Assembly: GCF_003334385.1 (NCBI RefSeq) | Contig: NZ_QOWN01000063.1 | Source of the DNA: Escherichia coli | GTDB taxonomy: Bacteria > Pseudomonadota > Gammaproteobacteria > Enterobacterales > Enterobacteriaceae | Reading direction: 5' to 3' (one strand) | DNA: 16,740 nt | Shown here: in pieces, positions 1 through 16,740 of the stretch | How the letters are laid out: every line of letters begins with the position of its first letter | How positions within the stretch are numbered: the stretch's first letter is position 1 | Program-made: the position numbers and the translations under genes | The notes under the pieces: model-generated | Told to the model about the DNA's origin: nothing | The model's input: the letters and a program-made list of their open reading frames with translations, nothing else | Databases searched by the model: none

Positions 1-63
1 GTTACCAAAGCTGTTCATATCCGGTACCTGATTTTCTCCTGTCCCCACATTCCTCTTTGCCGC

Positions 64-89
64 TTCTCCCAAACCAACCTTTTAGAAAA
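64..89. promoter_or_regulatory. Candidate hix/gix-like invertase crossover half-site upstream of pin
   Basis: TTCTCCCAAACC-AA-CCTTTTAGAAAA lies about 55 bp upstream of the invertase start codon. The left half and AA core resemble recalled hix/gix crossover sites (hixL about TTCTTGAAAACC AA GGTTTTTGATAA). The right half is not a good inverted copy, so this is tentative. Confidence 0.2.
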
Positions 90-143
90 TGCAGTTATTC
101 GGCTCAGATGGCATGATCCCGGATTTTTACAGGGTTATTTCTC

Positions 144-698
144 ATGCTTATTGGCTATGTACGTGTGTCAACAAATGACCAGAACACAGATCTACAACGT
201 AATGCGCTGAACTGTGCAGGATGCGAGCTGATTTTTGAAGACAAGATAAGCGGTACAAAGTCCGAAAGGCCGGGACTGAAAAAACTGCTCAGGACATTAT
301 CGGCAGGTGACACTCTGGTTGTCTGGAAACTGGATCGGCTGGGGCGCAGTATGCGGCATCTGGTCATTCTGGTTGAGGAGTTGCGCGAACGTGGCGTTAA
401 TTTTCGCAGCCTGACGGATGCTATTGATACCAGTACCCCAATGGGGCGCTTTTTCTTTCATGTGATGGGGGCCCTGGCTGAAATGGAACGAGAACTGATT
501 GTTGAACGAACAAAAGCTGGACTGGAAGCTGCTCGCGCACAGGGACGAATTGGTGGACGTCGTCCCAAACTTACACCAGAACAATGGGCGCAGGCCGGAC
601 GATTAATTGCAGCAGGAATTCCTCGCCAGAAGGTGGCGATCATCTATGATGTTGGTGTATCGACACTGTATAAGAAGTTTCCGGCCGGAGATAAATGA
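144..698 (+). CDS. pin: Serine recombinase, Pin/Gin/Hin/Cin-family DNA invertase (184 aa)
   Basis: ATG at 144. N-terminal catalytic motif MLIGYVRVSTNDQ with the nucleophilic Ser, a resolvase/invertase core (DTLVVWKLDRLGRS) and a C-terminal HTH (VAIIYDVGVSTLYKK). Length and sequence are closely similar to PinE/Gin as recalled. Confidence 0.9.
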   Translation: MLIGYVRVSTNDQNTDLQRNALNCAGCELIFEDKISGTKSERPGLKKLLRTLSAGDTLVVWKLDRLGRSMRHLVILVEELRERGVNFRSLTDAIDTSTPMGRFFFHVMGALAEMERELIVERTKAGLEAARAQGRIGGRRPKLTPEQWAQAGRLIAAGIPRQKVAIIYDVGVSTLYKKFPAGDK

Positions 699-700
699 AA

Positions 701-742
701 CCGTAGCACGTCGTATGCAAGATCGTGCTGCGGTTTATGCTT
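701..742. terminator. Hairpin between convergent pin and GIY-YIG genes (putative bidirectional rho-independent terminator)
   Basis: 10-bp stem CCGTAGCACG (701-710) pairing with CGTGCTGCGG (724-733), including one G-U pair, around a 13-nt loop. It is followed by TTTATGCTT on the + strand and by a T-rich run (complement of 690-700) on the - strand. Confidence 0.45.
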
Positions 743-755
743 ACCACTTGAAGAT

Positions 756-1625
<870 letters not shown>

Positions 1626-1709
1626 CTAACCCTTTGAATTTACATAGCGCAAAAAGATACCTTTCCTCATAATGTGAGCTAATTTTATGTTTCGTTTGAT
1701 GATCGGGTC

Positions 1710-1770
1710 GGTCTCGAAAACCGGAGTAGGGGCAACTCTACCGGGGGTTCAAATCCCCCTCTCTCCGCCA
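1710..1770 (+). pseudogene. tRNA-Ser(CGA) 3' fragment (serU-like; anticodon arm, long variable arm, T-arm, acceptor 3' strand and CCA), att-remnant-like
   Basis: GGTCTCGAAAACCGGAGTAGGGGCAACTCTACCGGGGGTTCAAATCCCCCTCTCTCCGCCA matches the 3' two-thirds of a class II tRNA-Ser with anticodon CGA. No 5' acceptor strand (GGAGAGA) is present upstream, so it is a fragment, not a gene. Confidence 0.6.
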
Positions 1771-2352
1771 CTTTATCAATGACTTATCTCCTGACTTCCC
1801 GCCTTGCTTTTCCTAAACAGAACAATCGTAGAATATTCTTGAAGGGTTAGATCGTCACTGTTTTCTGTTCGATACTGTGACATTCAGCACTTGATTCGCT
1901 ATGGATCTGACAGGAAGGTTTTGAGCGAAAATCTGCAGTTATTCAGTCGTTTTCTTATCGGTCACCATTATTCTTTTAGACATTGATCCTACAAAGCTGC
2001 CGCAAAGTTGGTGGTGGGAACTGAAGTTGCGTAGAGAAGGGGTCAATACCCGGAGGCAAACATGGGCTGGCAAAAGTGTAGCGGCATTAGGCGCAGCTAT
2101 TTAGCCTAGTTATGTTTTATGAAAACTTGATATCATATAAGTGTCTTACTTATTGGCTGTAAATAAGTTTTTCCTAAGGAATTGTTTCTTGAGTATCATT
2201 TGTAACTGTAACGGAATTTATAATCCTTTGCTTTATTGTTACGGTATTTTTTATCACACCCTATTTTTAGTGGTTTTTTATACTGAAGTTTGGCAAAGTG
2301 AACTTTATATACATATACTTCATCCTGGTTTCAGTTAAATTGGGTGGATGAT

Positions 2353-3096
2353 ATGGCAACTACATGTTCAGTTATATTGATTTTGGAGTCCTTTGATGTT
2401 TATTTCGGAAAAGAGAGTGTGTTTCTGGAGAGAGGTTCATCTGTACTTGTCGACTCTAGCTCTAGAGATTTTTTCCTGACATATCCTGAAAGAGTGATAG
2501 TGGCGGATTTTGGCGCTGAGTTTATTAGTCGCTATTTGAAAGCTAATAACTTAAGGGATATTTCTGATTGTAGGGAATATCCATCTTATTTAAAAATAAA
2601 CTTTGCTGACTTCAGTTTAATTAAAGGATTAATTAGTTGGGCTAATCACTGTGCTGAATACATAGAAATTTTTGATGAGTCTATTGCTTTTACATGTCTC
2701 TCTGCATTTTCTTCTGAAAAACAATTTGGAGTATTTCTGTTTGGATGTTTGAAAAGCACAGGGGCTAAAGTTAAAACGATTATTCATACGGATTTATCTG
2801 CACCATGGCGTCTTAAGGATATATCATCAAGATTATATCTCAGCGAAAGTTTACTAAAGAGGAAATTGAAAGAAGAGGGGGTATCATTCAGTAAGATCAT
2901 ACTTGATGAGAGGATGCAAATGGCTGAATATTTACTCAGCACTCGTTGTTATCCTATTAGTAAAGTAGCTAAGGTCTGTGGTTATGCCAGTGTCTCATAC
3001 TTTACTTATGTATTTAGACGTTATTTTGGTGTTTCTCCAAGTCAATACTCTCAGAGGAGTTCAGAAAGTAAAATTCTTACTCACCAGGGAATCTGA
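2353..3096 (+). CDS. AraC/XylS-family transcriptional regulator (Rns/AggR/ToxT-like size, about 247 aa) in AT-rich DNA
   Basis: C-terminal double HTH typical of AraC family (WRLKDISSRLYLSESLLKRKLKEEGVSFSKI...VAKVCGYASVSYFTYVFRRYFGVSPSQY). Strongly AT-rich codon usage unlike the flanking core genes. The ORF track starts at GTG 2344; the first ATG is at 2353 with a GGGTGG purine tract upstream. Confidence 0.75.
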   Translation: MATTCSVILILESFDVYFGKESVFLERGSSVLVDSSSRDFFLTYPERVIVADFGAEFISRYLKANNLRDISDCREYPSYLKINFADFSLIKGLISWANHCAEYIEIFDESIAFTCLSAFSSEKQFGVFLFGCLKSTGAKVKTIIHTDLSAPWRLKDISSRLYLSESLLKRKLKEEGVSFSKIILDERMQMAEYLLSTRCYPISKVAKVCGYASVSYFTYVFRRYFGVSPSQYSQRSSESKILTHQGI

Positions 3097-3100
3097 TCAT

Positions 3101-3600
3101 TGTTCTTGCCCCCTTATTTCCAGACAGGGGGTGTATCTTAAGTTAACGTTACCCGCTGACGTCGATATTCTCGCGGAGAGCGATAACCCAACGCACTGTG
3201 CGGATGGTGTTCATTGTAATGTTCGATCGCCACTGCAAGATTATGCAATGCCGTTCTTACATTCGGTTTCGGCATGAACGCGATGTAGTCTTCCTTCATC
3301 GTTTTCACGAACCTTTCTGCAATTCCATTACTCTGAGGACTGCTGATTGCCGTTGTGCAGGGCTCCAGATTCAACTCTCTGGCGAACTGCCGTGTTTCAT
3401 GCGCTCTATACGCTGAACCGTTATCTGTCAGCCACTGGATGGACTGTTCCGGTACTTTATCGCCGAAGCGTTTTTCTATCGCTCCTAACATGACATCCTG
3501 CACTGTCGCTTTATCGTAACCTCCCGTGCTTGCGGCCCAGTCTATGGCTTCACGATCGCAACAGTCCAGGGCGATTCATCTGGGCCAATCCTCGCTCATA
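3101..3600 (-). mobile_element. Truncated IS3-family (IS2-group) insertion sequence remnant
   Basis: Terminal sequence TGTTCTTGCCCCCTTATTTCCAGACAGG at 3101-3128 resembles the IS2 inverted-repeat end (TGGATTTGCCCCTATATTTCCAGACATC as recalled). It is followed by the C-terminal part of an IS2 InsD-like transposase. The inner boundary is uncertain and no second terminal repeat was identified. Confidence 0.65.
3138..3575 (-). pseudogene. IS2 InsD-like (IS3 family OrfB) transposase, C-terminal fragment only
   Basis: Translation ...[31 protein letters not shown]...[51 protein letters not shown]...[18 protein letters not shown] has the DDE-core C-terminal signature of IS2-type transposases. The frame is closed by a stop at 3576-3578; the N-terminal half and the OrfA gene are absent. 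Confidence 0.7.
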
Positions 3601-3850
3601 ACAGGCATTCACTTCAGTCATGGCAGAAAGGTATGCATGCTGGAGAAGTCGTGAAAGAAAAGAAGACTGCTGCGCCGTTTGTCGTCACGTTTATCTTCAT
3701 TGGCTATGCAAGTCGTAATACAAGGTGGGACAAAACTGAGACACATAAGGCCTCGCAATGGCTTGCAAGGCTTTACATGTTTTGATGTGGTGGGACGTGT
3801 GAGCGCAGTGTTGATGGGGTAATGCTTTGAATTAGAAGCGGATTCTTATA

Positions 3851-3895
3851 ATTCGTAATGCGAAGGTCGTAGGTTCGACTCCTATTATCGCACCA
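3851..3895 (+). pseudogene. ptwF: tRNA-Thr(CGU) 3' fragment (thrW-like; corresponds to the ptwF pseudo-tRNA of K-12), island right-end att remnant
   Basis: ATTCGTAATGCGAAGGTCGTAGGTTCGACTCCTATTATCG-CACCA matches tRNA-Thr from the anticodon loop (CGT) to CCA with one G missing near the 3' end. No 5' half is present. It lies immediately before the core yagP-pao genes. Confidence 0.7.
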
Positions 3896-4021
3896 TTAAA
3901 ATCAAAGAGTTACCCCATATTTAAATACACCACGTTTCCTCCTGTGCCGTATTTGTGCCATTGTAACCTTGGCAATTCATCAAAATACTGTTCTGACATC
4001 AGGCAGTGCAGGTGCAGACAT

Positions 4022-4432
4022 TTAAGCCAATTGCTGCCGCCATTCTTTGACGTAGTCAATCAGGGCGCGGAGCTTTGGTGCAATATTGCGACGCTGTGGG
4101 AAATACAGATAGAAGCCCGGAAATTGTGGAAGAAAGTCATCAAGCAGCGATACAAGCTTACCGCTTTCAATATATGGCCTGAAAGTTTCCTGAGTGGCAA
4201 TTGTTATTCCTCCGCCGGCAAGAGCCAGCCTCAACATCAGACGCAGATCATTAGTCGTAATCTGCGGTTCAATCGCAAGGTCGAAAGTTCTCCCGTTTTC
4301 TTCAAATGGCCAGCGATAAGGCGCAACCTCCGGGGACTGACGCCAGCCGATACACTTATGGGTATTTCCCCCGGAGGCGAGAAAGCGCTCTCCACGCCCG
4401 GCCGCAAGGATCAGGACGACGGGGGCAGGCAT
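4022..4432 (-). pseudogene. yagP: LysR-family regulator remnant, C-terminal effector-binding portion only (136 aa)
   Basis: Translation from the internal ATG at 4432 gives 136 aa with a LysR C-terminal domain signature (...GGGITIATQETFRPYIESGKLVSLLDDFLPQFPGFYLYFPQRRNIAPKLRALIDYV). No HTH domain is present. Its 5' end overlaps the paoD stop region (4411-4432). Position and length match K-12 yagP. Confidence 0.6.
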
Positions 4433-5367
4433 GAATCCTCCTCCTGATGGAGACGTACAGAGGCGACTTCTGCCAGCACGGAGAGTGCCAGAGTATGCGC
4501 ATCCCGGGCTTTGGGGAATATCCCGACGGGTGCCCGGATTTGCGTTGTTTCCTCCCTGGACCATCCCAGCTCGTGGAGCTTTTGCAGACGTAACGTGTGG
4601 GTTCGATAGCTGCCCAATGCGCCGAGATAAAAGGGTTTTGCTTCTCGCGCGGCCTGCAACACTGGCAGCTCCCGGTTGAGATCATGGCACAGCAAAATGA
4701 CCGCCGTATCGGTATCGATCTGAGCGCTGGCTGAGGCCGGAAAAAGATCGAAGATATGGCTGTCATAGCCTGTGGCTGCTGCAAGACTCGCGGTTGCCTG
4801 CGCCTCAAGAGAACGTCCGTAAATCATCAGCCTGACGCATGGCCTGAACCCCACCTCAAAGCCATTGAGATTCCAGCCCGTCCGGGTTTGCGTGGGCAGG
4901 CACACCAGCGATTGTGCTTGCGGATCGTAGCGCAGCCCCACCGGTTTTCTCTGTTCCAGGCGGTTCAGCACGGCGAGCAGAGGCTGTGCCGAGCGTAGTT
5001 TATGGAGCGTCAGCGTGATCCCACCGCCGCAGGGCAGAACGATGTCAAACCACGGCGAACCTTCGCCATAGCGAATTTCGCGATCGCGGCCTGAGCCCAT
5101 CATCTCCAGCGCTTCAAAAGCGGCAGCGGCCTCCACGCAGCCGCCAGAGACAAAACCGCAGTAACGACCATCTTCGCGCACCACCATCTGCGCCCCGAGC
5201 GGGCGCGCCGCGCCGCCGCGTATCTCCACCAGCGTCACCAGCACCGCTCCTTTACCGGACATTAGCGCCTCTACGGCGAAGCGCAGAATGGTCCGGTGGT
5301 CATCGGTGAGAAACGCCTGCTCTGGCTTATGCCAGTGTTCGTCTTTGTCAAAAAGCGGGTATGACAT
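4411..5367 (-). CDS. paoD: Molybdenum cofactor insertion chaperone, XdhC family (318 aa)
   Basis: ATG at 5365-5367 with a GGAGGA Shine-Dalgarno sequence 4-9 nt upstream. 318 aa, last gene after paoC. Length and position match K-12 PaoD (YagQ). Confidence 0.9.
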   Translation of the reverse strand: MSYPLFDKDEHWHKPEQAFLTDDHRTILRFAVEALMSGKGAVLVTLVEIRGGAARPLGAQMVVREDGRYCGFVSGGCVEAAAAFEALEMMGSGRDREIRYGEGSPWFDIVLPCGGGITLTLHKLRSAQPLLAVLNRLEQRKPVGLRYDPQAQSLVCLPTQTRTGWNLNGFEVGFRPCVRLMIYGRSLEAQATASLAAATGYDSHIFDLFPASASAQIDTDTAVILLCHDLNRELPVLQAAREAKPFYLGALGSYRTHTLRLQKLHELGWSREETTQIRAPVGIFPKARDAHTLALSVLAEVASVRLHQEEDSCLPPSS

Positions 5368-5376
5368 TGTTCCTCC

Positions 5377-7575
5377 TTAAACCACATCCGGCAGCTTATC
5401 GAGCAGCTTATCCAGAGTGATGGGATAATCCCGTACCCGAATACCGGTGGCGTTATACACCGCGTTGGCGATAGCCGCGCTCACGCCGCACAGGCCCAGC
5501 TCACCGACACCTTTGGCCTTCATCGGGGAGGATATGGGGTCGGTATCATCCAGGAAAATCACCTCCTGTTTTGGGATATCCGCATGAACCGGCACCTCAT
5601 ACCCCGCCATATCGTGATTAACGAAGTAGCCCAAACGGTCATCCACCGCCAGCTCCTCCATCAGTGCCGCGCCCATGCCCATAGTCATTGCGCCAATGAC
5701 CTGGCTGCGCGCAGTTTTCGGATTCAGGATGCGTCCTGCAGCACACACAGCGAGCATACGCCGGACCCGAACTTCTCCCGTCGCGCTATGCACGCCGACC
5801 TCCACAAAATGCCCGGCAAAGGTCGACTGCTGGTACTCTTTGCTCAGTGTTCCGAATTCAATGCTCTCTTCCGCTGTCAGTCTGCCGCCTGCGGTGGCTT
5901 CATGTAGCGTGGCGCTTCGGGTACCGTTGGTAATCTTGCCGTCGGCAAACTGCGACTGCTCAGGATCAAACCCGACTGCCGAGGCAATCATTTCGCGAAG
6001 CTTCATACAGGCGGCGTAAACGCCGGAGGTGGAGGTATTCGCGCCCCATTGTCCACCAGAACCCGCAGAAACCGGGAAACTGGAATCGCCGAGGTGAACC
6101 GCAACCTGCTCCAGCGGTACGCCAAGCATTTCCGCTGCCGTCTGGGCCAGAATGGTGTAGCTGCCGGTGCCAATGTCGGTCATGTCCGTTTCTACGGTAA
6201 CGGTGCCGTTTTGTTCGAGGTGAACCCGAGCACCCGATTTTTCCAGCAGATTATTGCGAAAGCCCGCCGCAACACCGTGGCCGACTAGCCACTCCCCGTC
6301 GCGCACCTGTCCGGGTGTGGCGTTGCGCTGCTTCCAGCCAAATTTATCCGCTCCGGTGCGCAAGCACTCGATAAGCTGACGGCGAGAGAAGCAGCGCGTC
6401 GGGTCGGCGGGGTCAACCTGAGTGTCATTCAGGATGCGAAACTCGACGGGATCGATGCCCGCTTTTTCCGCCAGTTCGTCGATCGCGATTTCGAGCGCCA
6501 TCAGACCGGGGGCTTCGCCGGGCGCACGCATGGCGTTCCCTTCCGGCAAATCAAGCGTGGCGAGCCGCAGGCCGGTATGACGATTCGCCCCGGCGTAGAG
6601 TAATTCGCTTTGCTGTACCGCCGTTTCCGGCGTGCCGCCGGGCAGGTTTCCAGACCAGCTTTCATGTGAGATAGCGGTGATTTTCCCGCTCTGGTCGGCA
6701 CCGATACGCAAGTGCTGAAGGGTGGCGGGGCGGTGCGTGGTGTTATTGGGAATAGAGGGGCGGGGGAGCATCACTTTAACCGGACGTTTCACCGCTCGGG
6801 CGGCGAGGGCCGCCAGCAGCGCATCGCTTCTCAGGAACAGCTTGCCGCCAAACCCTCCGCCGATATACGGGGAGATAATACGCACATTCTCCACGGGAAC
6901 TTTCAGCGTTTTTGCCAGATCGGTGCGGCACCAGTCAATCATCTGATTTGAGGTCCAGAGGGTAAGCTTATTTCCATCCCAGACGGCCATCGAGGCATGC
7001 GGCTCCATCGCCATATGGCTCTGGTCCGGGGTCGTGTAGGTAGCATCAATCTTCACCGCAGCGGAGGTGAAAGCCCCGTCAAAGTCACCGACGTTTTTGT
7101 CGGGCGTGTCTTCCGGCGGCTGATTGACGGCCTGTTTTTCGTCCGCCAGGGAGTAAGCTCCTTTATTACGGCGATAGTGTGCCTGCACCAGCGAGGCCGC
7201 CGCTCGCGCCTGTTCGAAGGTCTCGGCCACTACCAGCGCAATGGCCTGATGATAGTGCTCAATAGTGGGGCCGCCTAACAGCCTGGCGGTGTTTTTGTCG
7301 CCTTTGCCGAGTGCCCCGGCGTTACTGGCGGTAATGACAGCCAGTACGCCCGGCGCTTTTTGCGCGGCGTCCGTATCAAGGGCGGTGAGGCGTCCTTTGG
7401 CAATGGCGGAACCGACGATATAGCCATAGGCGGCGTTGGGGGCTTCTTCATGCCATTCGTAGGCGTAGCGTGCCGTGCCGGTAGTTTTCAGCGGTCCGTC
7501 GATGCGGTCATGGGGACGACCGACAACCTTCAGCTGATCGATCGGGTTTTCCCCTGCGGGTTTATCAAATTTCAT
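5377..7575 (-). CDS. paoC: Aldehyde oxidoreductase molybdopterin-binding large subunit (732 aa)
   Basis: 732-aa xanthine dehydrogenase-family molybdenum subunit ([21 protein letters not shown]...; GGGFGGK motif). Start ATG overlaps the paoB stop as ATGA at 7572-7575. Confidence 0.95.
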
Positions 7576-8528
7576 GCCTGTGCCCTCGCTTCAGCCAGTA
7601 CGGAGGCAAGCGTTCGCTTCGCCAACAGGAGTTTAAAGGTGTTTTCAGCGGTGGGATGGGCGCTGGCGAACAGCGTGTCATATACGGCCTGCGCCCCCTG
7701 GGATAGCTGAGCATCCGCAGCCTCAATGCGCCAGGGCTTATGTGCTACTCCGCCCAGCGCGACGCGCCCGCTGCCGTCAGGCTGAATAATCGCCGCGACC
7801 GATACCAGGGCAAAGGCGTAGGAGGCGCGATCGCGCACCTTACGGTAGATATGTTTTCCGCCGAGCGGTGGAGGTAACGTCACCGCAACGATAAGCTCAC
7901 CGGGAAGCAGGGCGGTTTCAATGTGCGGCGTTTTTCCCGGAGGGTGATAAAAATCAGCCAGTGTGATACTGCGAGTCTTTCCCTCCGGCGTGATGGTTTC
8001 CACCACCGCATCCAGCAACCGCATTGCGACCGCCATATCGCTCGGATGGGTGGCAATGCAGGCTTCGCTTACGCCTACCACCGCGTGCTGACGGCTAAAG
8101 CCTTCAAGCGCCGCGCAGCCGCTCCCGGGCAGGCGCTTATTGCAGGGCTGATTGGTGTCGTAAAAATAGGGGCAGCGCGTGCGCTGGAGCAGATTACCTG
8201 CGGTGGTTGCCTGATTACGTAACTGACCAGACGCGCCAGCGAGCAGGGCGCGGGAGAGTACCGCGTAATCACGACGCACGCGCTCGTGAGCCGCCAGGTC
8301 GGTGTTCCGTACCAGTGCGCCGATGCGCAGCCCACCCGCGTCGGTCACTTCAATCTTATCGAGCCCGAGGCCGTTCACATCGATAAGGTGGGTGGGCGTT
8401 TCAATTTCCAGCTTCATCAGGTCCAGCAGATTGGTCCCGCCCGCGATAAATTTTGCGCCGGGTACGCGCTGAGCGCTAAGTGCCGCCTCGGCTGGGGTAT
8501 TCACTCGTTCATAGGTAAACGCCTTCAT
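7572..8528 (-). CDS. paoB: Aldehyde oxidoreductase FAD-binding medium subunit (318 aa)
   Basis: 318-aa CO dehydrogenase/XDH medium-subunit-like protein with an FAD-binding fold ([11 protein letters not shown]) and a Cys-rich insert ([11 protein letters not shown]...GSGC). Start overlaps the paoA stop as ATGA at 8525-8528. Confidence 0.95.
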
Positions 8529-9214
8529 GATTTTATCTCCCCCGCAGCATCTTCAATGGCGGCAAGGATGTTAGCGTATGCACCACAGCGACAGATGTTG
8601 CCGCTCATACGTTCACGGATCTCATCGGCAGTTGTTTCTGGAGCGGAAACCAAATCGACCGTGACGTGACTGGGAATGCCGTCCTGAATCTCTTTTAGCA
8701 CCGCTACTGATGAGCAAATTTGCCCGGAGGTGCAGTAGCCGCACTGGAAGCCATCATGCTTGATAAAGGCCGCCTGCATGGGGTGAAGATTATCTGGCGA
8801 ACCCAGGCCTTCAATGGTGGTGATCTCGGCCCCCTGATGCATGACTGCAAGCGTCAGGCAGGCATTAAGCCTGCGACCATTGACCAGCACGGTACAGGCT
8901 CCGCACTGTCCGTGATCGCAACCTTTCTTGGTACCGATCAAATGCAGATTTTCACGCAAAGTGTCCAGTAGCGTGGTTCGGGTATCCACCTCAAGCTGCT
9001 CGGTTTTGCCGTTCACCTTCAGTGTCAGGGGCATTATCTCTGGCGCGGGTGTAGCTGCCGGAACGCTTGCCGCCAGCGTAGAATGAGGATAAACCACGGC
9101 GGTCGCCGCTGTTGCGGCGCTCACTTTAATCAGATCGCGACGGGTCAAACTTAAATCGTGCGGCTCGTGCTTCCCAACCCGATTATCTTCGGGGTATTCG
9201 CCTTGGTTGCTCAT
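8525..9214 (-). CDS. paoA: Aldehyde oxidoreductase iron-sulfur small subunit with twin-arginine (Tat) signal peptide (229 aa)
   Basis: N-terminal Tat motif [17 protein letters not shown], and two [2Fe-2S] Cys motifs ([19 protein letters not shown]...CRCGAY). GGAGG Shine-Dalgarno sequence upstream of ATG 9212-9214. Confidence 0.95.

Positions 9215-16740: not shown

Follow-up and report, generated by a model that had tools for sequence, protein, structure and literature searches.

An intact invertase gene, pin, lies near the left edge of the 16,740-bp stretch of DNA analyzed here (the window), which raises the question of what this enzyme acts upon. The window is E. coli chromosome, matching strain 2824 at 99.6% and, over window 16–1600, Sakai at 98.1%. 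The original prediction pointed to a 26-bp sequence ~55 bp upstream of pin that resembles hix/gix sites, and placed the start of the window just inside or beside a tail-fibre invertible segment. Our analysis indicates that this sequence, at window 64–89, is very probably the crossover site on the pin side (pix-type, corresponding to hix, gix and cix) of an invertible region resembling the P segment, which belongs to a prophage remnant beside the pao operon. Switches of this type have long been known, and the locus is a correct but ordinary example.

The pin gene (144–698, plus strand) encodes a serine DNA invertase of 184 aa whose catalytic serine lies in the intact motif YVRVSTNDQ. The protein matches Pfam Resolvase (1e-51) and HTH_7 (2e-15), the Gin structure 3uj3 (E 5e-94) and the DNA invertase family PHROG 125 (3e-97). 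Its sequence is the same as that of pinE of O157:H7 Sakai Sp1 and of strain 2824 (100% protein identity, 554/555 nt), and it shares 97% identity with e14 PinE and ~75% with Mu Gin (145/194 aligned columns). An NCBIfam search gave no family above cutoff for Pin, for the GIY-YIG ORF that follows it or for the fibre cassette that precedes it.

The 26-mer TTCTCCCAAACCAACCTTTTAGAAAA ends 54 bp before the start of the pin ORF at 144, in good agreement with the predicted distance. It reads TTCTCCCAAACC AA CCTTTTAGAAAA and shows the features of Din-family sites, namely two 12-bp half-sites, a 2-bp core and the pattern TTnTC..AAACC. The inner half-site (64–75, plus strand), which travels with the segment, is identical to the inner halves of both the e14 and the Sakai sites; together with the core it forms a 14-bp sequence, TTCTCCCAAACCAA, identical to both e14 sites. 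By analogy with Hin/Gin biochemistry, the central AA (76–77) would be the point of staggered cleavage and strand exchange, and inverted partner sites have TT at their centre on the same strand. The outer half-site (78–89, plus strand) stays fixed beside pin and differs from the e14/Sakai type, CGTTTATGAAAA, at 3/12 positions. It lies beyond any fibre coding sequence, yet it retains the half-site pattern TTnTC...AAA.

Three scans of the window, each over both strands, converged on this sequence. The 26-mer itself (≤3 mismatches) has a single match in the 16,740 bp, as does the palindromic family consensus TTCTCNNAAACCNNGGTTTNNGAGAA (≤3 mismatches), whose match is the 26-mer. The published 16-bp inverted repeat of e14, CCTTCTCCCAAACCAA, allowed ≤2 mismatches, also matches once, at 62–77, with 15/16 bases (1 mismatch). 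For each scan 0.00 matches were expected, based on 200 shuffles. By these same scans, a second crossover site is absent from the window. The description of the 26-mer as only half-symmetric is accurate, in that its two halves are imperfectly inverted and 14/26 positions are self-complementary. Since the pin-proximal sites of e14 and Sakai score 16/26, such asymmetry is normal for the family.

Which part of the window belongs to the segment? The first base lies 63 bases left of the 26-mer and hence 75–77 bases inside the invertible segment. Bases 1–75, read on the minus strand, are the pin-proximal segment end and form the 5' part of a tail-fibre C-terminal cassette (Sv'-type, gp53-like C domain) that has no start codon of its own. 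A minus-strand frame extends from 81 to 1 without a stop, running off the edge of the window, and it encodes a conserved tail-fibre junction. The first 77–78 bases recur exactly in seven other loci (L003, L004, L005, L012, L013, L015 and L019), and the full cassette, as found in relatives, matches PHROG tail-fibre families and Pfam Gp53-like_C. In the orientation of the window, this gp53-like cassette, whose first 25 codons correspond to bases 75–1, would be the silent copy beside pin. PGAP calls a short 'gp53-like' protein here from an internal ATG at window 18–16.

The original prediction had taken heart from neither the symmetry nor the reading frame, noting that no minus-strand frame passes through the site. 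Strictly this is true, because of an in-frame minus-strand TAA (reverse complement of 82–84) within the outer half-site. But the statement misleads, as the frame open from 81 to 1 is the one that matters after exchange. When exchange at the central dinucleotide was carried out in silico, the window's frame joined the constant part of the fibre uninterrupted and in frame. The TAA is irrelevant to site function, because inversion replaces the outer half-site; the evidence for the site is strong, and its earlier grading as weak was too cautious. With bases 1–77 assigned to the invertible segment, the short 'gp53-like' ORF becomes a silent fibre cassette instead of a gene fragment, which corrects the annotation of the window's left edge. 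It also follows that assemblies of this region may legitimately differ in orientation, or be garbled.

The surroundings of pin identify the element to which the segment belongs. Downstream of pin lie, in order, a GIY-YIG gene, an AraC-type regulator, an IS fragment, paoDCBA and yagU; the ORFs after yagU are presumably ykgJ and the ecp operon of K-12, which their sizes fit. In both strain 2824 and Sakai, pin stands at the end of a decayed prophage. Directly upstream of it, these genomes have a fibre gene and an assembly gene on the plus strand and then, facing them on the minus strand, a second assembly gene and a fibre-tip cassette, the classical arrangement seen in the Mu G, P1 C and e14 P segments. 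The decay is evident from an IS3 element in the baseplate J gene of strain 2824, and from O/P pseudogenes and the loss of all tail genes upstream of the fibre gene in Sakai Sp1. Between the prophage remnant and paoD, window 3138–4564 holds an IS3-family transposase fragment and a truncated LysR-type gene, going by the annotation of strain 2824. With these fragments the element reaches its decayed right end. Overall, the prophage is probably defective, and host-range switching may therefore be vestigial. The idea that inversion would switch host range describes the ancestral role; for the present, the element in the relatives is a decayed prophage whose virion may no longer exist.

Along its full length, the GIY-YIG ORF directly 3' of pin (756–1580, minus strand) is a match to PD-T4-3, an anti-phage model of PADLOC (E 2e-140); it also matches PHROG 5356 and Pfam LEM-3_GIY-YIG. 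It accompanies pin in at least nine related loci. Its position beside pin is that of mcrA beside pinE in e14.

Relatives were found through a look-up of the cassette protein, and four of them (L012, L013, L015 and L019) match window 1–223 exactly. The predicted site implied an inverted copy within a few kb upstream, and in these nearest relatives it is present: all four carry an inverted partner site with a TT core, CTCTCGAAAACCTTGGTTTGGGAGAA, 1,858 bp upstream. The partner lies within a 260-aa tail-fibre gene, 3' of a Mu-like baseplate module. Between the two sites are convergent cassettes, each with a fibre tip and an assembly gene, the latter of the Caudo_TAP type. In L015 both alternative fibres are complete ORFs, of 260 aa and 215 aa, and the other three are likewise complete. 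The gene context of the window on the pao side is kept in L015 and L019, and L015 is collinear with window 1–6014 at 98.4%. Counterparts of the partner were seen in other prophages too. In Sakai, a repeat search paired the pin-proximal site with one inside the fibre gene, as an inverted repeat of 20 nt at 95%, and strain 2824 has its partner in the same place (CTCTCGAAAACC TT GGTTTAGGAGAA). The e14 pair consists of TTCTCCCAAACCAACGTTTATGAAAA beside pinE and the reverse complement of TTCTCCCAAACCAAGGTTTTCGAGAG inside stfP, in agreement with the repeats of an experimentally demonstrated inversion (PMC12529663).

Homology breakpoints also fall at the site centre. Three metagenome contigs match the window exactly over bases 1–77 (L004) or 1–78 (L003 and L005) and diverge right after the AA core, each into a different flank. 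In L003 a Sakai-type pin flank follows, and in L005 another invertase, of a P2-like phage, with its distal site 1.86 kb away. L004 enters the constant part of the fibre; there the cassette occupies the expressed position, as an actual fused ORF of 215 aa. In this metagenome scan, none of the three cassette-bearing contigs has the window's own flank. Megablast and blastn searches of complete E. coli genomes with the window start never returned bases 1–15 joined to this pin flank, and an exact search of a collection of genome contigs with window 1–50 gave 0 hits.

Comparison with strain 2824 gave 17 differences in window 1–58 and a single one in 59–1791, so the crossover site is also a sharp mosaic boundary. 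Over bases 1–223 the window agrees perfectly with L012, L013, L015 and L019, and their pin genes diverge thereafter (∼65 differences as far as base 1700); over bases 59–1791 it is nearly identical to strain 2824 and Sakai, which have a different cassette. This pattern suggests that the pin region is recombinant, one boundary being the crossover site and the other lying within pin at about base 224. The same cassette was also seen in a lambdoid-type prophage (L014, reverse-complemented), with three site-like sequences, not two, at 4488, 6346 and 8074. With three sites, the locus could adopt additional arrangements beyond the usual two, as in a different E. coli prophage (PMC4272514).

To look for both orientations, we built flipped junctions in silico by inversion at the site centres and matched them to complete genomes. 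The junction derived from L015, which has the window-type outer half-site, matched E. coli JE86-ST05 at 600/600 and strain a7 at 99.8%; in both strains the identical 26-mer abuts the opposite segment end. JE86-ST05 carries the identical 26-mer beside pin at the same chromosomal locus; parked there is a Collar-type tip, with a gp53-like tip fused to the constant part. Across genomes, the window's exact 26-mer is joined to three different segment ends. The Sakai-type flipped junction was found at 600/600 in at least 25 O157:H7 genomes. At ≥80% junction coverage, the orientation of the deposited Sakai sequence occurs in 283 complete genomes and the flipped one in 230, counts that could in part reflect inherited states as opposed to ongoing switching. 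When the 1,856-bp segment of Sakai is inverted at the centres of its two sites, the result is the sequence of O157:H7 strain 86-24 (CP038408.1), with 0 mismatches across 5,600 bp. For the strain 2824 junction (L001 type), the flipped form had no near-identical match among these genomes, the best being 94.7%. Both orientations, differing by a precise inversion, are thus present in relatives, including those nearest to the window. In e14, phase variation occurs within clonal cultures (PMC4272514).

Two assemblies of strain 86-24 are of interest here. One (L009) is clean and flipped. The other (L010; NZ_CP017251.1) contains dozens of indels at ~1–2600 and runs part forward and part reverse exactly within the segment, which may be a consensus artefact of mixed-orientation reads. 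We considered CP017251.1 as same-strain proof of both orientations; being garbled inside the segment, it counts as a hint only.

Does the 26-mer remain part of a working switch in the window's own genome? It could instead be a frozen relic, a true former site whose partner and segment have been deleted, leaving pin an orphan. Frozen remnants do exist among relatives: in L020 and L011 the cassette is broken off 26 bases in and the distal site is lost, and L018 has no called invertase adjoining the cassette. Yet all four loci identical to the window over bases 1–223 retain the partner site and complete cassettes. Decay has reached other parts of these prophages, as seen in baseplate J of strain 2824 and the O/P pseudogenes of Sakai Sp1, but pin is intact here, its protein is identical to that of the O157 locus that flips, and the window's cassette end runs undamaged through the conserved junction. 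The upstream DNA beyond the 63 bases left of the site lies outside the window, which leaves the relic some room; we consider it unlikely. Our preferred reading is a crossover site in an invertible region, for which we infer a partner site and current activity in this genome, since only 63 bases of the window precede the site.

A second alternative is that the 26-mer serves mainly as an operator for pin autoregulation, bound by Pin without a role in recombination. The leader between site and gene (90–143, plus strand) contains a block, ATGGCATGAT at 108–117, that is common to the window, e14 and Mu gin, in leaders that are otherwise divergent. This block is extended -10-like (TGnCATGAT) and is probably the -10 of the pin promoter, in which case the -35 would fall at or beside the outer half-site, 54 bp 5' of pin. 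A consensus promoter scan of window 1–900, however, did not call a pin promoter. Moreover, an operator role would be compatible with a crossover role, and the precise inversions in relatives end at this very sequence. We therefore regard a pure operator as highly improbable. As for chance resemblance, or conservation that stems from the LGLGE motif encoded by the tail fibre, the overlap of the inner half-site with conserved GLGE coding would alone preserve part of the repeat, but the outer half-site keeps its pattern outside fibre coding, 0.00 chance matches are expected, and the site centre is where the breakpoints and precise inversions fall, so that the probability of this explanation is negligible.

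If 64–89 is the crossover site, the switch would work as follows. A Pin dimer would bind the 26-bp site and a second dimer the inverted partner ∼1.86 kb upstream, within the tail-fibre gene. Together with an enhancer to which Fis is bound, in the 5' end of pin, the pair would assemble into a tetramer that cleaves both sites at the AA/TT core, rotates and religates, leaving the segment inverted. The segment would comprise two convergent cassettes, each with a fibre C-terminal tip and an assembly gene, and the cassette adjoining the constant N-terminal part would be the one expressed. In the Hin and Gin systems, dimers and a Fis-bound enhancer come together, the DNA is cut at the 2-bp core, and rotation of the subunits exchanges the strands (PMC3798978 and references therein); for Pin, the cleavage chemistry and the dependence on Fis and an enhancer are extrapolated from these homologs.

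The 5' end of pin offers a weak candidate for such an enhancer. Two G-N13-C cores, at 165–179 and 214–228, are conserved with Mu gin and delimit a putative Fis-bound recombinational enhancer at 165–228. In a motif scan, for which the Fis motif is highly degenerate, the centres of these cores are 49 bp apart and the cores start ∼95 bp from the site centre. This distance fits the spacing of ∼100 bp between hixL and its enhancer (PMC3798978). Among 11 distinct invertase genes, synonymous-site conservation peaks in pin codons 1–20.

What might the switch do in a decayed prophage? In e14, inversion is reported to yield a chimeric fibre protein that blocks adsorption of phage T2 (PMC12529663). By analogy, the flip-flop may have been retained here for use by the host, in which case the pin switch and the PD-T4-3 GIY-YIG gene would make up a small defence island. 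We offer this as a speculation of low probability. If true, fibre-tip switching would alter which incoming phages are blocked, and not the host range of a virion. The closed pin-proximal ORF argues against an exact StfE2-type product at this locus. Switches of this kind stay active in heavily decayed prophages, both orientations being common in complete O157:H7 genomes, and the one described here adjoins a known anti-phage gene, which fits recent claims of host co-option.

The closest well-studied counterpart is the P segment of e14, reportedly described with PinE and two crossover sites by Plasterk and van de Putte in 1985. The two loci share TTCTCCCAAACCAA, an invertase (97% identity), and a defence-type nuclease gene after pin, namely mcrA in e14 and the PD-T4-3 GIY-YIG gene here. 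The order of parts is also shared: fibre constant part, site, tip with assembly gene, convergent assembly gene with tip, site, and pin. The segment measures ∼1.86 kb between site centres in the relatives of the window, against a reported 1,797 bp in e14. Unlike e14, which resides at icd, the window locus lies beside the pao operon, at the Sakai Sp1 position next to thrW. The two also differ at 3/12 bases of the outer half-site and in their cassette alleles. The ORFs stfE of e14 and yfdL of Sakai begin in the leader and continue across the site, whereas the TAA at 82–84 closes the corresponding ORF in the window, so a StfE2-like chimera from a leader start is impossible in that frame.

Sakai Sp1 (ECs_0280 to ECs_0284) resembles the window in its identical Pin protein, its downstream neighbours and its inner half-site, and is known in both orientations. 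It differs in the leader between site and pin (35/54 identical), in having an outer half-site of the e14 type, and in the cassette allele beside pin. Further counterparts are Mu Gin/gix and Salmonella Hin/hix. The Mu G segment is ~3 kb, and Hin flips a promoter, not coding cassettes. The gix site differs from that of the window at 9/26 bases and has a GA core. In both systems the enhancer is located within the 5' portion of the invertase gene (PMC3798978 and references therein). Like the window locus, they have a 26-bp site of two 12-bp halves and a 2-bp core directly 5' of the invertase gene, and the Mu G segment likewise switches tail-fibre C-termini (S/U versus S'/U').

Follow-up and report, generated by a model that had tools for sequence, protein, structure and literature searches.

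Displaced tRNA fragments at the ends of prophages, mosaic b regions in lambdoid phages and host DNA captured in the manner of transducing phages are all established. For the lambda-bio specialised transducing phages, such capture is described by the Campbell model of aberrant excision, and a hybrid att junction together with adjacent host DNA in a phage genome is the signature of aberrant excision of the lambda-bio type. Among phages integrated at tRNA genes, the genuine serU prophages of Escherichia coli (MB15, LT-IIb) possess the intact serU at their integrase end and a displaced copy of nucleotides 25 or 29 to 90 at their tail-fibre end, and serU-specific phages were shown to recombine in the anticodon arm of serU. 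The complete prophage of strain MB15 is bordered on one side by mtfA, the intact serU and the integrase, and on the other side by tail fibres, pinE, a GIY-YIG gene, the serU fragment (serU', nt 25-90) and yodB; this native arrangement of the serU'-yodB junction was found in four genomes.

A further described system is the prophage Sp1/CP-933H of O157:H7, in which pinE, the GIY-YIG gene, serU', its flank, an IS630 remnant, an AraC-family gene, an IS fragment and a fragment of thrW (thrW') follow each other in the same order, and with 99% identity, as in the locus studied here. Sp1/CP-933H is reduced to about 10 kb and has a P4-like element in tandem, whereas thrW' of our locus abuts the chromosome directly. 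Literature searches retrieved no paper describing the serU fragment in Sp1/CP-933H or in lambda-like phages.

The window, i.e., the whole stretch of 16,740 nucleotides analysed here, stems from the chromosome of E. coli, where it covers the surroundings of thrW. Its closest genome is that of strain 2824 (99.2-99.6% identical), from which the attL end of the thrW element was taken, the window ending short of it. In strain 2824, the left end consists of proA, thrW and a tyrosine integrase, followed by a lambdoid prophage of about 41 kb; onward lie an invertible tail-fibre segment, pinE, the GIY-YIG gene, serU', the AraC-family gene and an IS3-family fragment, and the right end comprises thrW', a truncated LysR-family gene of yagP type, paoDCBA, yagU, ykgJ and ecp. 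Near the start of ecpB, the best-matching E. coli genomes all cease to match at 16668, leaving some 72 bases at the end of the window (16669-16740) uncovered. The sole RNA match at gathering level in the window is a full-length Rfam IS009 (RF02111; 10219-10415 on the plus strand; 182.5 bits, E=2.7e-44), which, according to the annotation of strain 2824, lies across the 3' end of yagU and the spacer between this gene and ykgJ.

A first-pass annotation, made from the letters of the window alone, had noticed a 3' fragment of tRNA-Ser(CGA) and, 2.1 kb to the right, one of tRNA-Thr(CGU), and had interpreted both as remnants left by tRNA-targeting integrases. Both fragments are real, and the alignments agree with their position on the plus strand and with the lack of their 5' halves, ARAGORN having found no tRNA genes in the whole window. 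The interpretation as att-type remnants is likewise upheld, the one by its likeness to a serU prophage attR, the other by that to a thrW attR of SfV type; the relation of the two to the locus turned out to be a different one for each.

Concerning the thrW fragment, nucleotides 31-76 of the tRNA gene are found at 3851-3895 (+), with the anticodon CGT at 3854-3856 and one G deleted from the 3' acceptor strand. In the alignment to thrW of strain 2824, identity extends about 18 bp past the tRNA end, such that the core of the local attR, i.e., the 46-nt tRNA part with its 1-nt deletion plus the 18-bp extension, covers 3851-3913 (+). It is preceded by the P arm of an attP of the thrW-specific SfV/SfI/SfII/SfIV type (3726-3850, +; 94.7-96.8% identical to the attP regions of those phages), and the joint region 3726-3913 is 94.7% identical to the attP region of SfV, the range among SfV, SfI, SfII and SfIV being 94.7-96.8%. 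Equally to the thrW attRs of SfI, SfV, SfII and P22, thrW' combines the 46-nt core and an SfV-type P arm with a chromosomal boundary and a yagP-type neighbour, namely the truncated LysR-family pseudogene at 4023-4361 (-), annotated in strain 2824, which is the first chromosomal feature to the right of the attR. From these attR cores it differs by the one deleted base, a difference limited to thrW'. At the other end of the element in strain 2824, an intact thrW is accompanied by an SfV-type integrase, with int and xis 97% identical to SfV int-xis. Hence, thrW' is the ordinary local attR of a thrW prophage, and for the closest genome the integration in thrW of an SfV-type phage carrying the cargo described below is shown. 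The equivalent fragment in K-12 is ptwF of CP4-6. The core corresponds to the 46-nt thrW core published for SfI, SfV, SfII, SfX and P22 (PMC3636060).

The missing G at 3889-3891 changes ATCGGCACCA to ATCGCACCA with regard to thrW, to strain 2824 and to the published 46-nt SfI core; the thrW' copy of strain a7 (L005 8453-8497) also exhibits a single gap. The O157:H7 sequence follows that of the window up to 3896 and then enters its next tandem element. In the O157:H7 strain 10671 (L013 18044-30219), a P4-like satellite with int, an ABC-three-component system, ogr/delta, psu and primase genes is situated in tandem after thrW' of Sp1, and a third copy of thrW' precedes the LysR gene, and in strain N9 this point is taken by a different element, likewise equipped with an ABC-three-component system. 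Furthermore, the record of phage phi458, designated as complete and circular (OP434518.1, 44008-44418; L018 2990-3440), contains a thrW attR made up of the P arm and the intact 46-nt core; beyond it, no fewer than 107 bp coincide exactly with the flank on the yagP side of the chromosome (window 3914-4020), and a tail-assembly gene comes next. Phi458 represents either a second capture of host flank or a prophage record with misjudged ends.

The serU fragment is identical in 62 of 62 positions to nucleotides 29-90 of K-12 serU (BLAST, E=9e-31) and occupies 1709-1770 (+). It spans the region from the second base of the anticodon stem over the anticodon loop (anticodon CGA at 1715-1717), the long variable arm and the T arm through CCA, and constitutes the core of a fossil attR. 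Since 1698-1708 resemble serU only partly, its start had to be shifted from 1701, where it had originally been placed, to 1709. Nucleotides 1-28 of serU are missing in the alignment, and without the 5' half no cloverleaf is possible. A permissive Rfam scan yielded tRNA-like matches at 1689-1767 that were all below threshold, including one that resembles tRNA-Sec (27.5 bits, compared with a gathering score of 47). A functional tRNA-Ser gene, i.e., a paralogue of serU, is ruled out by these results together with that of ARAGORN. The fragment is a non-working tRNA and marks no integration event at the thrW locus. On the opposite strand, 1716-1767 (-) matches the Rfam family Plastid-psbl-rps4 3'UTR (40.9 bits, E=1.4e-6, gathering score 68), which is read as a by-product of tRNA-Ser-like sequence in that plastid family and not as a real element.

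To the left of the fragment, 16-2048 of the window are colinear, with 94.8% identity, with the right end of the serU prophage of MB15. This part contains a pinE-type serine DNA invertase gene at 144-698 (+), identified by the RefSeq annotation of strain 2824 (99.6%), by the NCBIfam serine-recombinase model and by the colinearity with MB15, and a LEM-3-like GIY-YIG domain gene at 756-1529 (-), annotated in strain 2824, which is the last gene of the prophage right arm and directly precedes serU' also at the native serU locus of MB15. Between this gene and the fragment lies the phage-side (P) arm of a serU-type attachment site (1530-1708, +), the same sequence preceding serU' in MB15 and in GF130. 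Because of this colinearity, 1530-2048 can be identified as a genuine serU attR with its host flank that was moved to the thrW locus. The e14-like prophage of MB15 and SerU-LTIIb (KU052038) exhibit the same 62-66-nt 3' segment of serU in their attR, beginning in the anticodon arm, and in KU052038 it is annotated as a tRNA-Ser pseudogene. The likeness thus comprises an exact copy of the tRNA 3' part, serU-prophage DNA on its 5' side and serU-downstream chromosome on its 3' side. An attP in place of an attR was ruled out, as chromosomal flank follows 3' of serU' and no int comes after it. In contrast to native serU prophages, the element in the window lacks the partner attL and a serU-type integrase: in strain 2824, no intact serU with a serU-type integrase was found at the same element, and a short-word BLAST with serU detected no second serU repeat in the whole thrW prophage. 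Hence, of the matching direct repeats that might delimit the two supposed elements, the pair thrW and thrW' was found in strain 2824, but serU' has no counterpart, and a nested element would have no partner site.

No close genome matches bases 1-15 of the window, and 16-86 have a further match in strain a7, where they are inverted (L005 3588-3518). This fits a window that begins at the border of the tail-fibre segment inverted by Pin, with the segment present in its alternative orientation. In the ssrA prophage of AR_0081 (L004 7010-7028) and in the thrW prophage of a7 (L005 around 7010-7030), at positions equivalent to 1698-1726 of the window, the GIY-YIG modules retain only a serU-like anticodon arm of 18-19 nt, CGGTCTCGAAAACCG, plus partial similarity on the 5' side; thereafter both diverge from the window into a common sequence, GTAGNCAC..ATATGC. 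This remnant may stem from recombination at a secondary site, or it may be an attP that has degraded.

The identity to the serU locus does not end with the tRNA but, according to the alignment to K-12, runs 278 bp further (1771-2048, +) into the serU-yodB intergenic region, a feature missed in the first-pass annotation. This DNA adjoins serU in 5405 of 5426 complete E. coli genomes, with 96-99% identity, and is situated beside serU also in prophage-free serU loci, e.g., in K-12. As integration at thrW cannot yield a flank of serU, these 278 bp argue against a local integration of a serU element. At 2048 the match breaks off sharply and is followed by the last 56 bp of an IS630-type element (2049-2104, +), which matches the right end of IS630 on pINV and is cut internally at 2049. 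No microhomology is found at this point; 2048/2049 is an illegitimate joint between the serU flank and the IS630 end. Thus, unlike in a native serU attR, the junction in the window is not situated at serU and has only 278 bp of flank before the IS630 remnant begins. At the native serU attR of GF130 (L006 9001-10141), the flank extends some 448 bp beyond serU' up to a junction near zinT, and yodB is deleted beside the prophage end. The captured copies are uniform: without exception they have the joint at 2048/2049 and identical breakpoints of the IS630 remnant, and their SNPs at 1918-1996 form a single haplotype, which differs from the native flanks of MB15, of the LT-IIb strain and of K-12. 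Neither a full-length IS630 beside patE nor an unoccupied native serU followed by the IS630 remnant and patE occurs in any of the 5426 complete genomes, so that the joint is known solely from b regions of phages and prophages.

Downstream of the IS630 remnant follow a region of low GC content (2105-2352) and a gene for an AraC-family regulator at 2353-3096 (+), identified by annotation and NCBIfam, whose protein has its best NCBIfam matches with YdeO and GadX, both below the cut-offs. The gene is embedded in DNA of 30-36% GC. Since the Sp1/CP-933H locus of O157:H7 holds a single AraC gene, equivalent to 2353-3096, the latter presumably represents patE of that prophage. In a passage of PMC11879457 that cites Bender et al. 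2012, PatE is reported as a CP-933H-encoded activator of acid resistance. Next to patE, a 3' fragment of an IS3-family (IS2 InsD-like) transposase gene is found at 3101-3574 (-), annotated as a partial "integrase core domain" pseudogene. It had been proposed that the serU fragment delimits the pin/GIY-YIG module from the AraC/IS segment; a mosaic boundary does exist at 1708/1709, but the fragment has no direct contact with the AraC gene, as the flank (1771-2048) and the IS630 remnant (2049-2104) lie in between.

The nature of this boundary becomes apparent from phages. In mEp332, a plaque-forming lambdoid phage (PMC3442831), in ev099 and in PhiR70_1, 1708-3574 of the window is present with 98.7-99.3% identity, and identity ends at 3574, the right end of the shared block. 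All three have the block in the b region, behind the genes for the side tail fibres, and the genome records contain the hybrid att junction together with contiguous host DNA. In ev099, it is situated upstream of a lambda attP core, int and xis, a region 96.9% identical to that of lambda. To the right of 1708/1709, the window and ev099 or mEp332 are about 99% identical, whereas to the left they are unrelated: the window, MB15 and GF130 possess the GIY-YIG-type left arm, whereas ev099 and mEp332 possess a second type, whose counterpart is the attR arm of SerU-LTIIb. Each of these unrelated arms joins the block precisely where the serU core begins, and both of them occur at native serU. The attRs of serU prophages thus provide both left arms (the MB15 type in the window, the LT-IIb type in ev099), with the same 278 bp of chromosome on the right. 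No discriminating SNPs are found in 1709-1917, such that the crossover cannot be placed.

Concerning its distribution, at least 80% of 1772-3110 is present in 542 of 5426 genomes, and the whole arrangement from pin to thrW' in 371 genomes, O157:H7 included; the ev099-type junction is carried by 101 E. coli genomes. In total, these genomes contain about 640 copies of the block. In APEC O78 and ACN002, defective prophages adjoining ybhB-bioA, i.e., situated at att-lambda, have the block at their right end; these prophages presumably possess a lambda-type integration module. The block is always found together with patE. Carriers keep an intact native serU locus, with the flank consequently at two places per genome, and no phage was found that joins the block with a serU-type integrase. 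Sequence comparison shows the block as a passenger of the b region, which is non-essential, in lambdoid genomes with other integration modules, of which there are at least two, one of lambda type and one of SfV/P22 type.

Taken together, serU' is very probably the fossil attR of a serU phage, accompanied by 278 bp of serU-downstream chromosome and imported to thrW as cargo of a phage; import by a phage is indicated by the same block and breakpoints in free lambdoid phages and at att-lambda. An ancestral phage lysogenic in serU would have left its attR beside the serU-downstream chromosome. In one lysogen, the chromosome 278 bp past serU would then have been joined illegitimately to a point inside an IS630 next to patE, and this joint most likely arose by an aberrant excision of lambda-bio type, which would have put the attR and the host flank inside the phage genome. 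In the simplest reading, capture happened once, and afterwards the left arm was traded with a serU prophage residing in the host, by a crossover either within the 340 bp that both have in common or at the core. Finally, as the closest genome shows, a phage with an SfV-type integrase carrying the cargo integrated in thrW and thereby produced the local thrW' attR 2.1 kb to the right.

Aberrant excision is the capture mechanism that we prefer. Like the lambda-bio phages, the phages with the block possess a hybrid att junction and adjoining bacterial DNA in a genome that is still packageable and viable; unlike them, they carry only 278 bp of non-coding host DNA, and a module of lambda or SfV type has taken the place of the original integrase module, which hides the loss of phage DNA at the opposite prophage end that such an excision predicts. 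Instead of excision, an IS-associated rearrangement in the prophage state is possible, given the IS fragments at both ends of patE.

Since two left arms are joined at the core of one haplotype, one may ask whether the fragment has any role at present. It may have a passive one, as 340 bp of serU-locus homology plus a retained integrase core site. Beyond this, the core and the homology might constitute a portable cassette by which lambdoid phages with unrelated integrases swap their tail-fibre/pin/GIY-YIG arms with serU prophages, depending on RecA or on the serU integrase, an idea that we consider unlikely. If it were true, the two left arms would be traces of its use, and the cassette could allow entry at serU without an integrase of the phage's own or provoke thrW-serU inversions.

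Unlikely, too, is an origin of the arrangement in the chromosome, either by homologous recombination between related serU and thrW prophages (in inverted orientation) or by an IS630/IS3 rearrangement, which would have transferred the right arm of the serU prophage, attR and flank included, to another prophage, with phages acquiring the block later by ordinary recombination with prophages. It could account for the fragments of IS630 and of an IS3-family element on the two sides of patE, the two left arms demonstrate that homologous or site-specific exchange did happen at the block, and long homologies are common to lambdoid prophages at different sites. However, the native serU locus is intact in carriers, in addition to the second copy of the flank, no genome keeps an intermediate, and the block is present in genomes derived from virions; moreover, the internally cut 56 bp of IS630 without microhomology are unlike a recombination between two IS copies. 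The suggestion that the two fragments were brought together by recombination between islands holds insofar as recombination is the nearest of the options named, but it concerned phages and not islands.

Retention of serU' for a function, be it as a small RNA or decoy, as a terminator or insulator, as a part of the control of patE, or as a portable homology or att cassette, seems very improbable. The copies in the window, strain 2824, O157, ev099 and PhiR70_1 are free of substitutions over all 62 nt, two different arms are joined exactly to this core, and the block is frequent and constantly accompanied by patE. Yet a flank divergence of about 1% predicts no changes in 62 nt anyway, so that this conservation provides no signal of selection, mEp332 has lost or changed the first two bases of the core, and the frequency is explained by hitch-hiking with patE. 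A scan for terminators and promoters around the fragment revealed no terminator-like site at or just after serU', and the sole promoter-like site before patE (2290-2319) lies outside the captured DNA. With neither a 5' half nor a cloverleaf, and considering tRNA folding, the terminator and promoter scan and conservation together, no signs of a function of serU' were found.

The nested or serial integration put forward in the first-pass annotation, i.e., a serU-specific element inserted at or into the thrW island at a serU-like secondary site, with serU' as its far end, is hardly credible: the fragment does have the anatomy of an attR with the phage arm on its left, tandem elements occur at thrW (e.g., Sp1 and the P4-like Sp2 in O157:H7) and the fossil retains a complete anticodon stem-loop core as a target in principle, but between thrW and thrW' the closest genome contains neither a second serU repeat nor a serU-type integrase, the ends of its prophage are an SfV-type attL (thrW and int) and an SfV-type attR instead of serU-type ends, the 278 bp of serU-locus chromosome cannot arrive by integration, and the identical block with identical breakpoints is found in free phages and at att-lambda.

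The phage-borne fossil attR requires no new biology. It provides a natural example of temperate phages that retain a hybrid attachment site together with a piece of host chromosome, passed among phages of three integration specificities (serU, att-lambda and thrW). Consequently, a tRNA fragment within an island is no sure sign of an integration boundary at that place, and procedures that delimit islands by tRNA repeats would mis-split this locus, Sp1/CP-933H included. In this way patE, a regulator of acid resistance, travels as phage cargo with a chimeric upstream region.

Follow-up and report, generated by a model that had tools for sequence, protein, structure and literature searches.

PatE of Escherichia coli O157:H7 is an AraC/XylS protein encoded by z0321 on O-island 8 (OI-8) (review PMC10877973), and a published array study assigned Z0321 to OI-8/CP-933H. 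According to the same review, PatE activates the gadB, gadC, gadE and hdeAB genes, its element in the hdeA promoter extends from -132 to -45, and six LEE genes are negatively regulated by it; PsrB acts on the same region of the hdeA promoter and on gadE. PatE, PsrB and AppY have also been classed together as AraC-type regulators that are encoded by prophages and act on the AR2 system (PMC10057817). The patE transcript was detected and was RpoS-dependent in published arrays of O157:H7, and at the transition to stationary phase ECs0287 increased by log2 2.91 (PMC2241611). In a preprint (bioRxiv 10.1101/2025.08.01.668021), overexpression of an E. coli Nissle 1917 gene named PatE there (CIW80_12240) improved survival at pH 2.5, and AR2-5 genes were up-regulated.

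Here we compare with these systems an AT-rich gene of the AraC family found in a 16,740 nt stretch of E. coli DNA (the window), which had been described as an orphan. The gene is not an uncharacterised one, because its coding sequence was identical at 744 of 744 nt to ECs_0287 of O157:H7 Sakai, a gene at the right end of Sp1, which is annotated as a lambda-like prophage, and the same protein accession, WP_000246059.1, is encoded by EDL933 (locus 309,101-309,844 of NZ_CP008957). WP_000246059.1 is the sole annotated AraC-family gene in the EDL933 stretch from proA to beyond yagP, which includes CP-933H and O-island 8. The location, the family, the order of the locus numbers and the fact that the island has only one AraC gene allowed us to identify the gene of the window with z0321/patE with high confidence, and it is called patE below. 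The finding is thus already known, patE being a characterised phage-carried regulator.

The patE gene and its surroundings

When positions 1600-4000 were searched by megablast against the complete E. coli genomes, the annotation of the best match gave the gene order pinE, GIY-YIG gene, AraC gene, IS3-family integrase-core fragment, truncated yagP (LysR), paoDCBA, yagU, ykgJ and then ecpE, ecpD and onward; the locus is the thrW/CP4-6 integration site. The features of the region, in window positions, were as follows.

756-1529, minus strand: gene of a 'LEM-3-like GIY-YIG domain-containing protein' (PGAP), directly upstream of the patE cassette
1709-1770, plus strand: 3'-terminal 62 nt of serU (tRNA-Ser), an attR-type remnant and the left edge of the patE cassette
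1771-2048, plus strand: serU-yodB spacer (core intergenic DNA downstream of serU), inside the prophage
2049-2352, plus strand: patE leader, AT-rich (GC 0.339), with a sigma-70-like site and a GGTGGA motif
2353-3096, plus strand: patE CDS, 247-aa AraC/XylS protein, predicted activator, WP_000246059.1 (ECs_0287; very probably z0321)
3138-3572, minus strand: IS3-family (ISEc48-like) integrase-core fragment, a pseudogene, in the right part of the cassette
about 3851-3895, plus strand: 3' fragment of thrW (tRNA-Thr) with one G missing, attR of the thrW-integrated prophage

The six-frame list of open reading frames contained a 250-aa frame at 2344-3096 on the plus strand with a GTG start, and the start given by PGAP in genomes with identical DNA was the ATG at 2353, directly preceded by the Shine-Dalgarno-like motif GGTGGA, which gives a product of 247 aa. 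[quoted passage not shown]

The GC content of 2049-3096 was 0.348, compared with 0.592 for paoDCBA and with a mean of 0.517 (sd 0.069) for the whole window, and the lowest-GC sliding window of 1048 nt (GC 0.342) started at 2101; in the patE CDS, GC3 was 0.27. The gene is therefore AT-rich relative to the flanking core genes, more so than chance would give in this window, and lies at its compositional minimum, in the lowest-GC kilobase. The view that it is a horizontally acquired AT-rich regulator was upheld. Within the leader, a candidate sigma-70-like promoter (TTGGCA-18-TATACT, consensus match only) was located at 2290-2319. Promoter-like matches in 1600-3300 numbered 2, against 4.5 expected from shuffled sequence (promoter/terminator scan), and this site may be taken as only a lead to the patE promoter. 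From its composition the leader might be silenced by H-NS, as had been proposed; in published arrays of O157:H7 the gene was expressed. The leader also contains a 65-aa open reading frame (2141-2338), which we rejected as a gene because it was unannotated in every record examined; in a few short assemblies (P0017), and nowhere else, it appeared as an N-terminal fusion, which is an artefact.

ARAGORN found no complete tRNA in the window, so that the two att features are both fragments; Rfam gave only a weak partial tRNA match at 1689-1759. Positions 1709-1770 matched, without any difference, the 62 nt at the 3' end of serU as annotated in strain JM109, and positions 1771-2048 were 96-98% identical to the DNA beside the intact serU gene in nearly all complete E. 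coli genomes. This core homology broke at about 2045-2048, where the AT-rich DNA begins. On the other side of patE, the IS3-family fragment is labelled 'integrase core domain-containing protein, incomplete' by PGAP and partial ISEc48 in the Sakai record, and positions 3851-3913 were 93.75% identical to thrW and its downstream flank in Sakai (L002 4014-4077), so that the thrW 3' fragment, as the attR of the prophage, marks the right end of the island. The original prediction had placed the gene between two att remnants and had noted that no structural operon adjoins it; both observations were correct, the remnants coming from two different tRNA genes (serU at 1709-1770 and thrW at about 3851-3895) and the neighbours being the GIY-YIG gene (756-1529) and the IS3-family remnant (3138-3572), both on the minus strand.

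The GIY-YIG gene matched the PADLOC model PD-T4-3, a single-gene anti-phage defence, over its full length (2e-140), as well as PHROG 5356 (1.8e-142). From the PD-T4-3 match, this att-proximal prophage end would pair a defence gene with a regulator of host physiology.

The comparison with the O157:H7 locus (CP-933H/Sp1, O-island 8) showed that not only the protein and its coding DNA but also the flanks are the same, with the GIY-YIG gene upstream and the ISEc48 remnant downstream, in a prophage inserted at the same thrW site. The two loci differ in that the P4-like element Sp2/CP-933I, which follows Sp1 in tandem in O157:H7 (L002 Sakai 14629-27515), is missing from the window at 3880-4360, where attR abuts yagP. 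The latter gene, intact in O157:H7, is truncated in the lineage of the window (PGAP: LysR substrate-binding domain, missing N-terminus) and is followed by paoDCBA. The truncated yagP followed by paoD and the absence of Sp2 indicate that the source strain is not O157:H7.

Relationship of PatE to other AraC/XylS regulators

The best NCBIfam match of PatE was the YdeO model NF007407 (148.1 bits, residues 1-235; cut-off 348), and the GadX model NF007432 gave 110.5 bits over residues 102-239 only (cut-off 500). Because these scores are far under the curated cut-offs, PatE is a paralogue, and not an orthologue, of YdeO and GadX. BLASTP against the K-12 proteins gave full-length alignments with YdeO (35% identity), GadW (33%) and AppY (28%), with E-values from 1e-47 to 1e-34, and an alignment with GadX (35% identity) over 161 aligned positions, corresponding to query residues 98-238. 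When PDB sequences were compared by phmmer, the score was 89 bits for the GadX DNA-binding domain (3mkl), about 62 bits (about 1e-16) for CsvR and Rns, mostly over the DNA-binding half, and about 55 bits for ToxT. The sequence comparison proposed as a check on the Rns-like assignment therefore went against it, at about 62 bits for Rns and CsvR against 148 bits for YdeO. Nor is patE a sugar-catabolism regulator whose operon had been lost.

In a large protein database, the PatE cluster at 90% identity had 1788 members, for which 'AraC family transcriptional regulator' was the only source name and none was called 'PatE'; this narrow family comprises the cluster itself, relatives at 79-84% identity and 243-aa proteins at 52-55% identity. 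In PHROGs, PatE has a family of its own, phrog_1450 (1.2e-95), with its function annotated as unknown, and a PADLOC search with PatE gave no match.

An alignment of PatE with the Psr-like proteins, YdeO, GadW, AppY and GadX showed that S164, S166, L167, K169, L172 and E175, as well as a second set formed by S215, Y216, F217 and F221, were invariant. Both sets fall in helices that align with the two recognition helices of the helix-turn-helix motifs. YdeO, GadW, GadX and AppY, which are 28-35% identical to PatE, also share with it an N-terminal M-x-x-x-C-S-V-I motif together with the near-invariant recognition-helix residues, and the targets of the four regulators overlap those of PatE at gadE and hdeA. 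From the conservation of these DNA-reading helices, we infer that PatE may share targets with GadX, GadW, YdeO and PsrB. The input signals differ, YdeO being driven by EvgAS, and RpoS and growth phase being reported for patE.

The appY gene has a position like that of patE: it follows the tail-fibre genes in the lambdoid prophage DLP12 and lies at its right end. In K-12 DLP12 (L005), this 28% identical paralogue occupies 23682-24431, and it also activates AR2 genes; the position after the tail-fibre assembly genes, near the right end of the prophage, is a recurring site of AraC-type cargo genes. The 243-aa PsrA/PsrB-like prophage regulators, which share 52-55% identity with PatE along about 95% of its length, are cargo genes as well. 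The homologues of this size that we traced lay in lambdoid prophages, with the Q antiterminator on one side and the lysis cassette on the other, whereas patE lies in the b region; their position fits the Psr family, and they are candidate PsrA/PsrB-like proteins.

The AF2 model of PatE (mean pLDDT 83) consists of an N-terminal beta/alpha domain followed by seven helices in residues 136-244. Foldseek found CsvR, Rns and ToxT to be the only full-length solved structures matching it (E 3e-11 to 1e-7). Superposition of the model on the GadX DNA-binding domain 3mkl gave a TM-score of 0.90-0.92 (rmsd 1.2-1.5 Å, 43-44% identity), but the full-length TM-scores to Rns and ToxT were low (0.40, rmsd about 19 Å) despite the good E-values, which we attribute to the two domains being oriented differently with respect to each other in the predicted model. 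Rns, CsvR and ToxT thus have the two-domain architecture of PatE and a similar length, but their identity to it is only 18-23% and their targets differ. As a weaker possibility, by analogy with its fold relatives Rns and ToxT, PatE might sense a fatty-acid-like ligand.

The assignment to the Rns/CfaD/AggR/ToxT/VirF group made in the original prediction consequently stood for the overall fold, where CsvR, Rns and ToxT are the nearest full-length structures, and failed for the sequence, where the closest proteins are YdeO, GadW, AppY, GadX and the Psr-like regulators. 'Rns-like' is a fair description of the architecture, and both the sequence and the published function place PatE with the acid-resistance regulators.

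Distribution and possible origin of the patE cassette

Of 5426 complete E. coli genomes, 658 (about 12%) carried the gene. At least 80% of its length was present in 654 of these 658, and identity was at least 99% in 659 of 660 patE records from complete E. coli genomes, so that patE is not a truncated or degraded pseudogene in most genomes. In all cases traced to the cassette, patE forms part of a block of 1.87 kb (1708-3574), which starts with the 62 nt of the serU 3'-end and 278 bp of core DNA and ends at 3574, inside the IS3 remnant. The block was 99.0% identical in E. coli IAI1 and in phage ev099. The IAI1 cassette belongs to another prophage, inserted at the lambda att site by ybhB and bioA, and again occupies the right end; in ev099 patE lies in the b region, between the tail-fibre assembly genes and int, a classic site for cargo genes. 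Proteins with 98.4-99.2% identity to PatE are encoded by the lambdoid phages ev099, mEp332 and PhiR70_1, and PatE was carried at an identity of at least 98% by 4 of 50,697 phage records. Given its place in the b region, its GC content of 0.35 and the small number of phages that carry it, patE is a lambdoid prophage cargo gene ('moron').

Three plasmid records of 35-64 kb (NZ_CP044147.1, NZ_CP146678.1 and CP088862.1) contained 88-100% of the cassette at an identity of at least 99.5%; judging from their sizes, they may be phage-plasmids, or else prophages that were excised or misassembled.

The left part of the cassette has the layout expected for the attR of a serU-integrated prophage together with the neighbouring chromosome, suggesting capture by aberrant excision. 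According to this scheme, an AT-rich islet would once have been situated beside serU in an ancestral chromosome, and a lambdoid prophage integrated at serU would have excised aberrantly, taking along the islet together with attR (the 62-nt serU 3'-end) and the 278 bp of core DNA. The 1.87-kb block would then have spread by recombination among lambdoid phages whose present integration sites include thrW and the lambda att site. When a chimeric query joining an intact serU gene to the patE leader was searched, no such junction was found in the 5426 complete E. coli genomes; coverage did not exceed 90%, and the matches always began at the truncated tRNA. We put forward tentatively, with slightly less than even confidence, that the patE module is a natural product of specialised transduction captured from the chromosome beside serU.

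Probable function of PatE in the source strain

The evidence taken together indicates that patE is very probably a cargo gene at the att-proximal right end of a thrW-integrated lambdoid prophage and that it encodes an activator of acid resistance. As a regulator of the YdeO/GadW/GadX/AppY type, PatE would act in trans on the core genome. From the literature, its gene would be expressed in an RpoS-dependent manner on entry to stationary phase, and the protein would raise the transcription of gadE, gadB and gadC, that is, of the glutamate-dependent acid-resistance circuit, and that of the periplasmic chaperone operon hdeAB through the -132 to -45 region of the hdeA promoter. In LEE-positive strains it would lower LEE expression, and the outcome would be a better survival at low pH. 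The acid-resistance genes had been suggested as a place to look for its targets, which fits the published function of PatE. Since the protein is identical, it would be expected to do the same job in the source strain, although this is not an O157:H7 strain.

We considered it highly improbable that patE has fallen silent or is decaying and no longer has a function in the source strain. Its surroundings are indeed degraded, the tRNA genes and yagP being truncated and the IS3 element reduced to a fragment, and AT-rich foreign DNA is often silenced by H-NS, but the open reading frame is uninterrupted and shares 100% identity with the experimentally studied allele, identity is at least 99% with essentially no truncations in about 650 genomes, and the published arrays found the gene to be expressed in O157:H7 under RpoS dependence. 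A role in the phage life cycle, in which PatE would control the prophage rather than host genes, would agree with the exclusive occurrence of patE within lambdoid prophages or phages and with its dedicated PHROGs family (phrog_1450). Against such a role, patE lies in the dispensable b region by the att site, in a block that has bacterial chromosomal DNA at its start and an IS remnant at its end, the homologues that align with PatE along the full length regulate acid resistance in the host, host targets have been published (PMC10877973), and the gene has been kept intact in heavily degraded prophages such as Sp1, all of which makes this role extremely unlikely.

A similar weighing applies to the view of PatE as an activator of fimbrial or virulence genes of the Rns/CfaD/AggR type, with its target pilus operon elsewhere, such as ecp at a distance of 8 kb. 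The size and the AT-richness of the gene fit that group, the matches to full-length solved structures are confined to CsvR, Rns and ToxT, and the phmmer E-values for Rns and CsvR are about 1e-16. These matches reach about 62 bits, mainly in the DNA-binding half, but those to YdeO (148 bits) and to GadW along the full length are far stronger, and the PatE regulon given in the review PMC10877973 comprises acid-resistance and LEE genes and no fimbrial genes. In addition, neither the cassette nor the prophage end contained fimbrial genes, the prophage end and the core genes yagP, pao, yagU and ykgJ lie between patE and ecp, and copies of the cassette were present elsewhere in chromosomes and in sequenced phages, far from ecp. 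Neither our analysis nor the publications consulted gave support for a link to ecp or to other fimbrial genes, and we regard this reading of PatE as very unlikely.

The role of PatE in acid resistance has already been published, and what our analysis adds concerns the gene and its carrier. The patE gene is not specific to O157, as it is present in 12% of the complete E. coli genomes and in isolated, sequenced phages. It is always found in the same small cassette starting with a piece of the serU locus, which hints at the route by which phages acquired it, and it adjoins a PD-T4-3 anti-phage defence gene. The anatomy of the cassette and the adjacent defence gene are minor additions, and they open no long-standing question. 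Together with AppY, PsrA and PsrB, PatE is one of several phage-borne AraC regulators that are plugged into the core acid-resistance network of E. coli, and through this network it bears on gastric survival and on the infectious dose.

Follow-up and report, generated by a model that had tools for sequence, protein, structure and literature searches.

The DNA analyzed here, a 16,740-nucleotide stretch of an Escherichia coli contig (NZ_QOWN01000063.1; hereafter the window), raises a simple question at its left end. A fragment of a tRNA-Ser gene is followed by 330 bp, positions 1771 to 2100, that lack any sizeable open reading frame, and these in turn precede an AT-rich region and a gene for a transcriptional regulator. 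An earlier note on the sequence had suggested that a segment so placed, immediately downstream of an attachment-site tRNA fragment, could carry a small RNA, integrase-binding arm sites, or residual sequence of an island end. We asked what the segment is, where it came from, and whether it is likely to have a role in its present location. The best reading that we can offer is that 1709-2101 would be a fossil attR junction from serU, displaced from its original locus and fused by a deletion to the stub of an IS630 element, which together form the left margin of a cassette carrying patE.

The absence of ORFs was confirmed on both strands. No ORF of at least 60 aa overlaps 1771-2100, and the small ORFs that do so are found at 1687-1782 (plus strand, 31 aa), 1776-1883 (minus strand, 35 aa), 1891-1986 (plus strand, 31 aa), and 1939-2073 (minus strand, 44 aa), the last being the longest. 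The segment was then shuffled in place 1000 times. In 565 of the shuffles, too, every overlapping ORF fell short of 60 aa, and the median length of the longest ORF was 57 aa. The lack of ORFs in 1771-2100 therefore carries no signal; it is a correct observation that matches the expectation from chance and is by itself evidence of nothing. The segment had also been described as not extreme in composition, and this is so, as GC content ranges from 0.38 to 0.55 within it versus 0.27 to 0.31 in the AT-rich region that follows from about 2105 (2105-2352, upstream of the regulator gene on the plus strand).

Window positions 1600-2350 were compared by megablast with 5,426 complete E. coli genomes. 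Positions 1700-2048 were matched in 5,423 of these, with identities of 96 to 98% among the matches listed, most of which fall at an annotated tRNA-Ser gene; only 524 genomes also match the rightward extension toward patE. The tRNA-Ser fragment that had been noted by eye proved to be the last 62 nt of serU, encoding tRNA-Ser(CGA), which occupy 1709-1770 on the plus strand from the anticodon stem to the CCA end and are identical to K-12 serU at 62 of 62 positions. This fragment represents the core (O) of an attachment site. Its left end at 1709 is the same start as that of the pseudo-tRNA at attR of serU prophages (loci L004 and L010, the latter having an annotated tRNA-Ser pseudogene at 9169-9230), and it retains the whole anticodon stem-loop, the usual crossover site of tRNA-integrating phages. 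ARAGORN called no complete tRNA anywhere in the window.

Directly after the core, positions 1771-2048 (plus strand, 278 bp) are a copy of the serU-yodB intergenic DNA, equivalent to the B' side of attR. The copy is colinear with the K-12 locus (L002, 3063-3340) and aligns to it without gaps and with 10 mismatches; across native alleles of the flank, the number of mismatches varies from 4 to 10, again with no gaps. Homology to the native serU region stops at 2048, 278 bp past the core. Just beyond the copied 278 bp, and absent from the window copy, the native K-12 spacer has a GC-rich hairpin (CGCGGC...GCCGCG; L002, approximately 3350-3395) followed by a T run on the minus strand. This hairpin lies some 240 bp after the yodB stop codon and looks like a terminator for transcription from the yodB side.

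The remainder of the segment is derived from an insertion sequence. IS630 is a Tc1/mariner-like element of 1153 bp that targets CTAG and duplicates TA. Positions 2049-2101 on the plus strand match the right-terminal 53 bp of this element (nt 1101-1153) with about 96% identity, the reference being an annotated IS630 end at 3001-3053 of locus L003. The intact IS630 in L003 (1901-3053, 1153 bp) has matching terminal inverted repeats and is bordered by C-TA...TA-G at its two ends. The window has the same arrangement: the outer end of the stub reads ...GCAGCTATT-TA-G, with the terminal inverted repeat passing into the TA duplication of a CTAG target (...GCGCAGCTATT-TA-G) as in the intact copy, such that 2102-2103 are the target duplication and 2104 the G of the target at an old insertion. 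Only nt 1101-1153 are present, and both the transposase gene and the left end are absent. Because the inner junction is inside IS630 and these parts are gone, the stub is immobile, and because the 2048/2049 junction falls inside the element, it arose by deletion and not by insertion. As delimited, 1771-2100 comprises the 278 bp of host flank copy and 52 bp of the IS630 stub.

Comparison with near-identical annotated loci placed this DNA away from serU. In the left part of these loci, proA is followed by an intact thrW, an integrase gene, and a complete lambdoid prophage with a contractile-tail module. The right part then runs through pinE, the GIY-YIG gene, the serU fragment, its flank, the IS630 stub, the AraC-family gene, and an IS3 remnant, and at the right margin the IS3 remnant is followed by a thrW fragment (3851-3897 in the window), a yagP remnant, and paoD. 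Intact thrW with an adjoining integrase gene is present at the left end of the prophage both in strain 2824 and in O157:H7. Judged from this gene order, the window holds the right-hand end of a lambdoid prophage integrated in thrW.

The neighbors of the segment fit into this layout as follows. The pinE gene (144-698, plus strand) encodes a Pin-type DNA invertase of a prophage tail-fibre inversion system, annotated by RefSeq in near-identical loci as a site-specific DNA recombinase. It is followed by an ORF on the minus strand (756-1529) for a LEM-3-like GIY-YIG domain protein, the final prophage gene on the right-hand side according to near-identical loci. To the right of the segment, the AraC-family regulator gene (2353-3096, plus strand) has 99.7% DNA identity to the gene in the same place in O157:H7 Sp1/CP-933H. 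PatE is an AraC-like regulator encoded by the OI-8 prophage as z0321 (PMC10877973), and, from position and family, the gene in the window is very probably that of PatE (Z0321, O157:H7 O-island 8 / CP-933H). Next are the IS3-family transposase remnant with its integrase core (3138-3574, minus strand), supported by an ORF and by near-identical loci, and the thrW 3' fragment (tRNA-Thr, plus strand), which matches the thrW 3' end of an O157:H7 locus (L006) and is the true attR of the resident prophage. In the window, remnants of serU and thrW, two distinct tRNA genes, lie only 2.1 kb apart.

Several other features of the surroundings were observed. In O157:H7, a P4-like element, Sp2, follows the thrW fragment that serves as attR. 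Window 16-100, just upstream of the pin gene, has an inverted copy of 84.7% identity about 1.8 kb upstream in O157:H7 (L006, 10150-10231), and the inverted pair probably represents the crossover sites of the invertible tail-fibre segment. Farther to the right, in the yagU-ykgJ intergenic region, 10219-10415 on the plus strand is a full-length match to the Rfam family IS009 (RF02111), scoring 182.5 bits against a gathering threshold of 117.

Strain 2824 was especially informative, as it shares 99.2% identity with the window across 16.6 kb and carries, in addition to the serU-derived DNA at thrW, an intact and prophage-free yodB-spacer-serU-mtfA locus 1.77 Mb away. The two copies in this strain differ at 8 of 340 positions. 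By this comparison, positions 1709-2048 are evidently a second copy and not the native serU locus. Since the window lies at thrW/paoD, and the native serU is intact elsewhere, the serU junction appears to be a displaced fossil, and it is without a serU attL partner on the same element. The designation of the tRNA-Ser fragment as an att site was correct in that the serU fragment is real, but the resident prophage is inserted in thrW and does not use this fragment as its att site. Annotators should be aware of this, and also that the 340 bp duplicated from the serU locus could confuse genome assembly or att-site prediction.

We then examined whether the junction left of 2048 occurs at native serU, using a test sequence in which window 1450-2048 was joined to the native K-12 continuation. 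In 7 genomes this sequence is present over its full or almost full length, and there the native flank, preceded by the GIY-YIG gene, spacer, and serU fragment, leads on into yodB. Strain MB15 has a complete prophage at native serU. On its left side the order is mtfA, serU, phage arm, and integrase, and on its right side pinE, GIY-YIG gene, spacer, serU fragment, native flank, and yodB, the GIY-YIG gene again being the last before attR. The right end of the MB15 prophage matches window 16-2048 at 94.8%. At the MB15 attL, the DNA following serU is unrelated to the window flank, with 196 mismatches in 340 positions. Because that DNA is unrelated, the attP of the phage lacks the 278 bp, and the flank is therefore of host origin (B'). 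Window 1530-2048 thus corresponds, by its match to real lysogens, to a complete P arm-core-B' junction of a serU-specific phage that has been displaced, in which 1530-1708 is the phage-side P arm, as identified from the native-serU junctions in the 7 genomes. In MB15, three hypothetical genes (L011, 7683-9934) also separate serU (attL) from the integrase gene of its serU prophage; these look like a left-end cargo module.

This assignment bears on two of the suggestions made for the segment. As the 278 bp are the bacterial B' side, and the attL arm of a real serU lysogen is unrelated to them, integrase arm sites are not expected in 1771-2100, and that suggestion is not sustained; surviving arm sites, if any, would lie leftward in 1530-1708. 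A search of the segment for arm-type repeat motifs gave only two pairs of 9-nt direct repeats and three pairs of weak inverted repeats, which are likely due to chance. Residual island-end sequence came closest of the three suggestions, but the DNA is a copied host flank with an IS630 end and not phage or island sequence.

The serU fragment, flank, IS630 stub, patE, and IS3 remnant make up a 1.87-kb block (1708-3574). About 524 of the 5,426 complete E. coli genomes have it, and O157:H7 is among the carriers, with the block in Sp1/CP-933H. Its right limit at 3574 is common to different phage types, as determined by local BLAST against the lambda-type loci L008, L009, and L015, in which it is matched as one block. 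The block is also present as one piece, with approximately 99% identity, in the phage genome records ev099, mEp332, and PhiR70_1, the virion origin of which is as stated in the records; the stated hosts are K-12 MG1655 for mEp332 and E. coli C for PhiR70_1, both of them laboratory strains. In ev099, the block lies between a tail-fibre assembly gene and int-xis, in the accessory region adjoining attP, and lysogens of the ev099 type are situated at att-lambda, beside ybhB-bioA.

When the block copies of the window, O157:H16 Santai, strain 2824, O157:H7, and ev099 are compared with each other, only 0 to 3 of 340 positions vary, while they differ from native alleles at 4 to 10 of 340, the nearest native allele being that of strain 7CC. 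All patE-linked copies start at one and the same internal IS630 position, and this shared junction together with the 0 to 3 differences points to a single origin. The distribution fits a single capture of the patE block, which would then have spread horizontally. A chromosomal islet at serU was considered as the source and rejected, as patE directly behind an intact native serU occurred in none of the 5,426 genomes. Nor did any of these have an intact IS630 beside patE, as a precursor would, or a longer flank. The relic helps to date the O157:H7 patE cassette and to trace it: the cassette would have arisen a single time, been joined at one stage to a serU prophage, and later spread to phages of thrW and att-lambda specificity. 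The exact junctions at 2048/2049 and 3574 provide a convenient marker for its lineage.

Three different left arms join the block within 2 nt of the left edge of the core. The GIY-YIG type, seen in the window and O157:H7, is carried by about 426 genomes (524 less the 97 and the 1 of the other two types); the lambda stf/tfa type, seen in ev099 and in lysogens at att-lambda, by 97 genomes; and the S24-peptidase/gtr type by mip270_04. Each of these arms is also known at a native serU attR, the GIY-YIG arm in 7 genomes, the lambda stf/tfa-type arm in 7CC and others, and the S24-peptidase/gtr-type arm in 3 genomes. Because the right-hand junctions are identical, while the left arms are different yet authentic, the simplest account of the block would be a single capture and later exchange within or beside the serU core. 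The first informative SNP is 210 nt into the block, and the SNPs fit homologous exchange through the 340-bp repeat and integrase-mediated exchange alike. In mip270_04, genes of the locus of heat resistance (psiE-GI, kefB-GI, trx-GI, hdeD-GI, and yfdX2; L021, 17658-24524) were observed in the thrW region, sharing a thrW island mosaic with the patE block of the third left-arm type.

The same left-hand junctions give rise to the strongest competing explanation, in which the serU core, with or without the 278-bp flank, is still an active docking site, serving either as a secondary attachment site for serU-specific integrases or as a 340-bp patch of homology to the chromosome. If so, different phages would gain the patE acid-resistance cassette through the serU core, and the joining of three unrelated phage arms exactly at the core would be explained. 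The authenticity of the three arms at native serU, the right-hand junctions common to all, for which exchange at the core or close by offers the most economical history, and the retention of the full anticodon stem-loop are consistent with this proposal. A nested or tandem junction, in which the GIY-YIG arm and core are followed by a phage P' arm, was however found in 0 of 5,426 genomes, and mip270_04 has only a decayed right-end remnant with no partner attL. Furthermore, exchange in the past does not prove present activity or selection, and the SNPs do not distinguish homologous from site-specific exchange. We regard present docking activity as unlikely, although it fares best among the alternatives, and a fossil junction without current use is the reading that we prefer.

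The position of the segment, 250 to 580 bp upstream of the patE start codon, could also indicate that it belongs to the upstream control region of patE, acting as a distal promoter, a transcription factor site, or an H-NS nucleation site. In keeping with this, it accompanies patE in about 524 of approximately 645 patE-positive genomes. Yet the sole promoter-like site in the area (2290-2319; TTGGCA-18-TATACT, 10 of 12 matches) is located 34 nt before the patE ATG, in the AT-rich stretch and outside the segment, which is itself not AT-rich. In variants with IS1 at 2149, the segment is severed from patE, and the patE gene is still intact. The segment being copied from unrelated intergenic DNA and an IS end, any role would be accidental. 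A regulatory contribution to patE is improbable on these grounds, and the relic junction remains the better account. In strain PA2, which is O157-like, the patE homologue was found annotated as frameshifted (L016, 5754-6496) with the upstream relic intact.

Considerably weaker is the proposal of a small RNA, for example one derived from the tRNA 3' trailer as at native serU. The segment does begin directly after the tRNA 3' end, and the native trailer must be transcribed for some distance. However, the Rfam scan that had been recommended, performed with Rfam 15 at gathering and permissive thresholds on the window and native K-12, gave no match within 1771-2100; the nearby matches were partial and tRNA-like, over the serU fragment, and all fell below gathering. 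A scan for promoter-like and terminator-like sites returned none in 1771-2100. On RNA folding, the plus strand was weaker than every shuffle (z = +2.08) and the minus strand was average (z = +0.27), such that neither strand folds better than shuffled sequence. The window also lacks the 5' half of the tRNA gene and its promoter, and the IS630 deletion truncated the copy at an arbitrary position. A small RNA encoded here is accordingly hard to credit, and we discount that suggestion.

The earlier note had named lack of conservation and lack of predicted structure as observations that would count against a functional element. Predicted structure is indeed lacking, but conservation is present, and positions 1771-2048 are conserved because they are a copy of core-genome intergenic DNA. 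The flank diverges among native alleles at up to 10 of 278 positions, which in our judgement, rather than by a neutral standard, is about that of unconstrained E. coli intergenic DNA. A cross-species scan of genome collections, with a pattern including 7 flank bases, returned only three E. coli contamination contigs (L018, L019, and L020). These come from metagenome-assembled genomes labelled Bacteroides, Collinsella, and Bacillota, are 99 to 100% identical to the K-12 serU region, and are likely to be E. coli contamination of the bins.

A small protein of 35 aa, read on the minus strand from 1883 to 1776, deserves about as little credence as the small RNA. The ORF opens with an ATG and is uninterrupted in each of the 7 native and prophage alleles compared, although the stretch is nearly invariant, so that its integrity is weak evidence. 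Against a coding function, it has no NCBIfam match, its exact sequence is absent from a collection of 15 billion proteins, and RefSeq has no annotation between serU and yodB. Both substitutions inside it (1792 and 1802) alter the amino acid, and inspection by eye revealed no obvious Shine-Dalgarno sequence upstream. Least probable of all, an inversion or translocation between serU and thrW prophages in this strain, which the related prophage right ends at both sites might suggest, was rejected, as strain 2824 has the block together with an intact, prophage-free mtfA-serU-flank-yodB locus, the serU-region homology ends after 278 bp, and records of free phage genomes contain the block.

Having weighed these alternatives, we consider it probable that 1771-2100 is relic serU flank plus an IS630 stub and is without function of its own. 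In the history that best accommodates the displaced junction, the host-side half of a serU attR, consisting of the P arm, the 62-nt core, and the 278-bp flank, would have left serU on the right end of a phage. The route may have been an imprecise excision of the lambda bio kind in a serU lysogen, or some other illegitimate event there; for imprecise excision in particular, which we infer from the end product, the chances seem about even. The captured junction is now carried in the accessory region of lambdoid phages, with the tail genes on one side and the true att site on the other. A separate IS630 would have inserted at a CTAG site upstream of patE, and a later deletion extending from inside IS630 into the serU flank would have fused the two relics. 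The block could then have moved between phage lineages through recombination in or next to the serU core, with the DNA of the segment carried as presumably neutral cargo upstream of the patE promoter.

A search of the literature on serU/yodB and on serU/thrW/Sp1 gave no description of this segment. The kind of thing it represents is ordinary, consisting of phage mosaicism, pick-up of host DNA, and decay of an IS element. The main value of the analysis is the removal of a false lead, as the segment would be a junction scar and not a hidden gene or RNA, and the block offers a clean natural case of a temperate phage retaining host flank from an earlier integration site.

The junction most closely resembles the serU attR of tRNA-integrating temperate phages such as SerU-LTIIb (KU052038), in which the 62-nt core is likewise the serU 3' end, flanked on the left by a genuine phage arm and on the right by colinear host DNA. 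The arrangement agrees base by base with that of real serU lysogens. The junction in the window differs from these in lying off serU and without an attL partner, in having a flank cut after 278 bp, and in residing inside prophages that use thrW or att-lambda as their own site. In its outer portion, the segment resembles IS630 in having the terminal 53 bp of the element, bordered on the outer side by the TA and G to be expected from the target, and differs in having neither transposase gene nor left end. With the moron or accessory cassettes at the right ends of lambdoid prophages, of which patE in OI-8/CP-933H is an example, it shares both place and the 1.87-kb block, but the segment itself is only the non-coding left margin of the cassette. 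Specialized-transducing phages such as lambda bio are products of imprecise excision. The phages carrying the block are similar to lambda bio in that host DNA is contiguous with an attR in the phage genome, as found in the ev099, mEp332, and PhiR70_1 records, and in that this DNA is beside the non-essential region between the tail genes and att/int. Unlike lambda bio, only 278 bp of non-coding host DNA are left, and the arrangement is widespread and fixed rather than a rare variant in a lysate. The carrier phages here also hold a complete int-xis of other specificity, and because of this difference at least one further recombination would have been needed after capture.

Follow-up and report, generated by a model that had tools for sequence, protein, structure and literature searches.

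An ISEc48-like remnant beside an AraC-family gene in a thrW prophage of Escherichia coli: probable relic of a single old insertion, cut by recombination

How did a piece of an insertion sequence come to lie between an AraC-family regulator gene and a tRNA fragment at the end of an E. coli prophage, and did this element, by deleting what lay around it, reshape the way in which the prophage is integrated? The window analysed here is a stretch of 16,740 nt (contig NZ_QOWN01000063.1 of assembly GCF_003334385.1, to whose whole length all positions refer) that takes in, of a thrW-integrated prophage, only the last 4 kb at the distal end. An earlier note, made from the letters alone, had read this region as an IS2-group element inserted behind the regulator gene, truncated on its other side, and responsible for deleting the island's interior, possibly together with an integrase expected beside the thrW attachment site. 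We propose instead, with a probability of roughly 70%, that the stub is the relic of a single old ISEc48-like insertion, that its truncation is a recombination joint and not a deletion made by the transposase, and that the integration module has been left untouched.

The prophage part of the window carries a Pin-type invertase gene (144-698) and, on the minus strand, a gene for a GIY-YIG protein (756-1580), and to the right of the thrW 3' fragment lie a yagP remnant and then paoDCBA. The GIY-YIG reading frame has 274 aa (PGAP calls a 257-aa "LEM-3-like GIY-YIG domain" protein), gave zero NCBIfam matches, and accompanies the Pin invertase in all thrW prophages examined, whatever the cargo downstream. 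Just upstream of the invertase gene, 85 bp (16-100) match another locus (L007) in inverted orientation at 84.7%, as would be expected for the crossover site of an invertible tail-fibre segment. At gathering thresholds, Rfam gave nothing over the window besides IS009 (RF02111), which matches the plus strand at 10219-10415 with 182.5 bits, above its gathering score.

The identity of the remnant was established against an intact ISEc48 on plasmid pP136-4 (L004, 2505-3840), which is 1336 bp long and has TG...CA ends and imperfect terminal inverted repeats. Window 3101-3574 (minus strand) is 96.6% identical to it over 474 bp, that is, to the right-hand 36% of the element. Since the remnant is only 70% identical in nucleotides and 68% in amino acids to IS2 proper (K-12 IS2A / InsD), the element is ISEc48-like, a member of the IS3 family that is IS2-like without being IS2, which refines the group first assigned. 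The note had suggested that an alignment with IS2 and related IS3-family elements would reveal where the element is cut, and such an alignment does place the cut at 3574, with ISEc48 and not IS2 as the best reference. The terminus TGTTCTTGCCCCC at 3101 aligns with the right terminus of the intact ISEc48, and the right inverted repeat occupies about 3101-3146, so an IS end does lie beside the stop codon of the regulator gene. That stop (TGA, 3094-3096) is separated from the IS terminus by 4 nt (TCAT, 3097-3100); the adjacency is therefore as first described, and the distance of 5 bp was off by one at most. Similarly, the span of 3097-3600 first given to the element is correct for 3101-3574, and 3575-3600 is not IS. 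The second end is missing, again as reported: a search of the window for the left inverted repeat that allowed as many as 3 mismatches gave 0 matches, and nothing further of ISEc48 aligns anywhere in the 16.7 kb. The intact ISEc48 used as reference is itself bracketed by a 15-bp direct repeat, ATTAAACTCCACATC (L004, 2490-2504 and 3841-3855), far longer than the target duplications of the IS3 family, which usually measure 3-5 bp.

What remains of the transposase is the last 145 codons of orfB (3138-3575, minus strand), which match positions 149-289 of the 301 of the NCBIfam IS2 TnpB profile (E=2.6e-68) and are closed upstream by a TGA, the reverse complement of tca at 3576-3578; both the survival of the C-terminal part alone and the position at which its frame is closed had been recognised correctly. 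Gone from the remnant are orfA and the site of the programmed -1 frameshift that joins orfA and orfB in the IS3 family. The motifs LTDNGS and NGIAERF are retained (translations inspected by eye), and the WCSDGFEF motif, which we take from IS3 transposases to carry the first catalytic D, lies upstream of the cut, so that the DDE triad would be incomplete, its first D being lost. Sixteen codons differ from ISEc48, 10 of them synonymously, and these differences look like divergence between IS lineages and not like decay. With a single end, neither orfA nor the frameshift site, and an orfB stub from which the first D of the triad is missing, the remnant is an inert relic, incapable of transposition and with no plausible activity of its own. 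As an IS feature it is ordinary and already known, being annotated as a partial transposase in hundreds of RefSeq genomes; the RefSeq name for it is "integrase core domain-containing protein, partial".

More informative than the stub itself is its junction with the gene that precedes it. The AraC-family gene (2344-3096, plus strand) opens with a GTG at 2344 (PGAP starts at an ATG at 2353, for a product of 247 aa), and its product is 28% identical to AppY of DLP12. The segment is AT-rich, with 27-39% GC against 45-53% in the IS stub, and the GC content steps at 2100 and 3100; a consensus scan gave no convincing plus-strand terminator 3' of the stop codon. Of 5426 complete E. coli genomes searched, 658 contain the gene's 3' half (654 at >=80% coverage), and a 200-bp probe across the AraC-IS junction matches 656, all at >=99% identity. 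No copy of the gene without the IS end was seen among the genomes probed for the junction (656 junction against 658 gene matches), and the 5426 genomes contain no empty insertion site. As the junction is invariant, all known copies of the regulator descend from one ancestral arrangement, of which the AraC-IS stub is a scar in about 12% of complete E. coli genomes; that the stub became fixed is most easily understood from its linkage to the regulator. Shorter versions of the stub also exist: one is cut at 3351 (A3019, L018), and in A3019 it is joined to a variant arm at thrW, and one is cut at 3165 (H122). Such outer-side erosion, in A3019 and H122, is consistent with neutral decay whose limits are set by the need to retain the regulator gene on one flank and the att arm on the other.

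What lies on the other side of the cut? From 3575 to 3850 (plus strand) runs a block that is conserved in thrW prophages with any cargo. In the thrW prophage of FDAARGOS_1277 (L003), which has neither the AraC gene nor the IS and carries a lipase gene in the same slot, window 3589-5000 is matched at 98.4%, and the roughly 260 bp that precede the thrW fragment are common to it and to two other prophages, with flxA (L015) and FRG (L016) cargo. Over window 3726-3900 there is 97.7% identity to the intergenic region between gtrA and int of SfIV, which is the attP of that phage. Because the block recurs in these three prophages and matches the SfIV attP region, 3575-3850 can be identified as the phage arm nearest the att core, the P arm of an attP that is SfIV-like and specific for thrW, and the stub ends just outside this arm. 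Parts of the arm (3592-3808) recur at other att sites, in phage 21 and e14-like elements (icd), at 87.6%, and an 82-bp part is shared with the right end of DLP12 at 97.6%. An E-value Rfam scan of 1600-4000 matched no family to the att arm and gave partial-tRNA-type matches only, all of them on a serU fragment farther left, with a partial match to the tRNA model at 1689-1759.

The tRNA-Thr fragment noticed earlier is real and corresponds to the 3' part of thrW (3851-3895, plus strand), the attR core. It has 45 nt, one G short of the 46-nt thrW 3' part, in a comparison made by eye with what we take to be the thrW sequence; 28 nt of its core are identical to part of the tRNA-Thr(CGU) that ARAGORN finds in L008, and homology with K-12 (99.6-99.8%) starts at 3851, the end of CP4-6. 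We thus have what an attR should consist of, a tRNA 3' core preceded by a phage P arm. The missing G lies at 3890-3895, where the window reads ATCGCACCA instead of ATCGGCACCA; L016 reads the same, and L003, L015 and L018 are without the deletion. A 20-nt inverted repeat (85% complementary), with one copy in the P arm (3814-3833) and one in chromosomal DNA (3899-3918), brackets the thrW core. ARAGORN, run on the window and five loci, reported no tRNA at the fragments, which are partial genes.

As to the integrase, strain TW10722, 99.8% identical across window 3050-3950, has a prophage of 38.5 kb that extends from the thrW fragment to a complete tRNA-Thr(CGU), in which the other copy of the core lies, and its integrase is immediately beside that complete tRNA, at the far end. 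Since this prophage is full-length and has its integrase next to the intact thrW, the integrase that the earlier note expected beside the fragment would belong at the other end of the prophage, and from near-identical genomes we infer that this end is intact in the window's prophage as well. Nor does any of the IS-free relatives L003, L015 and L016 have an integrase between the cargo gene and the thrW fragment. The comparison with related thrW prophages, which the note had itself proposed as a check, therefore gives nothing to indicate that an integrase was deleted between the AraC gene and the P arm.

The inner side of the stub, rightly described as truncated, is a rearrangement joint between the IS interior and phage DNA at 3572-3574, where the triplet CGA is shared by the IS and the phage side of L003: the window reads ...GGGCGA then TTCATCTGG, ISEc48 reads ...GGGCGA then ACGTAAC, and L003 at the corresponding place reads ...TTTTCGA then TTCAAAACG. 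The CGA is a possible 3-bp microhomology, seen with one comparator, L015 and L016 differing there. The position of the joint is telling in another respect. Deletions that a transposase makes next to its element keep the IS end whole where the two sides meet, and since this joint is internal to the IS, the ISEc48-like element did not make it.

The stub turns out to be the right edge of a larger unit, a mosaic cassette of 1.87 kb (1708-3574) made up, in order, of a serU 3' fragment, the serU-yodB spacer, an IS630 end, the AraC gene and the ISEc48-like stub. At its left edge are the 3' 62 nt of serU tRNA-Ser(CGA), from the anticodon stem to CCA (1708-1769, plus strand), recognised by alignment with K-12 serU and with the attR of XDL, a strain with a lambdoid prophage integrated in serU; this fragment appears to be the fossil attR of a serU-integrating phage. 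It is followed by 279 bp (1770-2048, plus strand) that genome matches identify as the core-chromosome intergenic spacer between serU and yodB. Window 1709-2048 is 97.1% identical to the K-12 serU locus, and the serU-yodB segment matches the serU locus in 5423 of the 5426 genomes at 96-98%. Serine tRNA fragment and spacer are thus enclosed in a prophage of thrW, at a distance of 2 kb from its att fragment there. Then comes a 56-bp remnant of the right end of IS630 (2049-2104, plus strand), truncated on its outer side and with its terminus facing the AraC gene, which was recognised by alignment to the corresponding end of a complete IS630 carried by pINV and has the inverted repeat GCGCAGCTATTTAG. 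The AraC gene is consequently bracketed by two inward-facing IS termini, of IS630 and of the ISEc48-like element, both cut on the outside. That IS630 had inserted into the serU-yodB spacer was considered and rejected: the spacer abuts the interior of IS630, and past the IS630 end the spacer does not resume.

The limits of the cassette follow from two independent comparisons that agree. The thrW prophage L003 shares window 696-1723 and everything from 3589 onward, with nothing between, and prophages at the lambda att site beside ybhB-bio (L006, L011, L012), together with L005, share window 1708-3574 and nothing outside it (some of these carriers share the cassette only from 2149, where an IS1 intervenes). 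Three phages, PhiR70_1, ev099 and mEp332, have a segment with precisely the limits of window 1708-3574, about 99% identical to it; in ev099 (L022) the cassette occupies part of the b region, where it is preceded by the tail-fibre assembly gene and followed by the lambda core GCTTTTTTATACTAA, int and xis. On the left of the serU fragment, the lambda-type carriers have 195 bp that are 97% identical to the phage side of the XDL attR. There is thus, inside a phage genome, a hybrid att junction with a contiguous chromosomal flank, and the cassette has the look of host DNA that a prophage in serU picked up. Among the genomes examined, the AraC gene was not met with between serU and yodB at their native place in the chromosome, whether with an intact IS or with an empty site. 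A scan of species representatives for the AraC protein gave one 1.5-kb Collinsella MAG contig, which is probably contamination, and no native context.

The lambda-type carriers also have a different joint at the right edge of the cassette. The window-type joint (stub, phage arm, thrW fragment) is found in 322 genomes and the lambda-type joint in 184. In the latter the stub measures 491 bp, 17 bp longer than in the window (...GGGCGA ACGTAACACGCAGTTTT), and runs up against the left end of a different member of the IS3 family (TGAATCGCCACGGG..., orfA MSGKRYPEEFK), a fragment of which leads directly into the final 84 bp of an intS-like gene. As the lambda-type stub carries more of the IS, the lambda type cannot derive from the window type. 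The space between the stub and the lambda attP is thus filled with a series of further remnants. In ev099 (6386-6905), about 219 bp of the other IS3-family element are present, which has a relative near yagB in K-12; in L005 (5495-5787) the intS-like gene is full length but frameshifted, and the XDL serU integrase showed no blastn similarity to the IntS-like integrase of L005.

Because 656 of the 658 genomes share the AraC-IS junction, and because lambda-type phages carry nearly the same stub, the insertion and the truncation would both be older than the thrW locus in which we now find them. The history that we favour, the order of events being deduced from structure only, would run as follows. 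An ISEc48-like element would have inserted once, 4 nt downstream of a prophage AraC gene. Host DNA beside a lambdoid prophage integrated in serU would then have been captured, by imprecise excision or by an equivalent recombination, and the resulting cassette would have entered a thrW phage of the SfV/SfIV kind by recombination, at its cargo slot, a cassette of the lambda type being, on the simplest reading, the donor. The left crossover would have occurred in a stretch of roughly 30 nt, similar to serU, in the recipient thrW phage, and the right crossover would be an illegitimate joint inside the pre-existing IS stub, just outside the P arm of attP.

The stretch in question is present in cassette-free SfV-like prophages: L003 (3617-3641) and L015 (about 1310-1340) have about 30 nt that resemble the D and anticodon arm of serU (e.g. 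CGGACCGGTCTCAAAAACCGCAG), placed exactly where the serU fragment starts in the window (1697-1727) and followed by a hairpin GCACGTT...AACGTGC. It could be a pseudo-att site or a recombination scar, and it may have served the exchange either as a short region of homology or as a secondary site at which a serU integrase could act. The idea that it belongs to a phage tRNA was abandoned, as ARAGORN finds none in L003 or L015 and only about 30 nt resemble serU. The direction of the exchange at the left joint could also be the reverse, if the cassette-free phages descend from an ancestor that carried the cassette. The stronger proposal, that the stub is the edge of a fossil of specialised transduction, in which a gene regulating virulence and acid resistance, the serU attR and 279 bp of host DNA were captured by a lambdoid prophage and then moved between unrelated temperate phages, we offer only tentatively and consider doubtful. 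Were it true, a left joint at a look-alike of serU would suggest cargo exchange mediated by an integrase at a pseudo-att site, and not random illegitimate recombination.

How do the other explanations fare? The one proposed at the outset, in which the IS inserted in the thrW island and then mediated a deletion of its interior, possibly with the integrase, was a reasonable one: the IS is indeed truncated, its second end is missing, and in CP4-6 of K-12 intF does lie beside the thrW fragment. We nevertheless regard it as very improbable and as already largely refuted, given that the joint lies inside the IS and not at its end, that the same stub is found at other loci and in free phages, that the right flank is a conserved attP arm which in IS-free relatives is contiguous with the cargo and has no integrase, and that nothing is missing from the prophage of TW10722, whose integrase adjoins the intact thrW at the opposite end. 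A scenario in which the thrW and the lambda-type lineages each lost the inner part of a longer or complete IS on their own can point to the fact that neither joint has a traceable donor and that stubs of differing lengths exist. It would, however, require two cuts to fall 17 bp apart within the 862 bp lost, which we estimate at roughly 4% if cuts were uniformly distributed, and no AraC copy followed by more than 491 bp of IS is found in the 5426 genomes; here too we see hardly any chance of its being correct.

A rival that we take more seriously, while still thinking it unlikely, divides the right joint into two steps: a longer, lambda-type piece, with the 491-bp stub, the second IS fragment and more, would have entered the thrW slot, and a later spontaneous deletion would have taken 17 bp off the stub together with all that lay between it and the P arm. 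Erosion of the stub does recur at thrW (the cut at 3351 with a variant arm in A3019), and H122 is cut at 3165. Against this, the expected intermediate, a thrW prophage with the 491-bp stub and the second IS, was not seen in what was an unsystematic look. On present data a joint made in two steps and one made in a single step cannot be told apart.

Three known systems help to place the cassette. Bio- and gal-type transducing phages of lambda, and morons, resemble it in that a hybrid attR (phage arm, tRNA 3' part, chromosomal DNA) is found in viable phages, near attP, and in the textbook mechanism of imprecise excision the captured DNA does end up next to attP. The carriers described here differ, however, in keeping int, xis and their own lambda attP, and in having captured an att that is that of serU and not their own; since the captured att differs from that of the carriers, at least one further recombination between phages is needed. 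The gtrABC locus of SfIV and SfV occupies the same cargo slot beside the thrW attP arm (in SfIV: gtrA, attP, int), but in the window the cargo is a regulator amid IS debris and not a set of glucosyltransferases. The end of CP4-6 in K-12, finally, lies at the same site, where the yagP remnant and paoD come next to the 3' fragment of thrW; it differs in that intF adjoins the fragment, whereas the prophage family of the window has its integrase at the opposite end.

There is one locus at which what is probably this regulator has been described. In O157:H7 the same order of genes (pinE, GIY-YIG, AraC, IS stub, thrW fragment) is present in single copy and is 99.1% identical over window 63-3896, and the locus would correspond to that of patE in CP-933H, or OI-8, of EDL933. 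Given the literature and the identity with this single-copy locus, the AraC gene is probably patE (z0321) of O157:H7; the names of its cluster members and those in databases say only "AraC family", with no PatE label. PatE has been described as a prophage-encoded AraC-like activator of acid resistance located in O-island 8 / CP-933H, dependent on RpoS and repressing the genes of the LEE (PMC10877973, PMC2907692). The passages of these two papers that deal with the gene, the island and the prophage name mention neither an IS stub nor a serU fossil (PMC10877973, PMC2907692).

What does the remnant mean, then, for the biology of these phages and of their host? As an IS remnant it matters little, being dead and not having reshaped the integration module of the prophage. 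Its junction with the AraC gene is of more use, as a marker present in 656 of 5426 genomes, including O157:H7, that stands for one ancestral arrangement. And the serU attR and the host spacer preserved in the cassette document how what is probably a regulator of acid resistance and of the LEE became phage cargo and spread between lineages.

Follow-up and report, generated by a model that had tools for sequence, protein, structure and literature searches.

Immediately to the left of yagP, the Escherichia coli DNA analyzed here (16,740 nucleotides, referred to below as the window) contains an incomplete copy of the tRNA-Thr gene thrW that lacks a single G, and this raises the question whether such a flawed copy is the decayed attachment site of an old element that can no longer leave the chromosome, as the preliminary description of the locus had proposed, or whether the flaw has another origin. 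Positions 3851-3895 of the window read ATTCGTAATGCGAAGGTCGTAGGTTCGACTCCTATTATCGCACCA, which can also be written as ATTCGTAATGCGAAGGTCGTAGGTTCGACTCCTATTATC-G-CACCA. Alignment with the intact thrW at the empty site of strain KCTC 2571, with K-12 ptwF and with EC93 demonstrated that these positions correspond to nucleotides 31-76 of thrW, the gene for tRNA-Thr(CGU), minus one G, with 45 of the 46 nucleotides of the thrW 3' end present and the absent G being one of the GG at tRNA positions 70/71. The match between the fragment and thrW is far beyond chance: its BLAST E-value was 5e-17, and either half of the fragment is present a single time in the window but in none of 200 shuffles. With only nucleotides 31-76 there, and no complete cloverleaf, the fragment is not a functional tRNA gene. 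ARAGORN detected no tRNA gene in the whole window and Rfam, run in E-value mode, gave no match between positions 3000 and 5000; both blanks are expected because the fragment is just 45 nucleotides long.

The surroundings of the fragment differ on its two sides (Table 1). On the left, the GC content is 0.33-0.46 (positions 2000-3500), compared to 0.54-0.63 on the right (positions 4000-9000). The CCA end of the fragment at 3895 is followed after 126 bp by the edge of the yagP pseudogene at 4022, and the genes to the right of yagP, paoDCBA, yagU, ykgJ and ecpEDCB, stand in the same order as in K-12. The alignment with intact thrW, the list of open reading frames, the collinearity with K-12 and strain 2824, and the shift in composition and gene content thus bear out what had been described for this junction, namely a tRNA-Thr 3' fragment without one G of the acceptor strand, the yagP-pao genes 126 bp behind it, and DNA of a different kind to its left.

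Table 1. Features of the probable attR junction and of the DNA on either side of it (positions in the window)
Feature	Positions	Strand	Basis or remark
Prophage right-end cargo	144..3096	.	similarity to 2824 and Sakai Sp1
pinE invertase	144-698	+	
GIY-YIG protein	756-1529	-	
AraC-family regulator	2353-3096	+	
IS3-family transposase remnant, integrase core domain, N-terminus missing	3138..3572	-	annotation of EC93, 2824 and Sakai Sp1 by collinearity
Phage-derived arm of attR (P arm of attP)	3724..3850	+	homology to Shigella phage attP
att common core, thrW nucleotides 31-76	3851..3895	+	alignments; published 46-base core
Anticodon-loop segment TTCGTAA, anticodon CGT at 3854-3856	3852..3858	+	most likely crossover region
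1-nt deletion, GC for GGC, acceptor-stem 3' strand	3890..3891	+	alignments
Chromosomal spacer downstream of thrW, bacterial side of attR	3896..4021	.	identical after intact thrW at empty sites
yagP pseudogene, LysR substrate-binding fragment without N-terminus, first core gene	4022..4360	-	RefSeq collinear loci in K-12, KCTC 2571, EC93 and 2824; list of open reading frames
paoD	4411-5367		after yagP

Positions 3724-3895 very probably represent the attR of a lambdoid prophage that was inserted into thrW by a tyrosine integrase of the SfII/SfV/P22 type. When positions 3560-3900 were searched against a phage collection, the stretch from 3726 to 3900 matched the attP regions of the Shigella phages SfIV (97.7% identity), SfI (96.6%), SfII (96.0%) and SfV (95.5%), of which those of SfII and SfI are annotated as 'similar to P22'. 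Starting at 3726, the attP of SfII tracks the window until the core ends, where it splits off into its second arm toward int. The 46-base att core of SfI, SfII, SfV, SfX and P22 has been published as ATTCGTAATGCGAAGGTCGTAGGTTCGACTCCTATTATCGGCACCA (PMC3636060), which equals the fragment in the window plus one G. Because of the SfII alignment and the published core, positions 3724-3850 were assigned to the phage arm, 3851-3895 to the core, and the DNA from 3896 onward to the bacterial chromosome. Every testable feature that defines an attR of the SfII/SfV/P22 type was found here: about 125 bp of homology to a characterised attP next to the core, a 46-bp core equal to the thrW 3' end at 45 of 46 positions with a single 1-nt deletion, and a bacterial flank that is the sequence following thrW at unoccupied sites. 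As a kind of feature, the junction is an ordinary, textbook attR of a sort already known.

Within the phage arm, GGTGGGAC occurs twice (3724-3731 and 3789-3796, 65 bp apart) where 0.34 occurrences are expected, and the two copies are candidate arm-type Int sites. A hairpin at 3750-3771 scores as a terminator on the minus strand, and the same place is annotated as 'terminator' in the SfII record KC736978.1; it is a putative terminator downstream of int across attP. The att core is also bracketed by an imperfect inverted repeat of 20 nt (85% complementary), with one half in the phage arm (3814-3833) and the other in the chromosome just past thrW (3899-3918), and the second arm of the SfII attP is likewise similar to the post-thrW chromosomal sequence over about 20 nt. 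This repeat and the likeness of the second arm may go back to the event by which the phage obtained its attP, or may represent a symmetric protein-binding site.

The window contains just the last 3.85 kb of the element. Positions 16-3850 share 99.69% identity with strain 2824 (over 3,835 bp) and 99.0% with Sp1, a prophage of O157 Sakai. In 2824, this island end closes a lambdoid prophage that is about 43.7 kb long and has thrW, int and xis on the opposite side. The left part of the 2824 prophage comprises thrW, the integrase gene, an excisionase-like HTH gene, exo/bet/gam, N, rexAB, cI, cro and cII, followed in the middle by O, P, nin, Q and genes for lysis, terminase, head and contractile tail (one interrupted by an IS3), and in the right part by the tail fibre, pin, GIY-YIG and AraC genes, the IS3 remnant and attR. 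The integrase of 2824 is 99.7% identical to the Int of a gtr-carrying prophage in CFSAN061762 and 100% identical to the C-terminal 205 amino acids of SfII Int, and the other end of the element, with thrW and the cognate integrase and excisionase genes, was found in 2824, CFSAN061762 and Sakai (where intD is annotated as a pseudogene). The IS3 remnant, labelled 'ISEc48 Family: IS3 partial' in Sakai Sp1, is the last island gene before attR. At its left edge (positions 1-90), the window starts inside a Pin-invertible tail-fibre segment, with relatives matching from base 16 or from 56-64 only, and TTCTCCCAAACCAACCTTTTAGAAAA at 63-88, near pinE, resembles a Pin/Gin-type crossover site.

The position at which the conserved chromosome begins was mapped in a set of 5,426 complete E. 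coli genomes. Matches to positions 3300-4600 were obtained in 5,423 of these genomes, at least 80% of the query being covered in just 24; for positions 3700-4000, the same coverage was reached in 495. Alignment with the window starts at 3851 in K-12 and in the empty-site genome KCTC 2571 (proB-proA-thrW-yagP), and at 3880 in genomes with an island ended by CbtA/YeeU (NDM5 type), in which the overlap with the fragment comprises the last T-loop base, the 3' strands of the T-stem and acceptor stem, the discriminator base with CCA, and nothing further. Among genomes with other lambdoid prophages, it starts at 3726 in CFSAN061762 and at 3589-3592 in ST540, NMBU-W12E19 and LAU-OXA; EC93 and 2824 align with the window all the way across the junction. 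To the left of the breakpoint shared by K-12 and the empty site, homology is confined to genomes that carry prophages of the same integrase family. A conserved core extending left of 3851, to which the homology in about 9% of the genomes might point, was rejected, this homology stopping at 3726 or 3589-3592, matching phage attP arms and being absent at empty sites. To the right, positions 3896-5350 show 0-5 differences from the flanks of the empty sites (proA-thrW-yagP) in KCTC 2571, SW070919 and EC24.26, the latter two being identical to the window. The right-hand limit of the variable DNA at thrW, which the preliminary description had put at 3851 on the understanding that most strains would not share conserved core further left, therefore holds to the base when K-12 and other strains are aligned.

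The one-G form of the thrW 3' end is not peculiar to this island. It lies beside six island ends, those of the window, CFSAN061762 (gtrA), ST540, NMBU-W12E19, LAU-OXA and the NDM5 type (CbtA), and GG is present instead in EC93 and 2824, the two genomes checked that share the island end of the window. The exact 45-nt one-G form was found in at least 103 records, and 628 records fall into the band of at least 99% identity for positions 3851-3940, a band that also takes in the short copies of the NDM5 type; overall, the allele is present in about 600 of the 5,426 complete E. coli genomes, roughly 1 in 9. Over positions 3896-5350, five one-G genomes are identical to the window, as compared to 1 difference in K-12, 10 in EC93 and 19 in 2824, and over the 12.8 kb from 3896 to 16740 only 5 and 4 differences separate the window from LAU-OXA and NMBU-W12E19, respectively, as opposed to 111 from 2824. 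Since the island side resembles 2824 and the chromosomal side resembles LAU-OXA and NMBU-W12E19, the ancestry of the window switches inside the core. Judged from these sequence comparisons, the single G belongs to the chromosomal side and not to the island. A further genome with the single G, 02B21CPO003B, differs from the window at 21 positions over 3896-5350, and this divergent flank indicates that the allele has either recombined or arisen more than once.

The combination of this island end with one G was found in none of the 5,426 complete RefSeq genomes, the best match being EC93 with 99.5%, and no complete RefSeq E. coli genome matches the entire window, the best reaching 99.2%. This unmatched pairing of island and backbone, together with the existence of nearly identical backbones (4-5 differing sites in 12.8 kb) that carry other cargo, suggests recent turnover at the locus rather than an ancient resident.

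The one-G allele also occurs in complete copies of the gene. A longer query, consisting of the full-length one-G thrW, matched 5,410 of the 5,426 genomes, with exact matches in 3, namely SW070919, EC24.26 and 02B21CPO003B. In SW070919 and EC24.26, the full-length one-G thrW (positions 2501-2575 of loci L012 and L013, respectively) lies at an unoccupied proA-thrW-yagP site with a flank identical to that of the window; it is annotated as tRNA-Thr in RefSeq and called as a 74-nt tRNA-Thr(cgt) by ARAGORN. In the fold predicted for it, the cloverleaf is retained and one C bulges out of the acceptor stem, at -19.3 compared to -26.4 kcal/mol, a loss of about 7. In 02B21CPO003B (locus L014, 2501-2575), the full-length one-G copy closes an island on its right side and borders immediately on yagP, and the genome has three thrW-like places.

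An anticodon-centred 'A' class of att sites in tRNA genes has been defined (PMC4383910). The block of identity between the window and thrW begins 1 base ahead of the anticodon loop, and in CFSAN061762, a one-G lysogen, thrW at attL has GG followed by the second phage arm, as opposed to the single G of attR, a split that puts the crossover to the left of 3890. The start of the identity block and the split in CFSAN061762 point to the anticodon loop (3852-3858) as the most likely site of crossover. In P22-type systems, the overlap reportedly lies in the anticodon loop, and the core-type Int sites are said to lie in the anticodon stem.

In the mechanism that we propose, attP would carry a 46-bp copy of the thrW 3' end between two arms, and the integrase would recombine it with the tRNA gene. 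The phage-borne 3' copy would thereby restore an intact thrW at the left (far) end of the prophage, beside int and xis, and the original thrW 3' end of the host would be pushed to the right end and fused there to the phage arm. The division of GG and one G between the two ends in CFSAN061762 is what is expected if the phage copy rebuilds the gene and the host 3' end is displaced. Because of this displacement, the DNA from about 3859 rightward would be chromosomal, with phage DNA to the left of the crossover, and the missing G would be an allele of the host backbone that is inherited with the flank and kept while the islands to its left are swapped. A 2824/Sp1-like phage might have entered a one-G thrW directly, or it might have entered a one-G backbone whose earlier island disappeared afterwards. 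The sequence produced is the same in both cases, so that the window does not discriminate between them; under either route, the deletion is older than, or independent of, the arrival of the island. We infer both the direction in which these events ran and the path that led to the arrangement now seen.

According to the preliminary description, the att copy had decayed, and the element was taken to be old and probably no longer excisable. That the G was lost in situ from the att copy of this island, the island being ancient and unable to excise, appears very unlikely to us. The copy is imperfect, an IS3 remnant lies at the island end, and Sp1, its relative in O157 Sakai, is heavily degraded and gave no circular form in experiments (PMC2669165). 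However, EC93 and 2824 have the same island end with GG, and one G is common to five other island types as well as to empty sites on the same flank haplotype. The island side is also 99.69% identical to a nearly complete 44-kb prophage, the deletion is located 32 nt from the inferred crossover, and Sp1 fails to circularise although its core has GG. The flaw in the att copy lends no support to an old age of the element, since one G tracks the flank, across six island ends and empty sites, and not the island. That the G was lost independently and recurrently, by replication slippage in the GG, or is missing through an assembly error in this genome, can be regarded as very improbable. One one-G genome does sit on a very different flank haplotype, but over 1.4-12.8 kb the window matches other one-G genomes in its flank, about 600 assemblies of varied years, laboratories and hosts contain the allele, and neither slippage nor homopolymer sequencing error is to be expected in a run of two bases. 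A sequencing artefact was likewise rejected because of the number and diversity of the assemblies with the missing G.

A hybrid att site is conceivable, if on balance unlikely. A P22-type prophage in tandem with a second island, for instance of the CbtA/YeeU type with its 16-17-nt T-loop att, would have been resolved by loss of the inner island, joining the 46-nt copy to the outermost one-G copy. Tandem arrays do occur at this locus (thrW-Sp1-att-Sp2 in Sakai), and NDM5-type genomes combine a one-G 16-nt att with a flank 100% identical to that of the window. Nevertheless, such a history is not needed, given that an empty one-G thrW with the same flank exists and direct integration into it gives the same product; moreover, a single att copy is left in the window, and resolution of a tandem array and direct integration result in identical sequence.

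The inability to excise that had been ascribed to the element is not supported by the deletion either. The missing base, 32 nt away from the anticodon loop as the likely crossover site, probably lies outside the core-binding sites that Int needs and would be no block to the enzyme. The failure of Sp1 to form circles despite the GG in its core implies that integrity of the core is no predictor of excision, and that int, xis and their regulation set the competence of an element. For the element in the window, excision depends on int and xis and on the left end, all of which lie beyond the window. This element may be mobile or may, for other reasons, be non-excisable, and the missing G is of little help in deciding between the two.

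A more speculative notion, which we consider doubtful, is that a one-G attR makes loss of the island costly: the element that fills the site in this lineage would supply the sole intact thrW 3' end and would be stabilised by doing so, lysogeny having repaired the tRNA gene. If this is true, precise excision would join the 5' half of thrW to the one-G 3' end and yield a tRNA-Thr(CGU) with a bulged acceptor stem. One G was found at attR in about 600 genomes and in empty-site thrW in 2, as raw counts across clonally related genomes, whereas empty sites are common among GG genomes with a flank of the window type; the imbalance is consistent with a stabilisation of islands by the allele. The one-G thrW genes, including those at the two empty sites, offer a natural test of prophage rescue of a damaged tRNA gene and of the retention that would follow.

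Among known systems, the attR sites of SfI, SfII, SfV, SfX and P22 are closely similar to the junction described here: the core differs by just one G, identity in the attP arm amounts to 95-98% across about 125 bp, the chromosomal site is the one beside proA-thrW, and the integrase of the relatives is identical to SfII Int in its C-terminal 205 amino acids. In contrast to the Shigella phages, the cargo next to attR is not gtrABC but pinE, the GIY-YIG and AraC genes and the IS3 remnant, and the downstream core gene is yagP, whereas the work in S. flexneri used a yaiC primer. Sp1 (CP-933H) of O157:H7 Sakai and EDL933 shares the att core and is 99.0% identical over positions 16-3850. However, GG is present in its att copy, behind which the P4-like Sp2 stands in tandem instead of yagP, and Sp1 is a 10.6-kb remnant as opposed to the prophage of about 44 kb that has the closest island end, that of 2824. 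In O157 Sakai (locus L015, 12866), homology to the window ends exactly at the end of the att core (3896), and Sp2 with intS follows; Sp1 and Sp2 form a tandem array that uses the attR copy of Sp1.

Similarly, K-12 ptwF, the thrW pseudogene at the right end of CP4-6, is a displaced thrW 3' fragment in the same position, followed by the same spacer and yagP. It differs from the fragment in the window by having GG and by an identity to thrW that reaches three bases further 5' (CGC), and the DNA to its left, with intF of CP4-6, is unrelated to the window, homology starting at 3851. The window also lacks intF next to the fragment, which is the mark of the CP4-6 right end. Since the DNA on the left is unrelated, ptwF and the fragment in the window mark different elements. 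The general arrangement, in which the island restores the gene and a displaced fragment marks the far end, with an 'A' type att, is that of the tRNA islands described by Islander (PMC4383910), from which the present case differs in nothing essential; the variant base in its displaced fragment would derive from the host and not from decay.

What is added to the known is solely that the single-G variant is a widespread host allele which outlasts the replacement of islands. If attR beyond the crossover is host DNA, this part can survive several generations of islands, and a single-base flaw in a displaced tRNA fragment would be no gauge of the age or immobility of the adjacent island. The att core forms a sharp switch here, the island on one side being common to certain strains and the backbone on the other side to different ones, which is useful for mapping island boundaries and for dating prophages from the decay of their att sites.

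Apart from the thrW junction, two features were noted further to the right in the window. The final 72 bases (16669-16740) are the end of an IS4-family element (IS421/IS186-like) between ecpA and ecpB, about 37 bp upstream of ecpB, and an exact match to this junction was present, among the matches listed, only in SCU-104, LAU-OXA and ETEC4085; the insertion may separate ecpB-E from the ecpR/ecpA promoter. At about 10259-10264, in the gap between yagU and ykgJ, the window is without 36 bp (TGGCGCAAATACAGCGCCATTTTTATAGGTTAAAAA) that all compared relatives have, a segment with a GC hairpin and a T run that resembles a yagU terminator and is flanked by a direct repeat of TAAAAA.

Follow-up and report, generated by a model that had tools for sequence, protein, structure and literature searches.

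The window, i.e., the whole stretch of 16,740 nucleotides analyzed here, is Escherichia coli chromosomal DNA with matches of 99-100% in many strains. Its minus strand carries, at the end of paoD, an open reading frame of 136 codons plus stop (4022-4432) that is contained within a larger open frame of 180 codons (4022-4564) and whose translation reads MPAPVVLILAAGRGERFLASGGNTHKCIGWRQSPEV…KEWRQQLA* (Table 1). The start codon of this ORF (ATG, 4430-4432) falls inside the last 22 nt of paoD, an overlap that the first-pass annotation of the window had put at about 22 nt and that is exactly 22 nt. In E. coli K-12 MG1655, the same ORF, at 297,381-297,791, is annotated as a CDS under the name [quoted passage not shown] and is found between intF, at the end of the cryptic prophage CP4-6, and paoD. 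K-12 yagP and the window ORF are 99.8% identical over 411 nt and differ by one amino acid (R16C in K-12); they occupy the same locus, in the same place between the thrW/CP4-6 end and paoD, with no substantive difference. In other RefSeq genomes (most strains), the equivalent of positions 4022-4360 is recorded as a pseudogene, [quoted passage not shown]

As a feature, the remnant is known, being annotated either as yagP or as a RefSeq pseudogene. These annotations are silent on the origin of its first 24-26 codons from another gene and on the deletion that caused the truncation. Literature searches on “yagP” returned incidental mentions in lists and no account of the origin of the ORF, all matches to “b0282” were unrelated catalogue numbers, and no description of the exact deletion, of its frequency or of the two-parent chimeric origin was found in the searchable literature. 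Mapping of the parent segments divides the ORF product into three parts: residues 1-24 go back to a MocA-like nucleotidyltransferase gene, residues 25-26 (His-Lys) stem from a junction microhomology common to both parents, and residues 27-136 correspond to residues 190-299 of a LysR-type regulator.

Table 1. Features of the window at and around the chimeric ORF.
Feature	Position	Strand	Basis
Partial thrW tRNA-Thr copy (positions 31-70)	3851..3890	+	blastn-short with thrW from locus L094, 40/40 identity
Chimeric 136-codon ORF, yagP (b0282) of E. coli K-12	4022..4432	-	ORF list and K-12 annotation
LysR remnant, codons 188-299 and stop of a 299-aa regulator	4022..4360	-	97.9% DNA identity to parent; Pfam; RefSeq pseudogene coordinates
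Deletion junction, 5-bp microhomology TTATG	4356..4360		Overlapping blastn segments
Fifth pao-operon gene remnant, codons 1-24 of a MocA/MobA-like NTP transferase (MPAPVVLILAAGRGERFLASGGNT)	4361..4432	-	Synteny and tblastn
paoD, XdhC-family molybdenum cofactor insertion chaperone	4411..5367	-	ORF list, RefSeq annotations
Shine-Dalgarno-like run AGGAGGAGGA, 3 nt upstream of ATG	4436..4445	-	Read directly from sequence

On the left flank, ARAGORN found no complete tRNA in the window, and the partial thrW copy is an att-type scar left at thrW by the integration of an island, which lies to the left. Island-free strains have the order proA, thrW, LysR remnant, paoD. The island left of the scar (~140-3600) bears a pinE-like invertase gene, a GIY-YIG (LEM-3-like) gene, an AraC-family regulator gene (2344-3096) and an IS3-family integrase-core fragment that is a pseudogene (3138-3503). 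It is unlike the CP4-6 end (intF) of K-12 and unlike the island of strain 14EC001, in which 901 bp around the chimeric ORF are 100% identical to the window.

Intact relatives of the LysR-type fragment

Positions 4022-4360 of the window share 97.9% DNA identity with the final 339 nt of an intact 900-nt LysR gene found in other E. coli strains, the matching segment of the strain 132 locus (L003, 15320-15658) being the 3′ end of the gene for WP_000687183.1, and this resemblance is far above chance. In a Pfam search, the 180-aa open frame gave a single domain, LysR_substrate (PF03466, E=3.2e-14), at model positions 103-207 of 209, and HTH_1 (PF00126) was not detected in it. In the intact orthologue, HTH_1 is found at residues 5-64 (E=1.7e-21) and LysR_substrate covers model positions 4-207. 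By its DNA identity and its LysR_substrate match, the window ORF thus descends from a LysR-family gene. The effector-binding domain occupies residues 90-294 of the full protein, and the window retains only the C-terminal half of it: a complete LysR_substrate domain (about 205 residues) is not encoded, and the HTH domain, the linker and some 100 residues at the start of the effector domain are missing.

The first-pass annotation had described a minus-strand gene encoding only the C-terminal effector-binding part of a LysR-type regulator, which is what the Pfam result bears out. Its view of the protein as truncated holds; its extent of LysR sequence needs refinement, the LysR-derived part being confined to residues 25-136 and covering only the C-terminal half of the effector domain. 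No full-length LysR protein with a different start is encoded at the locus, so the claim of a remnant stands, and the examination of full-length homologues and their neighborhoods, which had been proposed as a check, revealed 299-aa orthologues divergent from a 240-aa SDR gene.

Residues 188-299 of the full-length E. coli proteins WP_000687183.1 and WP_000687184.1 (O157-type strains) are colinear with ORF residues 25-136, over which the strain 132 protein and the remnant differ by 2 amino acids. Both proteins, as well as the 299-aa orthologues from Enterobacter cloacae, Pantoea ananatis and Klebsiella pneumoniae, keep the residues 1-187 that are missing in the window. Close homologues elsewhere (Enterobacter cloacae, Pantoea, Klebsiella pneumoniae, Leclercia, Salmonella) are 299 aa long, consist of HTH_1 and LysR_substrate and show 85-91% identity; among the best 120 homologues of the parent, 118 measure 295-303 aa and the remaining two 282 and 288 aa. 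The best named NCBIfam model for the intact regulator is YafC, with 161.6 bits against a cutoff of 470, and the regulator thus has no characterised LysR-type equivalog.

The LysR orthologue and a 240-aa SDR gene are transcribed away from each other, with a 98-bp spacer between them, both in E. coli and in the three loci inspected from Enterobacter, Pantoea and Klebsiella. The wider neighborhoods of the pairs from these three other genera are unrelated, and none of them adjoins pao. LysR-family regulators are usually arranged divergently from their target genes. Because of this usual arrangement, the intact regulator most likely controlled the divergent SDR gene, not pao. The promoter region and the divergent SDR gene that are present at the intact locus are lost in the window, where the ORF has no promoter of its own divergent from a regulated gene: both the 98-bp spacer and the SDR gene lie within the deletion. 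The suggestion that the fragment is a decayed regulator of the ancestral locus is accordingly right as to a decayed LysR regulator and wrong as to pao, since the regulator is paired with the SDR gene and outside E. coli is never found beside pao.

The pairs in other genera are located at 7360-9900 in Klebsiella (L011 and L012), 7482-9900 in Enterobacter (L007) and 8180-9900 in Pantoea (L009). Two small ORFs, one of them coding for an Atu4866-domain protein, lie alongside the Enterobacter and Klebsiella pairs, and the Klebsiella pair sits in the middle of a lambdoid prophage. The LysR-SDR pair behaves like a small mobile cargo module.

A gene following paoD in other Enterobacteriaceae

The source of the first codons of the ORF emerged from the comparison of 80 paoD-homologue loci taken from species-representative genomes. 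In 24 of the 80 loci, from other Enterobacteriaceae, a gene of ~184 aa (180-190) begins at, or overlapping, the paoD stop; the genera represented include Pluralibacter, Leclercia, Enterobacter, Franconibacter, Silvania, Siccibacter, Citrobacter, Dryocola, Cedecea, Atlantibacter and Kosakonia. The N-terminus of the gene product reads MP(A/S)(S/P)(I/V)V(L/I)ILAAG(R/K)GERFLASG…THKL…, and the E. coli peptide is identical to nine sampled N-termini at 14-23 of 26 positions (20 or more in seven). The Pluralibacter protein, which matches PF12804 NTP_transf_3 (E=2.6e-23), TIGR03310 MocA/YgfJ (E=7.5e-24) and PucB (E=1.3e-11), aligns to the window by tblastn over its residues 1-26 (81%, E=2.6e-9), and its gene has the same 22-nt overlap with paoD (offset -21). 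The E. coli stub, which amounts to 26 codons when the microhomology is counted, includes the LAAGxGxR nucleotide-binding motif. A full nucleotidyltransferase domain (about 160-190 residues) is not encoded, since only residues 1-26 match the Pluralibacter homologue; nevertheless, the same position, the same overlap, the shared motif and the 24 syntenic homologues establish descent from the gene that follows paoD. A MocA-like gene lies at L013 (9936-10490) and right after the paoD match at loci L015, L017, L018, L022, L023, L025 and others. One of these, L018 (titled Chryseobacterium sp. 18061), is an Enterobacteriaceae-type pao locus with a PaoD 66% identical to that of E. coli and an adjacent MocA-like gene; its organism label is probably wrong, or the assembly contaminated.

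E. coli strains without the deletion retain the stub as well. Window positions 4361-4432 are identical to the region at and just past the paoD stop in PA11, one such strain, and in these strains codons 1-27 (…GGNTHKL) are kept and homology then stops. At positions 4361-4363, the window and PA11 have GGG and the O157-type strain 132 has GG, a 1-nt difference by which the strain 132 stub is frameshifted to a 26-codon ORF ending …NTIN*.

One could argue that the likeness of these 26 residues to MocA is the coincidence of a glycine-rich motif in an out-of-frame or intergenic ORF. Searched alone, the N-terminal peptide of 26-30 aa matched just the IspD model in NCBIfam (E=0.2-0.26) and nothing among PDB sequences, and Pfam did not report NTP_transf_3 for the 180-aa open frame, as such a coincidence would have it. 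However, the same starting peptide continues into a 180-190-aa PF12804 protein in 24 syntenic Enterobacteriaceae pao loci, the Pluralibacter gene shares the 22-nt overlap, and homology ends abruptly past codon 27 in the E. coli strains without the deletion. The synteny comparison of paoD loci led to the rejection of a coincidental motif, which we consider highly improbable.

In the E. coli literature, paoD is the last gene of paoABCD (PMC3909100, PMC2997495). An xdhC-family chaperone gene is paired with a mocA-type gene in Bacillus subtilis (pucA-pucB) and in Arthrobacter (xdhC-mocA), and the cofactor of E. coli PaoC, in its cytosine dinucleotide form, is a product of the unlinked MocA (PMC2997495). 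MocA (YgfJ)/PucB-type genes that follow an xdhC-family chaperone gene likewise follow paoD in other Enterobacteriaceae, whereas the window keeps the start, the Shine-Dalgarno sequence and the first 24-26 codons, so that only the N-terminal nucleotide-binding motif survives. Judging from this synteny, the pao operon of E. coli once had a fifth gene, coding for a presumably dedicated molybdopterin nucleotidyltransferase, that was lost earlier.

Breakpoints, polarity and distribution of the deletion

In the first similarity search, the matches of some strains broke at window positions ~4356-4360, with one side leading to a full LysR gene and the other to paoD only. Comparison of the window with the strain 132 locus by blastn resolved two segments with a 5-nt overlap: 3880-4360, i.e., the 3′ 339 nt of LysR and its downstream flank, corresponds to L003rc 2202-2682, and 4356-13510, which starts ~50 bp downstream of the paoD stop, corresponds to L003rc 8812-18001. 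With strain 132 as reference, the window is without 6,134 bp, and TTATG is found at both deletion ends. The order in strain 132, in window orientation, is the 299-aa LysR gene, the SDR oxidoreductase gene (divergent from it, with the 98-bp spacer), a 92-aa hypothetical ORF, a ykgR fragment, a second LysR gene, an alpha/beta-hydrolase gene, an MFS transporter gene, and then paoD, paoC, paoB and paoA. PA11, WP7-S18-ESBL-09 and NCTC10444 have the same pieces as the strain 132 interval, and the intact 299-aa LysR gene divergent from the SDR oxidoreductase gene is present in both the O157-type strain 132 and NCTC10444.

The DNA removed comprises LysR codons 1-187 with the promoter region, the SDR gene, the small ORF and the ykgR fragment, as well as the second LysR gene, the alpha/beta-hydrolase gene and the MFS transporter gene. 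The first-pass annotation had placed the missing N-terminus where the 3′ end of paoD now stands. This proved mistaken: the N-terminus was not replaced by paoD but lost in one 6,134-bp deletion that also took five other genes and the ykgR fragment, and the start codon overlapping paoD was inherited from the lost MocA-like nucleotidyltransferase gene. The same annotation had also seen a possible scar of the acquisition or rearrangement of the pao operon; a rearrangement scar it is, and acquisition is excluded as its cause since strains with the intact and with the deleted configuration alike possess pao.

On the coding strand, TTATG reads CATAA. In both parents, these bases make up a His codon and the first two positions of a Lys codon (the nucleotidyltransferase stub has …NT-HK-L…, LysR has …VN-HK-CIGW…), so that the join is in frame. 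Inspection of the junction revealed no IS or att structures at the deletion ends, and a 5-bp microhomology in such a setting fits illegitimate recombination, either by slippage or microhomology-mediated.

A 120-nt probe spanning the junction matched 2,685 of 5,426 complete E. coli genomes (coverage of at least 80%; 98-100% identity among the matches listed). The complete LysR-SDR pair is present in 389 of the same genomes and any match to it in 3,302; most of the 3,302 beyond the 389 have the LysR tail only, and these tails start at the same boundary among the matches listed. The pair is unmatched in about 2,100 of the 5,426 genomes. That the identical junction recurs in about half of the species argues for one old deletion as its source.

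As for polarity, the long form is ancestral, as full-length orthologues with their divergent SDR partner exist in other genera. The opposite polarity, i.e., an ancestral short form from which the long O157-type configuration arose by insertion of a ~6.1-kb cassette, would agree with the short form being the commoner one (2,685 genomes against 389 with the full pair). Yet an insertion cannot make a complete, colinear 299-aa LysR gene that has SDR-paired orthologues in several genera. Moreover, the intact strains keep one stub codon more (Leu27) than the fused form, the ends share just 5 bp with no IS or att structures, and the LysR alignment displays no sharp identity break at codon 188. Insertion was rejected, being effectively refuted by the intact orthologues in other genera, and deserves next to no credence.

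The same interval has suffered other losses. In T-HYM1 (L098, 3174-3404), the LysR gene has been truncated independently and differently, with a 231-nt tail abutting a ykgR fragment and with the second LysR, hydrolase and MFS genes still there, which makes for more than one loss of the LysR-SDR module. In an O157:H7 strain, the same LysR gene contains an inserted IS. The thrW-pao interval is deletion-prone, the LysR-SDR module having been lost in at least three different ways. In the 80 loci of other species, none of the LysR, SDR, hydrolase and second LysR genes was found within 9 kb of paoD, and MFS homologues occur within that distance in only three xanthomonad-type loci. The paoD-thrW cassette is thus specific to E. 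coli among the genomes sampled. The three MFS homologues (L038, L046 and L069; Frateuria and Pseudoxanthomonas) show 63-66% identity and lie a few kb from the paoD homologue, and their location hints at a possible functional link between the MFS transporter and the aldehyde oxidoreductase.

With an intact allele in conspecifics and in related species, a colinear remnant and defined breakpoints, the feature has the makings of a deletion-derived pseudogene, and there is a strong probability that it is a chimera without function, left behind when two losses followed one another beside the pao operon. Both parents and both breakpoints of this chimera, the polarity of the event and its distribution are documented by the comparisons above. 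In the older step, a MocA-like molybdopterin nucleotidyltransferase gene, whose start originally overlapped the paoD stop, would have been cut off past codon 27, a state found in all pao-bearing E. coli examined. Illegitimate recombination at the 5-bp CATAA would then have deleted 6,134 bp in the lineage or lineages that now account for about half of the sequenced E. coli, K-12 among them, with one end in the MocA-like stub and the other at LysR codon 188, several genes away near thrW. This second step would have removed the promoter, the HTH and half of the effector domain of the regulator, along with the SDR gene that it most likely regulated. By a chance in-frame join, the strong ribosome-binding site and the ATG of the stub would now open a 136-codon ORF.

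Expression, variation and significance of yagP

The Shine-Dalgarno run, a legacy of the nucleotidyltransferase gene, sits in the last codons of paoD (…EED…); read on the minus strand, 4433-4449 is CATCAGGAGGAGGATTC, followed by ATG. A promoter/terminator scan of 3700-4700 detected nothing above shuffled expectation inside the feature and no terminator-like site between paoD and the end of the ORF. The LysR promoter region was in the deleted DNA, and the remnant has no promoter of its own. The ATG and Shine-Dalgarno of the stub, with no terminator ahead of the ORF end, suggest carriage on the pao transcript: the ORF is probably co-transcribed with paoABCD by read-through and may be translated by coupling to paoD. 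Indeed, yagP mRNA was reported to be up-regulated under carbon limitation (PMC6390033), a 2D gel yielded a weak peptide-mass-fingerprint match to YagP (3 peptides, score 43; PMC3342100), and the Keio ΔyagP strain appears in a list of epetraborole hypersusceptibility (PMC12457515). None of these reports shows a function; a polar effect or functionless expression would explain them all.

The LysR part of the product also speaks to what it could do. Effector domains of the LysR family have a two-lobed architecture. A complete two-lobed effector-binding fold would not be able to form from the ORF product, which is probably non-functional because it has no DNA-binding domain and only half an effector domain.

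Nine alleles were sampled for comparison, seven of the remnant and two intact. The 136-codon frame is open in all seven remnant alleles, with no indels or frameshifts, which at about 2% divergence is expected even without selection. Across the LysR part of the nine alleles, 9 codons have amino-acid-changing variants and 7 have silent ones (small counts); with nonsynonymous and synonymous sites at about 3.3 to 1, neutral evolution would give a ratio similar to or higher than 9:7. A comparison of the two main groups of remnant alleles gave a pN/pS of about 0.38, a value based on few substitutions. Variants also occur in the motif derived from the nucleotidyltransferase (LAAGRGER region), namely R16C in K-12, E15K and G21E in C6, and S20F in LR-46. 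The two intact alleles differ from each other by 4 synonymous and 2 nonsynonymous changes. These small numbers are at most suggestive of relaxed constraint on the remnant. At 90%, the 136-aa protein forms a cluster of 502 members, and those listed are from E. coli, save one 640-bp contig labelled Vibrio. Being essentially limited to E. coli, this cluster is not a conserved stand-alone family of small proteins, in keeping with the fragment that the first-pass annotation had recognized.

An alternative is that the 136-aa chimera is an expressed and selectively retained new protein, the fifth cistron of pao, in which the LysR effector fragment would have a ligand, PaoD or another LysR-type regulator as its binding partner, thereby modulating something. 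Such a protein would make sense of the strong Shine-Dalgarno sequence and of the ATG overlapping paoD with the geometry of the intact nucleotidyltransferase gene (as in Pluralibacter, offset -21), of the absence of a terminator from paoD to the end of the ORF, of a frame open in seven of seven sampled remnant alleles, of the transcript (PMC6390033) and weak proteomic (PMC3342100) reports, and of the status of yagP as a CDS, not a pseudogene, in K-12 RefSeq. It fits poorly, however, with the lack of an HTH, of a linker helix and of the initial ~100 effector-domain residues, with the frequency of amino-acid-changing variants among the sampled alleles, with the same LysR gene being otherwise truncated, or absent, in other lineages, with a protein cluster confined to E. 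coli and with the pseudogene call of the RefSeq pipeline in other strains. Retention of a new protein is therefore very improbable. In its fullest form, K-12-type strains would translate a 15-kDa fifth cistron of paoABCD with an acquired role, a young chimeric gene that we regard as likewise very improbable. If it were true, this role, e.g., binding of an aldehyde-related ligand or interference with another LysR-family regulator, would explain the open frame in about half of all E. coli.

Returning to the chimeric pseudogene, the details of the deletion and of the chimera are routine genome decay and hold no surprise for the specialist. Their first implication is one of annotation hygiene: yagP is listed as a protein-coding gene of the “putative LysR family” and as such features in knockout collections and in lists of regulators. 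As yagP consists of two fused gene stubs without a DNA-binding domain, its matches in screens are to be read as polar or neutral effects. The second implication concerns the pao operon itself, of which an intact MocA-like fifth gene (about 184 aa) persists in many Enterobacteriaceae. The loss of this gene fits the reliance of E. coli on the unlinked MocA for the maturation of PaoABC.

Follow-up and report, generated by a model that had tools for sequence, protein, structure and literature searches.

An intact paoABCD operon of Escherichia coli with overlapping structural genes and a single twin-arginine signal on PaoA

The stretch of DNA analysed here (hereafter the window; 16,740 nucleotides of E. 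coli contig NZ_QOWN01000063.1, assembly GCF_003334385.1) carries the four genes of the paoABCD operon on its minus strand. Genes, junctions, ribosome-binding sites and signal-peptide features are presented in Table 1. All four ORFs start with ATG and contain no internal stops. The 4804 bases of operon DNA were 100% identical to those of E. coli K-12 MG1655, and the alignment gave neither a frameshift nor a premature stop. PaoA and PaoB were 100% identical to chains A and B of PDB 5G5G, respectively, and PaoC and PaoD were identical to their K-12 counterparts. Chain C of 5G5G differed from both the window and the K-12 PaoC at two residues (A88V and D391G). The correspondence with K-12 PaoABC (YagTSR) and PaoD (YagQ), represented by PDB 5G5G/5G5H, extended from the proteins to the order of the genes and every junction. 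A sequence-only reading, made without database searches, had named the locus paoABCD and called it intact, and both statements were borne out. The region is an ordinary intact E. coli paoABCD operon and nothing inside it differs from K-12. Outside the operon, the two genomes part: to its left MG1655 has the prophage CP4-6, whose place is taken by a different island in the window.

Table 1 Features of the paoABCD locus in the window.
Feature	Position	Strand	Description
paoA	8525-9214	minus	Small subunit, 229 aa; two [2Fe-2S] domains and N-terminal Tat signal
paoB	7572-8528	minus	Medium subunit, 318 aa; FAD-binding (and Fe-S), without export signal
paoC	5377-7575	minus	Large subunit, 732 aa; molybdenum-cofactor-binding, without export signal
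paoD	4411-5367	minus	XdhC-family cytoplasmic chaperone, 318 aa; cofactor insertion, not part of the exported enzyme
PaoA signal-peptide region	9056-9214	minus	Residues 1 to about 48-53; long n-region of 24 residues
PaoA twin-arginine motif LTRRDLIK	9125-9148	minus	Residues 23-30; RR at residues 25-26, bases 9137-9142
paoA/paoB junction	8525-8528	minus	ATGA, 4-base overlap of paoB start ATG and paoA stop TGA; context ...aaatcATGAagg...
paoB/paoC junction	7572-7575	minus	ATGA, 4-base overlap of paoC start ATG and paoB stop TGA; context ...caggcATGAaat...
paoC/paoD junction	5368-5379	minus	TAA, 9-base spacer GGAGGAACA, ATG; no overlap
paoA Shine-Dalgarno GGAGG	9221-9225	minus	6 bases 5' of ATG; anti-SD duplex -9.5 kcal/mol
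paoB Shine-Dalgarno-like GGGGGAG	8537-8543	minus	Within paoA 3' end, 8 bases 5' of ATG; anti-SD duplex -8.6 kcal/mol
paoC Shine-Dalgarno-like GAGG	7584-7587	minus	Within paoB 3' end, 8 bases 5' of ATG; anti-SD duplex -8.4 kcal/mol
paoD Shine-Dalgarno UAAGGAGG	5372-5379	minus	Overlies paoC stop codon; anti-SD duplex -12.1 kcal/mol

Profile searches agreed with these assignments. PaoA matched the NCBIfam equivalog NF008514 (430.7 bits, cut-off 322) and the Pfam domains Fer2 and Fer2_2 (two 2Fe-2S domains), and PaoC matched the equivalog NF041671 (1366.4 bits, cut-off 1180) together with Ald_Xan_dh_C, MoCoBD_1 and MoCoBD_2. PaoB, annotated in K-12 as the 'FAD-binding Fe-S subunit', contained FAD_binding_5 (E 2.9e-41) and CO_deh_flav_C, and no NCBIfam equivalog model reached its cut-off for this protein. 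Immediately downstream of paoC and in the same orientation is paoD, the gene for an XdhC-family chaperone, whose product contained XdhC_CoxI and XdhC_C; all NCBIfam XdhC models fell below their cut-offs. Behind 5G5G, the next PDB matches were three-subunit enzymes from the xanthine oxidase family. Methylobacillus aldehyde oxidase (5Y6Q), 4-hydroxybenzoyl-CoA reductase (1RM6) and CO dehydrogenase (CoxSML) have the same small/medium/large order and domain sets as pao, but such enzymes are far more distant (for PaoA, E 7.9e-54 in one example versus 2.1e-153 for 5G5G). The K-12 proteins, identical to these, are known to oxidise aldehydes with the MCD cofactor (PMC3958847, PMC2997495).

The surroundings of the operon yielded few further features. 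At the gathering threshold, Rfam returned nothing across the whole window except IS009 elsewhere, and at E<=1 it detected no riboswitch (e.g. Moco) or known RNA upstream of paoA (9150-9700). ARAGORN found no tRNA. A tRNA-like 42-mer (3854-3895) was set aside, being a 3' fragment only and having no Rfam match at E<=1. The spacer between paoA and yagU held only short ORFs, all lacking ribosome-binding sites. One mRNA starting upstream of paoA would cover the four genes. This single-transcript view is drawn from spacing only, because simple scans for a minus-strand promoter-like site ahead of paoA and for a terminator beyond paoD came back empty; counts of such sites were at or below shuffle expectation, making the scans uninformative.

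The export signal was confined to the small subunit, as the sequence-only reading had proposed. In PaoA, T-R-R-D-L-I-K (residues 24-30) conforms to the Tat consensus S/T-R-R-x-F-L-K at the n/h boundary. NCBIfam TIGR01409 matched residues 23-41 (17.7 bits, cut-off 16.7) and Pfam TAT_signal matched residues 23-40 (E 7.7e-4). The h-region following the twin arginines was moderately hydrophobic (mean Kyte-Doolittle 1.50, residues 28-42), and candidate cleavage sites with small residues at -3/-1 were located at TLA|A (48/49), LAA|S (49/50) and VPA|A (53/54). PaoB, PaoC and PaoD had no TAT_signal match and no RR among their first 70 residues, and neither PaoB nor PaoC had a hydrophobic N-terminus. 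TatP, a check put forward by the sequence-only reading, is reported to miss YAGT_ECOLI, so a negative TatP result for PaoA would have misled; the same work (PMC1182353) counts YagT among known Tat substrates. A later paoA start was considered because the HMM alignment of PaoA begins at residue 11. It was rejected: no in-frame ATG, GTG or TTG occurs near residues 11-13, and the GGAGG lies 6 bases before the ATG at 9214.

Both junctions among the structural genes are 4-nt ATGA overlaps. The description of the operon as ATGA-coupled genes in the earlier reading held for paoA/paoB and paoB/paoC, but not for paoC/paoD, which is separated by a spacer; the body of that reading likewise names the first two junctions only. 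The stop/start overlaps set the three stoichiometric subunits apart from the chaperone gene. Among the four genes, the paoD site formed the strongest anti-SD duplex (-12.1 kcal/mol). For comparison with the paoB site (-8.6 kcal/mol), a value of -8 kcal/mol is attained by only 6.5% of 25-nt windows across the operon.

Translational coupling at the two ATGA overlaps is a reasonable inference from this arrangement. After terminating on paoA (or paoB), a ribosome would immediately begin again on paoB (or paoC) via the ATGA, and this may help to provide matched amounts of the three structural subunits, made close together. paoD, having no stoichiometric need, would have an independent start, at a strong ribosome-binding site of its own; its +9 spacer with a Shine-Dalgarno sequence fits the '+9 to +12' spacing class of E. 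coli, which has been read as independent initiation (PMC10666635). The pao junctions resemble the -4 termination-reinitiation pairs hyfHI, astDB, ydbH/ynbE as well as menDH in their ATGA overlap, in having a Shine-Dalgarno-like motif in the upstream gene and in encoding members of a complex (PMC6728339, PMC10666635). In those pairs coupling was tested with reporters, whereas at the pao junctions it is predicted. Taken singly, a -4 overlap is no rarity: no other spacing between same-strand genes is as common in E. coli (PMC10666635).

Alternatively, each pao gene could start independently at its own Shine-Dalgarno sequence, with the overlaps representing compact packing that alters subunit ratios little or not at all. 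paoB and paoC have Shine-Dalgarno-like sites of their own at good spacing, so independent initiation would be possible; however, a Shine-Dalgarno sequence within the upstream gene usually aids reinitiation rather than replacing it (PMC6728339). Tests of five native ATGA pairs from E. coli showed bioBF to initiate de novo, uncoupled, and the remaining four to be coupled (PMC6728339). RNA folding of 81 nt around the four pao starts did not differ from shuffled sequence at any of them (z +0.68, +0.43, -0.21 and -1.19). The two ATGA junctions (z +0.68 and +0.43) folded no better than shuffled sequence and so gave no sign of a structure that would tie initiation on the second gene to translation of the first; structure-gated coupling is neither supported nor excluded by these predictions. 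A synthetic operon that gave every gene a separate ribosome-binding site and a C-terminal tag, and retained no overlaps, also supported PaoABC assembly and export (PMC4273604); the overlaps are therefore dispensable, at least under overexpression. Against independent initiation, gene overlaps are 4.5-fold enriched among the genes of heteromeric complexes in E. coli (PMC10666635), and the paoA/paoB overlap is retained widely among homologues, as described below. The wide range of paoB/paoC spacing in the same homologues (-8 to +22) favours packing. Overall, we consider independent initiation unlikely and prefer coupling.

We compared the operon across 19 homologous loci from four phyla, 18 of which were plasmid homologues from a plasmid collection. 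The paoA/paoB overlap, as (A/G)TGA, occurred at the same place in 16/19 loci (15/18 plasmid homologues), spanning Pseudomonadota, Deinococcota and Actinomycetota and PaoB identities down to 41%. It was kept despite differing flanking residues and a variable length of the PaoA C-terminus. Retention in this many diverged loci greatly exceeds what drift would leave. The paoB/paoC junction was less uniform, with the -4 overlap kept in 6/19 loci and a spacing between -8 and +5 in 15/19. A Tat signal was present in 7/19 loci and lacking in 12/18 plasmid homologues. In a Pantoea plasmid homologue whose PaoB is 82% identical, PaoA had no Tat signal and started close to the start of mature E. coli PaoA, at about E. 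coli residue 50. This lies inside the candidate cleavage zone and is consistent with cleavage at about residues 48-53.

Within the species, the pao operon was found in 3616 of 5426 complete E. coli genomes and was absent from about one third. In a few genomes it was interrupted by IS elements, and the LysR-type gene beside it is a remnant. Together with the lack of a paoA promoter-like site by simple scan, these observations would fit an accessory operon that looks intact but, in this strain, is decaying or silent. However, the four reading frames are complete and encode K-12-identical proteins, each of the four genes retains a good ribosome-binding site, and purification of K-12 PaoABC has yielded active enzyme. 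We therefore consider decay or silencing very improbable and read the locus as a complete pao operon.

The proposal that PaoB and PaoC leave the cytoplasm by means of PaoA's single signal agrees with the sequence here and had already been addressed by published fractionation (PMC4273604). Lee et al. (2014) showed experimentally that PaoB and PaoC are co-exported with PaoA. In the wild type all three subunits were located in the periplasm, whereas in a tatC mutant they were in the cytoplasm, demonstrating that export needs TatC. PaoB and PaoC remained in the cytoplasm without PaoA, and PaoA was not exported when PaoB or PaoC was absent (PMC4273604). The role of PaoD in cofactor insertion has likewise been described (PMC2997495, PMC3958847, PMC10609526).

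The steps of assembly and Tat export shown in this literature are consistent with the sequence of the window. Cofactors are taken up in the cytoplasm, with PaoA acquiring two [2Fe-2S] clusters, PaoB acquiring FAD and an Fe-S cluster, and PaoC acquiring the molybdopterin cytosine dinucleotide cofactor, PaoD helping its insertion. The three subunits then form a 1:1:1 heterotrimer, and the folded trimer is exported by the Tat translocase via the single twin-arginine signal of PaoA, with PaoB and PaoC as 'hitchhikers' and PaoD remaining cytoplasmic. E. coli hydrogenase-2 (HybO/HybC) offers a parallel for such hitchhiking. In both systems the Fe-S small subunit has the sole twin-arginine signal, partners without a signal must assemble before they are exported, and export of each subunit depends on the others (PMC4273604). 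PaoABC differs in being ternary, with two passengers, and in being a member of the xanthine oxidase family, not a hydrogenase.

That the twin arginines of PaoA are a chance match in a cytoplasmic enzyme, or that PaoB and PaoC have another route to the periplasm, might be suggested by Tat HMM scores barely over threshold, the failure of TatP to detect YagT, the unusually long n-region and the lack of a Tat signal in 12/19 homologous small subunits (including that of Pantoea), but it is already refuted by the fractionation of wild type and tatC mutant and by the cytoplasmic location of PaoB and PaoC without PaoA; moreover, the nearest signal-bearing homologues retain the motif (L/I)(T/S)RRD(L/V). 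A pao operon whose three enzyme subunits are exported in hitchhiker fashion, with coupling inferred at its overlaps, is very probably the best explanation of the locus.

The earlier judgement that this is expected biology and not a novelty was sound: the operon was known, and export of pre-assembled PaoABC to the periplasm via the signal of its smallest subunit is already known and published. The importance of the locus beyond annotation is small, as it amounts to a well-studied operon present in full. Small by-products of the analysis include that the paoA/paoB overlap is conserved far beyond E. coli and that the pao operon is accessory within E. coli.

Across the PaoABC-like family, the distribution of the two features may suggest that the paoA/paoB overlap is old and selected (16/19 loci, three phyla), whilst the Tat signal toggles between close relatives (7/19); we judge the chances of this reading to be evenly balanced. 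If it is true, the same enzyme has moved repeatedly between cytoplasm and periplasm, and coupling of paoA and paoB would serve assembly rather than export. This reading concerns the family, and the window itself holds nothing unusual in this respect.

The minus strand from 4411 to 9214 was exactly filled by four head-to-tail ORFs in the six-frame ORF list. These 4804 bases matched E. coli K-12 MG1655 and many other strains at 100% identity, and the matching genes are named paoA, paoB, paoC and paoD in the RefSeq annotation. No frameshift or premature stop was found, so the locus is an intact paoABCD operon, as the sequence-only reading had held. PaoA and PaoB matched PDB 5G5G/5G5H chains A and B, respectively, without a difference over the full length, and PaoC and PaoD were identical to their K-12 counterparts. 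The sole differences between PaoC and the deposited 5G5G chain C were A88V and D391G; A88 and D391 occur in both the window and K-12, and V88 and G391 are probably cloning or strain variants of the crystallised protein. PaoA and PaoC scored above the cut-offs of their NCBIfam equivalog models (430.7 bits vs 322 and 1366.4 bits vs 1180, respectively). Pfam domains were as expected for all four proteins: Fer2 and Fer2_2 (PaoA), FAD_binding_5 and CO_deh_flav_C (PaoB), Ald_Xan_dh_C, MoCoBD_1 and MoCoBD_2 (PaoC), and XdhC_CoxI and XdhC_C (PaoD).

Features of the window discussed here
Feature	Position	Strand	Details
Pin-type site-specific recombinase (invertase)	144-698		strain 2824 match
GIY-YIG protein	756-1529	-	strain 2824 match
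AraC-family regulator	2353-3096		strain 2824 match
Integrase-core remnant	3138-3572	-	strain 2824 match
tRNA 3'-end-like fragment	3854-3895	+	42 bases
yagP	4022-4432	-	LysR-type remnant
paoD ORF	4411-5367	-	318 aa; ATG start, no internal stops
paoC ORF	5377-7575	-	732 aa; ATG start, no internal stops
paoB ORF	7572-8528	-	318 aa; ATG start, no internal stops
paoA ORF	8525-9214	-	229 aa; ATG start, no internal stops
Hydrophobic ORF	9337-9405	+	22 codons
Rfam IS009 (RF02111)	10219-10415	+	182.5 bits
ecp fimbrial genes	11100-13422	-	

PaoA, PaoB and PaoC all receive their cofactors in the cytoplasm, which is usually why a protein is exported by Tat. The twin arginines of PaoA are residues 25-26, within T-R-R-D-L-I-K, close to the S/T-R-R-x-F-L-K consensus and followed by a mildly hydrophobic stretch. 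PaoA narrowly passed the NCBIfam Tat domain model (17.7 bits vs 16.7, residues 23-41) and matched Pfam TAT_signal (E 7.7e-4). PaoB, PaoC and PaoD gave no match to a Tat model, no RR in residues 1-70 and no hydrophobic N-terminus, bearing out the reading that PaoA alone carries the signal. Candidate cleavage sites were TLA|A, LAA|S and VPA|A, all of them possible and giving a mature PaoA of ~19 kDa. The TatP paper lists YAGT_ECOLI as a known Tat substrate, yet TatP missed it (PMC1182353), and the TatP prediction proposed as a check would thus have been a false negative here; our guess is that the unusually long 24-residue n-region is to blame. Co-export of PaoB and PaoC, also proposed earlier, agrees with published work. 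Tagged PaoA, PaoB and PaoC were all periplasmic in the wild type but exclusively cytoplasmic in a tatC mutant; PaoB and PaoC remained cytoplasmic without PaoA, as did PaoA without PaoB or PaoC, which amounts to a ternary 'hitchhiker' mechanism (Lee et al. 2014, PMC4273604). PaoD is absent from the mature enzyme, and PaoABC made without it is unstable and devoid of the MCD cofactor (PMC2997495, PMC3958847, PMC10609526). The identity of paoABCD, its single Tat signal and co-export are all already known.

PaoB was searched by tblastn against a plasmid collection (635 records), and 18 loci with PaoB identities from 82% to 41% were examined, giving 19 with E. coli. They came from Enterobacterales, Rhizobiaceae, Rhodobacterales, Sphingomonadales, Acetobacteraceae, Azospirillum, Burkholderia, Pseudomonas, Psychrobacter, Deinococcus and Rhodococcus, and junctions and N-termini were taken from the DNA. 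The small/medium subunit junction was an ATGA or GTGA overlap in 16/19 loci, the exceptions being Burkholderia (+11), P. oryzihabitans (-14) and Ensifer (annotated +2, with GTGA also possible). The medium/large junction was -4 in six loci, -8 and -1 in one each, +1 to +5 in seven and +12 to +22 in four. A recognisable small-subunit Tat signal was present in seven loci (E. coli, A. fabrum, S. meliloti, R. rhizogenes, A. tumefaciens, Ensifer and P. oryzihabitans) and absent from 12, and none of the 19 had one on any other subunit. The nearest non-E. coli locus examined was on a Pantoea sp. SOD02 plasmid (PaoB 82% identical). Its PaoA (3456-4004 in that locus, L004) has no Tat signal and begins MSSQHLTTPAPAMMPISFKVNG, at about the start of mature E. 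coli PaoA; the gene has its own GGAGG, and RR occurs nowhere in the upstream open frame. As indications rather than rates, the sample being small, plasmid-derived and uncorrected for phylogeny, these comparisons suggest that the small/medium overlap is selectively maintained and independent of localisation, that the E. coli paoB/paoC overlap is one among several close-spaced solutions, and that the Tat signal is a variable add-on among PaoABC-like enzymes.

Within the sequence-only reading, translational coupling alone is still an inference, and an ordinary one. Both the paoA/paoB junction (aaatcATGAaggcg) and the paoB/paoC junction (caggcATGAaattt) overlap by four bases, since the last two bases of the downstream ATG are common to the upstream TGA. 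Coupling is favoured by the spacing itself: -4 is by far the commonest same-strand gene spacing, short spacings are 4.5-fold enriched for complex subunits in E. coli, and tight coupling was seen in four of the five native E. coli ATGA pairs assayed (PMC6728339, PMC10666635). The overlaps also join the three stoichiometric subunits, whereas the chaperone gene paoD follows a 9-base spacer (gtt TAA ggaggaaca ATG), placing it in the '+9 to +12' class that is read in E. coli as independent initiation (PMC10666635); its ribosome-binding site was the strongest of the four (-12.1 kcal/mol vs -9.5, -8.6 and -8.4). Conservation of the paoA/paoB overlap among relatives counts on the same side. Other points weigh against coupling or at least restrict it: paoB and paoC have their own Shine-Dalgarno-like sites 8 bases 5' of the ATG, RNA folding at the junctions was no better than for shuffled sequence, and the fifth native pair was uncoupled (PMC6728339). 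Furthermore, PaoABC was still assembled and exported from a synthetic operon whose genes all carried C-terminal tags and individual ribosome-binding sites, and hence no overlaps (Lee et al., PMC4273604). The overlaps are thus at most a device for efficiency or stoichiometry, not a requirement for export.

The pao operon was matched in 3616/5426 complete E. coli genomes and is accessory in this species. In a few strains it contained IS insertions (ISVsa5, IS5, ISEc52, ISEc31), and the split gene, where annotation shows it, was paoB. Just past paoD, yagP is missing its N-terminal DNA-binding region and, as annotated in K-12, shares 22 bases with the end of paoD. Pantoea, A. fabrum, Burkholderia and P. 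oryzihabitans have intact LysR genes next to their pao-like operons, so the original operon regulator may have been lost in E. coli through island insertion. The tRNA 3'-end-like fragment (GGTTCGACTCCTATTATCGCACCA), on which ARAGORN and Rfam made no call, forms the left edge of K-12-shared DNA. Its K-12 counterpart stops precisely where the annotation places the right end of cryptic prophage CP4-6, and it is probably an integration-site remnant where different strains carry different islands. The left flank (1-3600) is of low GC (0.36-0.46) and is a different island from the one in MG1655, where CP4-6 sits; its genes were assigned through 99% identity to strain 2824, in which tail-fibre genes lie just beyond the matching stretch.

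The neighbours to the right are yagU, which is divergent, ykgJ and the ecp fimbrial operon. The very hydrophobic ORF in the paoA-yagU spacer (MSPANKFMFAGMLMMMGAGLLL) has no nearby Shine-Dalgarno site and no K-12 annotation and is probably due to chance. The IS009 match (gathering score 117, full model covered) begins in the final bases of yagU and continues into the spacer between yagU and ykgJ. The ecp genes also overlap, by other lengths (ecpE/ecpD 32 bases, ecpD/ecpC 11, from the RefSeq annotation of an identical stretch).
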